From: Candidatus Saccharimonadota bacterium
Lineage (GTDB): Bacteria; Patescibacteriota; Saccharimonadia; Saccharimonadales; UBA10212
Assembly (NCBI GenBank): GCA_013815775.1
Contig: JACDFN010000004.1
Coordinates: forward strand, 1-51,610
Length of the DNA stretch: 51,610 nucleotides
Direction of reading: 5' to 3'
Shown here: positions 1-51,610 of the stretch, one piece after another
Position numbering within the stretch: position 1 is the first letter of the stretch
Layout: each line of letters begins with the position of its first letter
Notes under the pieces: model-generated
What the model was told of the DNA's origin: nothing
Databases searched by the model: none
What the model saw: the letters and a program-made list of their open reading frames with translations, nothing else
Position numbers and translations under genes: made by a program

Positions 1-878
1 AGTATTCCGTTCACATCTTTTGGCTTACCTAAGTCGAAAGGTAGCTTATCTTTTATGGGTTGTTTTTGAGGTGGTGGTAGGCTGGGTTTTTGAGGTGGTG
101 GTAGGCTGGGTTTTTGAGGTGGTGGTGGAGTAGGAACTAGTTTGCTAACAATTAGCTGCTGGTTAGCCCCTGCCGCCATAAGCTGAGCGCTCATTGTCAT
201 AACTTTAGGGGATGTCTTACTGTTACTAAAGCGGTCCGTTTCAGCAACTATTCCGGTAAGAAAAGCAGTGGCCATCTGATTATCTATCAGACCCGGCCCA
301 AATGCCTCTGAGATACTTACTATCATCTCAGATAAACTACTAGCAGTTGGGTCAAGCCAATTTATTTGACCTAAATTTTGGGAAGTTGTCTTCCCTGCAT
401 TAATAGATATAACGGTTGCGTCGTGCAAAATTCTCCCGTGAGCCATAATAGCGGTATCAAGCTGGGTTCGGTCGTGCACTCCAAGGGCAATTACAGCTTC
501 TACGTTGAAGTCGCCTTGGCTGAAGATTAAATCCTTCTGGCTTAAACTCGATCTGTAGGGTGTGATGAATATCCGTACTACTTGATCCTCAACCTTGTAT
601 CGCAGTTTATCTGCCTTTGACTTGTCTAGAGAAATTATAAAATCTCGAAGGCTATCGGTATTTACTTCTAATGTTTTCTCCGGCTGCAAAAATTCCAAAG
701 TCGATGGAATTTTACCCGAAAATACCGCCGTGGCGTGCTTTTCCATCTTATTTAGTAGCAACGTTAAACCAATGGCCGAAGCTAACTGGTCGACTGAAGG
801 GTTAGAGCTTACAGTAACCAGTATGTTATTAGCTTGCTTGACCCGCTCTGCTATCTGTTGTTTAGCTGGCGTATCCAT
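1..878 (-). CDS. DHH-family phosphoesterase-like protein, C-terminus cut by the window edge, with a proline-rich repeat tail
   Basis: Absent from the ORF track because it runs off the window. Reverse-strand ATG at 878-876 opens a frame I translated by hand with no stop down to position 1: MDTPAKQQIAERVKQANNILVTVSS...ALGVHDRTQLD...FLTGIVAETDRFSN...VPTPPPPPQKPSLPPPQKPSLPPPQKQPIKDK. GIVAETDRF resembles DHH-family motif IV. The listed + ORF 595..978 is its antisense shadow. Confidence 0.55.
   Translation of the reverse strand, partial: MDTPAKQQIAERVKQANNILVTVSSNPSVDQLASAIGLTLLLNKMEKHATAVFSGKIPSTLEFLQPEKTLEVNTDSLRDFIISLDKSKADKLRYKVEDQVVRIFITPYRSSLSQKDLIFSQGDFNVEAVIALGVHDRTQLDTAIMAHGRILHDATVISINAGKTTSQNLGQINWLDPTASSLSEMIVSISEAFGPGLIDNQMATAFLTGIVAETDRFSNSKTSPKVMTMSAQLMAAGANQQLIVSKLVPTPPPPQKPSLPPPQKPSLPPPQKQPIKDKLPFDLGKPKDVNGI
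60..131. repeat. Three tandem copies of a 24 nt unit (GGGTTTTTGAGGTGGTGGTAGGCT), in frame within the minus-strand CDS
   Basis: Copy 84-107 is exact. Copy 108-131 diverges at its end, and copy 60-83 has a small difference at its start. It encodes PPPQKPSL repeats on the minus strand. Confidence 0.85.
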
Positions 879-1080
879 AATTTTATTTTTGGTTAGAGGT
901 TTTTATTATTACAACTTCTGCGGTCAGATTAGCACAAGCGCTACCCCCAGTGCAATACTTAAAAAGTTGTTTTTCTGAACTTAATGGCTTACCCCCCAAT
1001 GCAAATTAACGACGCCTCTCTCTTTACAAAAGGAGTTATAATCTGTATAGTTTCAATCTGATTTAAGGAACGGATTATTA

Positions 1081-1428
1081 ATGCCAGTTATCAAATCTGC
1101 CAAAAAACGGGTTAAAGTTGCCACAAAAGCCAATGTCCGAAACGCCAAGACCAAGCGTATTATGCGCGAGGCCGTAAAAAGCTTTTCTCAAGCCTTGGGT
1201 GCGGGCAAAGCTGCTGATATAGAGAAGGCGCAAAGAGCTGCTGTATCGGCAATAGATATTGCCGCTAAGAAATCCGTAATTCATAAGAATAAAGCTGCCC
1301 GAAAAAAAGCTCAGCTAGCCACAGCTGCAAAATCTGCAGGTATAAAACTTCCTAAGACCGCAGTTAAAAAAGCAAGCCCAAAGACTTCCGTTAAGAAGCC
1401 GACCGTTAAAAAGCCTTCAAAAAAGTAG
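1081..1428 (+). CDS. rpsT: 30S ribosomal protein S20 with a Lys/Ala-rich C-terminal extension
   Basis: MPVIKSAKKRVKVATKANVRNAKTKRIMREAVKSF is a typical S20 N-terminus. At 115 aa it is longer than usual because of a KKxxxKK tail. Confidence 0.95.
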   Translation: MPVIKSAKKRVKVATKANVRNAKTKRIMREAVKSFSQALGAGKAADIEKAQRAAVSAIDIAAKKSVIHKNKAARKKAQLATAAKSAGIKLPKTAVKKASPKTSVKKPTVKKPSKK

Positions 1429-1434
1429 TTACAA

Positions 1435-2349
1435 CTATATCGTAACGATGTAGTTCCTTATTGATTCATCTAAATCTAAGGGAGTAGTCTTAGTCTTCCA
1501 GTCGATGATGAACGCATCGTTAATTAAATTTTTAAGTTTATCCTCACCTAATCGGACAGCCAGTCCGGCAGCTTTACTAATTGGAAACGATTTCATATTC
1601 ATGTCATCAGCAATTGAGTTAAGAGGCTTATCGCCTGCATACTTAACTACCGCTAGTAAATGTAGCTGCCAGGTAATCATAGCCATGATTGCCTGTGGTT
1701 CGACTTTTTGAGCCCTCTGCTCTTCATAAAGCTCTAGCGCTCTTTTCTTATCACCAGAAAAAGCGGCGTCCAAAAGATCAAAGACCCGACTATGCGGCGT
1801 CTGATCAGTCAAGAGTTCAATACTGTTGAGGGTTATTTTAGGCTGATAAGTTATGAGTTTATTAAGTTCGTTAAAAAGCCGAACTTGATCGCTGCCGATG
1901 CGGTCTATTAAGGTAAATGCATCTCCAATGCTTAGTTGAGCCCCCTGCGCCTTAGCTTCTTCGACCAACCAAGAGGCAAGCTCCCGACCGTCTAACGAGC
2001 TATGCTCTTCAAGGGAAGTTTTCTCCTTTAAAGTTTTAAAATACCCTGTTCTTTTATCAATTGACGTTTCATAAATAACTACTTCCGTAGTAGATCCAGC
2101 TGCATAAATTATTTGTTCAATTTGCTCGGCAGCTTGTTTGTTAGAACCTAGGTCGCGCAGGATGACCATTTTCTTTTCTGAAAGAAAAGGCATACTTTGG
2201 ATGGAGTCTAGGATGGACTGAGCATCGCTTTCCTGGACGTCAATTTTCTCAAGCGCTAAGTCACCGTACTTGGAAACGAAAGCACTCGCCCGCTCATCAA
2301 GCCGGCGCTTCATAGCAAACTTATTACTCCCAACTAAAGCCGTAACCAT
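1435..2349 (-). CDS. holA: DNA polymerase III delta subunit
   Basis: 304 aa with the HolA-like layout (N-terminal LVGSNKF...ALEKIDV, later DQVRLFNELNKL). It is convergent with and adjacent to rpsT, a common arrangement. Confidence 0.8.
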   Translation of the reverse strand: MVTALVGSNKFAMKRRLDERASAFVSKYGDLALEKIDVQESDAQSILDSIQSMPFLSEKKMVILRDLGSNKQAAEQIEQIIYAAGSTTEVVIYETSIDKRTGYFKTLKEKTSLEEHSSLDGRELASWLVEEAKAQGAQLSIGDAFTLIDRIGSDQVRLFNELNKLITYQPKITLNSIELLTDQTPHSRVFDLLDAAFSGDKKRALELYEEQRAQKVEPQAIMAMITWQLHLLAVVKYAGDKPLNSIADDMNMKSFPISKAAGLAVRLGEDKLKNLINDAFIIDWKTKTTPLDLDESIRNYIVTI

Positions 2350-2362
2350 CCCCTACATGATA

Positions 2363-3244
2363 TCACTTCATGGTAGCTGGAGGTCTTTGGCAACGGGGGC
2401 AGATATGAGTGCCCCGCCCAGCCACGCGAATTTTATCAATTACTGCGCCGCAGCGTGGGCATGGCTGTCCTTGTTTGCGAAAGACTTGAGTGAAGCTGAG
2501 GTAGCTCCCTTTTTTACCTTTGGCATCCACATAATTACGATCCGTACTTCCTCCTTTTTTAATGCTGAGGTTTAAAATTTCTCGTAAATTCTTATGCAGA
2601 GATACCAGTTTCAAGCGTGACACATCCTTAACCGAAGTAGAGGGGTGTATTTTAGCTGCGAACAGCGACTCATCTGCGTAGATATTACCAACTCCCGCCA
2701 AGACGCTTTGGTCCAGCAGAACGACTTTTATGGGGCTGTTTTTTCGAATCTCGAGCCTTTCTATGAATTTGTCGACCGTGAAATCATCTTCCAGAGGCTC
2801 CGGCCCAACTTTCTTAAAAAAGTCTATCTCCGGTACTTCCAAACCGGGCAGCAGACGTACCCAGCCGAATTTACGTTGGTCATTGAAGAATAATTTGCTG
2901 CCATCCGTAAAGTCTAGGACTACCCTTGTTGATTTATCAGGTAAATCGCCTACTAAGCTTTTGCTAGGATGCCCTGCCCCAAATTCTTTTTTCCCCCTGA
3001 AAACCAATTGCCCGGTCATCTTCAGGTGTATAACCAATGAATAGTCGCTGGATAGCTCGATGATAAGGACCTTAGCGCGCCGCCGTACGTGGATAATTTT
3101 GGCATTAACCATAAAACGGGCAACGTCAGCTGGCGCGTTCGGGAATGACTTTTGCCAGTCGTGCCAAGTGTCAGCAATTACAAGGCCCGGCAAAAATTTG
3201 GCTAGCCCGATACGAATTGTCTCTACCTCTGGAAGTTCCGGCAT
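2363..3244 (-). CDS. mutM: Formamidopyrimidine-DNA glycosylase (Fpg/MutM)
   Basis: MPELPEVETIR N-terminus and a C-terminal CPRCG...CPRCQ zinc finger. I moved the start to ATG 3244 because Fpg catalysis needs Pro2 as the N-terminal nucleophile. The ORF track starts 6 codons earlier. Confidence 0.9.
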   Translation of the reverse strand: MPELPEVETIRIGLAKFLPGLVIADTWHDWQKSFPNAPADVARFMVNAKIIHVRRRAKVLIIELSSDYSLVIHLKMTGQLVFRGKKEFGAGHPSKSLVGDLPDKSTRVVLDFTDGSKLFFNDQRKFGWVRLLPGLEVPEIDFFKKVGPEPLEDDFTVDKFIERLEIRKNSPIKVVLLDQSVLAGVGNIYADESLFAAKIHPSTSVKDVSRLKLVSLHKNLREILNLSIKKGGSTDRNYVDAKGKKGSYLSFTQVFRKQGQPCPRCGAVIDKIRVAGRGTHICPRCQRPPATMK

Positions 3245-3418
3245 CCCCTTAGTATAAAGCATCCATTGTACCCAAACTTTCGTACTTAGCAGGATTTTTT
3301 TGTGATAAATGCTAAATAAAAAAATTATTGAAAATTTAAAAATGCCCGTCCCCGGCAGTTGCGCTGCAACCGCTACGGAGGATGGATAAATTGATAATTG
3401 TCCAGCTATACTGGGGGG

Positions 3419-3655
3419 ATGGACAGTCTACAAGAAATTTTGGGGAAGAAAGACTTCACCCCGCCAGACGAAATCAGCGCTGTACAAACCTACATCTCTA
3501 AGCGTTATGAAAGCAGTAGTCAAGTAAAGCTGCAACGCGACGTTCTTATCGTTAGTGTACCTAGCTCTTCCCTGGCCGCCACCATCCAGCTCGAACGCCA
3601 ATTACTGATTAAAATGTGTGGACTTAATAAAAAATTAGTCATTCGAAGCGGATAA
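3419..3655 (+). CDS. Small DUF721/DciA-like protein (tentative)
   Basis: Same frame as ORF 3398..3655, started at ATG 3419 just after a GGGGGG run. The C-terminal half, DVLIVSVPSSSLAATIQLERQLLIKMCG...KLVIRSG, follows the DUF721 pattern as I remember it. Confidence 0.5.
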   Translation: MDSLQEILGKKDFTPPDEISAVQTYISKRYESSSQVKLQRDVLIVSVPSSSLAATIQLERQLLIKMCGLNKKLVIRSG

Positions 3656-4204
3656 GATAGATCCCAGTTCGGTTCTGAGTTGATTGTAATTTTGATATTG
3701 CACTGCATGCATGCCTAAGAGCCGCGCGCCGTTAACATGCTTTTGTAGGTCGTCTATAAAGACCGCCTCTTGGGGTTTGACGTTAAGCTTTTCAAGTGCA
3801 TGTTCAAAAATTGCTGGATCAGGTTTAGCCAGCCCAATCTCAGATGAAATTAATACCTCGTCAAAAATCTTATTAAGATGAGTTCTTTTAACAAGGGAGG
3901 AGATGTGTTCTTGGCTGGCATTAGATAAGAGAGCAGTTTTATATTTTTGGTGGATAATATCTATATATGTTAAAAGTTCTATATCGATTTTCTCTGATTC
4001 GTACAGTTTACGAACTTGCTCAACATTTTGGTTTGTATCTTTAGCGATTTTTTGCAAAAAGTCGTTCCAGCTTAGGTCGCCAACCTGCATCGAACCAGCA
4101 ATTTCACCAAATATACTAGGTTGATTCATCCCGCTTTTTACAGTACGCCAGTAGTTTTCGGAGCAAATGACGCCAAAAAAATCAAAGATTATCGCTTTAA
4201 TCAC
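3635..4204 (-). CDS. HAD-superfamily hydrolase
   Basis: MIKAIIFDFFGVI motif I (Asp nucleophile present, Asp+2 replaced by Phe), LLSNAS motif II and FIDDL motif IV. It overlaps the convergent 3419..3655 gene by 21 nt. Confidence 0.8.
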   Translation of the reverse strand: MIKAIIFDFFGVICSENYWRTVKSGMNQPSIFGEIAGSMQVGDLSWNDFLQKIAKDTNQNVEQVRKLYESEKIDIELLTYIDIIHQKYKTALLSNASQEHISSLVKRTHLNKIFDEVLISSEIGLAKPDPAIFEHALEKLNVKPQEAVFIDDLQKHVNGARLLGMHAVQYQNYNQLRTELGSILSASND

Positions 4205-4348
4205 TGGTTTTATTGTGTCAGCTTATTTTTAAAGCTCAAAATAATAAGTTTTTAACAAGTAGTTTGTAAGAATTTATACTTTACTTTATTAAGTATAATA
4301 TATACTAGTATTTGGCTATACTAAATAATAATTAAGAAGGAGATATTT

Positions 4349-5053
4349 ATGGCTGAATATAAAGAAGATAATAAGAGATCGGCTGCCGGTATTGGCGCAG
4401 CTGTCATCGCATTAGTAATCGGTACTATCGGGGGATACGCCGTAGGTAATAGCATGGGCGACGACGACAAAAACGCTAAGACGTTGAATTCTTCGCAGGC
4501 TTCAACTGCTACACCCGCTGCAGACCTTAGGGCAATATTAACTGGTCTTAATGAGGAACATGTAAGCCTAGCATCTGCCGCAACTCGTGCAGGTTTTGAC
4601 GGTTCGGCAAGCTTTATGCCGGCTGCCGCTTCGCTTGATAATAACTCGCGCGATTTACAAAAAGCAGTAGCAAGCGTATACGGCGAAGATGCTGGTAAGA
4701 AGTTCTATGATATATGGAACAGCCACATTGGGTTCTTTGTAGACTATACCGTAGCCGCTAAGGCTGGCGATAAGGCTGGAATGGATAAGGCCGTACAAAA
4801 CCTGAACGGTTACGTAGACGGAATCTCAACATTCTTTTCTGAGGCGAACCCTAACCTTCCAAAAGAAGCTGTAGCCCAGCTAATAAGCGAACATGTGGGG
4901 CTGCTTAAAGAGACTGTTGATAAGTATGGTGCCGGCGACATAGCTGGATCTTATGCGAAGCAACGCGAAACACGAGCCCAGATAGGCAGCAAAGTTGCAA
5001 CTACAATATCCGGTGCTATTGTTAAACAGTACCCAGACAAATTTAAAAACTAA
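4349..5053 (+). CDS. Membrane-anchored hypothetical protein with an Ala-rich helical ectodomain
   Basis: AAGGAG Shine-Dalgarno 7 nt upstream and one TM helix (GIGAAVIALVIGTIGGYAV). It is the first gene of the cupredoxin/MarR cluster. No family recognised. Confidence 0.6.
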   Translation: MAEYKEDNKRSAAGIGAAVIALVIGTIGGYAVGNSMGDDDKNAKTLNSSQASTATPAADLRAILTGLNEEHVSLASAATRAGFDGSASFMPAAASLDNNSRDLQKAVASVYGEDAGKKFYDIWNSHIGFFVDYTVAAKAGDKAGMDKAVQNLNGYVDGISTFFSEANPNLPKEAVAQLISEHVGLLKETVDKYGAGDIAGSYAKQRETRAQIGSKVATTISGAIVKQYPDKFKN

Positions 5054-5132
5054 TAGTACATAAATAACCAGGAGCAAGTCAGGGCTTATACCCTGCTCCG
5101 CTCCTGGTTGCGATGAAAGGAAATTACGACTT

Positions 5133-5543
5133 ATGAAAAATAGACTTATCATGCTGATAGTTGTTGCAGTAGTAGTTGGTGTAGCAGCGATAGCTAAAAA
5201 CTCCTCCAATAGTTCCAGCGATATGGCGGGAATGAATACGAGCAGCAATAAACAATCTAACTCTAGTGAAGCGTCCGCTGAACCCAACACAGTCCCCATT
5301 AAGAACATTGACTACACGGTAAAAAAATTAACTATAAAAAAAGGAACTACTGTAACTTGGCGTAACGACGATACAGCCCAGCACGATGTAATCTTTGACG
5401 ATAGCTCTATGTCTGAGGCTAATAGTCCTAGCCTGCTTAGCAAAGGCCAAAAACACCAATTCACCTTCACGAAAGTCGGGACATTTAAATATCATTGCAC
5501 CCCCCATCCTTTCATGCAGGCAGAAATTGAAGTGATAGATTAA
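5133..5543 (+). CDS. Blue-copper (type-1 cupredoxin, plastocyanin/amicyanin-like) protein, membrane-anchored or secreted
   Basis: N-terminal hydrophobic segment LIMLIVVAVVVGVAAIA. Copper ligand pattern: ...TAQHDVIF... then GTFKYHCTPHPFMQAEI (His, Cys, His, Met). Confidence 0.8.
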   Translation: MKNRLIMLIVVAVVVGVAAIAKNSSNSSSDMAGMNTSSNKQSNSSEASAEPNTVPIKNIDYTVKKLTIKKGTTVTWRNDDTAQHDVIFDDSSMSEANSPSLLSKGQKHQFTFTKVGTFKYHCTPHPFMQAEIEVID

Positions 5544-5545
5544 CA

Positions 5546-5995
5546 ATGCATCTACTTAAATATCGTAACTACATGCTATTTGGCGCCCTTCTGAGCATTA
5601 TTGGTTTTGCAGGAGCGTTTGCTTGGACAACCAAGTACAGTCCAGCTAACAGTGAACTCCGCAGTCAGCGCGAGCAAGACCGTGCATCACAAAGCCAAAA
5701 TGACAAGCCAGACTTTTATGTGAATTTAAAAGAGGACCGCGCCTATCCAGATACGCTTACCGTGCCAGTAGGTAAAACTGTTCAATTTAATACTATGGAC
5801 GGCAAAAAACATAAAATCTCTCTGGGAGAAGGCGGAGATGAGCATGGACACAGCGGTACTTTTAGCTCAGGAGATTTCGGCAAAGATGAGGGCTGGAAGT
5901 CAACCTTTAATGATGTGGGTACATATAGCTTTCATGACCACTATAACCCAAATATTAACGTACTTATTGTCGCTTATCGCCCGGCAACCCAGTAA
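5546..5995 (+). CDS. Cupredoxin-like paralog lacking the canonical Cys/His/Met copper ligands
   Basis: Starts 3 nt after the previous stop and has a TM helix. VGKTVQFNTMDGKKHKISL...GTYSFHDHYNPNINVLIV aligns to the upstream cupredoxin, but the ligand positions read D/N/I. It has an extra GGDEHGHSG His cluster. Confidence 0.6.
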   Translation: MHLLKYRNYMLFGALLSIIGFAGAFAWTTKYSPANSELRSQREQDRASQSQNDKPDFYVNLKEDRAYPDTLTVPVGKTVQFNTMDGKKHKISLGEGGDEHGHSGTFSSGDFGKDEGWKSTFNDVGTYSFHDHYNPNINVLIVAYRPATQ

Positions 5996-6021
5996 TATAT
6001 AGATGGCATCGGAGAAAATAA

Positions 6022-6462
6022 ATGATTGAGCTAAGTGAAATAACAACTTATCAGGCTGGCATGTACCAAGCACGCAGCTTCCGTGCGCTTAAGCAGCTGA
6101 AGAACCGCATCCTCGAGCCCTATGGGTTAACAATGATGCAGTGGTTGGTGCTTGGTCTGATAAAAGATGCCGGCAAAACCGGCGTCCGTACGACCACGCT
6201 TGCTGAGCAACTTGATACCACCCAAGCCTTTATTACTAACACGGTAAATCTACTTGAGGTAAAAAAATTAGTCAGCCGTAGGACCGATGCTAAAGACAGC
6301 CGGGCCCACTCTATTATCTTCAATAAGAAACACGAAAAGATGGTTGCCAAGATTGAGCAAGAGCTTCGCCATGAGCTCCGTAATACCATATATAAAAAAG
6401 TGACTCCCGAAGAGTTGAAAATCTATATGAAAGTTATTGTTAAGTTCGCCGATAAAATTTAA
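6022..6462 (+). CDS. MarR-family transcriptional regulator
   Basis: 146 aa with a winged-helix pattern: GLTMMQWLVLGLI...TTTLAEQLDTTQAFITNTVNLLEVKKLVSRRTDAKDSRA. Confidence 0.85.
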   Translation: MIELSEITTYQAGMYQARSFRALKQLKNRILEPYGLTMMQWLVLGLIKDAGKTGVRTTTLAEQLDTTQAFITNTVNLLEVKKLVSRRTDAKDSRAHSIIFNKKHEKMVAKIEQELRHELRNTIYKKVTPEELKIYMKVIVKFADKI

Positions 6463-6505
6463 TTTTAAGTAATAGGCAAATCACCTCAACGAATTAGTGC
6501 CTTTA

Positions 6506-7207
6506 TCATGCAGCCGAACGTAATTCTTCTCGAAGGTCATCGGAGGGGGTAAGAGTTTCGCCATCAAAAACGACGATTCCTTTTTCTTCAAGAAAACGAC
6601 CATACCACTTTACTACTTCCGGGTTAACTTGTAGCAGTGTGGCTAAAATACTTGCTTGATGTTGGCCATTTATAACGTTAGCTGGCCATTCCTCAGGATG
6701 CCTAATATCGAGTTCTATAATATTTGCTATGGTTTTAACTGCCACTTTATGGAATGTATTTGATTGTTCAAAATCTCCAGCAGTAGGATCTCGCAGCGCA
6801 TCAAGTACTTCGGTAGTTCTGTACGTATAGTCAACATATGCAGCTCTGCGCTGAAGAGCTTTCAATGCTGAGAGGCACTTTGCTGTTCGCTTGACAACTT
6901 TCTGCGGAGAATTTTCATCATAATTTCCCGAGCAGTCACAAACAACATGATGAATACAAAATTCTTCTCCAGTTGCTTCATCTATGCCTTCGTTTTCCAC
7001 CCAAGAGGTACGATGCCCTCCCTCCATATATGTGAGCTTAGGGTTTATTCTATTGCCTTTTTGCTCCATTATTTCTCCCCAAATCGCAACCCGCCCAGTG
7101 AACTGAGTCGGTTGTATTTCACGAACACTCTTAACATTGTGGATGAGGGAGTAAACTTCTTCTTCGTCAATTGTAACTGAATGTCCTAATGTTTCGCTTG
7201 AAGTCAT
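6506..7207 (-). CDS. Hypothetical protein (ORFan, 233 aa)
   Basis: The ORF track frame 6506..7345 overlaps the upstream gene. I start at ATG 7207 (MTSSETLGH...), which removes the overlap. It contains a Cys/His patch, FCIHHVVCDCSG. No family recognised. Confidence 0.55.
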   Translation of the reverse strand: MTSSETLGHSVTIDEEEVYSLIHNVKSVREIQPTQFTGRVAIWGEIMEQKGNRINPKLTYMEGGHRTSWVENEGIDEATGEEFCIHHVVCDCSGNYDENSPQKVVKRTAKCLSALKALQRRAAYVDYTYRTTEVLDALRDPTAGDFEQSNTFHKVAVKTIANIIELDIRHPEEWPANVINGQHQASILATLLQVNPEVVKWYGRFLEEKGIVVFDGETLTPSDDLREELRSAA

Positions 7208-7280
7208 TTTCGTTTTTCCTGCTTTAATTGAATTATAGCAATTTTTTGGTGAATTCCGGCGGAACTCTTGTATATGTTGG

Positions 7281-7769
7281 CTAGGACGTATCCGGCTCTT
7301 GGCTCTCAATGAACAAATCCAGAAATGTTGATGCAAGCTCCGCATTTACAAGAGGGCTGGCTATATCTCCGTCTTTAGATATCGTAAAAAGCACTTCCCC
7401 TCTGTCTCTCCTCAGCCACCTTTCATGCTCTTTAGGGTCTTCAGTTACCTCATACGAACTACCGGCAGGCAGAATCTCAAGCGAAAGAATATCTTCATTT
7501 ACGCTGTCGCAATATTCTCCCTGATACATATTGGTTAACACCAGCATGCAACTACCGTTCTCTGATTGATATGTAACGGGTTTCTCTTTAACTGTAAGTA
7601 TTGGGTCATCGTCTTGAGTCCAATTTATACCGCTTCTCCGAACCGGTTCTAGACCTTTAATCATGCTATAGGCTCTTGAGAATACTTGCTTTGCCAACCC
7701 TGCGCTTTCTTCAGCCTTGTTGTTTTTAAATAATATCCTATCAACATCTCTACGGTATATATCCTCCAT
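7281..7769 (-). CDS. Hypothetical protein (ORFan, 162 aa)
   Basis: Long ORF in the same orientation as its neighbours. No motif recognised. Confidence 0.55.
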   Translation of the reverse strand: MEDIYRRDVDRILFKNNKAEESAGLAKQVFSRAYSMIKGLEPVRRSGINWTQDDDPILTVKEKPVTYQSENGSCMLVLTNMYQGEYCDSVNEDILSLEILPAGSSYEVTEDPKEHERWLRRDRGEVLFTISKDGDIASPLVNAELASTFLDLFIESQEPDTS

Positions 7770-7825
7770 GTATTTCCTTTCCTTATCAGCATTAATCTAT
7801 GTAATCCCCTGTGCATGCATAAACT

Positions 7826-8443
7826 TTAATTGACTCTAACATGGTAAGTAAGCCATTTTGAGCGCTCACTCATTGGCCTATATCCTTCCTTTAATATTTC
7901 GTATTTATTTTTACTCAAGATTTTTTTGAATTCTTCATTTTGCCAATAGGCAAAGAACCGTCCGTCCCCATCTAGTTCAATTTTTTGCTCTATGCCTTCT
8001 CCATTTCCCTGTTTAATGGTTATAAAGCCGATTGCTCCGAGCTTCATATTTCGTGTTATGGCTTGCAGTGCTTCATCAATGCGTTTCTTAGGTACGTGCA
8101 AGAGCACAGCAGAGCACCAGAACCCATCGAAGAGTTCAGAAAAATTAAGATCATACAAACTTACTTGTTTAAATTTACCATCCGGATTTTTCTTACGAGC
8201 GTGTGCGATAAGCTTGTCTGAAATATCTGTTCCCAAATAGTCATATCCGAGTTTTATCAAACTCTTTGCGTCTCGCCCACCCCCAGCCCCCACCTCTAAA
8301 ATACGGCCATTTGGCAAAAGATTTTTAAAAAGTTCTAGCTCCTGACTCCAGAAACCTTTAGTCATGTGGCCGCAGGACCACTGTTTAGCAAGCTTGTTAT
8401 ACGTATTTATAGTTATTTTTTCTTCGTTCGTAAGATTAGCCAT
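7826..8443 (-). CDS. Class I SAM-dependent methyltransferase
   Basis: Motif I ILEVGAGGGRDA followed by an acidic GTDIS loop. The start codon overlaps the upstream stop (TAATG). Confidence 0.8.
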   Translation of the reverse strand: MANLTNEEKITINTYNKLAKQWSCGHMTKGFWSQELELFKNLLPNGRILEVGAGGGRDAKSLIKLGYDYLGTDISDKLIAHARKKNPDGKFKQVSLYDLNFSELFDGFWCSAVLLHVPKKRIDEALQAITRNMKLGAIGFITIKQGNGEGIEQKIELDGDGRFFAYWQNEEFKKILSKNKYEILKEGYRPMSERSKWLTYHVRVN

Positions 8444-8748
8444 TATTCAATGCTTTCTAGGAATATTTTCTCTTTGAATCGCCCACGCGAGGCAGCTTTT
8501 TTACGGCGCGTATCTTCCAGCTCCCCGGAATGAACGCCCATGGCTTGTCGGATGGCAATTAATACTTCTTTTATATCCGCCAGCTCCTCAACTGACGGCT
8601 CTTTTTCCAGCTCCCCTGCCTCTTCTTTAAGCTTTTTTATCAATTCTTTTAAATATTCCTTGTCATTCAGCACACGAGTATTGGCTTTTTTGCCATCAGC
8701 CATAATTATCCTTGGTATTTTATCCCGTACCAACTTGTTATGAGTCAT
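8443..8748 (-). CDS. MazG-like nucleoside triphosphate pyrophosphohydrolase (PRA-PH-like all-alpha NTP-PPase)
   Basis: HNKLVRDKIPRII...EEAGELEKEPSVEELADIKEVL...RRKKAASRGRFKEKIFL is the typical signature of this small house-cleaning NTPase family. Both ATG 8748 and GTG 8751 are possible starts. Confidence 0.75.
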   Translation of the reverse strand: MTHNKLVRDKIPRIIMADGKKANTRVLNDKEYLKELIKKLKEEAGELEKEPSVEELADIKEVLIAIRQAMGVHSGELEDTRRKKAASRGRFKEKIFLESIE

Positions 8749-8750
8749 CA

Positions 8751-9311
8751 CTAAAGCTCACTCCAATCCTGGCCGAATGCTTTGATTCGTTTTTGCGAAC
8801 TTATAGACTTCAGATAGGCATCAAGGGTAGCAAAAAAACCGTTTAGGTATTTTTCAGGATTGTTATTCATATCATCTACCACCTCATCAATAGTCATTTC
8901 GATTATTGAGTCAACCTCGTCATTTTCTACGAACTTCCAATCCCCTGGAATCTCCGTTTTGTACACACCGTAAAAGTGGATGATATTGCTAAATTGCGGC
9001 CTAGGATCTTTGCCGAATGCAGGAACGCTAAGCGCAACTTCTTTGAGTTCAACGGTAAGATCAAGTTCTTCTCGCACCTCACGACTTGCTGCCTCAGCAT
9101 AAGATTCTCCTGCACTAACGTGACCTCCAACGGAATGATCCAACAATCTGTTAAAGCTGCGATGCTCTTGTATAATTAATTTTCCGGCCGGAGTGAATAC
9201 AAGCACTGCAACTACTCTATGAGGAATGGCGTTGTTGTGTGCTTCTTCTTTTGTAGTAATAGCACCAGTTGGTAAATCGTTTTCATCAACTACATCAAAG
9301 TGTTCAGTCAT
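8751..9311 (-). CDS. NUDIX hydrolase (IDI-like subfamily layout)
   Basis: Nudix box GGHVSAGESYAEAASREVREELDL. The N-terminal FDVVDENDLPTG...HRVVAVLVF resembles IDI-like Nudix proteins but lacks the IDI catalytic Cys. Confidence 0.85.
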   Translation of the reverse strand: MTEHFDVVDENDLPTGAITTKEEAHNNAIPHRVVAVLVFTPAGKLIIQEHRSFNRLLDHSVGGHVSAGESYAEAASREVREELDLTVELKEVALSVPAFGKDPRPQFSNIIHFYGVYKTEIPGDWKFVENDEVDSIIEMTIDEVVDDMNNNPEKYLNGFFATLDAYLKSISSQKRIKAFGQDWSEL

Positions 9312-9401
9312 TGATTCTCCTAAACAACAAGGAAAAGAGCAGCCCGAGCGACGGATTTACCCCGCGCCCGGCGCGGTGAGAAAAACCTGTGGTTTGTCTC
9401 A

Positions 9402-12047
9402 TTAAAGCTCGCCCCAGTTTTGGCCGATAGAAATGTCAGCTTTGAGCTTAACGGGTAATTTGTATGCAGCTTCCATGGTTTCTTTAAGGATTCTGCCTAC
9501 TTGCTCAGTATCTTTTTTAGGTGCTTCTAATAATAGACTGTCGTGGATTTGCAGTAGGATTTTTGAGTCTTTTGATAGCCGACCGGCAGCTTCTATCATA
9601 GCTATTTTCATAATATCGGCAGCACTACCTTGGAGGGGCATGTTAACCGCTGCACGGTATGCAGCTTCACGCACAGCAAAGTTTGACGATTTTACGTCTG
9701 GTGTAGGCCGCCGGCGGCCGAGCAAAGTTTCCACAAAACCCTGCTCATCTGCCTGTTTACGGACTTCGTCAATGTACTGCTTTAGTTTAGGGCGAATTTC
9801 AAAATATTTTTTAATAAACTCCCGTGCTGCACTAAACTCCATGCCCGTTCCAACGCTTAGGCCGTGCGGACCTTGTCCGTACATTATTCCGAAATTTACA
9901 GCTTTGGCAGAGTAGCGCTGCTGTTTAGTTACATCTTTAGAATCTATTCCGTATATTAAAGCAGCGGTTTCAATATGAATGTCGGCATCTTGGTTAAAGG
10001 CATCTATCATACTCTGTTCACCCGAAAGCACTGCCGCTAATCTAAGCTCAAACTGGCTATAGTCAGCGCTGATTAACATGTTCCCCTTTTCGGCCACGAA
10101 CGCCGTTCGAATTCGCTTACCAAGTTCAGTCCGAACTGGGATGTTCTGCAGGTTGGGATCCGCACTAGATAGCCTGCCAGTTGGGGCGATAGTTAGATTG
10201 AACGACGTATGTACCCGGCTATTTTCGTCTACAACCTCCGGCAGTGTGTCTACATAAGTATTTTTGAGCTTTACCACCTCGCGGTACTGGGTTATAAGAT
10301 TAATTATGGGGTGCAGCCTACGCAGTTTGTCTAGCTCCGGGGCGGCCGTTGAAAATCCGGTCTTGCCTTTTTTAATGTTAGTAGACGGTAGTTGGAGTTT
10401 ACCAAACAGCACATCTGCCAACTGTGCTGGCGAGCTGATATTAAACTCATGGTTAGCATGGCCGTAAATCTTTTGCTCAATGTCAGATATAGTACCTTCA
10501 AGCTGCTTAGAAAATTTCTTTAAATAATCGGTGTCCAGTTTGATCCCAACAAATTCCATATCTGCTAAGACAGGGGTTAGAGGCCACTCTATCTCACGGG
10601 CTAATTTTTCTACTTTCGGCATTTCGGCCAAGGCTTTTTTCTGCCCGCGGTACAGCTCTCGAATCACTGCCACAATTTCAGGCCCCCTGGCAATAAAGTC
10701 TTCGGTAGGAATATTTTCGAAAGCCTCACCATCGTAACGCAAGCTGCTTGTAGCTAGCTCGGTGATCGTTTGTACTCGAAGTAGTGCATTTATTAGGAAG
10801 GCAGCCACAAGCACATCGTGTTCAACTTCCCTCACCTCAACACCAAGATTTTTCAATAGTTTGATATCGCTCTTGACGTCGTAACCTACAAACAAGTTTT
10901 TAGGTGTCAGCAAAAAGTTTAGAGCTTCTGCTACCTTTTTTTTGTTCAACTTTGTTAGGTCTAACAGATAGACTACTTCGCTAGTACCAATAATTAGTAC
11001 AAGCGGGTTTGTGCCATGCCTGCCAGCGGCCCGTGAATGGATAAAAAGTAAGTCATTAGCCTTAAATTTTAGGCTTCGCAAGTCGTTGTCTTGTTCAATC
11101 AGTATATTTTTTGCAACCTTTAATTTTACCCCACCAACTATTGCCTCAGATGGAACTGAAGCCGTCTTCATATAGTCAGGTAAGGAGTTGAGTAAACTGC
11201 GAAATTCCAATTGCTGCAGTAGGTTGCGGAGCTGCTCCGGATCCATCTTCTTGGTATCCATAGCCCGCAAATCAATCTTTATTGGTGCATCGCACCATAT
11301 TGCGGCAATTTTTTTACTCAAATATGCTAAGTCCTTGCCTGTCTCTAGTTTTTTTTGAACACTTTGCTTAACTAACGGAAGATTTTTATAGACACCGTCC
11401 AAAGTTCCGTAACTTTTCAAAAGTTCAAGTGCTGTTTTCTCGCCTATTCCGGGTACTCCAGGTATGTTGTCTGAGCTATCGCCTTTAAGTGCTTTTAGGT
11501 CTAGGAACTGTTCGGCCTTAATCCCATATTTTTTTTCAAAGCTTTCGGGATGAAATTCTTCAATATTGGAAAAGCCGCGCTTCAAGGCAAAGACTTTTAC
11601 GTCGTGGTTAATTAACTGAAGCATATCTAGGTCACTTGTTATTAAAAGTGTCTCAAGACCTTTCTTTTCGGCTTGTACTGCCAATGTACCCATAATGTCA
11701 TCCGCTTCGTAGTCATCCAGTTCGTACAAAGGCCAACCAAACGCACCGAGCAATTGGTGTAAGATAGGTATTTGGGTATAAAAGTCAGGCGGTGCGGGCT
11801 TTCTACCGGCTTTATATTCCGGATACATTTCTACACGTTTTCGTATGTTAGTCTTAGGCTTATCCCAGGCAACGGCTACATAATCTGGTTTCAGCTTCTT
11901 TATAAGTTCCAGCGCCATGGCCGTAAAACCATAAACACCTCCAGTCGGCACACCTTCGCGGGTTGAAAGGTTGGGCATAGCGTAATAGCCACGATAAAAC
12001 ACCGATTTTCCATCAATAATTGCCAGCTTTTTTTTCTCACCTGCCAT
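9402..12047 (-). CDS. polA: DNA polymerase I
   Basis: 881 aa with a 5'-nuclease domain (LAIIDGKSVFYRGYYA), pol motif A (ISADYSQFELRLAA), and motifs B and C (RYSAKAVNFGIMYG, LLQIHDSLLLE). Confidence 0.97.
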   Translation of the reverse strand: MAGEKKKLAIIDGKSVFYRGYYAMPNLSTREGVPTGGVYGFTAMALELIKKLKPDYVAVAWDKPKTNIRKRVEMYPEYKAGRKPAPPDFYTQIPILHQLLGAFGWPLYELDDYEADDIMGTLAVQAEKKGLETLLITSDLDMLQLINHDVKVFALKRGFSNIEEFHPESFEKKYGIKAEQFLDLKALKGDSSDNIPGVPGIGEKTALELLKSYGTLDGVYKNLPLVKQSVQKKLETGKDLAYLSKKIAAIWCDAPIKIDLRAMDTKKMDPEQLRNLLQQLEFRSLLNSLPDYMKTASVPSEAIVGGVKLKVAKNILIEQDNDLRSLKFKANDLLFIHSRAAGRHGTNPLVLIIGTSEVVYLLDLTKLNKKKVAEALNFLLTPKNLFVGYDVKSDIKLLKNLGVEVREVEHDVLVAAFLINALLRVQTITELATSSLRYDGEAFENIPTEDFIARGPEIVAVIRELYRGQKKALAEMPKVEKLAREIEWPLTPVLADMEFVGIKLDTDYLKKFSKQLEGTISDIEQKIYGHANHEFNISSPAQLADVLFGKLQLPSTNIKKGKTGFSTAAPELDKLRRLHPIINLITQYREVVKLKNTYVDTLPEVVDENSRVHTSFNLTIAPTGRLSSADPNLQNIPVRTELGKRIRTAFVAEKGNMLISADYSQFELRLAAVLSGEQSMIDAFNQDADIHIETAALIYGIDSKDVTKQQRYSAKAVNFGIMYGQGPHGLSVGTGMEFSAAREFIKKYFEIRPKLKQYIDEVRKQADEQGFVETLLGRRRPTPDVKSSNFAVREAAYRAAVNMPLQGSAADIMKIAMIEAAGRLSKDSKILLQIHDSLLLEAPKKDTEQVGRILKETMEAAYKLPVKLKADISIGQNWGEL

Positions 12048-12097
12048 CAGCTATAAGTATACGCTTAAGGGGTTAAAAGTTCGATTGCTTATGTCTA

Positions 12098-12607
12098 CTA
12101 ACGGCAAAGGTTTTTAGGGTTATAGTTTGGGTCAATCTCATTGGCTATCGGAACCATTGCATCGAAGACCTGAGATAAATAATAATCCCTAAGCTGTTTA
12201 TTTTTTTCTGGCGGAAATCTAGCAGCTAGGTCGTCTGGGTGTGGAGTTTTACTAGTCCTTTCACTTTCTCTAATATTTTGACGTGCTTGAACTTCCTTCT
12301 CACGTTCGTAGGATATGTTTGCTAGCACTTCAAATAGCTCATTATGTCTCTGCACAAACCGACTAACAATTGAGGGGAAGATTTTATCTTCGAACGCTAA
12401 AGCATGGTAATAGGCTAGCTCCTGGGGATTACCGGGGGTCTTGCCAGCCCGCTGAAATAAGAAACTTTCAAAGAGCACGATTAAATTATTGGTCTCATGT
12501 ACGGTCTTTTCTTCACCGTTGATAATCACCGTTATGGTGCCGAACCCAGTATCGTTGTCTGGATTAAACGGTACTTCTTGAAATTCTGGCAGCTTTGCCT
12601 CGTACAT
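12098..12607 (-). CDS. Hypothetical protein (169 aa)
   Basis: Long ORF co-oriented with its neighbours. No motif recognised. Confidence 0.55.
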   Translation of the reverse strand: MYEAKLPEFQEVPFNPDNDTGFGTITVIINGEEKTVHETNNLIVLFESFLFQRAGKTPGNPQELAYYHALAFEDKIFPSIVSRFVQRHNELFEVLANISYEREKEVQARQNIRESERTSKTPHPDDLAARFPPEKNKQLRDYYLSQVFDAMVPIANEIDPNYNPKNLCR

Positions 12608-12687
12608 AGTTCAATAGTAGCGGTAATTACATTAAAAAACATTCATGTGAGCTTATACAAGAACGGCTCATCCGGGTCACGAATTTA

Positions 12688-13263
12688 TTAGAGGTCTTCT
12701 AGGGCTTTATTGACTTCGTTTTTGAAAGCGTCTATATCATCACCATTGTTCTCTAAAAACACGTCAGCTTTGGCTTTCACACCTTCCAGGCTAAGTGTTG
12801 CTTCGTCGCCAGAATGTTGCATTTGCGACCGCTCTTCGGCTAAAAATTCTTCAAAAGTGACTTGGTCTTCACTGCCCCGGTTGCGAACAACAATTCGCCG
12901 GTAGCGAACCTCTGGGTCGGCATCTACCCAAATAACTTTGCCCCCTAGCTGGTGCACCCTATCTGCTTCAGCCGGATGGCGTAGGCTGGCGATCACCAAT
13001 CCTTGGTATTTTTTTTCAACAGCTTCAAATTCTTTCATGGCCTTATCCACCAGTACGCTTGGTCCTTTGCTCCGTCGCCACTCGGCACTGATACTGCGGA
13101 GTGTAGGACGCTCTAGCACCATACCTCGTTTCGTTACTTCTGCCCGCAGCAAATCAGTAACTGATATGAAGAGCCAGCCGTGGCGTTCGGCCATTAGCTC
13201 CCCTAGAGTATCTTTGCCCGATGCGTCCGTGCCGCCAATGCCAAGAATTTTCACGTCTTTCAT
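12688..13263 (-). CDS. P-loop nucleotide/nucleoside kinase-like protein
   Basis: Walker A-like ILGIGGTDASGKDT and a small kinase-sized protein (191 aa). ATGA overlap with the upstream sigma gene stop. Confidence 0.65.
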   Translation of the reverse strand: MKDVKILGIGGTDASGKDTLGELMAERHGWLFISVTDLLRAEVTKRGMVLERPTLRSISAEWRRSKGPSVLVDKAMKEFEAVEKKYQGLVIASLRHPAEADRVHQLGGKVIWVDADPEVRYRRIVVRNRGSEDQVTFEEFLAEERSQMQHSGDEATLSLEGVKAKADVFLENNGDDIDAFKNEVNKALEDL

Positions 13264-14831
13264 GTCTCGTTATAACCCCTGAGGATTTCAACGGCTGCTA
13301 GGAGTGCATCTTCATCTGAAGATGCACTTAGTTTGTGTTTAGTGTTAATCCAATGAAACTTAATTGTACTTGGAGCCAGCCCTAGCTTCTTAGATATTTC
13401 GTGCTTGTCATAGCCAGATAATTTTAATTCTAATGTTCTCAATTCCGAGTCAGTTAGCTCTATATGGGTGCTCCTCAAAGCACTATTTAAGCTTAGAGCA
13501 GATTCCGATAACTCAGAACTATCTTGTGGTTCTCCATTCAACTCAAAAATGTTATCTGATATCTCTTGCATTTCTCTCATTGTAGATAGTTTTTTTAGTG
13601 CCTCTGATTCTAGCTGATGTACCCTCTGCCTAGTAATGCCCAGACTTCGGCCAACTACTTCATATGTCTGCTCTTCGCCCTCAAACCCATATCTCATTGC
13701 TATAACCGTACGTTCTCTATCAGTCAATTGATCCAATAGTCTTAAAATACGTTCTTTATGATCATTTCTTACAACTTCTTCTAGGGGCTCGTCTGCAGCT
13801 TCGTCAGCCAAGAAGTCCCCAAAGTTAGAACCATCATCGTCGTCGCCCACCGGCTGATCTAGTGATTTTTTCACATGAGGAGCATCCCATGCCTCAATAG
13901 CAAGATTAACTGGTAGGCTTGCTTCCTCTGCTGCTTCTTCAATTGTAGGCTCACGACCCCAGTTTGCTGTAAGTTGCCTTCTAGCTTTTGCAAGTTTTAC
14001 TTGTCGCTCGTGTACGTGCACTGGTACTCGGATGGTGTTGGACTGATTAGCTATTCCACGAGATATAGATTGTCGAATCCACCAAGTGGCGTAGGTACTG
14101 AACTTGAAACCTCGCCGCCAGTCAAATTTCTCAACAGCCCTGTTTAGTCCAAGAGTTCCTTCTTGTATTAAGTCAAGAAATGGTAAGCCCAGCCCGCGAT
14201 AACCTTTTGCTATAGAAACAACAAGTCTAAGGTTGGAGTTGATCATCTTTTCCTTAGCTTTTATTCCTTTTTGAATGGCATCTAGTAGTTCTTCGGGAGC
14301 TGCGCCGTTAAGAGCGGGGAAATCTACAATTCTTTCATCGAATCCCTTAAATTCAAGATGCCTATTACTCCTAATCTTTTCAGCCAATTCCCCAGCATCA
14401 ATATCTCTTGATAGCTCAACTTCATCAGCGGCAGTCAGTAGCTCGTGTTTACCGACATCATTCAAAAAAAGCTGTAAGGAACTGACCGAATTGTAATCAT
14501 CTATAGTCTTGGGTCTCCGACTTGACTCTTCTTCCACTGTTTTTTCTAACAGTTCCAGTATATCTTCTGGCCTTTCGTCTAGAGTTTGCAGAAAATCATC
14601 TATCAAAACACTGTCTATATCGTAACTTTCAAGCAGATGAACAATTTCTGTAACTGGCACAATACCTGACTCACGGACTTCTTCTAATAATTGGCGTACT
14701 CCTGGAATTTCCGCAATAACCCCAGCGCCTATTGTTTCAACGTCTCGGGCAACAATACTCAAAACCTTTTCTCCAATTTGCTCGGAAATACTAGACCTTG
14801 AATCAGGGGAGTATCTCTCGGGATCGTACAT
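13260..14831 (-). CDS. Sigma-70 family factor (regions 1.2-4.2) fused to a C-terminal LuxR/GerE-type HTH domain
   Basis: Region 2: [55 protein letters not shown]. Region 4.2: VIAMRYGF...YEVVGRSLGITRQRVHQLESEALKKL. About 100 extra residues follow, with LTDSELRTLELKLSGYDKHEISKKLGLAPSTIKFHWINTKHKL (aa 459-515). Confidence 0.85.
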   Translation of the reverse strand: MYDPERYSPDSRSSISEQIGEKVLSIVARDVETIGAGVIAEIPGVRQLLEEVRESGIVPVTEIVHLLESYDIDSVLIDDFLQTLDERPEDILELLEKTVEEESSRRPKTIDDYNSVSSLQLFLNDVGKHELLTAADEVELSRDIDAGELAEKIRSNRHLEFKGFDERIVDFPALNGAAPEELLDAIQKGIKAKEKMINSNLRLVVSIAKGYRGLGLPFLDLIQEGTLGLNRAVEKFDWRRGFKFSTYATWWIRQSISRGIANQSNTIRVPVHVHERQVKLAKARRQLTANWGREPTIEEAAEEASLPVNLAIEAWDAPHVKKSLDQPVGDDDDGSNFGDFLADEAADEPLEEVVRNDHKERILRLLDQLTDRERTVIAMRYGFEGEEQTYEVVGRSLGITRQRVHQLESEALKKLSTMREMQEISDNIFELNGEPQDSSELSESALSLNSALRSTHIELTDSELRTLELKLSGYDKHEISKKLGLAPSTIKFHWINTKHKLSASSDEDALLAAVEILRGYNET

Positions 14832-14866
14832 AAATTATCTGGGGCCTTTCATTCAATAAATTAGGC

Positions 14867-16009
14867 CTAGTGCAGATATTCGTGAAGTTTGCGGGTATCT
14901 TTGTGTTTTCGCAGTTTAGCAAGCGCCTTTGCCTCAATTTGCCTAATGCGCTCGCGGGTGACAGAAAATTCCTGTCCTACCTCTTCCAAGGTATGGCTTT
15001 TGCCGTCTTCCAGGCCAAATCGAAGCTTTAGAATTTTTTGCTCGCGCTCTGTCAAGGTGCCTAGTATTTGCTTTACCTGCTCTTTTAATAGCTGCTCAGA
15101 GGCCGACTCTGAGGGTGGTTTGGCGTCTTCATCCTCAATAAAATCACCTAGTACGCTATCTTCTTCATCGTCTCGAACACTTGCATCTAATGAGCTGATA
15201 TCCTGCTTAATCTTCATGATGTGCTCGACTTTATCAACGTCCATTTCCATTGCTGCCCCTATTTCATCGTTGCTAGGTTCTCGATTAAGTTCTTGCGTCA
15301 GTCGCCTCTGGGTACGTAAAAGCTTGTTGATGGTTTCCACCATATGAACAGGAATACGTATGGTCCGGGCCTGGTCGGCAATGGCCCTAGTTATCGCTTG
15401 GCGAATCCACCAAGTGGCGTAGGTACTGAACTTGAAACCCCTATCGGGGTCAAACTTCTCTACTGCACGCAGTAACCCGGTATTTCCTTCTTGAATGAGA
15501 TCAAGTAAGTCCAGACCTCTCCCGACATATCGTTTAGCAATGGAAACTACCAGGCGCATATTGGCCTCTGCCATCTGGTCTTTAGCTTTTTTTTCACCCG
15601 CTACTACCCTGTGAGCCAAGGCCAACTCTTCCTCTGAAGTAAGAAGTGGAATCTTACCAATTTCACGCAAGTAAAGTCTTACGGAGTCATCGGCTATATC
15701 GTCAATATAGGAAGTATCTTCTGGTACCACTTCCTCTTCCTCTGTTGCCCATTCGTCTACTATGTCTTCTTTTGTTGGTTCAGCGGCTGCTATCAGCTCG
15801 ATTTCATTTTCTGCAAGCTCGCTATACAGCCGGTCCAAAACATCAATGTTTGCCGGAGTATCAGGAATTAACGTAAATGCTTCGCGCTGTTCTAGGCGAC
15901 CTTCTTTTTTACCTTTTGCTACCAGCTGCTCTATCTCCTTGTCGAAGCTCCGCATTGTCTTTGCTACGCTTTTAGCCGATGGAGTAGATGTATCCTTTTT
16001 TTTAACCAT
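14867..16009 (-). CDS. rpoD: Primary-type RNA polymerase sigma factor
   Basis: Regions 1.2-4.2 are intact ([77 protein letters not shown]...). I use ATG 16009, preceded by GGGAGA. The ORF track starts at an upstream TTG. Confidence 0.92.
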
Positions 16010-16024
16010 AAATTCTCCCAAAAA

Positions 16025-17779
16025 TTACCGCTTAATAAGTAAATTTAATTTGTCAGCTTTTACCATAAGACTCTTTAGCTGCTTATCGTCACCTTTTGCA
16101 GCTTGCATAGCCTTTGCCAGTTCGTGTTTTTGTAGTTTTACGTAACGGTCAATCAGCCGATGTTTAAGGTTTTGGGCCTGCTCCGACAAATCCGGTTCTG
16201 GCAGATCCTGATATAATTCCTCAAACTGTAATACCACTATTTTAGTGTAATCGCTAACTTCTTGCAACTCCTCTGCAATTTTAGGATCGCCTTTAAACTT
16301 CGGGTTTTTAACGAGAAAATCAAACAGCGTGCGTTGCGGTCCGCTTGAAAAATAAAACCTATGGCAATCATCCAGTAGTTTCCTAAGCTTGGGCTGCATT
16401 AGAACCATAGCCAGTAAGTGGTCTTGCAGTCTCTGGTATTCAAGCAGCGCCCTATTAATTTGGACTGGCTGGTTCTTTAATTTTTTAATCCTAACAGCTT
16501 GATCTTCGGAAGGTTTTGAGATAAGCTTCACTGCCACTGCCTCTGCGCTTGAATCAGTTAGCTTAGCTATCAACTTTAAGTAGTGCTCCTGCTCTACCGG
16601 ATCCCGCAATCGGCGAATCGTGGTCAACAAGGTATCGGTAAATATAAGTTTCCCTTGTGCAGATTTTAAATCTAGCTGTTGTTTATAGCGGTCAATTAGC
16701 CAATCAGTAGCATAGACCGCATTTTCGATAGCACTCACCCAAGAGGTAGTGTCTTTTTGAATTAACTCGTCGGGGTCTTTAGCGCCAGGGATGTTAATGA
16801 TTTTTAAACTAACTTCTGTTTTTTGGGCCAGCGGTATGGCTCGTTCGGTTGCCGCTATACCCGCTTGGTCGCTATCGAAGCATAACCGGATATCACCAGT
16901 AAATCTCTTTATTTGTTTGAGATGCATTTCTGTCATGGCTGTACCGGCGCTAGCCACTACATTAGTGACCTCGGCTTGATGACTACTAATCACATCCATG
17001 TTGCCCTCTACGACAACAGCATAACCCTCCCTACGGATAGCTTCTTTTGCTAAATGAAGGCCAAATACCTGCCGGCTTTTGTCGTACACGGGAGTTTGCG
17101 GAGTATTAATATATTTAGGCGCGTCAGGCTCATCGTGAAGAAGTCTTGCAGTAAAGCCGATTACTGCTCCTCGGCTGTCACTCAAGGGAATCATAATCCG
17201 TCCTCTAAACATATCTACTGGTCGTCGTTGGCGTTCTATACTCAGGCCCGCCCGCCGTAACTCATCGGTGGTAAAACCCTTTTTGGTCATATAGTCTGTT
17301 AAGCCTCGACCAGTATTTGGAGAATATCCAATCCGCCAAGTAAGTACCGTTTGCTTGCTAAACTTGCGTTCGCCAAGTAAGTATTGAAGAGCCACTCTAT
17401 TACCTACCAACTGTCTTTGATAAAATTTAGTCGCTATTTCTAGCGCCTCAAGTGTTCGAGTTTTTAATTCCCCGCCACCAGAGTTTCGTGAGCTGCCAAA
17501 TTGTTCTAAATCTATCCCCGCTTGGCGAGCTAAAAGCTCTAAAGTGGCTTTAAAGTCCAAGCCCTCCATTTCCATTACAAAACTAAAGACATCTCCGCCT
17601 TTGCCGCTACTAAAGTCGTGCCATATCTGCTTTTCCGGGCTAACTACGAAACTGGCAGTTTTTTCATTCGTCCAGGGACTAATGCCTTTAAAATTACGTC
17701 CGGTACGTTTTAATTGGACGTACTGGGCAATTACGTCCTCAATATTTAGCCGAGCCTTTACCTCTGCAACCGCATCCAT
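16025..17779 (-). CDS. dnaG: DNA primase
   Basis: TOPRIM block YAVVVEGNMDVIS and the N-terminal DnaG layout. The start is set at ATG 17779 (MDAVAEVKARLNIEDVIAQYVQL), the canonical N-terminus. The ORF track adds 20 residues (start 17839). Confidence 0.92.
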   Translation of the reverse strand: MDAVAEVKARLNIEDVIAQYVQLKRTGRNFKGISPWTNEKTASFVVSPEKQIWHDFSSGKGGDVFSFVMEMEGLDFKATLELLARQAGIDLEQFGSSRNSGGGELKTRTLEALEIATKFYQRQLVGNRVALQYLLGERKFSKQTVLTWRIGYSPNTGRGLTDYMTKKGFTTDELRRAGLSIERQRRPVDMFRGRIMIPLSDSRGAVIGFTARLLHDEPDAPKYINTPQTPVYDKSRQVFGLHLAKEAIRREGYAVVVEGNMDVISSHQAEVTNVVASAGTAMTEMHLKQIKRFTGDIRLCFDSDQAGIAATERAIPLAQKTEVSLKIINIPGAKDPDELIQKDTTSWVSAIENAVYATDWLIDRYKQQLDLKSAQGKLIFTDTLLTTIRRLRDPVEQEHYLKLIAKLTDSSAEAVAVKLISKPSEDQAVRIKKLKNQPVQINRALLEYQRLQDHLLAMVLMQPKLRKLLDDCHRFYFSSGPQRTLFDFLVKNPKFKGDPKIAEELQEVSDYTKIVVLQFEELYQDLPEPDLSEQAQNLKHRLIDRYVKLQKHELAKAMQAAKGDDKQLKSLMVKADKLNLLIKR

Positions 17780-17845
17780 AAGTAATAGGGTACCTCTTTT
17801 AAGGGCTGGGGTACAAGATGTACTTCGGTTTGCTATCATTAGGCC

Positions 17846-18262
17846 ATGCAGACCGTCCGCGTCGGAGTTGGAGTGTTTATTTTCAAAGAGGGAAAATTTT
17901 TAATGATTCTCAGGAAAGGCACTCACGGAGGCGGTAGTTGGAGCGTACCAGGTGGTCACCTGGAGTACGGTGAGGATTTTGTTGATACAGCAAAGCGCGA
18001 GGTCGAGGAAGAAACTGGCTTAAAGATTAAAAATCTTCGTTTTGGCGCCGTTACCACCACAATGTTCCCCGAGGAAAGCCGACAATCAATAACTATATGG
18101 ATACTCAGCGATTATCAAAATGGCCAACCCTTCATTGTCGAACCTGATAAGTGCGAAAAATTAGAATGGTATGACTTCAACAGTCTCCCCCAGCCCTTAT
18201 TCTCACCGTGGACACAACTGCTTGAATCGAAGTTTATTAAAAATATTAAGAATCAAATATAA
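17846..18262 (+). CDS. NUDIX hydrolase (MutT-like)
   Basis: Nudix box GGHLEYGEDFVDTAKREVEEETGL. Confidence 0.85.
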   Translation: MQTVRVGVGVFIFKEGKFLMILRKGTHGGGSWSVPGGHLEYGEDFVDTAKREVEEETGLKIKNLRFGAVTTTMFPEESRQSITIWILSDYQNGQPFIVEPDKCEKLEWYDFNSLPQPLFSPWTQLLESKFIKNIKNQI

Positions 18263-18284
18263 CTTCCCTGTTAGAATAGTGCTT

Positions 18285-18893
18285 ATGCAACCTCAGAATT
18301 CGAGTCCTTCTCCTAATCCTCAATATGACTTTATTTTGAGTGAAAAGCAGCAGCAGGAGCAAAGTCAGTTAAGCCGACTGAAAAGCTTACCAAAGCTCTT
18401 TTTAATATTAATTACTCTTGGACTGGCATTGCTGCTAGTGCTAATTTTTGCGACTATAAAAAATAGCTCCAGCCAACCACAGCCCTTAATAAATGCTTTG
18501 GGGTATGGCCAAGAAATTGGCCGGGTTAGCGGCCTGATTCAGATACAGAGCAAAGACCCTGAAGCCCAGGCATTAGCAGCCACAACCCAAGCTACACTGG
18601 CGAGTAGCCAAAATCAAATGATAAGCTATCTAGCCAAAACGGGAGCTGAAATAGATCCCAAATCTTTTCTTTCATATCAGAATAAAAAAACCGACACAGA
18701 GCTTACAGAAGCCGCATCTGAAAATAAACTTGAGCAAACATACTATTCGTATCTTAAAGATGAACTTGGTAAATATAAGTTTGAGCTCCAAAATGCTAAA
18801 GAAGCAGTTGGTAAGACTGGGAAATCCATAATTGATAGTTCTTTATCGTCACTACAGATTATTTTATCCGCTCCCCAGCTAAAAAATCTCTAG
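18285..18893 (+). CDS. Membrane-anchored hypothetical protein
   Basis: I start at ATG 18285 (MQPQNSSPSPNPQYDF...), which avoids the overlap with the upstream Nudix gene. One TM helix (LFLILITLGLALLLVLIFATI). Confidence 0.55.
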   Translation: MQPQNSSPSPNPQYDFILSEKQQQEQSQLSRLKSLPKLFLILITLGLALLLVLIFATIKNSSSQPQPLINALGYGQEIGRVSGLIQIQSKDPEAQALAATTQATLASSQNQMISYLAKTGAEIDPKSFLSYQNKKTDTELTEAASENKLEQTYYSYLKDELGKYKFELQNAKEAVGKTGKSIIDSSLSSLQIILSAPQLKNL

Positions 18894-19207
18894 ACAACCA
18901 GCTCATAGCTATGCCTAATAAGCCCTTGTACTTCTTCCCAGCTCAGTTGGCCCGTCAGTAGCACGGTGTTCCAGTGCTTTTTATTTAAATGATAGCCGGG
19001 CATTACAGTTTCGTACTTTTCACGTAGAGTTTCCGCTAACTTCGGGTCGCATTTTAAGCTAAGCCGTACTGGATTACTTTTCTCGGCTACTAAAGCAAAC
19101 ATCCTATCCCTAGTTTTATATACCGCTACTTCTTCACCGAATGGATACTCCAGGGTAGCTCCGGGCATACTAAGTAAATGTTTCTCAACTTCTTTATGAG
19201 TAATCAT
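18890..19207 (-). CDS. MmcQ/YjbR-family protein
   Basis: LLSMPGATLEYPFGEEVAVYKTRDRMFALV...LSLKCDP...PGYHLNKKHWNTV matches the YjbR family pattern. Confidence 0.7.
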   Translation of the reverse strand: MITHKEVEKHLLSMPGATLEYPFGEEVAVYKTRDRMFALVAEKSNPVRLSLKCDPKLAETLREKYETVMPGYHLNKKHWNTVLLTGQLSWEEVQGLIRHSYELVV

Positions 19208-19308
19208 TACGATTTCGCCTTATGAAACACCCATTCTGGGTTGGCGCGTCGTGCCAGGCACGAAATAAATTCGATGCTCGGGCTACTCTTTTTCATAAAT
19301 AAGTTCAA

Positions 19309-20043
19309 TCACTTTAGATATTCTATCAATTTAGGCTTCCATTCTTCCAAAAAATGAACTCCCGGACAGATGGTTCCAGGACTTGATTCACAGTGGCCCA
19401 TAATATTTTCTGATTTAACTTCGGGATACTTTTTCCTGATATGAGTGGCCAGAGCTTCCAGTGTTTGCTCCGATGGGCACATTTTTTCGTAATTATTATC
19501 CAAACAAATAGCAACGCTTCTTTTATTAACGCTCCAATTACCCGCATGCCAGCCAATCTGATTATCGTCTAATAAGTGTTCGAGTGAACCATCCATACGC
19601 ATCAGCCAGTGATAACCAATAAAGTTTTGTTTGCCGTTTTTGAAGTGTCCCGACCATATCGGTTTACCCCTCAGCTCCATTTCTTCCGGAACTGTAGGTT
19701 GAAAGTAATATGGAGCATAGATGTTCAGGAGATGGACAGCATTCATATAGTCTATCGAGTAGCCGGGGGCACTACTTGTATGGTGTATGACAACAGAACT
19801 AACTGGCTCACGCTGGGCGTCAAGATCTGGGCCCTCAGAAGCTAGGGCCAGCTTTTCTTCTGCTAAGAGTTTTTGAAAAAAATGGCCGATAGTTTTGCGA
19901 AAATTGGCCAGTTCGTCAACATTACTTATTGATTCCTGTGTCTTCTTCACGTAAGGCACAAGCTGCATATACCAGTCGGGTTGCTGGGCTACCCGCTCCC
20001 AGTATTGCTCGTCAAACTTCCACTTATACCTGTTCTTTGGCAT
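19309..20043 (-). CDS. N-acetylmuramoyl-L-alanine amidase domain protein (Amidase_2/PGRP-like)
   Basis: VVIHHTSS...GYHWLMRMDGSLEHLLDDNQIGWHAGNWSVNKRSVAICLDN...IMGHCE. The start is uncertain (ATG 20043 or 20064), and either overlaps the msrB 3' end. Confidence 0.7.
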   Translation of the reverse strand: MPKNRYKWKFDEQYWERVAQQPDWYMQLVPYVKKTQESISNVDELANFRKTIGHFFQKLLAEEKLALASEGPDLDAQREPVSSVVIHHTSSAPGYSIDYMNAVHLLNIYAPYYFQPTVPEEMELRGKPIWSGHFKNGKQNFIGYHWLMRMDGSLEHLLDDNQIGWHAGNWSVNKRSVAICLDNNYEKMCPSEQTLEALATHIRKKYPEVKSENIMGHCESSPGTICPGVHFLEEWKPKLIEYLK

Positions 20044-20452
20044 CGGGGGTGTTTTTATTTTCATTAGATGGCACGAACCCCAGGCAAGCGGAATTGATGC
20101 AATAACGCGTACCGGTAGGCTGGTCATGAGCGTCTTTGAATACGTGCCCCAGGTGACTGCCGCAGTTGGCGCAAGTCGCCTCCAACCTACTCATGCCGTG
20201 GCTGGTGTCTTCGCGTAGATCTATGGCGTCCGATTTTGCAGCATCGTAAAAGCTGGGCCAGCCGGTCCCTGAATCAAATTTAGTTTTAGAGTCAAAAAGC
20301 CCGGCGCCACAAACTGCGCAGTTATACATTCCGTCTTCCTTATGATTAAGGAATTTACCTGAAAAGGGGGCCTCTGTTCCTTTTTCTCTTAAAATTCTAT
20401 ATTGGTCCGGCGTTAATTTCTTTTTTAACTCCTCGTCATTGAACTGCTTCAT
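20024..20452 (-). CDS. msrB: Peptide-methionine (R)-S-oxide reductase
   Basis: CAVCGAGLF...GWPSF...CANCGSHLGHVF signature. ATG 20452 is preceded by GAGGGG with a 5 nt spacer. Confidence 0.93.
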   Translation of the reverse strand: MKQFNDEELKKKLTPDQYRILREKGTEAPFSGKFLNHKEDGMYNCAVCGAGLFDSKTKFDSGTGWPSFYDAAKSDAIDLREDTSHGMSRLEATCANCGSHLGHVFKDAHDQPTGTRYCINSACLGFVPSNENKNTPDAKEQV

Positions 20453-20462
20453 TTTAACCCCT

Positions 20463-22088
20463 CTATAAATGTTCTGGAGCTTCGATACCAAGAAGATCCA
20501 GACCGCTTTTTAATACCTTTACGTAGTAGTCCACCAGAGTTAGTCTAACAGCCTCCCTTGGGTCGCCCACTACCCTGCTCTTCTCGTAAAATTTGTTAAA
20601 AGTCTGAGCCAACTCGTATAAGTAAGTGGTAATGTGACTGGGCAATAACTCGTCACAAGCACGCTCTACAGTTTCTGGATATTGAATAATTTTGCGGGCT
20701 AGGCTCCGGTCAGCCGAGTTAAAATCATTATCCTCAGTAATCGCCTTATCTTTTCCTTTTTTGCTAAGGATGCTCATGGCCCTAGCGTGAGCGTACTGTA
20801 TGTATGGCCCGCTATTGCCTTCTAAGCTTACTGATTCTACTGCGTCGTACACGATATCCGAACCCAAGCGGTGTTTTAAAAATCCATACTTAATTGCGGC
20901 CAGATGAGTAGCGGAAGGCGATTTCGGATATAGTTTTTTAGCCTCCCTCTCAACATCAGCTAAAAGGTCTACTGCACTATAGACATCACCACTTCTACTA
21001 CTCATTTTACCGCTGGAAAGAGTTATAAAACCGTGCGATAAATGTCTAGTTTTAGCTGCTAGCTCATCATCAAATTCAGAAAGTGCCGCGAGCATTACCT
21101 TAAAGTATTCACTCTGCTCATTGGCCGTAATTATTATTGACTGTGCAGCGTTAGGATAGTGTCGGTTTTTTAACTCAGCAAGCCCCAGGTCCTTGGCCTC
21201 ATAAGTAGGGAGGCCTTTTGAAGTTATGAAAACTCTTGTATGCAGTCCTACCCTTTCTCCTTTGTAGATTACGGCACCCTCGGATTCTTTGAATACTTTC
21301 CCTATATGCGCCCGGACAAACTGAGAACCGGTTTCAGCGGATTCGCTTTCAAAATAGCGCTTATTCGTCTTTATCCCCATGTTATTTAGTACCACATCAA
21401 AGTATTCAAAGCTTTTTTCTCTACCGCTCCTATACAATTCGTTTATCCGCTGATCATCCTGATTATAAATGTGCTCATTTATAGTTTTTATTTGCTCAGA
21501 AGCTTTTTCGTCATTCCTATATGCTTCATCACCTCGTCGGTAGAACATGCCAATATCCTGTTGTGTGTCGAGATCTTCACCGGCTTCAGTTTGTAACATA
21601 GCCCATATCGCTTTGGCTACGTGAAGACCAACATCGCCGTGATAACTAAGTCTTTTAATATTGGCGCCGCTGGCTTCTAGTAATCTAGAAATACAGTCAC
21701 CAACTATATAGCTATACAGATGTCCAATATGCATTTCCTTGAAAGGGTTAGGGTCGCCGAACTCTACTAGGATCTCCTTGCCGGTAAGCGGTTTAGCCAG
21801 TGTATTGGACACATTCAGTGCGTTCCACATGGCCCGATCAGAAAGCCTGAAATTTATAAAACCTGGGCCGGCTATATTAACTTCCTGCAGCTTGGGTTGA
21901 GCGTGCATTTTAGCAGCAACCGCAATGGCAACCTCGCGGGGATTTTTATTCAGCTGTTTTCCTAACTGCAGGGCAACATTGGTGCTGTAATCACCAAACT
22001 TCTCATCCGGCCATGTTAGCTCGGGTTCAATGTCTACATTGAATACATTTTTGACTGCAACTGCTATGGATTTTTTTAATTCGTGCAT
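20463..22088 (-). CDS. argS: Arginine--tRNA ligase
   Basis: 541 aa with an HIGH-type motif (PNPFKEMHIGHL) and MSSRSG (KMSKS equivalent). Confidence 0.96.
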   Translation of the reverse strand: MHELKKSIAVAVKNVFNVDIEPELTWPDEKFGDYSTNVALQLGKQLNKNPREVAIAVAAKMHAQPKLQEVNIAGPGFINFRLSDRAMWNALNVSNTLAKPLTGKEILVEFGDPNPFKEMHIGHLYSYIVGDCISRLLEASGANIKRLSYHGDVGLHVAKAIWAMLQTEAGEDLDTQQDIGMFYRRGDEAYRNDEKASEQIKTINEHIYNQDDQRINELYRSGREKSFEYFDVVLNNMGIKTNKRYFESESAETGSQFVRAHIGKVFKESEGAVIYKGERVGLHTRVFITSKGLPTYEAKDLGLAELKNRHYPNAAQSIIITANEQSEYFKVMLAALSEFDDELAAKTRHLSHGFITLSSGKMSSRSGDVYSAVDLLADVEREAKKLYPKSPSATHLAAIKYGFLKHRLGSDIVYDAVESVSLEGNSGPYIQYAHARAMSILSKKGKDKAITEDNDFNSADRSLARKIIQYPETVERACDELLPSHITTYLYELAQTFNKFYEKSRVVGDPREAVRLTLVDYYVKVLKSGLDLLGIEAPEHL

Positions 22089-22112
22089 CTTAATGCTAGC
22101 AGAGTGCCCCTT

Positions 22113-22796
22113 TTAGCGTTTTTTAGAATGGGTTGGTCGAACAAAAATCCAAAACGCAAAATACGTAGTACTAAGCGTTAGGAAGAAGAGTATTGTCACA
22201 TTAATCGCTCTAGGATGACCAAAAGGGTCTAGAGCCCTGTCCGACACGTTTAATATTAGCCCCCCTGGATTAGCTACAACATCCCACGTACTCCAGCGAA
22301 GATCACGACCTAGGTAAATAGCAAAGCTAGACATGAGGATAATTAGGGCTACAAACAAATTACTAACTAGTTCCCCTACTCTAGACAATACTTCTTTATG
22401 TACTAAATATAGACTGGTAAAACCCAGGATAAAACCAGTAGTAACTAAGCTGTAGATTAAGACAATGTCAAATAGTTGACTGACCTCACCGGTTGGATTT
22501 AAGTGTATAAAGTCCGTCAGTACGTACCAAGTATTAGGTAAAAAAGCTAGCCAAATAATCCAAAGTCCTATATTTTGCCAGCTTGACCAAGGCTGTACTT
22601 TTAGGTGTCTAACTAACAGCCATCCAAAAAATAAAGCCGTCCATGCCAGCAGAAGGTTACCGGGGATAAATAAGAAGAAAAAATGACCTGTCAGCAAACT
22701 TCTAAGTAAAAAAAGGACAGTGCAAAGTAAGCTAAGTAAGCCTACTGCTTGCAAATAGCGTCTTTCCGCCTTATTGAGCGTCCACATCCTGAACAT
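22113..22796 (-). CDS. Polytopic membrane protein, DUF1361-like (tentative)
   Basis: About 6 TM helices. NLLLAWTALFFGW and PNTWYVLTDFIHL resemble DUF1361 motifs as I remember them. Confidence 0.5.
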   Translation of the reverse strand: MFRMWTLNKAERRYLQAVGLLSLLCTVLFLLRSLLTGHFFFLFIPGNLLLAWTALFFGWLLVRHLKVQPWSSWQNIGLWIIWLAFLPNTWYVLTDFIHLNPTGEVSQLFDIVLIYSLVTTGFILGFTSLYLVHKEVLSRVGELVSNLFVALIILMSSFAIYLGRDLRWSTWDVVANPGGLILNVSDRALDPFGHPRAINVTILFFLTLSTTYFAFWIFVRPTHSKKR

Positions 22797-22825
22797 AATT
22801 ATAGCCTAGACCAAAGGTGATGGCA

Positions 22826-23497
22826 CTAGTTGTAATAGTTTAACCACTGGGGGCTATCCATTAAGTGCTCTAATCTAAACTGTAGTTCTTTTAAGATTTG
22901 TTCGCGCCCCGCCTGGTCAAGACCTAAGACTCCCAGGGCTACAAAAGGCTCGTGCACATTAAGTCCACAAAACGCTAATGTTCCGTGATTTATGGGGTGT
23001 AGTATTTGTTGTGGCGATGCTAGGTGGCGACCCTTCTCATGGTAATACCGTGACGGACCTCCCGCAGTAGCTACCAACATTGCTTGTTTACCTCTAAGTA
23101 GTCCGTTCTCGTATATTTTTCCGCTATCCCATGTAACCCCCATGGCCAGCACTCTATCAAACCAGCCTTTCAAAATTGCCGGGACACTAAACCACCAAAT
23201 AGGAGTAACAATTATTATGACCTCCGCAGCCCTAACTTTTTCTATTTCTCCCAGTATGTCAGGAGAAAACGCCAAATCTAAATTAGCAGCGTGTTTTTGT
23301 TCCAACATATAGTTAAAGTGCTCCGCGCGTGTGGTGACAAAGTCCCATTTCTGGGCCACTGCACTGAAGCCTTGGCCGTATAGATCGCTCATCACAACAG
23401 TATGTCCTTGTGAGGACAAAACCTGGATAGCCAAATTCTTCATAGCCGACGTAAAAGACGACGGCTCATGGTGCGCATAAACAATCAAGATGTTCAA
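22826..23497 (-). CDS. Flavodoxin-like-fold NAD(P)H:quinone oxidoreductase family protein
   Basis: MNILIVYAHHEPSSFTSAMKN...IIIVTPIWWFSVPAILKGWFDRV is typical of the Flavodoxin_2/NQO1 family. Confidence 0.8.
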   Translation of the reverse strand: MNILIVYAHHEPSSFTSAMKNLAIQVLSSQGHTVVMSDLYGQGFSAVAQKWDFVTTRAEHFNYMLEQKHAANLDLAFSPDILGEIEKVRAAEVIIIVTPIWWFSVPAILKGWFDRVLAMGVTWDSGKIYENGLLRGKQAMLVATAGGPSRYYHEKGRHLASPQQILHPINHGTLAFCGLNVHEPFVALGVLGLDQAGREQILKELQFRLEHLMDSPQWLNYYN

Positions 23498-23562
23498 TTA
23501 ATCCACTCCTTCGCTTAGGTCTATCTTAACCTAAGAGCTTGCGATTAGAGAACTTACTGGCG

Positions 23563-24003
23563 CTATGCTGCAGCGCCAAGGGGGCGAACAACTTGGTCTT
23601 GTAGCTTAAAAACCATTTGGCTAATTTTCCAGCTACCGCTTGAAGTCTTAACCAGCATGTAGTCTATGGTTCCGCGGACTGTCCAAACATACCTATCCCC
23701 CCTGTCAGCGACATAATGAACGTGTTTTACTGCAGTAGTTACCTTTGCCCTGCGCGAATTAAGCATCCTGACCGCCAAACGGGTAATGAAGTGACGGGTT
23801 GAATAAAAATATGAACCTATTTCCCTTCGCCAACCATCAATAAGTCGTTTCTTGGGTATAATAGCCGGCATTTCACCACTTAAAGCCTTGTTGTCTACAT
23901 AAGGTTTTTGAACGAAATAGTCCTCCAATTGTTCCCACTGTTTCATGTCCTGTAGTCGATTCACATTGGCAACTATGTCTTTTATCTGTTGCTTATCATT
24001 CAT
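23563..24003 (-). CDS. SnoaL-like / NTF2-fold protein
   Basis: 146 aa. The N-terminal IKDIVANVNRLQDMKQWEQLEDYF pattern and the size fit the NTF2-like family. Confidence 0.6.
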   Translation of the reverse strand: MNDKQQIKDIVANVNRLQDMKQWEQLEDYFVQKPYVDNKALSGEMPAIIPKKRLIDGWRREIGSYFYSTRHFITRLAVRMLNSRRAKVTTAVKHVHYVADRGDRYVWTVRGTIDYMLVKTSSGSWKISQMVFKLQDQVVRPLGAAA

Positions 24004-24168
24004 GGTGAGTATCCTTTCGTTTTTTTATTAAGTGTTTATATACTGGCAGAAATTACTGAGAATAAGCTAAGGTGCTTAACTATTTGATAGAGAGTTTTTT
24101 GTTCACTTCTCTACCTATATTTTACCACGCACGTCCACCCCAGTCTGATGGTAAGCTTGTTGAATCCT

Positions 24169-24258
24169 TGGCGGAAGGGGCGGGATTCGAACCCGCGGTA
24201 CGGTCGCCCGCACACACGCTTTCCAAGCGTGCTCCTTAAACCGCTCGGACACCCTTCC
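24169..24258 (-). tRNA. tRNA-Ser (anticodon GGA), CCA encoded
   Basis: The reverse complement reads GGAAGGGTGTCCGAGCGGTTTAAGGAGCACGCTTGGAAAGCGTGTGTGCGGGCGACCGTACCGCGGGTTCGAATCCCGCCCCTTCCGCCA. It has a 7 bp acceptor stem, anticodon loop TTGGAAA, a long variable arm and a GGTTCGAATCC T-loop. Confidence 0.92.
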
Positions 24259-24292
24259 TTGTGCAGCGCACAAATGCTCGCGGCTGAGAAAA

Positions 24293-24320
24293 ATTGTAGC
24301 CACTTCGCTATAAAGGTCAA
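24293..24320 (-). promoter_or_regulatory. Sigma-70-type promoter for tRNA-Ser(GGA): TTGACC-16 nt-TACAAT
   Basis: -35 at 24320-24315 and -10 at 24298-24293 on the minus strand, about 35 nt upstream of the mature tRNA 5' end. Confidence 0.55.
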
Positions 24321-24553
24321 GCCGCACGGGTTTGACGCTTATGCCCCAACTATGCGACCCTTCCGCGTTACTGTATTCTACCAAAAAAACATCTTAGACT
24401 TTTTTACAACTTAACTTTCTTGTCTGAGGTATTGAACAGAGCGTACACTAAGAAAAGAGATTTGAGGACAGCGTTAATCTTCCCGAGAGAAACATTGTGG
24501 GGATTGATTTGCAGGCCTCAAATTTTTAATAGAAAAGAGTAAGCATTAGTAAA

Positions 24554-25429
24554 ATGGCTCTAATAGAACTGCAAGAAGTATCAAAACTATATGGCTTCGG
24601 TGACGCGACAACTTTGGCGCTCGATGAAGTTACCTTATCTATAGAAAAAGGTCAATTCGTGGCTGTAATGGGTCCCAGTGGCAGCGGTAAAACAACTCTT
24701 ATGAATATTTTAGGCTTGCTTGATCGTCCTACCCACGGACCATATGTCCTAGACGGCCGGCACGTATCCAGACTACGATCTAACCAGCAGGCTAAAGTTC
24801 GTCGGGACCGCATAGGCTTCGTATTCCAATCTTATAATCTTCTAACTCGTCTTAATGTTCTGGAAAATGTTGCCCTTCCCCTAGCCTATAGGGGTATGAC
24901 GCCGGTTCGCCGACAAAAACAGGCCAGTGACATGTTAGAACGAGTCGGGTTGCGCGAGAGGGAGTATTTTTTTCCTCGGCACTTATCGGGAGGTCAGGCC
25001 CAAAGAGCGGCAATTGCCCGGGCGCTCATCAACAAGCCGAGTATTATTATTGCCGACGAGCCGACCGGTAATTTAGATAGTACTGACAGTAAGGTCGTCA
25101 TGGAACTTTTTGCTGATATTCACAGGCAAGGCAATACTATATTACTAGTTACTCACAACCCCGAGCTTACCCGATACGCCGAGCGCGTTCTTTATATGCA
25201 CGATGGCATGATTGTAGGTGATGAAACTACCGCAATAGGCAATATGGCCCGGGGAGCTCGTAAGACCTACTTCGAGCGACGCAAGGTTAGTGATGACGAC
25301 ATTGTAGCCGGAGTTTCGGCATTGATGCGCGACGTGCCAGGAAAAGAATTGGCCGCCAAGAGTGATTCTGAAAAGGGCCGTAGCAAAAAAAGCACTTCCA
25401 AGCGACGAACACGAAAGGTTAAAAGGTAA
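24554..25429 (+). CDS. ABC transporter ATP-binding protein (MacB/LolD type) with a basic C-terminal tail
   Basis: Walker A GPSGSGKTT, signature LSGGQAQR and Walker B IIIADEPT. The tail is SKKSTSKRRTRKVKR. Confidence 0.93.
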   Translation: MALIELQEVSKLYGFGDATTLALDEVTLSIEKGQFVAVMGPSGSGKTTLMNILGLLDRPTHGPYVLDGRHVSRLRSNQQAKVRRDRIGFVFQSYNLLTRLNVLENVALPLAYRGMTPVRRQKQASDMLERVGLREREYFFPRHLSGGQAQRAAIARALINKPSIIIADEPTGNLDSTDSKVVMELFADIHRQGNTILLVTHNPELTRYAERVLYMHDGMIVGDETTAIGNMARGARKTYFERRKVSDDDIVAGVSALMRDVPGKELAAKSDSEKGRSKKSTSKRRTRKVKR

Positions 25430-26655
25430 TGTGGAGCGGAAACGTTAAAGCAGCCGTGAACAGCCTTCGGACATCTAAATGGCGCAGTTTGCTAACAATG
25501 CTGGGTATTATTATCGGTGTCAGCTCAGTAGTTACCATAGTTAGCCTTGGTCAAGGATTAAAAAATCAAATTTTAGGTCAGATAAATCAACTGGGCAGCG
25601 ATGTAGTGACTGTTCGTTCAGGCAAGATAGTAAACGAAGATAACGGTGGTGGCAGTAGTCTTAATTTCCTAGGTCTATTTAGTGCCAGTACCCTAAGTGA
25701 CGCTGATGTTACCGCCTTAAAAGAGCTACCATCGGCAAAAGCAGTCGTACCCATGGCCTTTGTTACCAACTCGGCTAAATCAGGTAATAGCCAGCTTGAT
25801 AATGTATTCGTTATTGGAACTAGCCCTGAAATGTCTCAAGTCTTAAACCAAAAAGTAAAGTACGGGGAATTTTTTACACAGGATAGTGAGGACACAAATT
25901 TCGCAGTAATCGGGCCAAATATTGCCCACAAAATTTACGGCGAGCTAAACCCCGTCGGACAGTCTATAGAAGTACTGGGAGAGAGTTTCGTAATCCGTGG
26001 CATACTGTCACAAAGCTCAGGGGGCTTATTCTCGATAGCTCAAACCGACTTCAATTCCGCCGTTTTCATACCATTTTCGCACGCTAAAAGACTTACGGAT
26101 AACCGTTTAAATATTTTGCAAATAGTAGTACGTGGCCAAAACCCGGATAATCTAGACCCGACCATAGAAGAAGTCAAAAAAACACTTCTTAGTACTCACA
26201 AAGGGCAAGAAAATTTCAGTGTTCTAAAACAATACGAACTCCTAAGTATCGCCAGCGGGGTAGTTAACACCATCACTGGCTTCATATCCGGTATCGCGGC
26301 TATTTCCTTGCTGGTTGGGGGCATTGGAATAATGAATATTATGTTGGTAAGTGTCAGCGAGCGCACTCGTGAAATCGGCATTAGAAAAGCACTAGGTGCC
26401 ACAAATCGCCAGATCTTAAGTCAATTTTTAGTGGAGGGCATGGCATTATCCATTGGTGGCGGACTCATAGGTATTATCGCTTCTGCCGTTATCTATTTCG
26501 GGCTAAGGATATATACAGACCTGCAGCCGGTTATTACTCTACCTGTGGTTGCCTTGGCGGTCTTAGTTTCGGTAAGTCTGGGTATTATTTTTAGCGTTGC
26601 TCCGGCACTCAAGGCCGCCCGCAAGGACCCCATTCAAGCATTAAGAGGTGATTAA
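25429..26655 (+). CDS. ABC transporter permease (MacB-like, FtsX domain)
   Basis: N-terminal TM helix, a large periplasmic-type domain, and a C-terminal FtsX block (ISLLVGGIGIMNIMLVSVSERTREIGIRKALGA). TAATG overlap with the ATPase gene. Confidence 0.9.
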   Translation: MWSGNVKAAVNSLRTSKWRSLLTMLGIIIGVSSVVTIVSLGQGLKNQILGQINQLGSDVVTVRSGKIVNEDNGGGSSLNFLGLFSASTLSDADVTALKELPSAKAVVPMAFVTNSAKSGNSQLDNVFVIGTSPEMSQVLNQKVKYGEFFTQDSEDTNFAVIGPNIAHKIYGELNPVGQSIEVLGESFVIRGILSQSSGGLFSIAQTDFNSAVFIPFSHAKRLTDNRLNILQIVVRGQNPDNLDPTIEEVKKTLLSTHKGQENFSVLKQYELLSIASGVVNTITGFISGIAAISLLVGGIGIMNIMLVSVSERTREIGIRKALGATNRQILSQFLVEGMALSIGGGLIGIIASAVIYFGLRIYTDLQPVITLPVVALAVLVSVSLGIIFSVAPALKAARKDPIQALRGD

Positions 26656-26691
26656 ACTACTAACCTTCTAGGGTTTCTGCTATTAAGCTAA

Positions 26692-26711
26692 TGCTTTGGT
26701 GGCCCAAAGCA
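26692..26711. terminator. Hairpin between convergent genes (TGCTTTGG-TGGC-CCAAAGCA)
   Basis: Perfect 8 bp stem directly between the permease stop and the isomerase stop. The T-tracts are weak. Confidence 0.45.
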
Positions 26712-26713
26712 GG

Positions 26714-27745
26714 TTATTTGTTGAGTTCGGTTTTGAATTTCTCGACCAAATCTACCGGCCCAGGATCCACGTTATTCAATAGAGCCAAGTATAGAGACAC
26801 AAAGTCGCCAAAATTAACTGCCCATAAAAGCTGCTCAAGTAAGGTTTCACCTTGCACCTCAACCACATTGGGAGCCGGTCTTCGGCCGGATAACAGTCGC
26901 TCGCCGACCTCGAACCGTTTTTGGACCCTGTCATGCTCTAGGTTGCTGCGAAGCTCCACGATACCGTAGGGCTTATCTACCGGATGACTGCTCCAACCGA
27001 TAAATTCATTGTGGTTAAACTCCGGTAGCCGATTCCACCAAGCCACTGACTTGGAATTTTCATTAAAGCTAATTTTCCACTTATAAGCAGCCGGGGCTAG
27101 CAAAGATCCGGCGTAAATTACTGGAGACTTACCGGCAAGTTCGTTTGCCAATTTCTTGGCTGGATTTTTAGTCTTTGGCACGGTGACAGACCAGTTTGAG
27201 ACAGACTCTCTTAGGAAATTGGCTGCTTTTTTCATCTCTTCTGATGTTTTTAGGAGATCAACGGCTCCAATAGCACCTAGAGTTGTAGTTAGAGCATTGA
27301 GGCTGTAGAAGACTCCGTACCTGGGTTGTGAAACTTTAGGTAGAAGTATAAAAGGATATGTTTTTTGCTCGGCGATTTCCTGCAACTTACCGCCACCAGT
27401 AATTACTACGATTGTTGCCTTATGGCTTTCGGCTTCGCCTAGTGCGTAAAGTGTTTCTTCAGTATTGCCCGATGCGCTGGAAGCAATAAATAAGGTTTTA
27501 TCAGATACGTAAGCCGGTATTTGGTATTGTCGGCAAACTTCGAAAGGTGTTTTATATCCCGGCCAACTCCTCCCAATCAAAGCAGCTAAAGCAGACCCGC
27601 CCATACCAGCGAAGACAATGTTATCAAATTGCCTGGAAATTTTAGGAGCCTCAAATTCGTACTCCAGTTGTTGCCACTGCTTTTCAGCTATACCAAGAGC
27701 GTCCTGGCTATCTCGGTGATGAATGTATTTTAAGTCGTCAAGCAT
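26714..27745 (-). CDS. Bifunctional phosphoglucose/phosphomannose isomerase (SIS domain)
   Basis: 343 aa with SIS motifs FAGMGGSALAA and FIASSASGNTEET, and a C-terminal bact-PGI-like region. Confidence 0.8.
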   Translation of the reverse strand: MLDDLKYIHHRDSQDALGIAEKQWQQLEYEFEAPKISRQFDNIVFAGMGGSALAALIGRSWPGYKTPFEVCRQYQIPAYVSDKTLFIASSASGNTEETLYALGEAESHKATIVVITGGGKLQEIAEQKTYPFILLPKVSQPRYGVFYSLNALTTTLGAIGAVDLLKTSEEMKKAANFLRESVSNWSVTVPKTKNPAKKLANELAGKSPVIYAGSLLAPAAYKWKISFNENSKSVAWWNRLPEFNHNEFIGWSSHPVDKPYGIVELRSNLEHDRVQKRFEVGERLLSGRRPAPNVVEVQGETLLEQLLWAVNFGDFVSLYLALLNNVDPGPVDLVEKFKTELNK

Positions 27746-27827
27746 AAGCTAATTTGATTCCCCTGGCTGTTTAGATATAATTGTAATTGATTATAAAAAA
27801 TACTCATAGCTTAGCTTAGGGGGTGGC

Positions 27828-28451
27828 ATGTTCGGACTTTCAGGTAACAACGATCAACGAGGTGACTTAACAACGGGACAATATAACGATTCGGGTCCCC
27901 AGGCGGCAGTACCTTCACAGACACCGCCCACTTTAGACGGTAACTATGAAAGTGGAGCCGACGTAAGTATCAAACCAAAAGTTTCCAAATTTGCCTCAAC
28001 TGCACCACCCCTTGCAGAAAATACTTCTCCAGATCCTGTACCACAGATGGGAGTGCTTCCCGACCCTGTCCCACCACCAAGCTTGAGCCCAAGCAACAGC
28101 TTTACCCTCTCCCCTGATCCAGGGACAGCAAGCAATGATTCAGCCAAGCCGATGGCTTCACCTTTAATGGACGGCCACTCCAACGAAGAACTGCTTAAAA
28201 TGAAGCAACAAGCTCTGCAAAGCCTAGCCCCACTGATTGATCACTTGGAGCAAACTCCTGAAGAAAAATTTAAAACAACAATGATGCTTATTCAGGCTTC
28301 TGATAATGCAGAGTTAGTAAAAGAAGCCTATCAAGCAGCCGACCAAATCAGCGATGATAAAACCCGAGCAGCAGCACTACTAGATGTCATTAACGAAATA
28401 AACTACTTCACTAAACAAGACGCGAAACCTCCTGAAACTAGTCCTAGCTAG
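27828..28451 (+). CDS. Hypothetical protein with a Pro/Ser-rich disordered N-half and a helical C-half
   Basis: ORF preceded by a GGGGG run. Low-complexity PDPVPPPSLSPS segment. No family recognised. Confidence 0.5.
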   Translation: MFGLSGNNDQRGDLTTGQYNDSGPQAAVPSQTPPTLDGNYESGADVSIKPKVSKFASTAPPLAENTSPDPVPQMGVLPDPVPPPSLSPSNSFTLSPDPGTASNDSAKPMASPLMDGHSNEELLKMKQQALQSLAPLIDHLEQTPEEKFKTTMMLIQASDNAELVKEAYQAADQISDDKTRAAALLDVINEINYFTKQDAKPPETSPS

Positions 28452-28869
28452 TCATCCGCGCTGAGCGGCGTAAGCTGATCACATAATGTAGACCGGCGGC
28501 GGCTAAACTAGTTCCGATAAATAAAGCGGCAATGTCACCGGGGCCACTGTCTACAATTGTACTGGGTGGGTTGGGGCTTGGACTTGGACCAGAACCTTGA
28601 GTAGGTAGTGTTCCGGATTGCGGGTTAGCGCCTTGCTGAGTGGGCGAACTGTCCTGTTTAATCGGAGCAACTGGTGTTGGCTCTGCATCGTTTCCAATAA
28701 TTGATCGATAAGCCCAACGACCAACATAGAATAAAATCAAGGCGATAAGCAGCGCTGCCGCCAGAGCCGCTAGCATCATAGGCCAACGCCGTTCATTAGT
28801 GTCGTTAAATTCAATTTGGGATAAACTATTCCCACTTTGGTCCACGTTTCGGCGTCTAAATAATGCCAT
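28444..28869 (-). CDS. Hypothetical membrane protein (two TM helices flanking a Pro-rich loop)
   Basis: TM helices MMLAALAAALLIALILFYV and IAALFIGTSLAAAGLHYVI. Confidence 0.5.
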   Translation of the reverse strand: MALFRRRNVDQSGNSLSQIEFNDTNERRWPMMLAALAAALLIALILFYVGRWAYRSIIGNDAEPTPVAPIKQDSSPTQQGANPQSGTLPTQGSGPSPSPNPPSTIVDSGPGDIAALFIGTSLAAAGLHYVISLRRSARMTS

Positions 28870-29026
28870 AGGTTTAACTCCTTACATCCCGATTCTACAA
28901 CCTTTTATCAAACTAACCAAAAGCGCATACAAATATTTTTCGGGAAGAGCAGCAGTTCTGCTGCAAGCGGAAGCTGAATTTATTTCAGCAGCTGCGATGA
29001 GGAACCCCGGGGGGTGTCTCATGTGG

Positions 29027-30667
29027 TTACATCATTCCCATGCCGCCGCCCATATCAGGGGGGGCGGCAGAAGTTTTTTCGGGGACATCGACAACTAAAG
29101 CACCCATGGTCATAGCCGTTCCTGCTATACTGGCGGCGTTTTGTAGAGCTTCTTTGGCAACTCGCGCTGGATCAACGATACCTCCAGCTTTGAGATCTAT
29201 AAGTTTGACCGGCTTGTTAACGTCTACACCCTGTCCAGCTTTACCGCTTTTTACTTTAGGCAGCCACTCATCGGCATTTAGTCCGGCATTGGTCAGTAGG
29301 ATGCGAAACGGCTGCTCTAGGGCGCTTTTTAAGATTTGCTTACCCGCAGCAACTGAATCACTGCCATCTACCTTAATGAAACTAGCCAGGTTTATGAACG
29401 TTACTCCACCCCCTGCAACTATCCCCTCGTCCATGGCCGCCTTAACAGCGTGTACAGCGTCGTCGACACGGAACTTTTTTTCTTCAATCTCAGTCTCAGT
29501 AGCTCCACCAACCTTGATGACAGCAACTTTTCCGGACAATGCGGCACGACGTTTTTCTAGGTTCTCTTTGTCGTATTCGCTAGTTGCCGCTTCAATCTGC
29601 TTGTTTATCTGGTCTATGCGAGCTTTTATAGCTGACTTTGAGCCACCACCTTCTACGATTGTAGTCTCGTCTTTAGTAACAATTACTTTGCGAGCCGTTC
29701 CTACAGCCGATATATCGGCGTTCTCAAAAGTTATTCCAACATCCTCTGAAATTACTTCTCCACCAGTCAGAATAGCAATATCTTGCAAGATTTCTTTGCG
29801 ACGATCACCGAAGGCTGGAGCTTTGACGGCTACAGTGTTAAAGACGCCCTTCAGCTTATTGAGAACCAGCGTCCCAAGTGCTTCTCCCTCAACATCATCG
29901 GCAATTAATACCAAGTCCTTTTTACCGGCTTGAGCTAGTTTTTCAAGCATTGGCAGAAAATCTTGAATAGAGCTGACCTTTTGGTCGGTAATCAAGATTG
30001 CCGGCTTCTCATATACGGCCTCCATACGGGCTGTGTCGGTCACCATGTAGGGACTAACGTATCCGCGGTCCATAGTAAAACCTTCCACGACTTCGCTTTC
30101 CATAGCCAGTCCCTGGCCCTCTTCAACCGTTACAACGCCGTCTTTGCCTACATTTTCCATTACCTCAGCTATCAGTTTTCCTATTTCACTATCGCCTGCA
30201 GAAATTGTTGCTACCTCCGCTACCCGGTTCTTCTTACCGACCACAGCTTCGCTTAGGCCACCAAGCTGTGAAAGAGCATCGTTTGTTGCTGCTTCTAAGC
30301 CCTTGCGCAACATCATTGGGCTGTGACCAGCGGCAATAAGCTTATTGGCTTCGTTTAAAATGTGATAAGTCAAAACGGTCACGGTAGTTGTACCATCACC
30401 TGCTACATCGTTCATTTTGCTGGCCGCTTGCTTTATTAACTCAGCTCCAACTTTGTAGCCAAGCGTTTCATCATCATTGTCTTGAAGTTCAACCCCCTTG
30501 GCTACCGTCACTCCGTCATGGGTAACCGTTGGATTACCGTAACTTTTGCTAATTACTACGTTACGTCCTTTTGGACCCATAGTGGTCTTTACTGCATCAT
30601 AAAGTACTTGTGCTCCGCCCAATACTCGGCGCCGAGCGTCATCATCATAAAAAACTTTTTTTGCCAT
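29027..30667 (-). CDS. groL: Chaperonin GroEL
   Basis: MAKKVFYDDDARRR...AGDGTTTVTVL... with a C-terminal GGGMGMM tail. Confidence 0.98.
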   Translation of the reverse strand: MAKKVFYDDDARRRVLGGAQVLYDAVKTTMGPKGRNVVISKSYGNPTVTHDGVTVAKGVELQDNDDETLGYKVGAELIKQAASKMNDVAGDGTTTVTVLTYHILNEANKLIAAGHSPMMLRKGLEAATNDALSQLGGLSEAVVGKKNRVAEVATISAGDSEIGKLIAEVMENVGKDGVVTVEEGQGLAMESEVVEGFTMDRGYVSPYMVTDTARMEAVYEKPAILITDQKVSSIQDFLPMLEKLAQAGKKDLVLIADDVEGEALGTLVLNKLKGVFNTVAVKAPAFGDRRKEILQDIAILTGGEVISEDVGITFENADISAVGTARKVIVTKDETTIVEGGGSKSAIKARIDQINKQIEAATSEYDKENLEKRRAALSGKVAVIKVGGATETEIEEKKFRVDDAVHAVKAAMDEGIVAGGGVTFINLASFIKVDGSDSVAAGKQILKSALEQPFRILLTNAGLNADEWLPKVKSGKAGQGVDVNKPVKLIDLKAGGIVDPARVAKEALQNAASIAGTAMTMGALVVDVPEKTSAAPPDMGGGMGMM

Positions 30668-30679
30668 TAACTAGTCTCC

Positions 30680-30973
30680 TTACTTAACGGTTGCTAATAT
30701 ATCTTCTTCTTTAACCAGTATGTACTCTGTGCCATCAATTTTAAGTTCTGTGGTTGAGTAACTTTTATACACTATGCGATCCCCAACTTTGACGCTAACT
30801 GGTATTCGCTCGTTGTCATCGCCTACTTTCCCTGGGCCGGTAGCTAAAACCTTAGCTACTTTCGGCTTTTCAGCAGCTTTATCTGGTAAATATATGCCGC
30901 TTGCTGTCTTAGTAATAGCTTCCTCTTGTTCAGCGACTACCCAGTCAGCCAGTGGTTGCAATTTTACTGCCAT
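30680..30973 (-). CDS. groS: Co-chaperonin GroES
   Basis: MAVKLQPLADWVVAEQEE...GIYLPD... ATG 30973 is preceded by AGGAGA. The ORF track begins at an upstream TTG. Confidence 0.96.
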   Translation of the reverse strand: MAVKLQPLADWVVAEQEEAITKTASGIYLPDKAAEKPKVAKVLATGPGKVGDDNERIPVSVKVGDRIVYKSYSTTELKIDGTEYILVKEEDILATVK

Positions 30974-31033
30974 ATACAATCTCCTCTAATTAGCATGATT
31001 TAAATGAGTTTTCGTCCGTCTCACACGGTCGAG

Positions 31034-31060
31034 CTAGCACTCATAATACCCGAGTGCCAA
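31034..31060 (-). promoter_or_regulatory. CIRCE operator (HrcA binding site)
   Basis: CTAGCACTC-N9-GAGTGCCAA versus the consensus TTAGCACTC-N9-GAGTGCTAA, located about 60 nt upstream of groES. Confidence 0.85.
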
Positions 31061-31072
31061 AACGGCTGTCAA
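31043..31072 (-). promoter_or_regulatory. groESL promoter TTGACA-18 nt-TATTAT overlapping CIRCE
   Basis: On the minus strand, -35 is at 31072-31067 and -10 is at 31048-31043. Confidence 0.65.
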
Positions 31073-31129
31073 TAGAAAATTTTGCCTGTTTACTCTGTTT
31101 ATGCTCATGCTTGCAAAAGATAAATAATA

Positions 31130-31157
31130 TTGACTGAAATAAATTTGGGTTTATAAT
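31130..31157 (+). promoter_or_regulatory. Promoter TTGACT-16 nt-TATAAT driving the GC-rich unit
   Basis: -35 at 31130-31135 and -10 at 31152-31157. It is divergent from the groES promoter. Confidence 0.6.
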
Positions 31158-31197
31158 TTATATTAGTCAGGTCAGTCACCGATCCTAGGAGGGTGTT

Positions 31198-31620
31198 TTG
31201 ACAGATGTACCGTCTCGCCAAACCGTGGCCGTGCAGTTTGGACCGACTGAGGGGCATACCCCGATGGTCTGTATTGCACAAGGGAAATCCGAAGAGCTGC
31301 CGCCAAACCTGCGGCACGAACTCTGCGAGCACCTTGCCTATCACCTGCAAAGGATGGCCGAGGTAATCGAGGATACTCCGTACCACGGCAAGAAGCACCC
31401 GCGCACCTTCGCGATCATCAAGTTTGCTCCGGGGGTAAGGGCCCACGAGGCCCTCAAGACCGTAAGACGTGTCGTTGCGTGGTTCTTCGAGAATCTGGCA
31501 CCTAGCGCCCACAGACGCACCGCCCGATACATGAAGAAGCTCCACAAGAAGGAGCAGAAGGAACGGCGGTCCACAGGACGCGCTCACTGCCGAGAGCGAA
31601 AGTTTGCTTTCGCCAGGTGA
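31198..31620 (+). CDS. Hypothetical protein (140 aa ORFan with a very basic C-terminal tail), compositionally foreign
   Basis: AGGAGG at 31187-31192, 5 nt before TTG 31198. Third codon positions are G/C-rich. Lys codons are AAG x10 and AAA x1. A codon-aligned antisense shadow ORF is present. No family recognised. Confidence 0.6.
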   Translation: MTDVPSRQTVAVQFGPTEGHTPMVCIAQGKSEELPPNLRHELCEHLAYHLQRMAEVIEDTPYHGKKHPRTFAIIKFAPGVRAHEALKTVRRVVAWFFENLAPSAHRRTARYMKKLHKKEQKERRSTGRAHCRERKFAFAR

Positions 31621-31808
31621 GACGGAAATTCGGGCCCAGAGCCCGATCCCAACTAGGGTCTACCGAAGGAGGTTAATAAGAAAAAGCTAAGGGGTGTCTC
31701 CGGACAACTGAAGCTGCCAGCAACACGCGCTGAGTAAATCCCGTCAAAGTTTTCGGAAATAACCTACCGGATATCGGACAACTAGACTACTACACACAGA
31801 CCTGACTA

Positions 31809-31850
31809 GCCGCGTGCCCCCTCCGGGGGCCGCGGCGCTTTACTTTTTTA
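31809..31850 (+). terminator. Rho-independent terminator
   Basis: GCCGCG(T)GCCCCC-loop-GGGGGCCGCGGC forms a 12 bp G/C stem with one bulge, followed by GCTTTACTTTTTT. Confidence 0.8.
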
Positions 31851-31869
31851 GGCTGATATACTGGCGTCA

Positions 31870-32664
31870 ATGCCTAAAACTGTACTAATGTGTCCGCCAA
31901 CTTATTTCGACATCGAGTACGAAATCAATCCCTGGATGCATCAAGAGGACCAACCGACTAGTGAATCCGCGAGTGAACAGTGGCGTAAGCTTTATAATAT
32001 TTACACTCAAAGATTAGGTTGGCACGTTGAGCTCGCCGAACCAGTTAAGGGCTTGCCGGATATGGTTTTTGCGACCGATTGTTCTTTGGTGATTGACGAT
32101 AGAGTTATGCTTAGTAGCTTTCTATATAAAGAGCGCCAGCCCGAAACCGCTTATTTTGAAGCATGGTTCAAAGATCATGGTTATAAAAATTTGGCTAAAG
32201 CTAAGAATTTTTTTGAAGGTGGAGGGGACACCCTGCTTTTTGGCGATAAAATCATCGCCGGATATGGTTTTCGCTCCTCCTTAGAGTCTCACGATGAACT
32301 AAGGGAGTATTTTAGCCGAGAAGTTGTATCGCTACGTATTATAGACCCCAATTTTTATCATTTAGATACCTCCCTAACTGTCCTTTCTGACAATTCGGTA
32401 GCCTATTATCCAGGGGCAATTGATGAAGACAGCCAGCAGCGCCTGCGCGCAGCCGTACCCCACCTAATTGAAGCTACCTTAGACGAAGCTAGAGGTTTTG
32501 GGCTCAACGCAACAAGTGATGGGAAAACAATTATATGTAGCGATGAATCTAAAACTCTGCTTCAAAAATATAAAGACGCCGGCTTTGAAGTCATAGGGAC
32601 ACCCATCTTAGAGTTCAGAAAGTCCGGCGGAGGAGTTAAGTGCCTCACCCTAGAGCTCCGCTAG
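31870..32664 (+). CDS. Amidinotransferase/DDAH-family guanidino-group-modifying enzyme
   Basis: N-terminal VLMCPPTYFDIEYEINPWM and C-terminal GGGVKCLTLEL (catalytic Cys context) are typical of this superfamily. At 264 aa it is too short for ArcA. Confidence 0.75.
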   Translation: MPKTVLMCPPTYFDIEYEINPWMHQEDQPTSESASEQWRKLYNIYTQRLGWHVELAEPVKGLPDMVFATDCSLVIDDRVMLSSFLYKERQPETAYFEAWFKDHGYKNLAKAKNFFEGGGDTLLFGDKIIAGYGFRSSLESHDELREYFSREVVSLRIIDPNFYHLDTSLTVLSDNSVAYYPGAIDEDSQQRLRAAVPHLIEATLDEARGFGLNATSDGKTIICSDESKTLLQKYKDAGFEVIGTPILEFRKSGGGVKCLTLELR

Positions 32665-32673
32665 TTTAGATAA

Positions 32674-33666
32674 CTACTTTATTAAAGTAGTGTAATTAGT
32701 TACAAGTTCTCCTATAGAGGAGGATTTTCTTCGTAAATCTATGTATTGCTCTATACCGATGCCGTTAATTCTTTCAATCCGGTCATCCACAGGCTCTATA
32801 GGCTCCCACGAGCCTGAAGGCATGTATAAAAGCTTATGATTACGTAAATCTTCAGCAAGCTGATAAACTTCTCGCTTAAGTTGTCTGCCCTTCAAGTCGG
32901 GTTCCCGGAATGGAGCACTAAGCCAATATTTTCCCGTGCGTTGCCTTGAACTATTTGATGCCCCAGACCTGCTAGTGTCTCTATTGCCAACTAAGCGCCC
33001 GGTAGTTTCACGGTCGCTATACCAAACCGGTAGCTGGGTGTTGGTGCGAACGCCAGTCCGGTCGTTTCCTTTAACCCCCCCGTCCATCCAATAAGCTTTA
33101 GATATATGCTTAGCATCCGGAAAAGCTTTAGCAAGTATTTTATGAGCCATTTCAGCTGTATCGCCAGATACTCTGACTTCATCAACTACCATTACGTTTT
33201 TACCTGAGAGTAAAGATTGATCTTCTTTATCGCTATGGCCTTTGATCGGTGCGTAAAGATCTCTTAGCTCTTCGAGTCTTTTTGGGGGTAAATTATCAAC
33301 GTTTATTCCGCCAACTTCATCTTCTGAGCGCCCAAGTATTGCACCCCATTGCTCTCTATCAATATTAAGAAATTTAATTTCTGGTTTTTTAAGAGGTTCA
33401 CCTGACAAATCTCTAGATGGAGCTAAAACATCCCAAAGCTCGTTAACCATCCAGGCGACTGGACGAGCTGATTTATCCAAGAAAATAGCTACATCCGTTC
33501 CCTTGTCAACCATCTGGCAAATAAGACCATCGGTTAATCGAAGATATTCGGCGCGTAGTTCAGGAGTCGTTAGAACTTCATATTTATTTTCGTTTTTATT
33601 TTCGTTCTCTGGTGTAACGCTACTTTCTATGTCGTAGTTATCACCCGAGCTTGGGAGTAATTCCAT
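32674..33666 (-). CDS. Phosphoribosyltransferase-domain protein
   Basis: PRPP-binding-like motif NVMVVDEVRVSGDTAEMA. ATG 33666 (MELLPSS) is preferred over the upstream TTG. Confidence 0.6.
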   Translation of the reverse strand: MELLPSSGDNYDIESSVTPENENKNENKYEVLTTPELRAEYLRLTDGLICQMVDKGTDVAIFLDKSARPVAWMVNELWDVLAPSRDLSGEPLKKPEIKFLNIDREQWGAILGRSEDEVGGINVDNLPPKRLEELRDLYAPIKGHSDKEDQSLLSGKNVMVVDEVRVSGDTAEMAHKILAKAFPDAKHISKAYWMDGGVKGNDRTGVRTNTQLPVWYSDRETTGRLVGNRDTSRSGASNSSRQRTGKYWLSAPFREPDLKGRQLKREVYQLAEDLRNHKLLYMPSGSWEPIEPVDDRIERINGIGIEQYIDLRRKSSSIGELVTNYTTLIK

Positions 33667-33704
33667 ATTTCTATAGTACCACAAAACTAAATAAATATCA
33701 AGTG

Positions 33705-35012
33705 CTAACGCTTAACTGTCAGAATCTTTTGGGCGGTAGCTACTTCGTCCCAAGAGTCTTCGCCGTGGGCGCGGGCAATAGTTTTTTCGTGTCCCTTCCC
33801 CAGTAGGAGCACCGTATCTCCTTTAGATGCCTTGCTTAAGGCAAATTTTATAGCCGCAGCACGGTCATGCACCAAAAACAAATCTTTGTCCCGCGTTTTT
33901 CCTGCTTTTTGGGCGCCTCCGGCAATCTGATCCATTATTTCCGTCCCGTCAATATCTCGATCATCTTCTTCTGTTACTACCACAACGTCGGCATACCTAC
34001 CGGCAATGTTGCCCTGGATTGCTCTTTTGGCCTCATCGCGTCGCCCGGCCGAACCAAACATTACAATCATTTTTCCCTTTATCATGGGTCTTAAATCGGA
34101 AAACAGCTTCTCGAAAGAGTCTGGTGTATGGGCGTAATCCACTATCACATCGAAGTTCTGGCCGGCGTTCACCGTCGCCATACGGCCCTCTACACCGCTT
34201 AATGAGGCTATCCCCTTCTCTATGGCCGTTTGTTCGATTTCAAGCTTCAGACCGACCGCTATGGCAGCCAGACTGTTATGAATGTTAAAGCTGCCTGGTA
34301 AGTGGGTTCTAATATTCAAATTTAACCCATCATGAACAGCTGAGCGAGCCGTAAAACTATTCCCTGCAGCCGACATTTTTATATCTGAAGCTTTCAGTTC
34401 GCCCCTTTTAATACCGTAACTAAAAGAGTTAGGGGTAGCCTGTTGGAATGAGTCGGCCGCCGGGTCATCGGCATTGACAATCCCAAGCCTCATTCCTTTG
34501 CGGTTCCTGCCTGCCATTTTAAACATTTTCAACTTAGCGGCCCGGTAATTTTCAAAACTCCCGTGGTAATCCAGATGCTCGTGGGTAATGTTAGTCATAA
34601 CTGCTATGGAGAACGGCACTCCCCACACTCGATGCTGGGCTAGTGAATGACTGGTGGTTTCTAGTACTAACCATTCCGCTCCTTCGGATCTTAAAGTCTT
34701 TAGCCTCCTCAACAGTTGCGGAACTGAGACCGTGGTCATGTGTTCAACCTGGGGTTTAATATCAACCCCTACCCCGTAAGCCACAGTAGTCATTAGGCCC
34801 ACTTTGTAGCCCGCTTCGTGCATCATGCGGTGAATTAAAAACGAAGTGGTGGTTTTACCGTTGGTCCCGGTAACGCCTATTACTTTTAGTCTTCTCCCTG
34901 GAAAACCACAAATTAAATTTAGTAAAACTGCCTCTCCCAGGTGTCCAAAAGGTTCAATTTTTTTAAATATTCCAGTGGGGATGGCGACCTTTACCAAGCG
35001 ACGAAAACTCAT
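33705..35012 (-). CDS. murE: Mur ligase family protein (MurE-like UDP-MurNAc-tripeptide synthetase, short form)
   Basis: VIGVTGTNGKTTTSFLI P-loop, NITHEHLDYHGSFENYRAAKLKMF, and a C-terminal SAGRRDEAKR...VVVTEEDDRD block (the DNPR-motif region). Confidence 0.75.
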   Translation of the reverse strand: MSFRRLVKVAIPTGIFKKIEPFGHLGEAVLLNLICGFPGRRLKVIGVTGTNGKTTTSFLIHRMMHEAGYKVGLMTTVAYGVGVDIKPQVEHMTTVSVPQLLRRLKTLRSEGAEWLVLETTSHSLAQHRVWGVPFSIAVMTNITHEHLDYHGSFENYRAAKLKMFKMAGRNRKGMRLGIVNADDPAADSFQQATPNSFSYGIKRGELKASDIKMSAAGNSFTARSAVHDGLNLNIRTHLPGSFNIHNSLAAIAVGLKLEIEQTAIEKGIASLSGVEGRMATVNAGQNFDVIVDYAHTPDSFEKLFSDLRPMIKGKMIVMFGSAGRRDEAKRAIQGNIAGRYADVVVVTEEDDRDIDGTEIMDQIAGGAQKAGKTRDKDLFLVHDRAAAIKFALSKASKGDTVLLLGKGHEKTIARAHGEDSWDEVATAQKILTVKR

Positions 35013-35036
35013 GGTATCAAGTATACTTTACATCTA

Positions 35037-36269
35037 GTGAAGATTTTAGGGATAGAGTCATCGTGTGATGAAACAGCCGCCTCAGTGGTTGAAGACGGCC
35101 ATAAATTGCTAAGTAATGTTATTGCAAGCAGTGTGGATATGCATGCTGTCTACGGTGGCGTTGTACCTGAAATTGCTTCCAGAAGCCACCTAGAGGTTAT
35201 TCTACCCACCATAGAAGAAGCCCTAGAAACTGCCCAGACAAGCTGGTCAAGCATTGATGCAATTGCTGTAACTGTAGGGCCTGGTCTCTCAGGTAGCCTT
35301 TTGATTGGCTGCCAAACTGCGGCTAGCCTCGCTGTCGTGAAAAATATACCCCTCTACGCCATCAATCACGTAGAGGCGCACGTGTACGCCAACTTCCTTA
35401 CTCGGACGGATTTAGCCGGCTATTCCCTGCCCTCATCCCCGCCTCGTTTCCCTCTCTTGGCGTTAATTGTCTCCGGTGGGCACACCCAATTGGTACTTTT
35501 CACGGATCATTTTAACTATAAGCTGCTTGGGCAAACAACAGATGATGCAGTTGGCGAAGCTTTTGATAAAGTAGCAAAAATGCTCGGGCTTCCCTACCCC
35601 GGCGGGCCTTCGATTGCCAAAGCCGCCGAAAACGGAAATTCGGATGCTATAAAATTACCCATAGCTCGTAAAGAACGATCTAACCCTTTGCAGGCAGATG
35701 CTAGGCAAGGCGCCGGCGAGCAGCGGACTGAGGCGTATTTGAGATACGGCGAAGGAGCAGCGGAGCCGGCAACGCAGCGTAGCGCTGCAACTACTGACAA
35801 AGCGGCCAGCTACGCTAGGCCGCAGGACAGTAGGCTGCAAGGGTTAGGACCTTATGATTTCAGTTTTTCAGGACTTAAAACGGCCGTCCTACGAGCTGCC
35901 CAACAAATGGTTGGTAAAGACTACACACTGCCCTCCTCTGCTCTGCCGAAACTTCTTACAAAAAAGCAAAAAGTAGATATAGCGGCTAGTTTTCAAAGGG
36001 CAGCAATTGACACCCTAATTATTGCCCTAGAGGCAGCTGCTAAGAGCTACTCCCCCAAGAGCATAGTTATAGCCGGAGGTGTAGCCGCAAATATAGCCCT
36101 AAGAGACGCAGCACATAAAAAGTTGGGTAAAAACGTTTACTACCCTGATATAAAGCTGTGTACGGACAACGCCGCCATGATTGCCTGTTTAGGGTACTAT
36201 AAAGCCTCTAAAAAACTGCCGGCAGCAGACCCCTATTCTATTGATATTGACTCCAATCTATCGATGTAA
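35037..36269 (+). CDS. tsaD: tRNA N6-adenosine threonylcarbamoyltransferase TsaD carrying a roughly 60 aa internal insertion
   Basis: (V)KILGIESSCDETAASVV..., HVEAHVYA, GGHTQL, DFSFSGLKTAV and CTDNAAMIA motifs. GTG 35037 gives the canonical N-terminus, whereas the ORF track starts 32 codons upstream inside murE. Confidence 0.9.
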   Translation: MKILGIESSCDETAASVVEDGHKLLSNVIASSVDMHAVYGGVVPEIASRSHLEVILPTIEEALETAQTSWSSIDAIAVTVGPGLSGSLLIGCQTAASLAVVKNIPLYAINHVEAHVYANFLTRTDLAGYSLPSSPPRFPLLALIVSGGHTQLVLFTDHFNYKLLGQTTDDAVGEAFDKVAKMLGLPYPGGPSIAKAAENGNSDAIKLPIARKERSNPLQADARQGAGEQRTEAYLRYGEGAAEPATQRSAATTDKAASYARPQDSRLQGLGPYDFSFSGLKTAVLRAAQQMVGKDYTLPSSALPKLLTKKQKVDIAASFQRAAIDTLIIALEAAAKSYSPKSIVIAGGVAANIALRDAAHKKLGKNVYYPDIKLCTDNAAMIACLGYYKASKKLPAADPYSIDIDSNLSM

Positions 36270-36357
36270 TCTTGTTCTAAGTTAGCATATTTGTTATGCT
36301 TACTTTGAAAACAAACACGGTGGGAAAAGAAAACCATATACGGCAATTTAATCTGGG

Positions 36358-36373
36358 CTTTTCACGTGAAAAG
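36358..36373. promoter_or_regulatory. Perfect 16 nt palindrome CTTTTCACGTGAAAAG (candidate operator, copy 1)
   Basis: Read directly from the sequence in the tsaD-valS intergenic region. Confidence 0.5.
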
Positions 36374-36392
36374 TTTAGGTTAAATTTGCCAT

Positions 36393-36408
36393 ATTTTCAC
36401 GTGAAAAG
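36393..36408. promoter_or_regulatory. Palindrome ATTTTCACGTGAAAAG (candidate operator, copy 2)
   Basis: The 17 nt TTTTCACGTGAAAAGTT is identical to copy 1. The centres are 35 bp apart. Confidence 0.5.
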
Positions 36409-36443
36409 TTATATGACCACCCTATAGCTACCCCTGTAAAACC

Positions 36444-36452
36444 TGTTATAAT
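36444..36452 (+). promoter_or_regulatory. Extended -10 element TGTTATAAT upstream of valS
   Basis: TG-N-TATAAT lies 35 nt upstream of the valS ATG. I see no good -35. Confidence 0.4.
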
Positions 36453-36486
36453 TAAGTAATGCAAAAAGCATACACGGGGATAGTGA

Positions 36487-39072
36487 ATGAAACTACCTAG
36501 CGCCTACCAACCGGAGAAATATGAAGGCGATATTTACGCCCTATGGGAGAATAGCGGAGTATTTAAGCCGAGCAACAGAGGACATGATGATTATTACAGC
36601 CTAACCCTGCCTCCCCCCAACGCTAATGGAGACCTACACATGGGTCATGCCCTAACGGTGGCTATTGAGGATTCACTGGTTAGATACCACCGCTTACAAG
36701 GCAAGGCAGCCCTATATGTACCGGGGGCAGATCATGCTGGCTTTGAAACTTGGGTAGTTTACGAAAAAAAGCTCGCTCAGGAAGGGAAGAGTCGTTTTGA
36801 TTATTCCCGGGAGGAGCTATATCGACAAGTTTGGGACTTTGTTCAAAAAAACAAACATAACTTTGAAGCTCAATTAAGGGCTCTTGGTGCTAGCGTAGAC
36901 TGGACTCGGTTCACTTTTACTCTCGACAATAAGGTGATAGGAACCTCTTATCAAACATTTAAAAAAATGTGGGAAGATGGGTTAATCTACAGGGGTTCTC
37001 GAATAGTTAATTACTGTACTTTTCACGGAACCAGCTTTTCTGATATAGAGGTAGTCCACGAGGAGGAGAAAACAAACCTTTGGCATATAGCTTATCCGTT
37101 AGCGGACGGTAGCGGGGAAGTGGTTATTGCCACGACTCGACCAGAAACAAAGGTTGGGCAGGCAGCATTAATGGTCAACCCAAAGGATAAACGATACAAG
37201 CATTTGGTCGGTAAGGAAGTTCAACAGCCTCTGGTGCCCGATAAAAATATTAAAATAATAGCTGACGAGTATGTGAACATGGATTTTGGCACTGGAGTTG
37301 TAACTGTTACGCCTGGCCACGACCCTAATGATTACGAAGTAGCACGCCGTAACAATTTGCCAATGCTTGAGCTCATTACCACCGAAGGGAAACTATCCAA
37401 TAACGTTCCCCAAGAATTCAGAGGAATGACGGTCACAGTAGCACGCCAAACAGTAGTAGAAGCACTTAAGAAGAAGGGTCTTTTAAGAAAAGTAGAGGAC
37501 TATACCCACAGTGTCGGTAAGTGCTATAAATGTGGCACGGTTATAGAACCACTTCTTCGGGAGCAATGGTTCGTGAAAATGCAACCTTTGGCCACTAGAG
37601 CCATAGAAGAACTTAAGGCCGGCAAGATTGATTTTTACCCTAAAAATAAAAAAGACCAGATAATACGCTACTTGAGTGAGCTAAAGGACTGGAATATAAG
37701 CCGTCAAATTCCTTGGGGAATCCCCATACCGGCTTTTCAGAACACCGAAGATGCCTCTGACTGGATTTTCGACGCCCGGGTGCACGAAGAATCTATCGAA
37801 GTTGACGGAAAGTCCTATAAGCGAGATCCAGATGTTTTCGATACCTGGTTTTCCAGCGGACAATGGCCTTACGTGACATTGGATTACCCTAGTGGAGATG
37901 ATTTTAAGAGCCATTACCCGTTGTCATTGATGGAGACTGGCTTTGACATACTCTACCAATGGGTAGCTCGGATGATTATGCTTGGCTTATACGTAACAGG
38001 GGAGGTTCCGTTTAAGACCGTGTACCTTCACGGAATGATAGTGGATAAATCTGGCCAGAAACAAAGCAAAAGTAAAGGAAATGTTAGTAGTCCACTAGAG
38101 ATAATTAGTGAATATGGATCCGATGCTCTTAGAATCGGCATCTTAAACGGTCAGTCACCGGGCAACAATCAGCTATTTATGCCCTCCAAAGCCACAGGAG
38201 GCCGTAACTTCGCTAACAAGCTGTGGAATATCGCTCGCTTTGTAGAAGATAAGGTGGGCGATAACCACCATTTAAAATCGACACCAACACCAAGTAGTCG
38301 GGCTGACCACTGGATACTGTCGCGACTAAACCATGCTTCCACCGAGATATCCAAAGCTTTCGAAGCCTACCGTATAAGTGAAGCATACGAGGTGATTTAC
38401 AGTTTTGTATGGCACGACCTGGCAGACTGGTATATAGAAGCAAGTAAGGTTCAAACTAACCCAAGTATGCTGGCTTATTTGCTTGACTCAACCCTGAAGT
38501 TGTCCCACCCCTTCGCCCCGTTTGTAACAGAGACCATTTGGCAAACATTGGCTTGGGAAGGGGATAGCATTCTAGCTGACCAGCTCTGGCCAAGGCCTGT
38601 ACAGTTCAACGCCCTAGCCGTCGCAGAATTTAAATCTGTCATAGGAGTAATTACCGAAGCTCGCCACATTACTAAAGCACTGGGTGTGGGTCGTCCTAAG
38701 CTTTATTTCAATTCAGCGCCACTGATAGAGGAAGAGGGTATTCTAATAACACTTTTGGGGCGGCTGGGCGGTGCCTTGAAGGCCCAGGGAAGCGAACGTA
38801 AAGGCCTCAAACTAACTAATTCCGGATACGATGCATGGCTAGATATTGATAACCTTGCGGCCATGAATTACCTCTCCAGTTTGCGTGAGAAGCAAGTAGT
38901 TAGGCAGGAAACCATCAAACGCCTGCAGGCGCGTGTATCCAACCCAAGCTACGCCTCAAAAGCCCCTAAGGCCTTAGTTGAACAAAGTCATGCTCAAATA
39001 GAAGAAGAAAAACAATTACTAACGTCACTTGATACTGAGATAAAAAAAATAGTGAAAGCGATTGAAATTTAA
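36487..39072 (+). CDS. valS: Valine--tRNA ligase
   Basis: 861 aa with PPPNANGDLHMGH (HIGH), KQSKSKGN (KMSKS) and a C-terminal coiled coil. Confidence 0.97.
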   Translation: MKLPSAYQPEKYEGDIYALWENSGVFKPSNRGHDDYYSLTLPPPNANGDLHMGHALTVAIEDSLVRYHRLQGKAALYVPGADHAGFETWVVYEKKLAQEGKSRFDYSREELYRQVWDFVQKNKHNFEAQLRALGASVDWTRFTFTLDNKVIGTSYQTFKKMWEDGLIYRGSRIVNYCTFHGTSFSDIEVVHEEEKTNLWHIAYPLADGSGEVVIATTRPETKVGQAALMVNPKDKRYKHLVGKEVQQPLVPDKNIKIIADEYVNMDFGTGVVTVTPGHDPNDYEVARRNNLPMLELITTEGKLSNNVPQEFRGMTVTVARQTVVEALKKKGLLRKVEDYTHSVGKCYKCGTVIEPLLREQWFVKMQPLATRAIEELKAGKIDFYPKNKKDQIIRYLSELKDWNISRQIPWGIPIPAFQNTEDASDWIFDARVHEESIEVDGKSYKRDPDVFDTWFSSGQWPYVTLDYPSGDDFKSHYPLSLMETGFDILYQWVARMIMLGLYVTGEVPFKTVYLHGMIVDKSGQKQSKSKGNVSSPLEIISEYGSDALRIGILNGQSPGNNQLFMPSKATGGRNFANKLWNIARFVEDKVGDNHHLKSTPTPSSRADHWILSRLNHASTEISKAFEAYRISEAYEVIYSFVWHDLADWYIEASKVQTNPSMLAYLLDSTLKLSHPFAPFVTETIWQTLAWEGDSILADQLWPRPVQFNALAVAEFKSVIGVITEARHITKALGVGRPKLYFNSAPLIEEEGILITLLGRLGGALKAQGSERKGLKLTNSGYDAWLDIDNLAAMNYLSSLREKQVVRQETIKRLQARVSNPSYASKAPKALVEQSHAQIEEEKQLLTSLDTEIKKIVKAIEI

Positions 39073-39923
39073 AACGCCAAGACTTCTTTAACGTTTTCTA
39101 TGCTTTTTTCAGGGGATAGACTGTCAAAGAGCACTATTTGCCAGCCAGCGTGGTCAGCTGCTGTTAAATTAGGTCTCATGTCGTCCACTAGCAAGATTTC
39201 ACTGGGTTCAAAGCCAGCTCGGGCACGGGCTTCTTCAAAAATTTTGGCCTCAGGTTTAACACTCTTGACTTGATAGGAATCTAGCACTGTTTTGTAATTG
39301 TGAGCGGGAATAATATTCTTTTGAAGTAGTTCATCCGTTAAACCAGGCATGTGGTTACTTAAAAGTCCCACGTCGTAATGCTGGGCTGCCCAGTCCAAAA
39401 GCTCCAAAACTCCAGGTGTAATTTCAGTAAACTGCAAGTAGTATCGTCTCCAATCGAAGTTTTCTAGCCCCACCTCTTTGGCTACAGCTGCATTAAAGTC
39501 AGTTTCGCTTATCTGTCCCCTGCAGACCTCATCATTGTGCCGCCAAAAAATATTCTCAACTTTTTGCAGAGGCATACCACTGTCGTTTGAGATTTCAGTG
39601 AAGGCGTGGTCCATAAAACGCAGTAGTACGCCGTCTATATCAAAATACACAAATCTCACCCCTGTTTTTGAGCGTTTTTTAATTTCGAGCGGGGCAGGGG
39701 ACCCCGATGTTTGGGCCGGCAAGTCAAGTAGGTCTTCCAGGGGTACCCCGGTTGCTCTTGCTATTCCAGCAACGGTAAAAACCGACGGCGACTTTATGGC
39801 GCCGCGTTCAATTTTCGCCAAGGTGGAGTAGCTAAGGCCAGCGCTGTGACATAGCTCCTGCTGGGTTAAACCAGCCCGCTTACGGGCTAGCTGCAACCTT
39901 TTACCTAAGTCTTTCTCATCCAT
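39069..39923 (-). CDS. XRE-family HTH domain fused to a HAD-superfamily hydrolase domain
   Basis: N-terminus: LGKRLQLARKRAGLTQQELCHSAGLSYSTLAKIERG. Then HAD motifs FVYFDIDGVLL, LLSNHMP and LLVDDMRPN. ATG 39923 is chosen as the start. Confidence 0.8.
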   Translation of the reverse strand: MDEKDLGKRLQLARKRAGLTQQELCHSAGLSYSTLAKIERGAIKSPSVFTVAGIARATGVPLEDLLDLPAQTSGSPAPLEIKKRSKTGVRFVYFDIDGVLLRFMDHAFTEISNDSGMPLQKVENIFWRHNDEVCRGQISETDFNAAVAKEVGLENFDWRRYYLQFTEITPGVLELLDWAAQHYDVGLLSNHMPGLTDELLQKNIIPAHNYKTVLDSYQVKSVKPEAKIFEEARARAGFEPSEILLVDDMRPNLTAADHAGWQIVLFDSLSPEKSIENVKEVLAF

Positions 39924-39996
39924 AGCACCACCCAAAGAGCCAACTCATATAGCCATATAGTATCAGTTCAAAGAGGTAATGCCAATAAATATTGTA

Positions 39997-40389
39997 TTAA
40001 AAGGCTAGTTTTTTAGCCATCTCGGCTAATACTTTATGGTCTGGGTCTACTTCCGCAGGCCGTCGCTGATAGAACTGTTCGGCTGAATTAAAGGGAATTA
40101 AGTGAATATGGGCATGAGGCACTTCTTCTCCGATTACTTTAACTCCTACCCTCTTAACACCCAGGACTGTTTTCATTCTTTGAGCCACTTTTTTGCAAGT
40201 AGACATCAGTGCCAAATAATCCTCATCAGGTAGATCCCAGAGCTGGTCTATCTGCTTTTTCGGAATTACTAGGGTATGGCCTGGCTGGGTAGGGTTTACG
40301 TCTAAAAACGCGAGAGTTAATTCACCTTCGTAGACCTTCTCGCAACTAATTTCGCCCTTGATAATACGGGTAAAAATGCTGTCTGCCAT
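39997..40389 (-). CDS. HIT-family (histidine triad) nucleotide hydrolase
   Basis: HAHIHLIP histidine triad and N-terminal FTRIIKGEISCEKVYE. Confidence 0.9.
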   Translation of the reverse strand: MADSIFTRIIKGEISCEKVYEGELTLAFLDVNPTQPGHTLVIPKKQIDQLWDLPDEDYLALMSTCKKVAQRMKTVLGVKRVGVKVIGEEVPHAHIHLIPFNSAEQFYQRRPAEVDPDHKVLAEMAKKLAF

Positions 40390-40392
40390 AAT

Positions 40393-40563
40393 TTAAAAAA
40401 TCAAGTTTAATAGGGAATAAGCAGTAAAGAATATGACTAGACCAGCAACAGCAGCCGCTATAGACGACTGCTTGGTATTATTGCCACTATTTCTCTGCAG
40501 TTTTGTATAAATCCAAGTTGATGCTCCTACGCTAAACATCAGGGCTACAATCCACGCGCTCAT
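40393..40563 (-). CDS. Small two-TM membrane protein (56 aa), below the ORF-track cutoff
   Basis: Hand translation: MSAWIVALMFSVGASTWIYTKLQRNSGNNTKQSSIAAAVAGLVIFFTAYSLLNLIF. The stop lies 4 nt before the HIT gene start. Confidence 0.4.
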   Translation of the reverse strand: MSAWIVALMFSVGASTWIYTKLQRNSGNNTKQSSIAAAVAGLVIFFTAYSLLNLIF

Positions 40564-40588
40564 AGGTTAATAATAGCATGGGGCTCTT

Positions 40589-40681
40589 TGGCGGAGGGAC
40601 AGGGATTCGAACCCTGGATGGCGCGCAAACGCCATACACGATTTCGAGTCGTGCGCCTTCAACCAGCTCAGCCATCCCTCC
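40589..40681 (-). tRNA. tRNA-Ser (anticodon CGA), CCA encoded
   Basis: The reverse complement reads GGAGGGATGGCTGAGCTGGTTGAAGGCGCACGACTCGAAATCGTGTATGGCGTTTGCGCGCCATCCAGGGTTCGAATCCCTGTCCCTCCGCCA. Anticodon loop CTCGAAA and a long variable arm. Confidence 0.92.
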
Positions 40682-40713
40682 GTATACCGTTTTAAAAAAC
40701 TTGGAGTTCTATA

Positions 40714-40741
40714 ATTGTAACGCCTCGCTACTTATCCTCAA
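40714..40741 (-). promoter_or_regulatory. Promoter for tRNA-Ser(CGA): TTGAGG-16 nt-TACAAT
   Basis: On the minus strand, -35 is at 40741-40736 and -10 is at 40719-40714. It shares its layout and spacer core (AGCGA[A/G]G..TACAAT) with the other tRNA-Ser promoter. Confidence 0.5.
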
Positions 40742-40851
40742 ATCTATTGATTTGACAATAATCATGAGCAGCGCGCTAGACCGGGCTATGCGCAACCTCT
40801 CTGTACGCAAATAACCCTAAAGACTAAACCATGCAAGTAACCTTTACTTGG

Positions 40852-41028
40852 CTACTGCTCTAACATTGTCCAGACTTTTTCTATTGCAATAAAAATTAAG
40901 GAGCCTATCAAGCCATGCAAAATCGTCCCCAACCACTCGTCGGTAGGGGCAATAATCCTAGATAATAGGAATCCAAAAACAAAGCCTACTAGGGGTGCAT
41001 TGCGCCGCAGCTTTTCAACGTAATTCAT
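40852..41028 (-). CDS. Small membrane protein (58 aa), below the ORF-track cutoff
   Basis: Hand translation: MNYVEKLRRNAPLVGFVFGFLLSRIIAPTDEWLGTILHGLIGSLIFIAIEKVWTMLEQ. Confidence 0.35.
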   Translation of the reverse strand: MNYVEKLRRNAPLVGFVFGFLLSRIIAPTDEWLGTILHGLIGSLIFIAIEKVWTMLEQ

Positions 41029-41141
41029 ATGCTTTTATTCTACTACCTTTTTATACTGTAGCCGCTGATTTCTTAACAAAAGGACTTATTGACTTTTTAA
41101 GGTGTTTATGTTAATGTTAAAGCAGATCAAGAAAATAAAAA

Positions 41142-42302
41142 ATGACAAGCCAAATCGAAAATCAACCCCATTCAGCGGTAGCAGAACAACCTAAAAGATC
41201 CAGGAGCGTACGTCACGCTGGGGCATTGCTCATGGGCACGCTTGCCATGGTTGGTAATCCCGAAGAAAGCCAAGCCTTAGAAACGGCTACGACAAGGGCT
41301 AATGTATCTTCCGTGGCAGAGTTGAGCAAACCACTAAATACTGAATCACAACAAACACCCAGATTAAGGCGGATAACAGAGTTACCGGCATGGGGTGTTG
41401 AGGTAACTAAATCAGAGGCTGAAAAGCTGCAGGATTCTACTTTAAAGCTAGAGGTGCAACATAAAGAATTGGGCATAAGTGGAGGCTGTACATTCGTTAA
41501 AGTTAAACTACCCAGCGGATCTTCCGGTGGAATAACTGCCGCTCATTGCTTCGAGAATCTAACTGGCTATAAGTACGGCCTAATGAGCGCCGGTCGAAAC
41601 GGCTATCCCGACACTCAAGAAGCTCGTGATATTTTAAGCCCTAACAGTCCTTATGAGTTTTTTGTTTTGGACCCCAAACAAGAAGAAGGGAATCGTCTTG
41701 GCAAGGTCACCGGTATAAGTGTAAAACCAGGGGAAGATATTGCTCTTCTAAAATTTGAGTCTCTACCTAAGCCAGAAGGTGATGAGTCGCGCACCTTAGA
41801 AAAGGTTCCTGCTATTACTTATAAGTCAGCCCTTGAGGAGCCAAAAGCCGGCCAGAAAATTGCTTATTCTTCCGTACCGTCAGCTACCAGTGGCAAGTTA
41901 ATAGGCGGTAGCGGGGTATATATTGGGCGCATGAAGTTTTATAACATCGTAGAAAAAGTTACTCAATTAGTGGATGTAGTCGCACAGAGTCCTAAAAGCG
42001 AAAATCAGGACGCCGGCAGCTTTGGTGCCAGCGGAGGTTCTGCGGCATTAAAAGGCGGTCAGTTTTTTCACTCTCTTTCAGGCAGAGTTAACATAGGGTA
42101 TAGTCTTGATAACAACTCCGCCAGCTCAATTAATTCCGGTGGTCTATACTACTGGAACAAGACCCAAAAACAGTTGGGGGTACGATTGCCAAAAAACAAG
42201 TTTAACGCACTGTCTTTTTACCAAGTGCAGACGAGGCGAACAGTTCCAGATCTAGAGGCTGGATTTGGCAAATACATTACAATGGAACTTCCGCGCAAAT
42301 GA
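41142..42302 (+). CDS. Secreted trypsin-like (S1 family) serine protease
   Basis: Catalytic-triad contexts GITAAHCFE (His), EDIALLKFE (Asp) and DAGSFGASGGSA (Ser). N-terminal basic and hydrophobic segment RSRSVRHAGALLMGTLAMV. Confidence 0.7.
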   Translation: MTSQIENQPHSAVAEQPKRSRSVRHAGALLMGTLAMVGNPEESQALETATTRANVSSVAELSKPLNTESQQTPRLRRITELPAWGVEVTKSEAEKLQDSTLKLEVQHKELGISGGCTFVKVKLPSGSSGGITAAHCFENLTGYKYGLMSAGRNGYPDTQEARDILSPNSPYEFFVLDPKQEEGNRLGKVTGISVKPGEDIALLKFESLPKPEGDESRTLEKVPAITYKSALEEPKAGQKIAYSSVPSATSGKLIGGSGVYIGRMKFYNIVEKVTQLVDVVAQSPKSENQDAGSFGASGGSAALKGGQFFHSLSGRVNIGYSLDNNSASSINSGGLYYWNKTQKQLGVRLPKNKFNALSFYQVQTRRTVPDLEAGFGKYITMELPRK

Positions 42303-42329
42303 ATACTTAGGCATGCTTAAGTATTTTAA
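42302..42329 (+). terminator. Hairpin AATACTTA-GGCATGCT-TAAGTATT followed by a short T-tract after the protease gene
   Basis: 8 bp A/T-rich stem that starts at the stop codon. The T-tail is only TTTT. Confidence 0.4.
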
Positions 42330-42458
42330 TTAAGGGCTAGGGTATTTGAAGGGTTCCTAGAATTCAGATGGAAAATGTTGAATTTTTGCCCCAAAGAGAG
42401 TACCTTTAACAATGGTTTATATTAAAGACTAAAATGTCTGGTCGAGTTAACAGAGATT

Positions 42459-42728
42459 ATGGAACAAAAAACCCCACAAGCACCGAACTATCTTCGTGCT
42501 GATGTACTACTGCGAAATAGCGAAGAGTGGACATTAGGCGCGGAGTTAAGAGCCCGAGTCCAGGCTTCCTTTCCGGAAGTAGAAGTTAGCTATGGCGATG
42601 AAACACAGATTGTCCTGGGTGGCTTAAGGGCTATCGTTGAGGGCAGGCAATGCTGGGTATTCCCTATGCCAGGCGATAATCCCGACCAGCCCACTCTGGG
42701 TTCAGTGCCATTAGCTCTTGAGAGCTAG
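42459..42728 (+). CDS. Hypothetical protein (89 aa)
   Basis: ORF downstream of the protease, followed by a bidirectional terminator. No family recognised. Confidence 0.5.
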   Translation: MEQKTPQAPNYLRADVLLRNSEEWTLGAELRARVQASFPEVEVSYGDETQIVLGGLRAIVEGRQCWVFPMPGDNPDQPTLGSVPLALES

Positions 42729-42767
42729 TTAATTCTTCGTTAAATAAGGATTATTGCTTTGTTATAT

Positions 42768-42799
42768 AAAAAACACCCCTGTTAACTGGAGTGTTTTTT
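42768..42799. terminator. Bidirectional Rho-independent terminator
   Basis: AAAAAACACCCC-TGTTAACT-GGAGTGTTTTTT: an A-tract, a stem and a T-tract between convergent genes. Confidence 0.7.
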
Positions 42800-42819
42800 A
42801 GTATGAAAGACAAAAGTCT

Positions 42820-43188
42820 TTAAGCCCTTCGGTTGATAGTGGCTAGGTAGGCTAGACCCCAGGCTATGGCGGTGTAGACCAGCATGGCAACGGCGGTGTA
42901 GACCTCGAATACCGAAGAATCGCCAACCCGTTCGGCGTTGTAGTCAAACAAACCGAAAAAAGGAGATACCAGCGGCCCTGAAACATCGTAGACAAAATCT
43001 GCGATGCCATTACTCCTGTTCGCCCCCAGTAAACTGAAGATCAGTCTAAAGGCCAGTAGCGTTAAAATTACTCCTGCGATAAACCAAATTAGTCGGGCCA
43101 AGACGTTTTGGTTATGATCGCGTTCCACTACAGTGTCATCTGCAGTGGTGTCTCGTGTTGTTGTTTCTCTTATTATTCTTTCTGCCAT
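42820..43188 (-). CDS. YggT-family membrane protein (tentative)
   Basis: LAFRLIFSLLGANRSNGIADFVYDVSGPLVSPFFGLF resembles the YggT/Ycf19 signature. Two TM helices. Confidence 0.55.
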   Translation of the reverse strand: MAERIIRETTTRDTTADDTVVERDHNQNVLARLIWFIAGVILTLLAFRLIFSLLGANRSNGIADFVYDVSGPLVSPFFGLFDYNAERVGDSSVFEVYTAVAMLVYTAIAWGLAYLATINRRA

Positions 43189-43297
43189 TGTTGTTTCCTC
43201 CTGAGAAATCGTAACAGAGCAGGATTAGACAGACTGTTAAAAATCTAACATACTTTATTTTAGGTAAAATTAATTGAAACTATAGGAGAACTTACAG

Positions 43298-43714
43298 ATG
43301 TTCAATGAGTTTAAAAAGTTTATTCTTCGCGGTAGTGTTGTTGACCTAGCGGTCGGTATCGCAATTGGAGCAGCTTTTACCAATGTGGCCAATGCTCTGG
43401 TTAAAGACATAATAAACCCCCTAATTTCTGTAATCCTAGGGGAGCGTAAGTTCGCCAATGCCCACTTTACTATTAACGGAGCCGACTTTTTGTATGGTGA
43501 CTTAATTAACTCTGTCATCACATTCCTTTTGGTAGCTACCGTAGTTTTCTTTTTAGTAGTAAAGCCTATCAACAAATTGTCCGATATTGCCTTTAAATCC
43601 AAGAAGACTGATGAACCCGATACACGTAAGTGTCCTTACTGCCTAGGAGTCATTCCCAGCCAGGCTACAAAATGCATGCACTGCGGCTCAAGCGTTAGTA
43701 AGCAGAAGAAGTAG
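43298..43714 (+). CDS. mscL: Large-conductance mechanosensitive channel with a C-terminal CxxC...CxxC zinc-ribbon tail
   Basis: MFNEFKKFILRGSVVDLAVGIAIGAAF is the canonical MscL N-terminus. The tail is KCPYCLGVIPSQATKCMHCGS. Confidence 0.93.
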   Translation: MFNEFKKFILRGSVVDLAVGIAIGAAFTNVANALVKDIINPLISVILGERKFANAHFTINGADFLYGDLINSVITFLLVATVVFFLVVKPINKLSDIAFKSKKTDEPDTRKCPYCLGVIPSQATKCMHCGSSVSKQKK

Positions 43715-44132
43715 CTGGAGCAGTTAATTGGGCTGGGGCGGCTGGCTCCGCTTTTCTGTAGACAGGCTTAATAATCGGACTCTCCAGTGCCGCAGCACTA
43801 TATACTAAACCTGATTCGACCAAAAGTAGAAAGTCGAGGGGTTTTAAAAAGTCATAAATAGCATTTCCGAATGTAGGCATGAAAAGCCCGGCAGTGCCAA
43901 CCGTAACAAGACTCAAGCCAAAAACCGCCATACTACTGCGCAAGTTTGAGCTGCTGAAAGAATTTTTAAAGGCCATCAACAACATTCCGAAAACTAAAGT
44001 AATCTTTAACATGGTCGCTCCAGGGTCTAAGGATAGAAAATAAAACAACGGGTCCGAAGAGTCTGCCCTTGCCATTAATACGACGGCTATGAGGCCCACC
44101 AAAGTTACAACGCTAATAAGTTTATTTATCAT
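43695..44132 (-). CDS. Hypothetical polytopic membrane protein
   Basis: Four hydrophobic helices. It overlaps the convergent mscL 3' end by 20 nt. Confidence 0.5.
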   Translation of the reverse strand: MINKLISVVTLVGLIAVVLMARADSSDPLFYFLSLDPGATMLKITLVFGMLLMAFKNSFSSSNLRSSMAVFGLSLVTVGTAGLFMPTFGNAIYDFLKPLDFLLLVESGLVYSAAALESPIIKPVYRKAEPAAPAQLTAPATSSAY

Positions 44133-44371
44133 ATATATTTCTCCCTTTTGGTCACCTAAGTAAATTACAACTATGGCAAGAATCCGTCCGCATGAATCAT
44201 TACTATGAGCAAGCGAACTTTTTTACATCGCGGCAGTTGAATTACTTACAACCTTTATCGGTCCACCAAGTTAATGTTGAGAGGTGGAATAAGCAAAATA
44301 TGCTAATGTTAATGTAGGTAGAATGCACCTAAGACATTAGTCGTAGGCGAAAAAATAAAAGGCACGAAAAA

Positions 44372-45349
44372 ATGGCCAAAAAAGTAATAGGACGAAAACG
44401 CACGGGTCGTAAATCTTTTAATTACTATGTTCGCGATATCAAGATTATCGATGAGCAATCGCTGGATTACTTTAGGTCGCTTAAAATCCCGCCAGCCTGG
44501 CAAGATGTCCAGATATTCCAAAACCAAAAGGCACGGATTTTGGCAACCGGTATGGATGATGCCGGACGTATGCAGTATATCTACCACCCAACTTTTAGAG
44601 CGCGACAAGACAAAGAAAAGTTTGAGAGAACTTTAAGGTTCGCTCGGGCCCTACCTAATATGCGAAGACTTACATTGCAGCATCTAGATCAAGTTGGATT
44701 AGAACGTGAAAAGGTCTTGGCCTGTATTGTGCGACTCATGGACCTAGCTTATTTTCGGGTTGGTAACGAGGTATACGCCCAAGAGAATGAAAGCTACGGC
44801 TTAACTACAATGCGCAGTAAACACGTTTCAGTAAGTGGCGATACTATTACATTCGACTTTGTAGGTAAAAGCGGTAAAAAGCACCTTAAAGTAGTAACCG
44901 ACAGGCAATTAGCCGACTTAGTTAAGCGTCTGGACGCTCTGCCCGGATACGAAGTATTCAAGTACTTCGATGAGTCGGGTTTACTGAAAGATGTGAAGAG
45001 TGCAGATGTAAATGAATACATAAAAGAGATTATGGGTGAAGAATTTACCGCTAAAGATTTTAGGACATGGGGAGGAACTTTATTGGCCAGTGCTGAGCTA
45101 GCTAAAAAAGAGCGTCCCAGGCTTGAGAACGACCGTAGAAAAGCTGTAGCGGAGTGTATAAAAAATGTGGCCTCAAGCCTAGGCAATACACCAGCAGTTA
45201 CCCGCAGTGCCTACATTGACCCCAGAGTGTTAAAAGCGTTCTCGAATAACAAACTGTTTACTGTCTATCAAACAGTTTCCAGCATGAACCGTGAGACATA
45301 CTTAAGCGCGGATGAGCATTGCGTATTGGAGTTATTGCAGGAACTGTAG
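44372..45349 (+). CDS. DNA topoisomerase IB (poxvirus-like bacterial type)
   Basis: GRMQYIYHP..., FTAKDFRTWGGT and LGNTPAVTRSAYIDP (catalytic Tyr context) match bacterial TopIB. Confidence 0.85.
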   Translation: MAKKVIGRKRTGRKSFNYYVRDIKIIDEQSLDYFRSLKIPPAWQDVQIFQNQKARILATGMDDAGRMQYIYHPTFRARQDKEKFERTLRFARALPNMRRLTLQHLDQVGLEREKVLACIVRLMDLAYFRVGNEVYAQENESYGLTTMRSKHVSVSGDTITFDFVGKSGKKHLKVVTDRQLADLVKRLDALPGYEVFKYFDESGLLKDVKSADVNEYIKEIMGEEFTAKDFRTWGGTLLASAELAKKERPRLENDRRKAVAECIKNVASSLGNTPAVTRSAYIDPRVLKAFSNNKLFTVYQTVSSMNRETYLSADEHCVLELLQEL

Positions 45350-45358
45350 AGCACCTAT

Positions 45359-46561
45359 TTAGCTCAGATTTTTTATAGCGTTTATATAAGCTGCATCTCG
45401 CAATGAAACTTTTTTGCTAAGGTGCGTTTTGTATAGATTATCTACGGCTGAGGTCATATATTTTTCCAGCTTATTGTTTACTCCGCTTTCGCTCCAGTGC
45501 TCGCCGCTTTTGTTTTGAAGCCATTCAAGATAACTGACTATGACTCCGCCGGCGTTAGCGATAATGTCAGGTAACACTACAACATCCTTTTTATCTAAAA
45601 ACTCAAATGCCTCGTTAGATACCGGTCCATTGGCCATCTCAACTATGTATTTTGCCTGTACAGTGTGCATATTTTTTTTGTTCACTGCATCGCCTAGGGC
45701 CGCCAAGACTAGAACATCTACTTCAAGACCAACTAAATCCTGGTTAGTGATGCTGGATACTCCGTCGGCCTTATATTCTTTGAAGCTTCCCCCGTTTTTC
45801 TTGTGACGGCTAAGGTCTGATGGTTTTAACCCAGACTTACAATATAAACCAGTTGATGAATCACTGGCCGCTATTAGCCGCCAGTTAGGTTGATCCCCTT
45901 CTGCCACCGTAGCAAAAAAAGATCCTACATTGCCAAAGCCTTGGACGCCGTAGGTTAGTTTTTGTCCGGTTTTACCAAGGTGTTTCAATAGAGTCTCAAG
46001 GGCAATAACCCCGCCACTTCCGGTAGCAGCGTCTCTACCTAAACTGCCCCCGCGGGCCACAGTTTTACCCGTAAAGCTGGCTCCCGTTTTATCGCCAGTG
46101 ATAATTTCATATTCGTCTACCATCCAATCAATAATTCCAGGATTAGTATTAACGTCCGGCGCCGGCACATCTTTGTCTGGGCCAATATGGGGGTGCAGAT
46201 GCCGAACGTATTTTCTGCTTAGTTCCTCTAAATCATTTTGATTTAAAGTTTTTGGGTCAACCTCTATACCGCCCTTGCCGCCGCCCAGAGGTAGCCCAAC
46301 TGCCGCAGTTTTAAAACTCATAAGGATTGCCAGGGCTCTGACTTCATCAATATCTACTTCGGGATGAAAGCGTATACCGCCTTTATATGGTCCTCTTTTA
46401 TTACTGTGTTGAACCCTATAGGCAGGGTAGGTGCGTCCGTTTTTAAGTTTTATGTCAAAGATGTGTTCGTTGTTAATATCAATCAATTGCTTAACCGCGT
46501 CTTCATCCAAACCAAGTTTTGTAGCCGCGCTTCGGATAGCAGCGTGGGCGGTCTCTAGCAT
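45359..46561 (-). CDS. gdh: Glutamate dehydrogenase (Glu/Leu/Phe/Val dehydrogenase family)
   Basis: PYKGGIRFHPEVDIDEVRALAILMSFKTAAVGLPLGGGKGGI and the dinucleotide fold GFGNVG. Confidence 0.93.
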   Translation of the reverse strand: MLETAHAAIRSAATKLGLDEDAVKQLIDINNEHIFDIKLKNGRTYPAYRVQHSNKRGPYKGGIRFHPEVDIDEVRALAILMSFKTAAVGLPLGGGKGGIEVDPKTLNQNDLEELSRKYVRHLHPHIGPDKDVPAPDVNTNPGIIDWMVDEYEIITGDKTGASFTGKTVARGGSLGRDAATGSGGVIALETLLKHLGKTGQKLTYGVQGFGNVGSFFATVAEGDQPNWRLIAASDSSTGLYCKSGLKPSDLSRHKKNGGSFKEYKADGVSSITNQDLVGLEVDVLVLAALGDAVNKKNMHTVQAKYIVEMANGPVSNEAFEFLDKKDVVVLPDIIANAGGVIVSYLEWLQNKSGEHWSESGVNNKLEKYMTSAVDNLYKTHLSKKVSLRDAAYINAIKNLS

Positions 46562-46752
46562 TAAAGTATTACCTCACTTTTCGTTTTTAAATAATCGCCT
46601 ATAAAGTAGTCTTATGTCAATTGCGCCGGGCATCATTTAAAGCCCTTGGCATGAAATTCTCGGCACATACTAACAAAATAACTGCTAGATATTTCACAGA
46701 CCACTAAGATCATGAGAAGTATAGTAATAAAGCAATAAATAAAGGAGGCAAT

Positions 46753-46866
46753 ATGGACGACATACAAGACGAATTTAAGGATAAAAAAGATGACATGGAT
46801 GATTCATTCCATGAGGCAAAGGGCAGAACTGAGCAAAAGATAGAAGACGCTACAGACGACGAGTAG
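46753..46866 (+). CDS. Small acidic protein (37 aa), faintly CsbD-like
   Basis: AAGGAGG 5 nt before the ATG. Product: MDDIQDEFKDKKDDMDDSFHEAKGRTEQKIEDATDDE. Followed by a clean terminator. Confidence 0.5.
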   Translation: MDDIQDEFKDKKDDMDDSFHEAKGRTEQKIEDATDDE

Positions 46867-46885
46867 AGCAGTAGTTTAGTCTTTT

Positions 46886-46917
46886 AAAAAAGCTCGGTTT
46901 TAACACCGGGCTTTTTT
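46886..46917 (+). terminator. Rho-independent terminator (A-tract, 8 bp stem, T6)
   Basis: AAAAAAGCTCGGT-TTTAAC-ACCGGGCTTTTTT. Confidence 0.7.
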
Positions 46918-47091
46918 AGTATGCGTCTGATTGTTCTTAAACAACTTCAGCCTAAACACCGGCAGAACGATGGCTGGTAGAGCTGGCGTCGTAGTCAGTT
47001 CAGTAAACAGCACTGGGTGAGATTTAAAAAGTCAAATTAGTGTTAATATTTTTACAGTAAAATATTATTTACTTTATTATATTAATAAAAC

Positions 47092-47526
47092 ATGAATGGA
47101 TTTGAATTAAAGACATACCACTCTGGGCTTCTGCAAGCCAGGGCTTATAGAGCTCTCCGCTATTACATGGCCGATTTTCTAAAGAAGTACCATCTCAGCA
47201 TGATGGAGTGGACACTGCTTGGGCATATCTCAGAGAGTAATAAGGAAGGTATTAATATTAGTCAGCTGGCAGAGCTTTTTGGAGTGGAGACGTCCCTAAT
47301 GACAAACTCAATCAATAAACTTCATGACAAAGGTTTAGTCGGCAGGACATCAGACGTCAGTGATAAGCGGATTAGGTTAGTCCGGATTACTAAAAAGGGT
47401 GGATTGCTAGTCAAGAAAGTTGAAAAGAAATTATCCGCAAGCCTAGAAGAATGGCTGAAGGATATAAACCCCAAAGCAATAGTCCACTATATGGAAGTTC
47501 TTAAATACCTGGCCAATAAAAATTAG
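47092..47526 (+). CDS. MarR-family transcriptional regulator
   Basis: Paralog-like to 6022..6462: YHSGLLQARAYRAL..., LSMMEWTLLGHI..., ISQLAELFGVETSLMTNSINKLHDKGLVGRTSDVSDKR. Confidence 0.85.
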   Translation: MNGFELKTYHSGLLQARAYRALRYYMADFLKKYHLSMMEWTLLGHISESNKEGINISQLAELFGVETSLMTNSINKLHDKGLVGRTSDVSDKRIRLVRITKKGGLLVKKVEKKLSASLEEWLKDINPKAIVHYMEVLKYLANKN

Positions 47527-47527
47527 C

Positions 47528-47545
47528 CTGTAAAAATTTTTACAG
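47528..47545. promoter_or_regulatory. Perfect 18 nt palindrome CTGTAAAAATTTTTACAG (candidate MarR operator)
   Basis: It begins 2 nt after the MarR stop and lies 79 nt before the DUF4331 gene. The half-site TTTTTACAG recurs at 47049-47057, upstream of marR. Confidence 0.45.
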
Positions 47546-47623
47546 AAATAATTTATGAATTAAATATAATTAACTTTATAAGATAAACGTTCCATCACAG
47601 GGGACATAAATGGAGGATAAGGA

Positions 47624-49192
47624 ATGAATCATAAAATTACTAAGAACATAAGAAAAGCTACGCTGTTTGCGCTGCTTATTGCTGTGGTCGGAACTGTTTC
47701 TTTTCAGCCGCTAGGCTCACTGATGGCTTCTAGCCACCGCGAAGCACCGCTAATTTCAGGCGACCCAAAGGCTGACGGCACTGACTTTTACGCCTTCGTG
47801 AGTCCAGATAAATCAGATACCGTTACTTTGATCGCTAACTACCTACCATTTGAAAACCCACCCGGCGGACCTAATTTCTATTCTTTCGACGACAATGTAA
47901 GGTACGAAATTAAGATTGATAATGATGGCGACGCCGTAGAGGACATAACCTACCGCTATAAATTCACTACCACCACCCAAAAGGGTGATACTTTTTTGTA
48001 TAACACCGGCCCAGTCAAATCACTGTCAGATCCTAACTTGAACGTTCGCCAAACCTACAGTTTAACGAAGATTCAAGATGGCGCCGAAACGGTGATTGGC
48101 CAAGATATACCTACCCCTCCAAGTAACATTGGGCCCAAATCAACGCCCAACTACGATAAACTTCAAGCTGAAGCTGTAAAGACAGTCGGCGCCGTTAAAA
48201 CATTTGCCGGACAGAGCGATGACCCATTCTTCGCTGACCTGGGTGGACTATTCGACCTTCTGACTATTCGTAAACTTCCTGGTAACGCTGGTGGCGGAAG
48301 CGATGGCCTAAAAGGCTTTAGCGTCCAATCATTGGCGCTCCAAGTACCTATTTCGGAATTAACTAATGATAAATCTCGACCAACCGACCCTAAAGCGGCC
48401 GCCGCGGTAATAGGCGCTTGGACAACTTCTTCCCGTCAAAGTACAACCGTGCTAGGTGGGGGCAAAGCCTCATCAAGCGGAGAATACGTGCAAGTTTCCC
48501 GATTGGGAGCACCACTGGTTAACGAAGTTGTAGTACCGCTGGCAGCTAAGGACCTTTGGAACAGCTCTGTACCAGCAGGTGACGCTCAGTTCGCCAACGG
48601 CGTGACAAATCCTGAGCTGGGTAAATTACTTAACGCTCTATACAAAGTAAAAGTTCCACCCCAAGGTAACTTCGGTACCGCAGAAGCTAGAGATGACTTA
48701 GTAGCAATATTCCTAACTGGTATCCCCGACTTGACCCAACCGCCTAATGTTAAGCCTTCTGAACAGCTGCGCTTAAATGTAGCAATAGCACCAACCCAGA
48801 ACCCAAATAGAATGGGAGTTCTAGCCAAAGATAACCAAGGCTATCCAAATGGCCGACGTTTGGCCGACGATGTAACCGACATTTCGGTCCAAGCAGTTGC
48901 CGGCGCTGTCTACCCACTATTCCACAAAGACTTCAAACCTGATCCTTTAGCTACTCAACTTGGTGATGGCGTCGACAAGAACGACAAACCATTCCGCAGT
49001 TCATTCCCTTACCTAGCCCTACCCAGCAATGGTTACGCCACTACCTCAGGACTAGACGAAAGAGCAAGTGTCGGAAATAGCGACAAAGACTCCGACGATG
49101 ACATGGGCAAAACAATTGCAATTGCTGTTGGCGCCTTGGCGCTTGGAGCGCTTGCGGCTTCTCTCCTAATGAGACGTGGCAGCAGAGCCTAA
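47624..49192 (+). CDS. DUF4331-domain secreted protein with a C-terminal TM anchor
   Basis: The mature N-terminus SSHREAPLISGDPKADGTDFYAFVSPD...GGPNFYSFDDNVRYEIKIDNDGD is the DUF4331 signature. GGAGG SD, a signal peptide, and a C-terminal IAIAVGALALGALAASLLMRRG. Confidence 0.8.
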   Translation: MNHKITKNIRKATLFALLIAVVGTVSFQPLGSLMASSHREAPLISGDPKADGTDFYAFVSPDKSDTVTLIANYLPFENPPGGPNFYSFDDNVRYEIKIDNDGDAVEDITYRYKFTTTTQKGDTFLYNTGPVKSLSDPNLNVRQTYSLTKIQDGAETVIGQDIPTPPSNIGPKSTPNYDKLQAEAVKTVGAVKTFAGQSDDPFFADLGGLFDLLTIRKLPGNAGGGSDGLKGFSVQSLALQVPISELTNDKSRPTDPKAAAAVIGAWTTSSRQSTTVLGGGKASSSGEYVQVSRLGAPLVNEVVVPLAAKDLWNSSVPAGDAQFANGVTNPELGKLLNALYKVKVPPQGNFGTAEARDDLVAIFLTGIPDLTQPPNVKPSEQLRLNVAIAPTQNPNRMGVLAKDNQGYPNGRRLADDVTDISVQAVAGAVYPLFHKDFKPDPLATQLGDGVDKNDKPFRSSFPYLALPSNGYATTSGLDERASVGNSDKDSDDDMGKTIAIAVGALALGALAASLLMRRGSRA

Positions 49193-49316
49193 AACTTACA
49201 AACTAAAAATACAAAATTGTTGAAGGCCTGGTTTAATTAATCCTCCCCGGATAAATTGGCCAGGCCTCAGCAAATAGCTCCACTTTTTGCTACCGACATT
49301 ATAATTAACCAAAGGT

Positions 49317-50639
49317 ATGAAATCAGACGCAGTACTAAACTTCCTAAAAACTAATAGAAACATTCTTCTGGTAGTGGTGGCAGTCGCCGGAATACTTACC
49401 GGTTCTATTGTTCTAAATATCGCGCGGTCGAATAACCCCAATAGTTCCACGAGACCGTACAGTAATACTGACCAGCTAATTCAGATAGGCAGAAGCCGGC
49501 TAGCCGCAGACCCAGGCAACCCTAGTCGCTATGTGTCCCTCTGCCAACTGTATTTGCAAAAGGTACGCGAAAACGCTGATACCTCCCTTTATGAGAAATG
49601 CGACAGTTTGCTGGGTAAGGCCACGGGGCTAGATACCGCCAACGCCGATATAGCTGCTACCCAGGCCTCCGTGGCATACGGCAGGCACTCGTTTAGGGAG
49701 GGCTTGGAACTTTCCAAGAAAGCCCTGCAGCTCAACCCCTTACCGGTGGCCTACTGGGGACTAGTGGGTGACGGGCAAATAGAGCTTGGCCAGTATAACG
49801 AAGCCGTTCAATCCTTCCAAACGATGGTAGATAAGAAACCAGAGCTTAGTTCGTTTAACCGAGTAGCCTACGTTAGAGAAGTTTACGGTGATATAGCCGG
49901 CGCCAAATCAGCGCTTGGGGCCGCTATTTCTGCCGGCTCCTCGTTCCCTGAAAATGTAGCCTTTAGCCAGGTTGAGTTGGGCAAGCTGCACGCCCGTAGC
50001 GACCTAGATAAAGCTGAGCGGACCTATAAAGAAGCCTTGCAAACTTACCCGAGCTACCCTCCGGCGCTGGAAGGCTTAGGCAGGGTTGCCTTCGCTCGCG
50101 GCGACCACAAAGAAGCTATCAAATATTTTAGCCAGGCATTTGAAATTCTGCCCTTAGCTCAGTACGTCTCGGCGTTAGGAGACGTATATACTGGCAAAGG
50201 AGACAAAAAAAAAGCCAGCCAGCAATATTTTTTGGCCCAGTTGGCCTTTGATAAATCCAGTTCTGGCGGAGTAAATAACGATTTTGAACTATCCACTTTC
50301 CTATCAGAGCGCAACAAAGACCCAAAAAAATCTCTTGAACTGGCCCAAGCAGCATTTGCCGTTCGACCAAACATTTTTTCGGCCGATGCGCTGTCTTGGG
50401 CCCATTACCGCCTGGGTAATTATACCGAAGCTCAGGCAGCCAGTAGGGAAGCCATGAAGCTCGGAGAGCACCAAGCAGTTGTTCTTTACCACGCCGGTAT
50501 GATAGCCGACAAGCTCGGCCAAAAAGAACAGGCTGACAAATATCTGAAAAAAGCTTTCGGGCTAGACAAGTATTTTCTGGAGTCCCATTTTTCTATCTTA
50601 GACAGACAAGTGGCCAAAGAAGCTTTGGAGCGTTTATAG
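49317..50639 (+). CDS. Tetratricopeptide-repeat protein, N-terminally membrane-anchored
   Basis: TM helix ILLVVVAVAGILTGSIVL followed by repeated A-x-x-x-Y/F-x-x-A-L TPR units. Confidence 0.8.
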   Translation: MKSDAVLNFLKTNRNILLVVVAVAGILTGSIVLNIARSNNPNSSTRPYSNTDQLIQIGRSRLAADPGNPSRYVSLCQLYLQKVRENADTSLYEKCDSLLGKATGLDTANADIAATQASVAYGRHSFREGLELSKKALQLNPLPVAYWGLVGDGQIELGQYNEAVQSFQTMVDKKPELSSFNRVAYVREVYGDIAGAKSALGAAISAGSSFPENVAFSQVELGKLHARSDLDKAERTYKEALQTYPSYPPALEGLGRVAFARGDHKEAIKYFSQAFEILPLAQYVSALGDVYTGKGDKKKASQQYFLAQLAFDKSSSGGVNNDFELSTFLSERNKDPKKSLELAQAAFAVRPNIFSADALSWAHYRLGNYTEAQAASREAMKLGEHQAVVLYHAGMIADKLGQKEQADKYLKKAFGLDKYFLESHFSILDRQVAKEALERL

Positions 50640-50647
50640 ATGGGAAC

Positions 50648-51445
50648 ATGAAGCGATTTATAATACTCAATCTTGTTTTAGTATCCGGTTTTTTAATGCT
50701 GGCCCCGGCGCCAGCGTCAGCCCATGAGCTTCTGCCCGAAAAAGTAATTGAATATATCAAACGCAACCCCAATGCTTCGCCGGAACAAATTAAACTGTAC
50801 ATTGAAGGAAATGCTCCTGAATACTCCGATAAAGTTAAAAGTCAGCAAGATGTAATTACTCTGGTTAATCAAAAAACTAGCTTTTTCGATAACTCTTTCG
50901 ACTTTTTAAAACTTGGTATTAAACATATCCTGAGCGGTCCAGATCATATCCTATTCGTTTTATCTTTACTGTTAGTGTTCGCCGGCTTAAAAAATGTTTT
51001 CAAATACACCGGTGCTTTTACCGTTGCGCACTCTATAACCCTGATACTGGCTGGCTCTGGGCTACTGACTCTTAGTTCTCGAATTGTAGAACCGATTATC
51101 GCGTTATCGATTGCAGTTGTTGCACTTGGTAGTGTGTTTTTAAAAGATAATAAATACATAGGAGATATAAAATCTAAACTGGGTATTATATTTTTCTTTG
51201 GCCTATTCCACGGACTGGGTTTCGCAGGGCTTCTAAAAGAAATCGAGGTCCCAGAAGATAAGTTTTTATCGTCTCTTCTTTCGTTCAATCTTGGTATAGA
51301 GATTGGCCAGCTGGTTATTATTGGCCTAGCACTACCATTTATATATTTACTCCGTAATAAAACTTGGTACCCACTGCTAATTAAAATAATCGCAGGCGCT
51401 ATCGCAACGATTGCCATAATCTGGATGTTTCAACGCATTTTCTAA
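50648..51445 (+). CDS. HupE/UreJ-family membrane protein (putative metal transporter)
   Basis: Signal peptide, GIKHILSGPDHILFVLSLLL and FGLFHGLGFAG motifs, and several TM helices. Confidence 0.8.
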   Translation: MKRFIILNLVLVSGFLMLAPAPASAHELLPEKVIEYIKRNPNASPEQIKLYIEGNAPEYSDKVKSQQDVITLVNQKTSFFDNSFDFLKLGIKHILSGPDHILFVLSLLLVFAGLKNVFKYTGAFTVAHSITLILAGSGLLTLSSRIVEPIIALSIAVVALGSVFLKDNKYIGDIKSKLGIIFFFGLFHGLGFAGLLKEIEVPEDKFLSSLLSFNLGIEIGQLVIIGLALPFIYLLRNKTWYPLLIKIIAGAIATIAIIWMFQRIF

Positions 51446-51610
51446 AAATAGGGTACCCATGACACAATTCGAGCTACCCTGCGCCTGCGACAAAATTGCT
51501 TTGCAACTGCGCAAGGCGGCCTAGCATTACTCACTTAAATCCCGGCCTTACCTTCCCCTAAATGTTGAGTGCGGAGCGCAATTGGCTCCGTCACAGCACT
51601 TTTGGTACAC

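What the first reader, a model, noticed from the sequence alone, without database searches (positions are those of the whole stretch)
31130..31858. G+C-rich, codon-usage-foreign ORFan transcription unit wedged between the groESL promoter and an amidinotransferase gene
From about 31165 to 31850 the sequence changes from the AT-rich local background to visibly G+C-rich DNA, and the segment looks like a complete unit.

Parts of the unit:
- a TTGACT-16 nt-TATAAT promoter (31130-31157), divergent from the CIRCE-controlled groES promoter about 60 bp away
- AGGAGG (31187-31192), 5 nt before a TTG start at 31198
- a 140-codon ORF
- about 190 nt of non-coding tail
- a 12 bp G/C hairpin plus T-tract terminator (31809-31850)

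The ORF looks genuinely coding rather than a by-product of G+C richness:
- By my hand count, roughly two thirds of third codon positions are G/C.
- Lys is AAG ten times and AAA once, whereas neighbours such as rpsT favour AAA.
- The long antisense ORF 31105..31587 is exactly codon-aligned with it, the classic shadow of a GC3-rich gene.

The product has a His-rich core (HELCEHLAYHLQRMAEVIEDTPYHGKKHPRTFAIIKFAPG) and a very basic tail (RRTARYMKKLHKKEQKERRSTGRAHCRERKFAFAR). It matches no family I recognise. A faint HicB/UPF0150-like pattern (MVCIAQGKSEE) is too weak to call.

My best reading is a recently acquired gene from a higher-GC donor. If this is an episymbiotic Saccharibacteria-type organism, its actinobacterial host is an obvious candidate. 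Together with the structured tail, it could also be a protein-plus-RNA module of unknown function.
Basis: partly seen in the sequence, partly recalled or inferred. Interest (0 to 1): 0.75.

Follow-up and report, generated by a model that had tools for sequence, protein, structure and literature searches.

The report
GC-rich small-protein gene with end-paired mRNA
The G+C-rich segment is a real, old, fast-evolving small basic-protein gene found only in Saccharibacteria, always next to groES; its odd composition is a conserved trait tied to a tightly folded mRNA whose two ends pair, not a sign of recent gene transfer.

Summary
The 140-codon TTG ORF (31198-31620) is truly coding. It belongs to an unnamed family of 135-159 aa proteins (24 clusters at 50% identity, metagenomes only). 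dN/dS is 0.23-0.44, and AlphaFold gives a confident model (pLDDT 92) with no relative in Pfam, NCBIfam, PHROGs, PDB or BFVD.

"Recent acquisition from a high-GC donor" is not supported. In all 13 member loci where the upstream flank is readable the gene lies divergent from groES. In 11 of the 12 where the downstream flank is readable, the DDAH/ADI-like gene follows. Members down to about 26% identity all keep GC3 above their neighbours (0.69-0.82 against 0.34-0.61 in 10 loci; 0.59 in L041). Nothing related was found in plasmids, phages or viral contigs.

The new result is constraint at the RNA level. The first 7-10 nt of the predicted transcript pair with the 3'UTR just before the terminator, with covariation across units. 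The Shine-Dalgarno site is often masked by the 3'UTR. Coding regions fold better than synonymous shuffles. Synonymous codons are conserved where those of the neighbouring genes are saturated.

Best reading: a resident lineage-specific gene whose mRNA is built as a closed, stable, translation-gated panhandle, comparable to hbs and icaR. The protein's function is unknown; nucleic-acid binding is a guess.

The parts
31111..31118 (+). Conserved TTGCAAAA motif about 12 nt upstream of the -35 hexamer. It could be an UP element or a regulator site; its role is unknown.
   Evidence: Conserved in the upstream alignment of the window, L001, L035, L033, L031, L032 and L036. Also seen in L005 and in L004 unit 1.
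31130..31157 (+). Sigma-70-type promoter TTGACT-16-TATAAT, divergent from the groES promoter.
   Evidence: Matches 11 of 12 consensus positions. A promoter-like site is conserved at the same position in relatives.
31164..31173 (+). 5' box UAGUCAGGUC at the predicted +1 of the transcript. It is the 5' strand of the long-range closing helix.
   Evidence: A perfect 10-bp complement of 31799-31808. P(paired) is at least 0.9 in the partition function. Covariation across 9 units.
31181..31193 (+). 5'UTR segment that includes the Shine-Dalgarno AGGAGG (31187-31192). It is predicted to pair with the 3'UTR at 31648-31660.
   Evidence: MFE and partition function, P about 0.99 for 31181-31188 and 31191-31193. 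Equivalent SD masking by the 3'UTR is predicted in L029, L004, L037 and L038.
31198..31620 (+). TTG-initiated 140-codon gene for a small basic protein (pI 10.2). The model shows a beta-beta-alpha-beta-beta-alpha domain followed by a 37-residue Arg/Lys-rich C-terminal helix.
   Evidence: Family of 24 representative proteins found by HMMER. dN/dS 0.23-0.44. AF2 pLDDT 91.8. GC3 0.69.
31630..31646 (+). G/C hairpin directly after the stop codon (UCGGGC-CCAGA-GCCCGA).
   Evidence: Present in the MFE structure. L001 has CGGAC/GUCCG at the same place, a compensatory change. An equivalent G/C hairpin follows the stop codon in L029, L004, L033, L037, L038, L039 and L005.
31648..31660 (+). C-rich 3'UTR segment (CCCAACUAGGGUC) predicted to pair with the SD region.
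31799..31808 (+). 3' box GACCUGACUA, the 3' strand of the closing helix. It abuts the terminator.
31809..31850 (+). Intrinsic terminator: GCCGCG(U)GCCCCC-UCC-GGGGGCCGCGGC followed by a T-rich tract.
   Evidence: Read directly from the sequence. The same GCCGCG...CGCGGC stem base recurs in the homologous units.

Best explanation
This is a resident, vertically inherited, monocistronic gene of a Saccharibacteria lineage. It encodes a fast-evolving small basic protein: a two-layer alpha/beta domain followed by a long Arg/Lys-rich helix.

Its G+C richness is not a mark of foreign origin. It is a maintained property of the mRNA:
- Third codon positions are kept G/C and are conserved.
- The coding region folds unusually tightly.
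- The first 7-10 nt of the transcript anneal to the 3'UTR right next to the terminator.
- In most members the Shine-Dalgarno region is also paired, either with the 3'UTR or in a local hairpin.
- The start codon is always TTG or GTG.

The most likely mechanism, which is inferred, is this. The transcript forms a closed panhandle with both ends buried. That would protect it from 5'-end-dependent and 3'-exonucleolytic decay and keep translation initiation low or conditional. Protein output would then be set after transcription.

The protein's own role is not established. My best guess is nucleic-acid binding through the basic helix, possibly to its own RNA or to the ribosome.

Shown: the coding status, the synteny, the conserved GC3 offset, the conservation of synonymous sites, and the predicted, covarying 5'-3' helix. 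Inferred: the consequences for stability and translation, and the protein's function.
For: Coding:
- Codon-position mismatches between the window and L001 are 49/38/74.
- dN/dS is 0.23-0.44 in 7 pairs.
- A profile search found 24 representative proteins of 135-159 aa, matched over most or all of their length.
- Distant members match only in the sense frame.
- The AF2 model has pLDDT 91.8 and pTM 0.73.

Resident, not imported:
- The upstream flank is readable in 13 of the 15 fetched member loci, and all 13 have groES divergent. L001 shows only the conserved promoter region, L036 only the CIRCE, and L038 has no groES match in its 1.5 kb of upstream flank.
- 11 of the 12 loci with a readable downstream flank also have the DDAH/ADI-like gene downstream, two of them after a second small unit. 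L041 does not.
- GC3 is 0.69-0.82 against 0.34-0.61 for the neighbouring genes in 10 loci, and it rises with local genome GC.
- No relative in plasmids, phages or IMG/VR.

RNA-level constraint:
- A 5'-3' helix at the predicted +1 and next to the terminator in the window, L001, L029, L004, L033, L037 and L039, with different sequences in each. L038 uses a shifted register.
- In 9 units, 74% of cells are paired against 61.5 +/- 2.8 in shuffles (0 of 500). 9 of 12 pairs change on both sides. Slid controls give 13-38%.
- Duplex energy beats shuffled 3' segments in 6 of 10 units.
- Coding regions fold better than synonymous shuffles: z -1.1 to -3.9 in 8 loci, against -0.13 +/- 0.86 for 14 control genes.
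- At conserved amino-acid sites the same codon is used 60-62% of the time against 41-43% expected (z about 4). For the same genome pairs, amid and groES are saturated (z 0.8).
- The consensus fold of the window/L001/L035 coding regions has z -3.7.

Precedents for 5'/3'-UTR pairing that controls decay or translation: hbs (PMC5737220) and icaR (PMC3868564).
Against: - No expression data. The transcription start and the 3' end are predicted only.
- The helix alignment was registered by hand on the predicted CAG/CUG core, which favours pairing.
- The L031/L032/L036 subgroup has only a weak 5-7 bp version, and L041 has none.
- No common coding-region structure is detectable across the whole family. 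The constraint therefore looks like 'fold tightly' rather than one fixed architecture.
- Low divergence at synonymous sites could be partly compositional, although controls for that.
- The protein's function rests only on its charge and its fold class.
Confidence: 0.6

Rival explanations
1. Recent horizontal acquisition from a higher-GC donor, such as the actinobacterial host. On this view the composition is an unameliorated foreign signature.
For: The gene is the only GC3 outlier among 50 ORFs in the window. Codon choice is G/C-ending. Presence is patchy: only 1 of 20 syntenic GTDB representative loci carries a recognisable member.
Against: Members as divergent as 26-37% identity occupy the same slot next to groES. 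All members keep a GC3 offset that scales with their own genome's GC. No homologue was found outside this family in 1.84 billion representative proteins, and none in plasmids, phages or viral contigs. The promoter, 5'UTR and terminator are conserved along with the gene.
Confidence: 0.03
2. A bifunctional RNA. The compact G+C-rich panhandle RNA would have a function of its own, for example as a scaffold, a regulator, or the partner of its own basic protein in an RNA-protein particle. The ORF would be a second and less constrained function.
For: Synonymous sites are more conserved, and non-synonymous sites less conserved, than in the neighbouring genes. The UTR frame (5' box, post-stop hairpin, 3' box, terminator) is retained in units whose ORFs are no longer recognisably homologous: L005, L008, L033 orf2 and L004 unit 1. 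Folding energy is about -0.40 to -0.49 kcal/mol per nt.
Against: No Rfam family matches. No shared internal structure is found across the family. All the RNA features seen are also expected for plain control of mRNA stability and translation.
Confidence: 0.15
3. High GC3 is a by-product of a local evolutionary process, such as GC-biased gene conversion at a recombination hot spot or repeated cassette replacement. On this view it has no RNA-level function and the end pairing is incidental.
For: The groES-amid spacer is a variable slot, 130 to 2180 nt long, bare in 4 genomes and holding different G+C-rich ORFs in others. The protein evolves fast.
Against: The flanking genes a few hundred nt away have normal GC3. 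The 5'-3' helix shows compensatory changes and G-U pairs at a fixed position relative to the promoter and the terminator. Coding regions fold better than synonymous shuffles that keep GC3 unchanged.
Confidence: 0.12
4. A pure ncRNA, with the ORF a chance by-product of G+C richness.
For: End-to-end pairing, a terminator and a z-score of -4.4 for the whole transcript. Long ORFs also exist on the antisense strand.
Against: dN/dS is below 1 and the third codon position varies most. Protein-level homology persists where nucleotide similarity is gone. The SD and the start codon are conserved. The AF2 model is confident.
Confidence: 0.03
5. The 9-10 bp inverted repeats are DNA-level elements: the terminal inverted repeats of a small mobile cassette, or the recombination sites of an invertible switch placed between a fixed promoter and a fixed terminator.
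For: Perfect 10-bp inverted repeats bracket a segment of about 645 bp (31164-31808). Different ORFs sit in the same promoter/terminator frame in different genomes.
Against: All 15 fetched member loci have the same orientation. Several arms keep complementarity only through G-U (G-T) pairs. The pairing continues into SD/anti-SD contacts, which make sense only in RNA. No recombinase gene is adjacent.
Confidence: 0.05

Closest known systems
Bacillus subtilis hbs mRNA (5'/3'-UTR interaction; Braun, Durand & Condon 2017, PMC5737220)
   Same: A monocistronic mRNA for a small basic protein with a strong SD. A long-range helix of about 10-14 bp joins the 5'UTR and the 3'UTR. In hbs this helix modulates RNase Y cleavage and RNase J1 entry, and so links stability to translation initiation.
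   Different: In the present unit the helix involves the very first nucleotides of the predicted transcript and abuts the terminator. The coding region itself is GC3-enriched and over-folded. The start codon is TTG or GTG. The protein is unrelated to HU. Nothing has been tested experimentally.
Staphylococcus aureus icaR mRNA (3'UTR anti-SD UCCCCUG; Ruiz de los Mozos et al. 2013, PMC3868564)
   Same: A C-rich 3'UTR segment pairs with the SD region of the same mRNA. In icaR this blocks initiation and creates an RNase III substrate. SD/3'UTR pairing is predicted here in the window, L029, L004, L037 and L038.
   Different: The anti-SD contact is not universal in the family: L001, L039 and L041 mask the SD locally. 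It comes together with a separate helix that closes the ends. Cleavage by RNase III is unknown.
Processing stems of rRNA precursors and closing helices of stable RNAs (RNase P RNA, 6S RNA, tmRNA). This comparison rests on established knowledge, not on a tool result.
   Same: The 5' and 3' ends are brought together in a helix. The molecule is G+C-rich relative to an A+T-rich genome. The secondary structure is dense.
   Different: This RNA carries a conserved, translated ORF. No Rfam model matches. The internal structure is not conserved across the family.
Ferredoxin-like / RRM-like two-layer alpha/beta sandwiches (e.g. ribosomal protein S6 and its circular permutants)
   Same: Four antiparallel strands are packed against two helices. 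The order beta-beta-alpha-beta-beta-alpha equals a circular permutation of beta-alpha-beta-beta-alpha-beta. The weak Foldseek matches include S6 permutants, the GyrA/ParC alpha/beta sub-domain and the C-Ala domain.
   Different: No match is significant (best E 0.03, TM at most 0.42 normalised to the query). There is no sequence relationship. The long basic C-terminal helix has no counterpart in these folds.

Membership tests
mRNAs controlled by intramolecular 5'UTR-3'UTR pairing (hbs / icaR type) | Long-range base pairing between the 5'UTR and the 3'UTR of the same transcript | tested here: met
   Predicted with P>=0.9 in the window, L001, L029, L004, L033 (both units), L037, L038 and L039. 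Covariation: 0 of 500 shuffles reach the observed score. This is computational only. The pairing is weak or absent in L031, L032, L036 and L041.
mRNAs controlled by intramolecular 5'UTR-3'UTR pairing (hbs / icaR type) | The pairing overlaps the SD or an RNase entry site and changes translation or decay | not testable with these tools
   Overlap with the SD is predicted in 5 units. Its effect on translation or decay needs experiments.
Recently acquired genomic islet (horizontal transfer) | Absent from, or differently placed in, related genomes; homologues present in a plausible donor | tested here: not met
   Same slot beside groES in all 13 member loci with a readable upstream flank. No homologues outside the family. 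None in plasmids, phages or viral contigs.
Recently acquired genomic islet (horizontal transfer) | Atypical composition relative to the host genome | tested here: met
   GC3 is 0.69 against 0.32-0.51 for the other ORFs. The same offset is kept in all relatives, so composition alone says nothing about how recent the gene is.
Described structured ncRNA families (Rfam 15) | A match to a covariance model | tested here: not met
   No match in 31000-31950 even at E<=10. Only two tRNAs are found in the whole window.
   No hit for any of 25 members at E<=0.1. There is no HicB among the Foldseek matches.
Invertible DNA switch / TIR-bounded mobile cassette | Both orientations or empty sites observed; a recombinase nearby; the two arms identical at the DNA level | tested here: not met
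   A single orientation in all 15 fetched member loci. No recombinase among the neighbouring genes. The arms of L004, L033fam, L037 and L031 are complementary at some positions only through G-U pairs.
New protein family defined here (alignment A3) | End-to-end similarity, 135-159 aa, with the motifs DVPS / GPxxG / LPxxLR / P(R/Y)(R/H)GK / EAL / WFFxxLxP and a basic tail | tested here: met
   The window protein scores 3e-80 against the profile and carries all of the motifs.

The most novel reading that the evidence does not exclude
The unit may be one of a class of 'structure-first' coding RNAs that is specific to Saccharibacteria. In this reading the compact, end-paired, G+C-rich RNA is the primary object of selection. 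The UTR frame and the synonymous sites are conserved while the protein drifts beyond recognition. The encoded Arg-rich protein would work together with its own RNA, either in autogenous binding or packaging as an RNA-protein particle, or even as a message meant to be stable and translatable outside the producing cell, in the G+C-rich actinobacterial host. The G/C-ending codons and the TTG/GTG start codons loosely resemble usage in such hosts.
Probability: 0.1. Interest if true: 0.9.

Novelty: new variant of a known kind. Interest (0 to 1): 0.66.

Why it matters
Compositional outliers are routinely read as horizontal transfer. Here an extreme GC3 outlier is an old resident gene whose composition is held in place by selection on the mRNA, so it is a clean counter-example.

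It also provides what is, as far as I could find, the first comparative (covariation-based) case of a bacterial mRNA whose extreme 5' end pairs with its 3'UTR next to the terminator. The case spans many lineages of an uncultivated phylum. The known examples (hbs, icaR) are single genes studied in model Firmicutes.

If the mechanism holds, it would show how reduced-genome episymbionts tune the stability and translation of a message without dedicated regulators.

It also defines an unannotated protein family with a confident new-looking fold, and a variable gene slot next to groESL.

Tried and rejected
- **Known structured RNA.** My first idea was a large structured ncRNA (RNase P, tmRNA, ROOL/GOLLD-like). 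I rejected it: no Rfam or ARAGORN hit, and the evidence for coding is clear.
- **Antisense ORF as the real gene.** Rejected. It matches relatives less well than the sense frame and not at all in distant members, and it has no SD.
- **Alternative +2 frame ORF.** This is the ATG at 31205 (53 aa), also open in L001. Rejected because the codon-position pattern does not fit that frame.
- **Search of GTDB genomes with family peptide patterns.** No hit. The patterns were too narrow, because L004 is a member and was missed.
- **First metagenome scan with the 25-sequence alignment.** It failed for lack of a conserved stretch. A 5-sequence subset found 2 loci.
- **Homology of the other G+C-rich ORFs in the slot to the family.** Nothing by blastp or hmmsearch. 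hhalign gave only short collinear motif matches for L004 unit 1 and L033 orf2, and nothing for L005 and L008. AF2 of the L005 protein was of low confidence (pLDDT 61), but its secondary-structure elements fall at similar positions. I count this as inconclusive.
- **Protein function by similarity.** Pfam, NCBIfam, PHROGs, PDB sequences, Foldseek against PDB and Foldseek against BFVD all gave nothing significant. PADLOC was not run.
- **Literature.** I found no paper on this family or on GC3-rich resident genes in Saccharibacteria.
- **Adding L039 to the helix alignment.** MAFFT shifted the row, so L039 is reported separately.
Full report
**1.

- The segment 31163-31850 has a GC content of 0.56-0.61, against about 0.38-0.47 on either side.
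- The promoter TTGACT-16-TATAAT at 31130-31157 matches 11 of 12 consensus positions. It lies 58 bp from the divergent groES promoter, which is followed by a CIRCE-like inverted repeat.
- AGGAGG (31187-31192) is followed after 5 nt by TTG at 31198. The ORF runs to the TGA at 31618-31620 and is 140 aa long.
- About 190 nt downstream there is a 12-bp G/C hairpin (31809-31836) followed by a T-rich tract.
- GC3 is 0.69 and Lys is AAG 10 / AAA 1.
- The other 49 ORFs of 90 aa or more in the window have GC3 0.32-0.51. The gene is therefore the only outlier in 51 kb.
- The antisense ORF 31105..31587 is in codon register with the sense ORF.

**2. I first suspected a large structured RNA**

- The whole transcript folds with z = -4.4. 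Its first 10 nt (UAGUCAGGUC, 31164-31173) are the exact complement of GACCUGACUA (31799-31808), which lies directly in front of the terminator.
- Rfam gives no match, even at E<=10, and ARAGORN finds only two tRNAs in the window.

**3. The ORF is nevertheless coding**

- The closest relative is on Logan contig L001, at 48-50% aa identity and in the same genomic setting. Differences from it fall 49/38/74 on codon positions 1/2/3.
- A GTDB Saccharibacteria MAG (L004) encodes a 36-37% identical protein although blastn finds no nucleotide similarity.
- A full HMMER scan of 1.84 billion representative proteins with a two-sequence profile found 24 proteins, all 135-159 aa and matched over most or all of their length.
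- Their alignment shows shared motifs: DVPS, GPxxG, LPxxLR, P(R/Y)(R/H)GK, EAL, WFFxxLxP and an Arg/Lys-rich tail.
- dN/dS is 0.23-0.44 in seven pairs.
- Distant members match only in the sense frame, so the antisense ORF is a shadow.
- AlphaFold2 on the 25-sequence alignment gives pLDDT 91.8 and pTM 0.73. The order of elements is beta-beta-alpha-beta-beta-alpha, followed by a 37-residue basic helix. This order equals a circularly permuted ferredoxin-like sandwich (inference).
- Pfam, NCBIfam, PHROGs, PDB sequences, Foldseek against PDB (best E 0.03, query-normalised TM at most 0.42) and Foldseek against BFVD give nothing significant.
- The protein is basic: pI 10.2, with 15 K+R in the last 38 residues.

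**4. It is not a recent import**

- I could read the surroundings of members from ten 50%-identity clusters, in 15 fetched loci besides the window (14 distinct, since L029/L030, L033/L034 and L039/L040 are near-identical pairs).
- Where the upstream flank is readable (13 loci), the gene always lies divergent from groES-groEL. The exceptions are not counter-examples. L001 shows only the conserved promoter region and L036 only the CIRCE. L038 has no groES match in its 1.5 kb of upstream flank and shows a different ORF there.
- Where the downstream flank is readable (12 loci), the DDAH/ADI-like amidinotransferase gene follows in 11, in two of them after a second small unit. The exception is L041, the most divergent locus.
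- GC3 of the family gene is 0.69-0.82 in ten loci, where groES, groEL and the amidinotransferase gene have 0.34-0.61. L041 is lower, at 0.59 against a locus GC of 0.43. GC3 rises with the local genome GC.
- The protein diverges much faster than its neighbours: 28-61% identity where GroES is 72-91% and the amidinotransferase 66-86%.
- There are no relatives in PLSDB plasmids, GenBank phages or IMG/VR.
- A compositional offset that survives divergence down to 26% identity is a maintained trait, not a signature that has yet to ameliorate.

**5. Evidence for constraint at the RNA level**

(a) End pairing.
- In the window, L001, L029, L004, L033, L037 and L039, the 7-10 nt that begin 5-9 nt after the -10 hexamer (that is, at the predicted +1) pair with the segment directly in front of the terminator. 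P is at least 0.9 in the partition function. L038 uses a shifted register.
- The paired sequences differ between loci: UAGUCAGGUC/GACCUGACUA, UAUCCAGUC/GACUGGAUA, GUUCAGACCA/UGGUCUGAAC, and UAGUCCAGU/ACUGGAUUA with one G-U pair. In L039 the helix is flipped: UAUCUGG/CCAGAUA.
- I aligned nine units by hand on the helix core. 74% of cells pair, against 61.5 +/- 2.8 in shuffles (0 of 500). 9 of 12 pairs change on both sides. The 7-bp core pairs in 61 of 63 cells. Slid controls pair at 13-38%. Registering the alignment on the helix core biases it towards pairing, but the flanking covariation is not forced by that choice.
- Duplex energies beat composition-matched shuffles of the 3' segment at p<0.05 in 6 of 10 units.
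- The L031/L032/L036 subgroup has only a weak version, and L041 has none.

(b) Masking of the SD.
- In the window, 31181-31188 and 31191-31193 pair with 31653-31660 and 31648-31650 of the 3'UTR.
- Equivalent contacts between the SD and the 3'UTR are predicted in L029, L004, L037 and L038. In L001, L039 and L041 the SD is masked by a local hairpin.

(c) The coding region.
- It folds better than versions with the synonymous codons permuted, which keep the protein sequence and GC3 unchanged. z is -1.1 to -3.9 in 8 loci (mean -2.1), against -0.13 +/- 0.86 for 14 control genes of the window.
- The consensus fold of the window, L001 and L035 coding regions has z = -3.7 against codon-column shuffles. 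No common structure emerges across all nine.

(d) Synonymous sites.
- For the same genome pairs, the proportion of synonymous differences (pS) is 0.44-0.62 in the family gene and 0.61-0.92 in groES and the amidinotransferase gene. The non-synonymous proportion (pN) runs the other way.
- With codon usage controlled, identical amino acids use the same codon 60-62% of the time against 41-43% expected (z about 4) for window-L001 and window-L035. The neighbouring genes are saturated (z 0.8).

(e) Start codon.
- All 12 distinct family members whose start I examined begin with TTG (10) or GTG (2), after a strong SD.

**6. The slot and the frame**

- Among 20 GTDB loci with groESL-amidinotransferase synteny, the spacer measures 130-2180 nt. 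It is bare in L012, L018, L024 and L028, and G+C-rich in L003, L004, L005, L008 and L011.
- L005, L008, L004 unit 1 and L033 orf2 share the window unit's frame: promoter, 5' box at +1, strong SD, GTG or TTG start, GC3 0.74-0.84, a G/C hairpin after the stop codon, a 3' box, and in most a terminator built on GCCGCG...CGCGGC. The orf2 units of L031 and L032 also have their own promoter, a strong SD, a GTG or TTG start and high GC3.
- The ORFs of these units are not recognisably related to the family.
- An AF2 model of the L005 protein has low confidence (pLDDT 61). It nevertheless places strands and helices at nearly the same residues as the family model.
- The simplest reading is a single hyper-divergent superfamily in which the RNA frame is better conserved than the protein. 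This is suggestive, not shown.

**7. Mechanism**

- Known precedents exist. In B. subtilis hbs mRNA a 14-bp 5'/3'-UTR interaction modulates RNase Y cleavage and couples stability to initiation (PMC5737220). In S. aureus icaR mRNA a 3'UTR anti-SD motif blocks initiation and creates an RNase III substrate (PMC3868564).
- By analogy, I propose that this transcript forms a closed panhandle. The buried 5' end and the terminator would protect it from exonucleases. The G/C-rich, tightly folded body would offer few single-stranded A/U-rich sites for endonucleases. The masked SD and the weak start codon would keep translation low or conditional.
- These functional consequences are inferred. None has been tested.
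- The protein is probably a binding protein rather than an enzyme, because no polar residues that look catalytic are conserved. Nucleic-acid binding through the basic helix is a guess.

**8. Rivals**

- Recent horizontal transfer and pure ncRNA are each about 3% likely on this evidence.
- A bifunctional RNA with a role of its own (about 15%) and a local recombination or biased-gene-conversion by-product (about 12%) remain open.
- DNA-level inverted repeats of a cassette or an invertible switch are unlikely (about 5%). All 15 fetched loci have one orientation, several arms need G-U pairs, and the pairing extends to the SD.

**9. Verdict**

The 'foreign gene' interpretation is not supported. The 'protein plus RNA' idea is partly supported, in a different form.
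- What is there is a new, unannotated protein family specific to Saccharibacteria. Its mRNA shows an unusually strong, comparatively supported case of 5'-3' end pairing and synonymous-site constraint. That makes it a new variant of a known kind of post-transcriptional control.
- Interest is moderately high. The result overturns the default reading of a compositional outlier and yields a directly testable RNA mechanism in an uncultivated lineage. The biology of the protein remains unknown.

Noticed in passing
L003-L028, between groES and the amidinotransferase gene (e.g. L012:3820-4000, L007:1822-4000): The spacer between the divergent groES and the DDAH/ADI-like gene is a variable slot, 130-2180 nt long in 20 syntenic Saccharibacteria genomes. 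It is bare in L012, L018, L024 and L028, and G+C-rich (0.60-0.70 against a locus GC of about 0.50) in L003, L004, L005, L008 and L011.
   Followed up: partly
L005:440-1070 (ORF = P0029); L008:3320-4000; L004:2730-3300; L033:2360-2899; L031:2090-2560: Other small units share the same frame: a promoter, a 5' box at +1, a strong SD, a GTG or TTG start, GC3 0.74-0.84, a post-stop G/C hairpin, a 3' box (e.g. L005 UUCCAGUC/GACUGGAA) and in most a GCCGCG..CGCGGC terminator. For L031/L032 orf2 only the promoter, SD, start codon and GC3 were checked. Their ORFs are not recognisably homologous to the family. A low-confidence AF2 model of P0029 places its secondary-structure elements at the same residues as the family model.
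   Followed up: partly
L003:3250-3890 and L011:3240-3870, minus strand (approximate): G+C-rich ORFs of about 210 aa (GC3 0.73-0.76) lie on the groES strand in the same slot. They are unrelated to the family by blastp.
   Followed up: no
window 31111-31118: A TTGCAAAA motif about 12 nt upstream of the -35 hexamer is conserved in most units (window, L001, L035, L033, L031/32/36, L005, L004 unit 1). It could be an UP element, a regulator site or a second -35.
   Followed up: no
window 31667-31672, 31701-31709 and 31775-31783: The window's 3'UTR holds a second SD-like AGGAGG with no start codon after it. It also holds a 9-nt direct repeat, CGGACAACT, in two copies. This middle part of the tail is absent from the shorter 3'UTRs of L029 and L004.
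   Followed up: no
window 31198; L001:127; L029:2128; L031:1536; L033:1783; L004:3426; L037, L038, L039:3001; L041:1236: All 12 distinct family genes examined, and all six other small units in the slot, start with TTG or GTG and never with ATG, always after a strong SD.
   Followed up: partly
L041:1199-1831: The most divergent member examined (P0013) still lies divergent from groES, but it is followed by an unrelated minus-strand gene. Its GC3 is only 0.59, it has no 5'-3' pairing, and its SD and start codon sit in a local hairpin.
   Followed up: partly
window 31205-31366 (+2 frame) and L001:134-298: A second ORF, ATG-initiated and 53-54 codons long, overlaps the start of the gene and is open in both the window and L001. 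The codon-position pattern does not support it as coding. The nucleotides around the start (GTTTTGACNGATGTACCGTCT) are conserved almost completely.
   Followed up: partly
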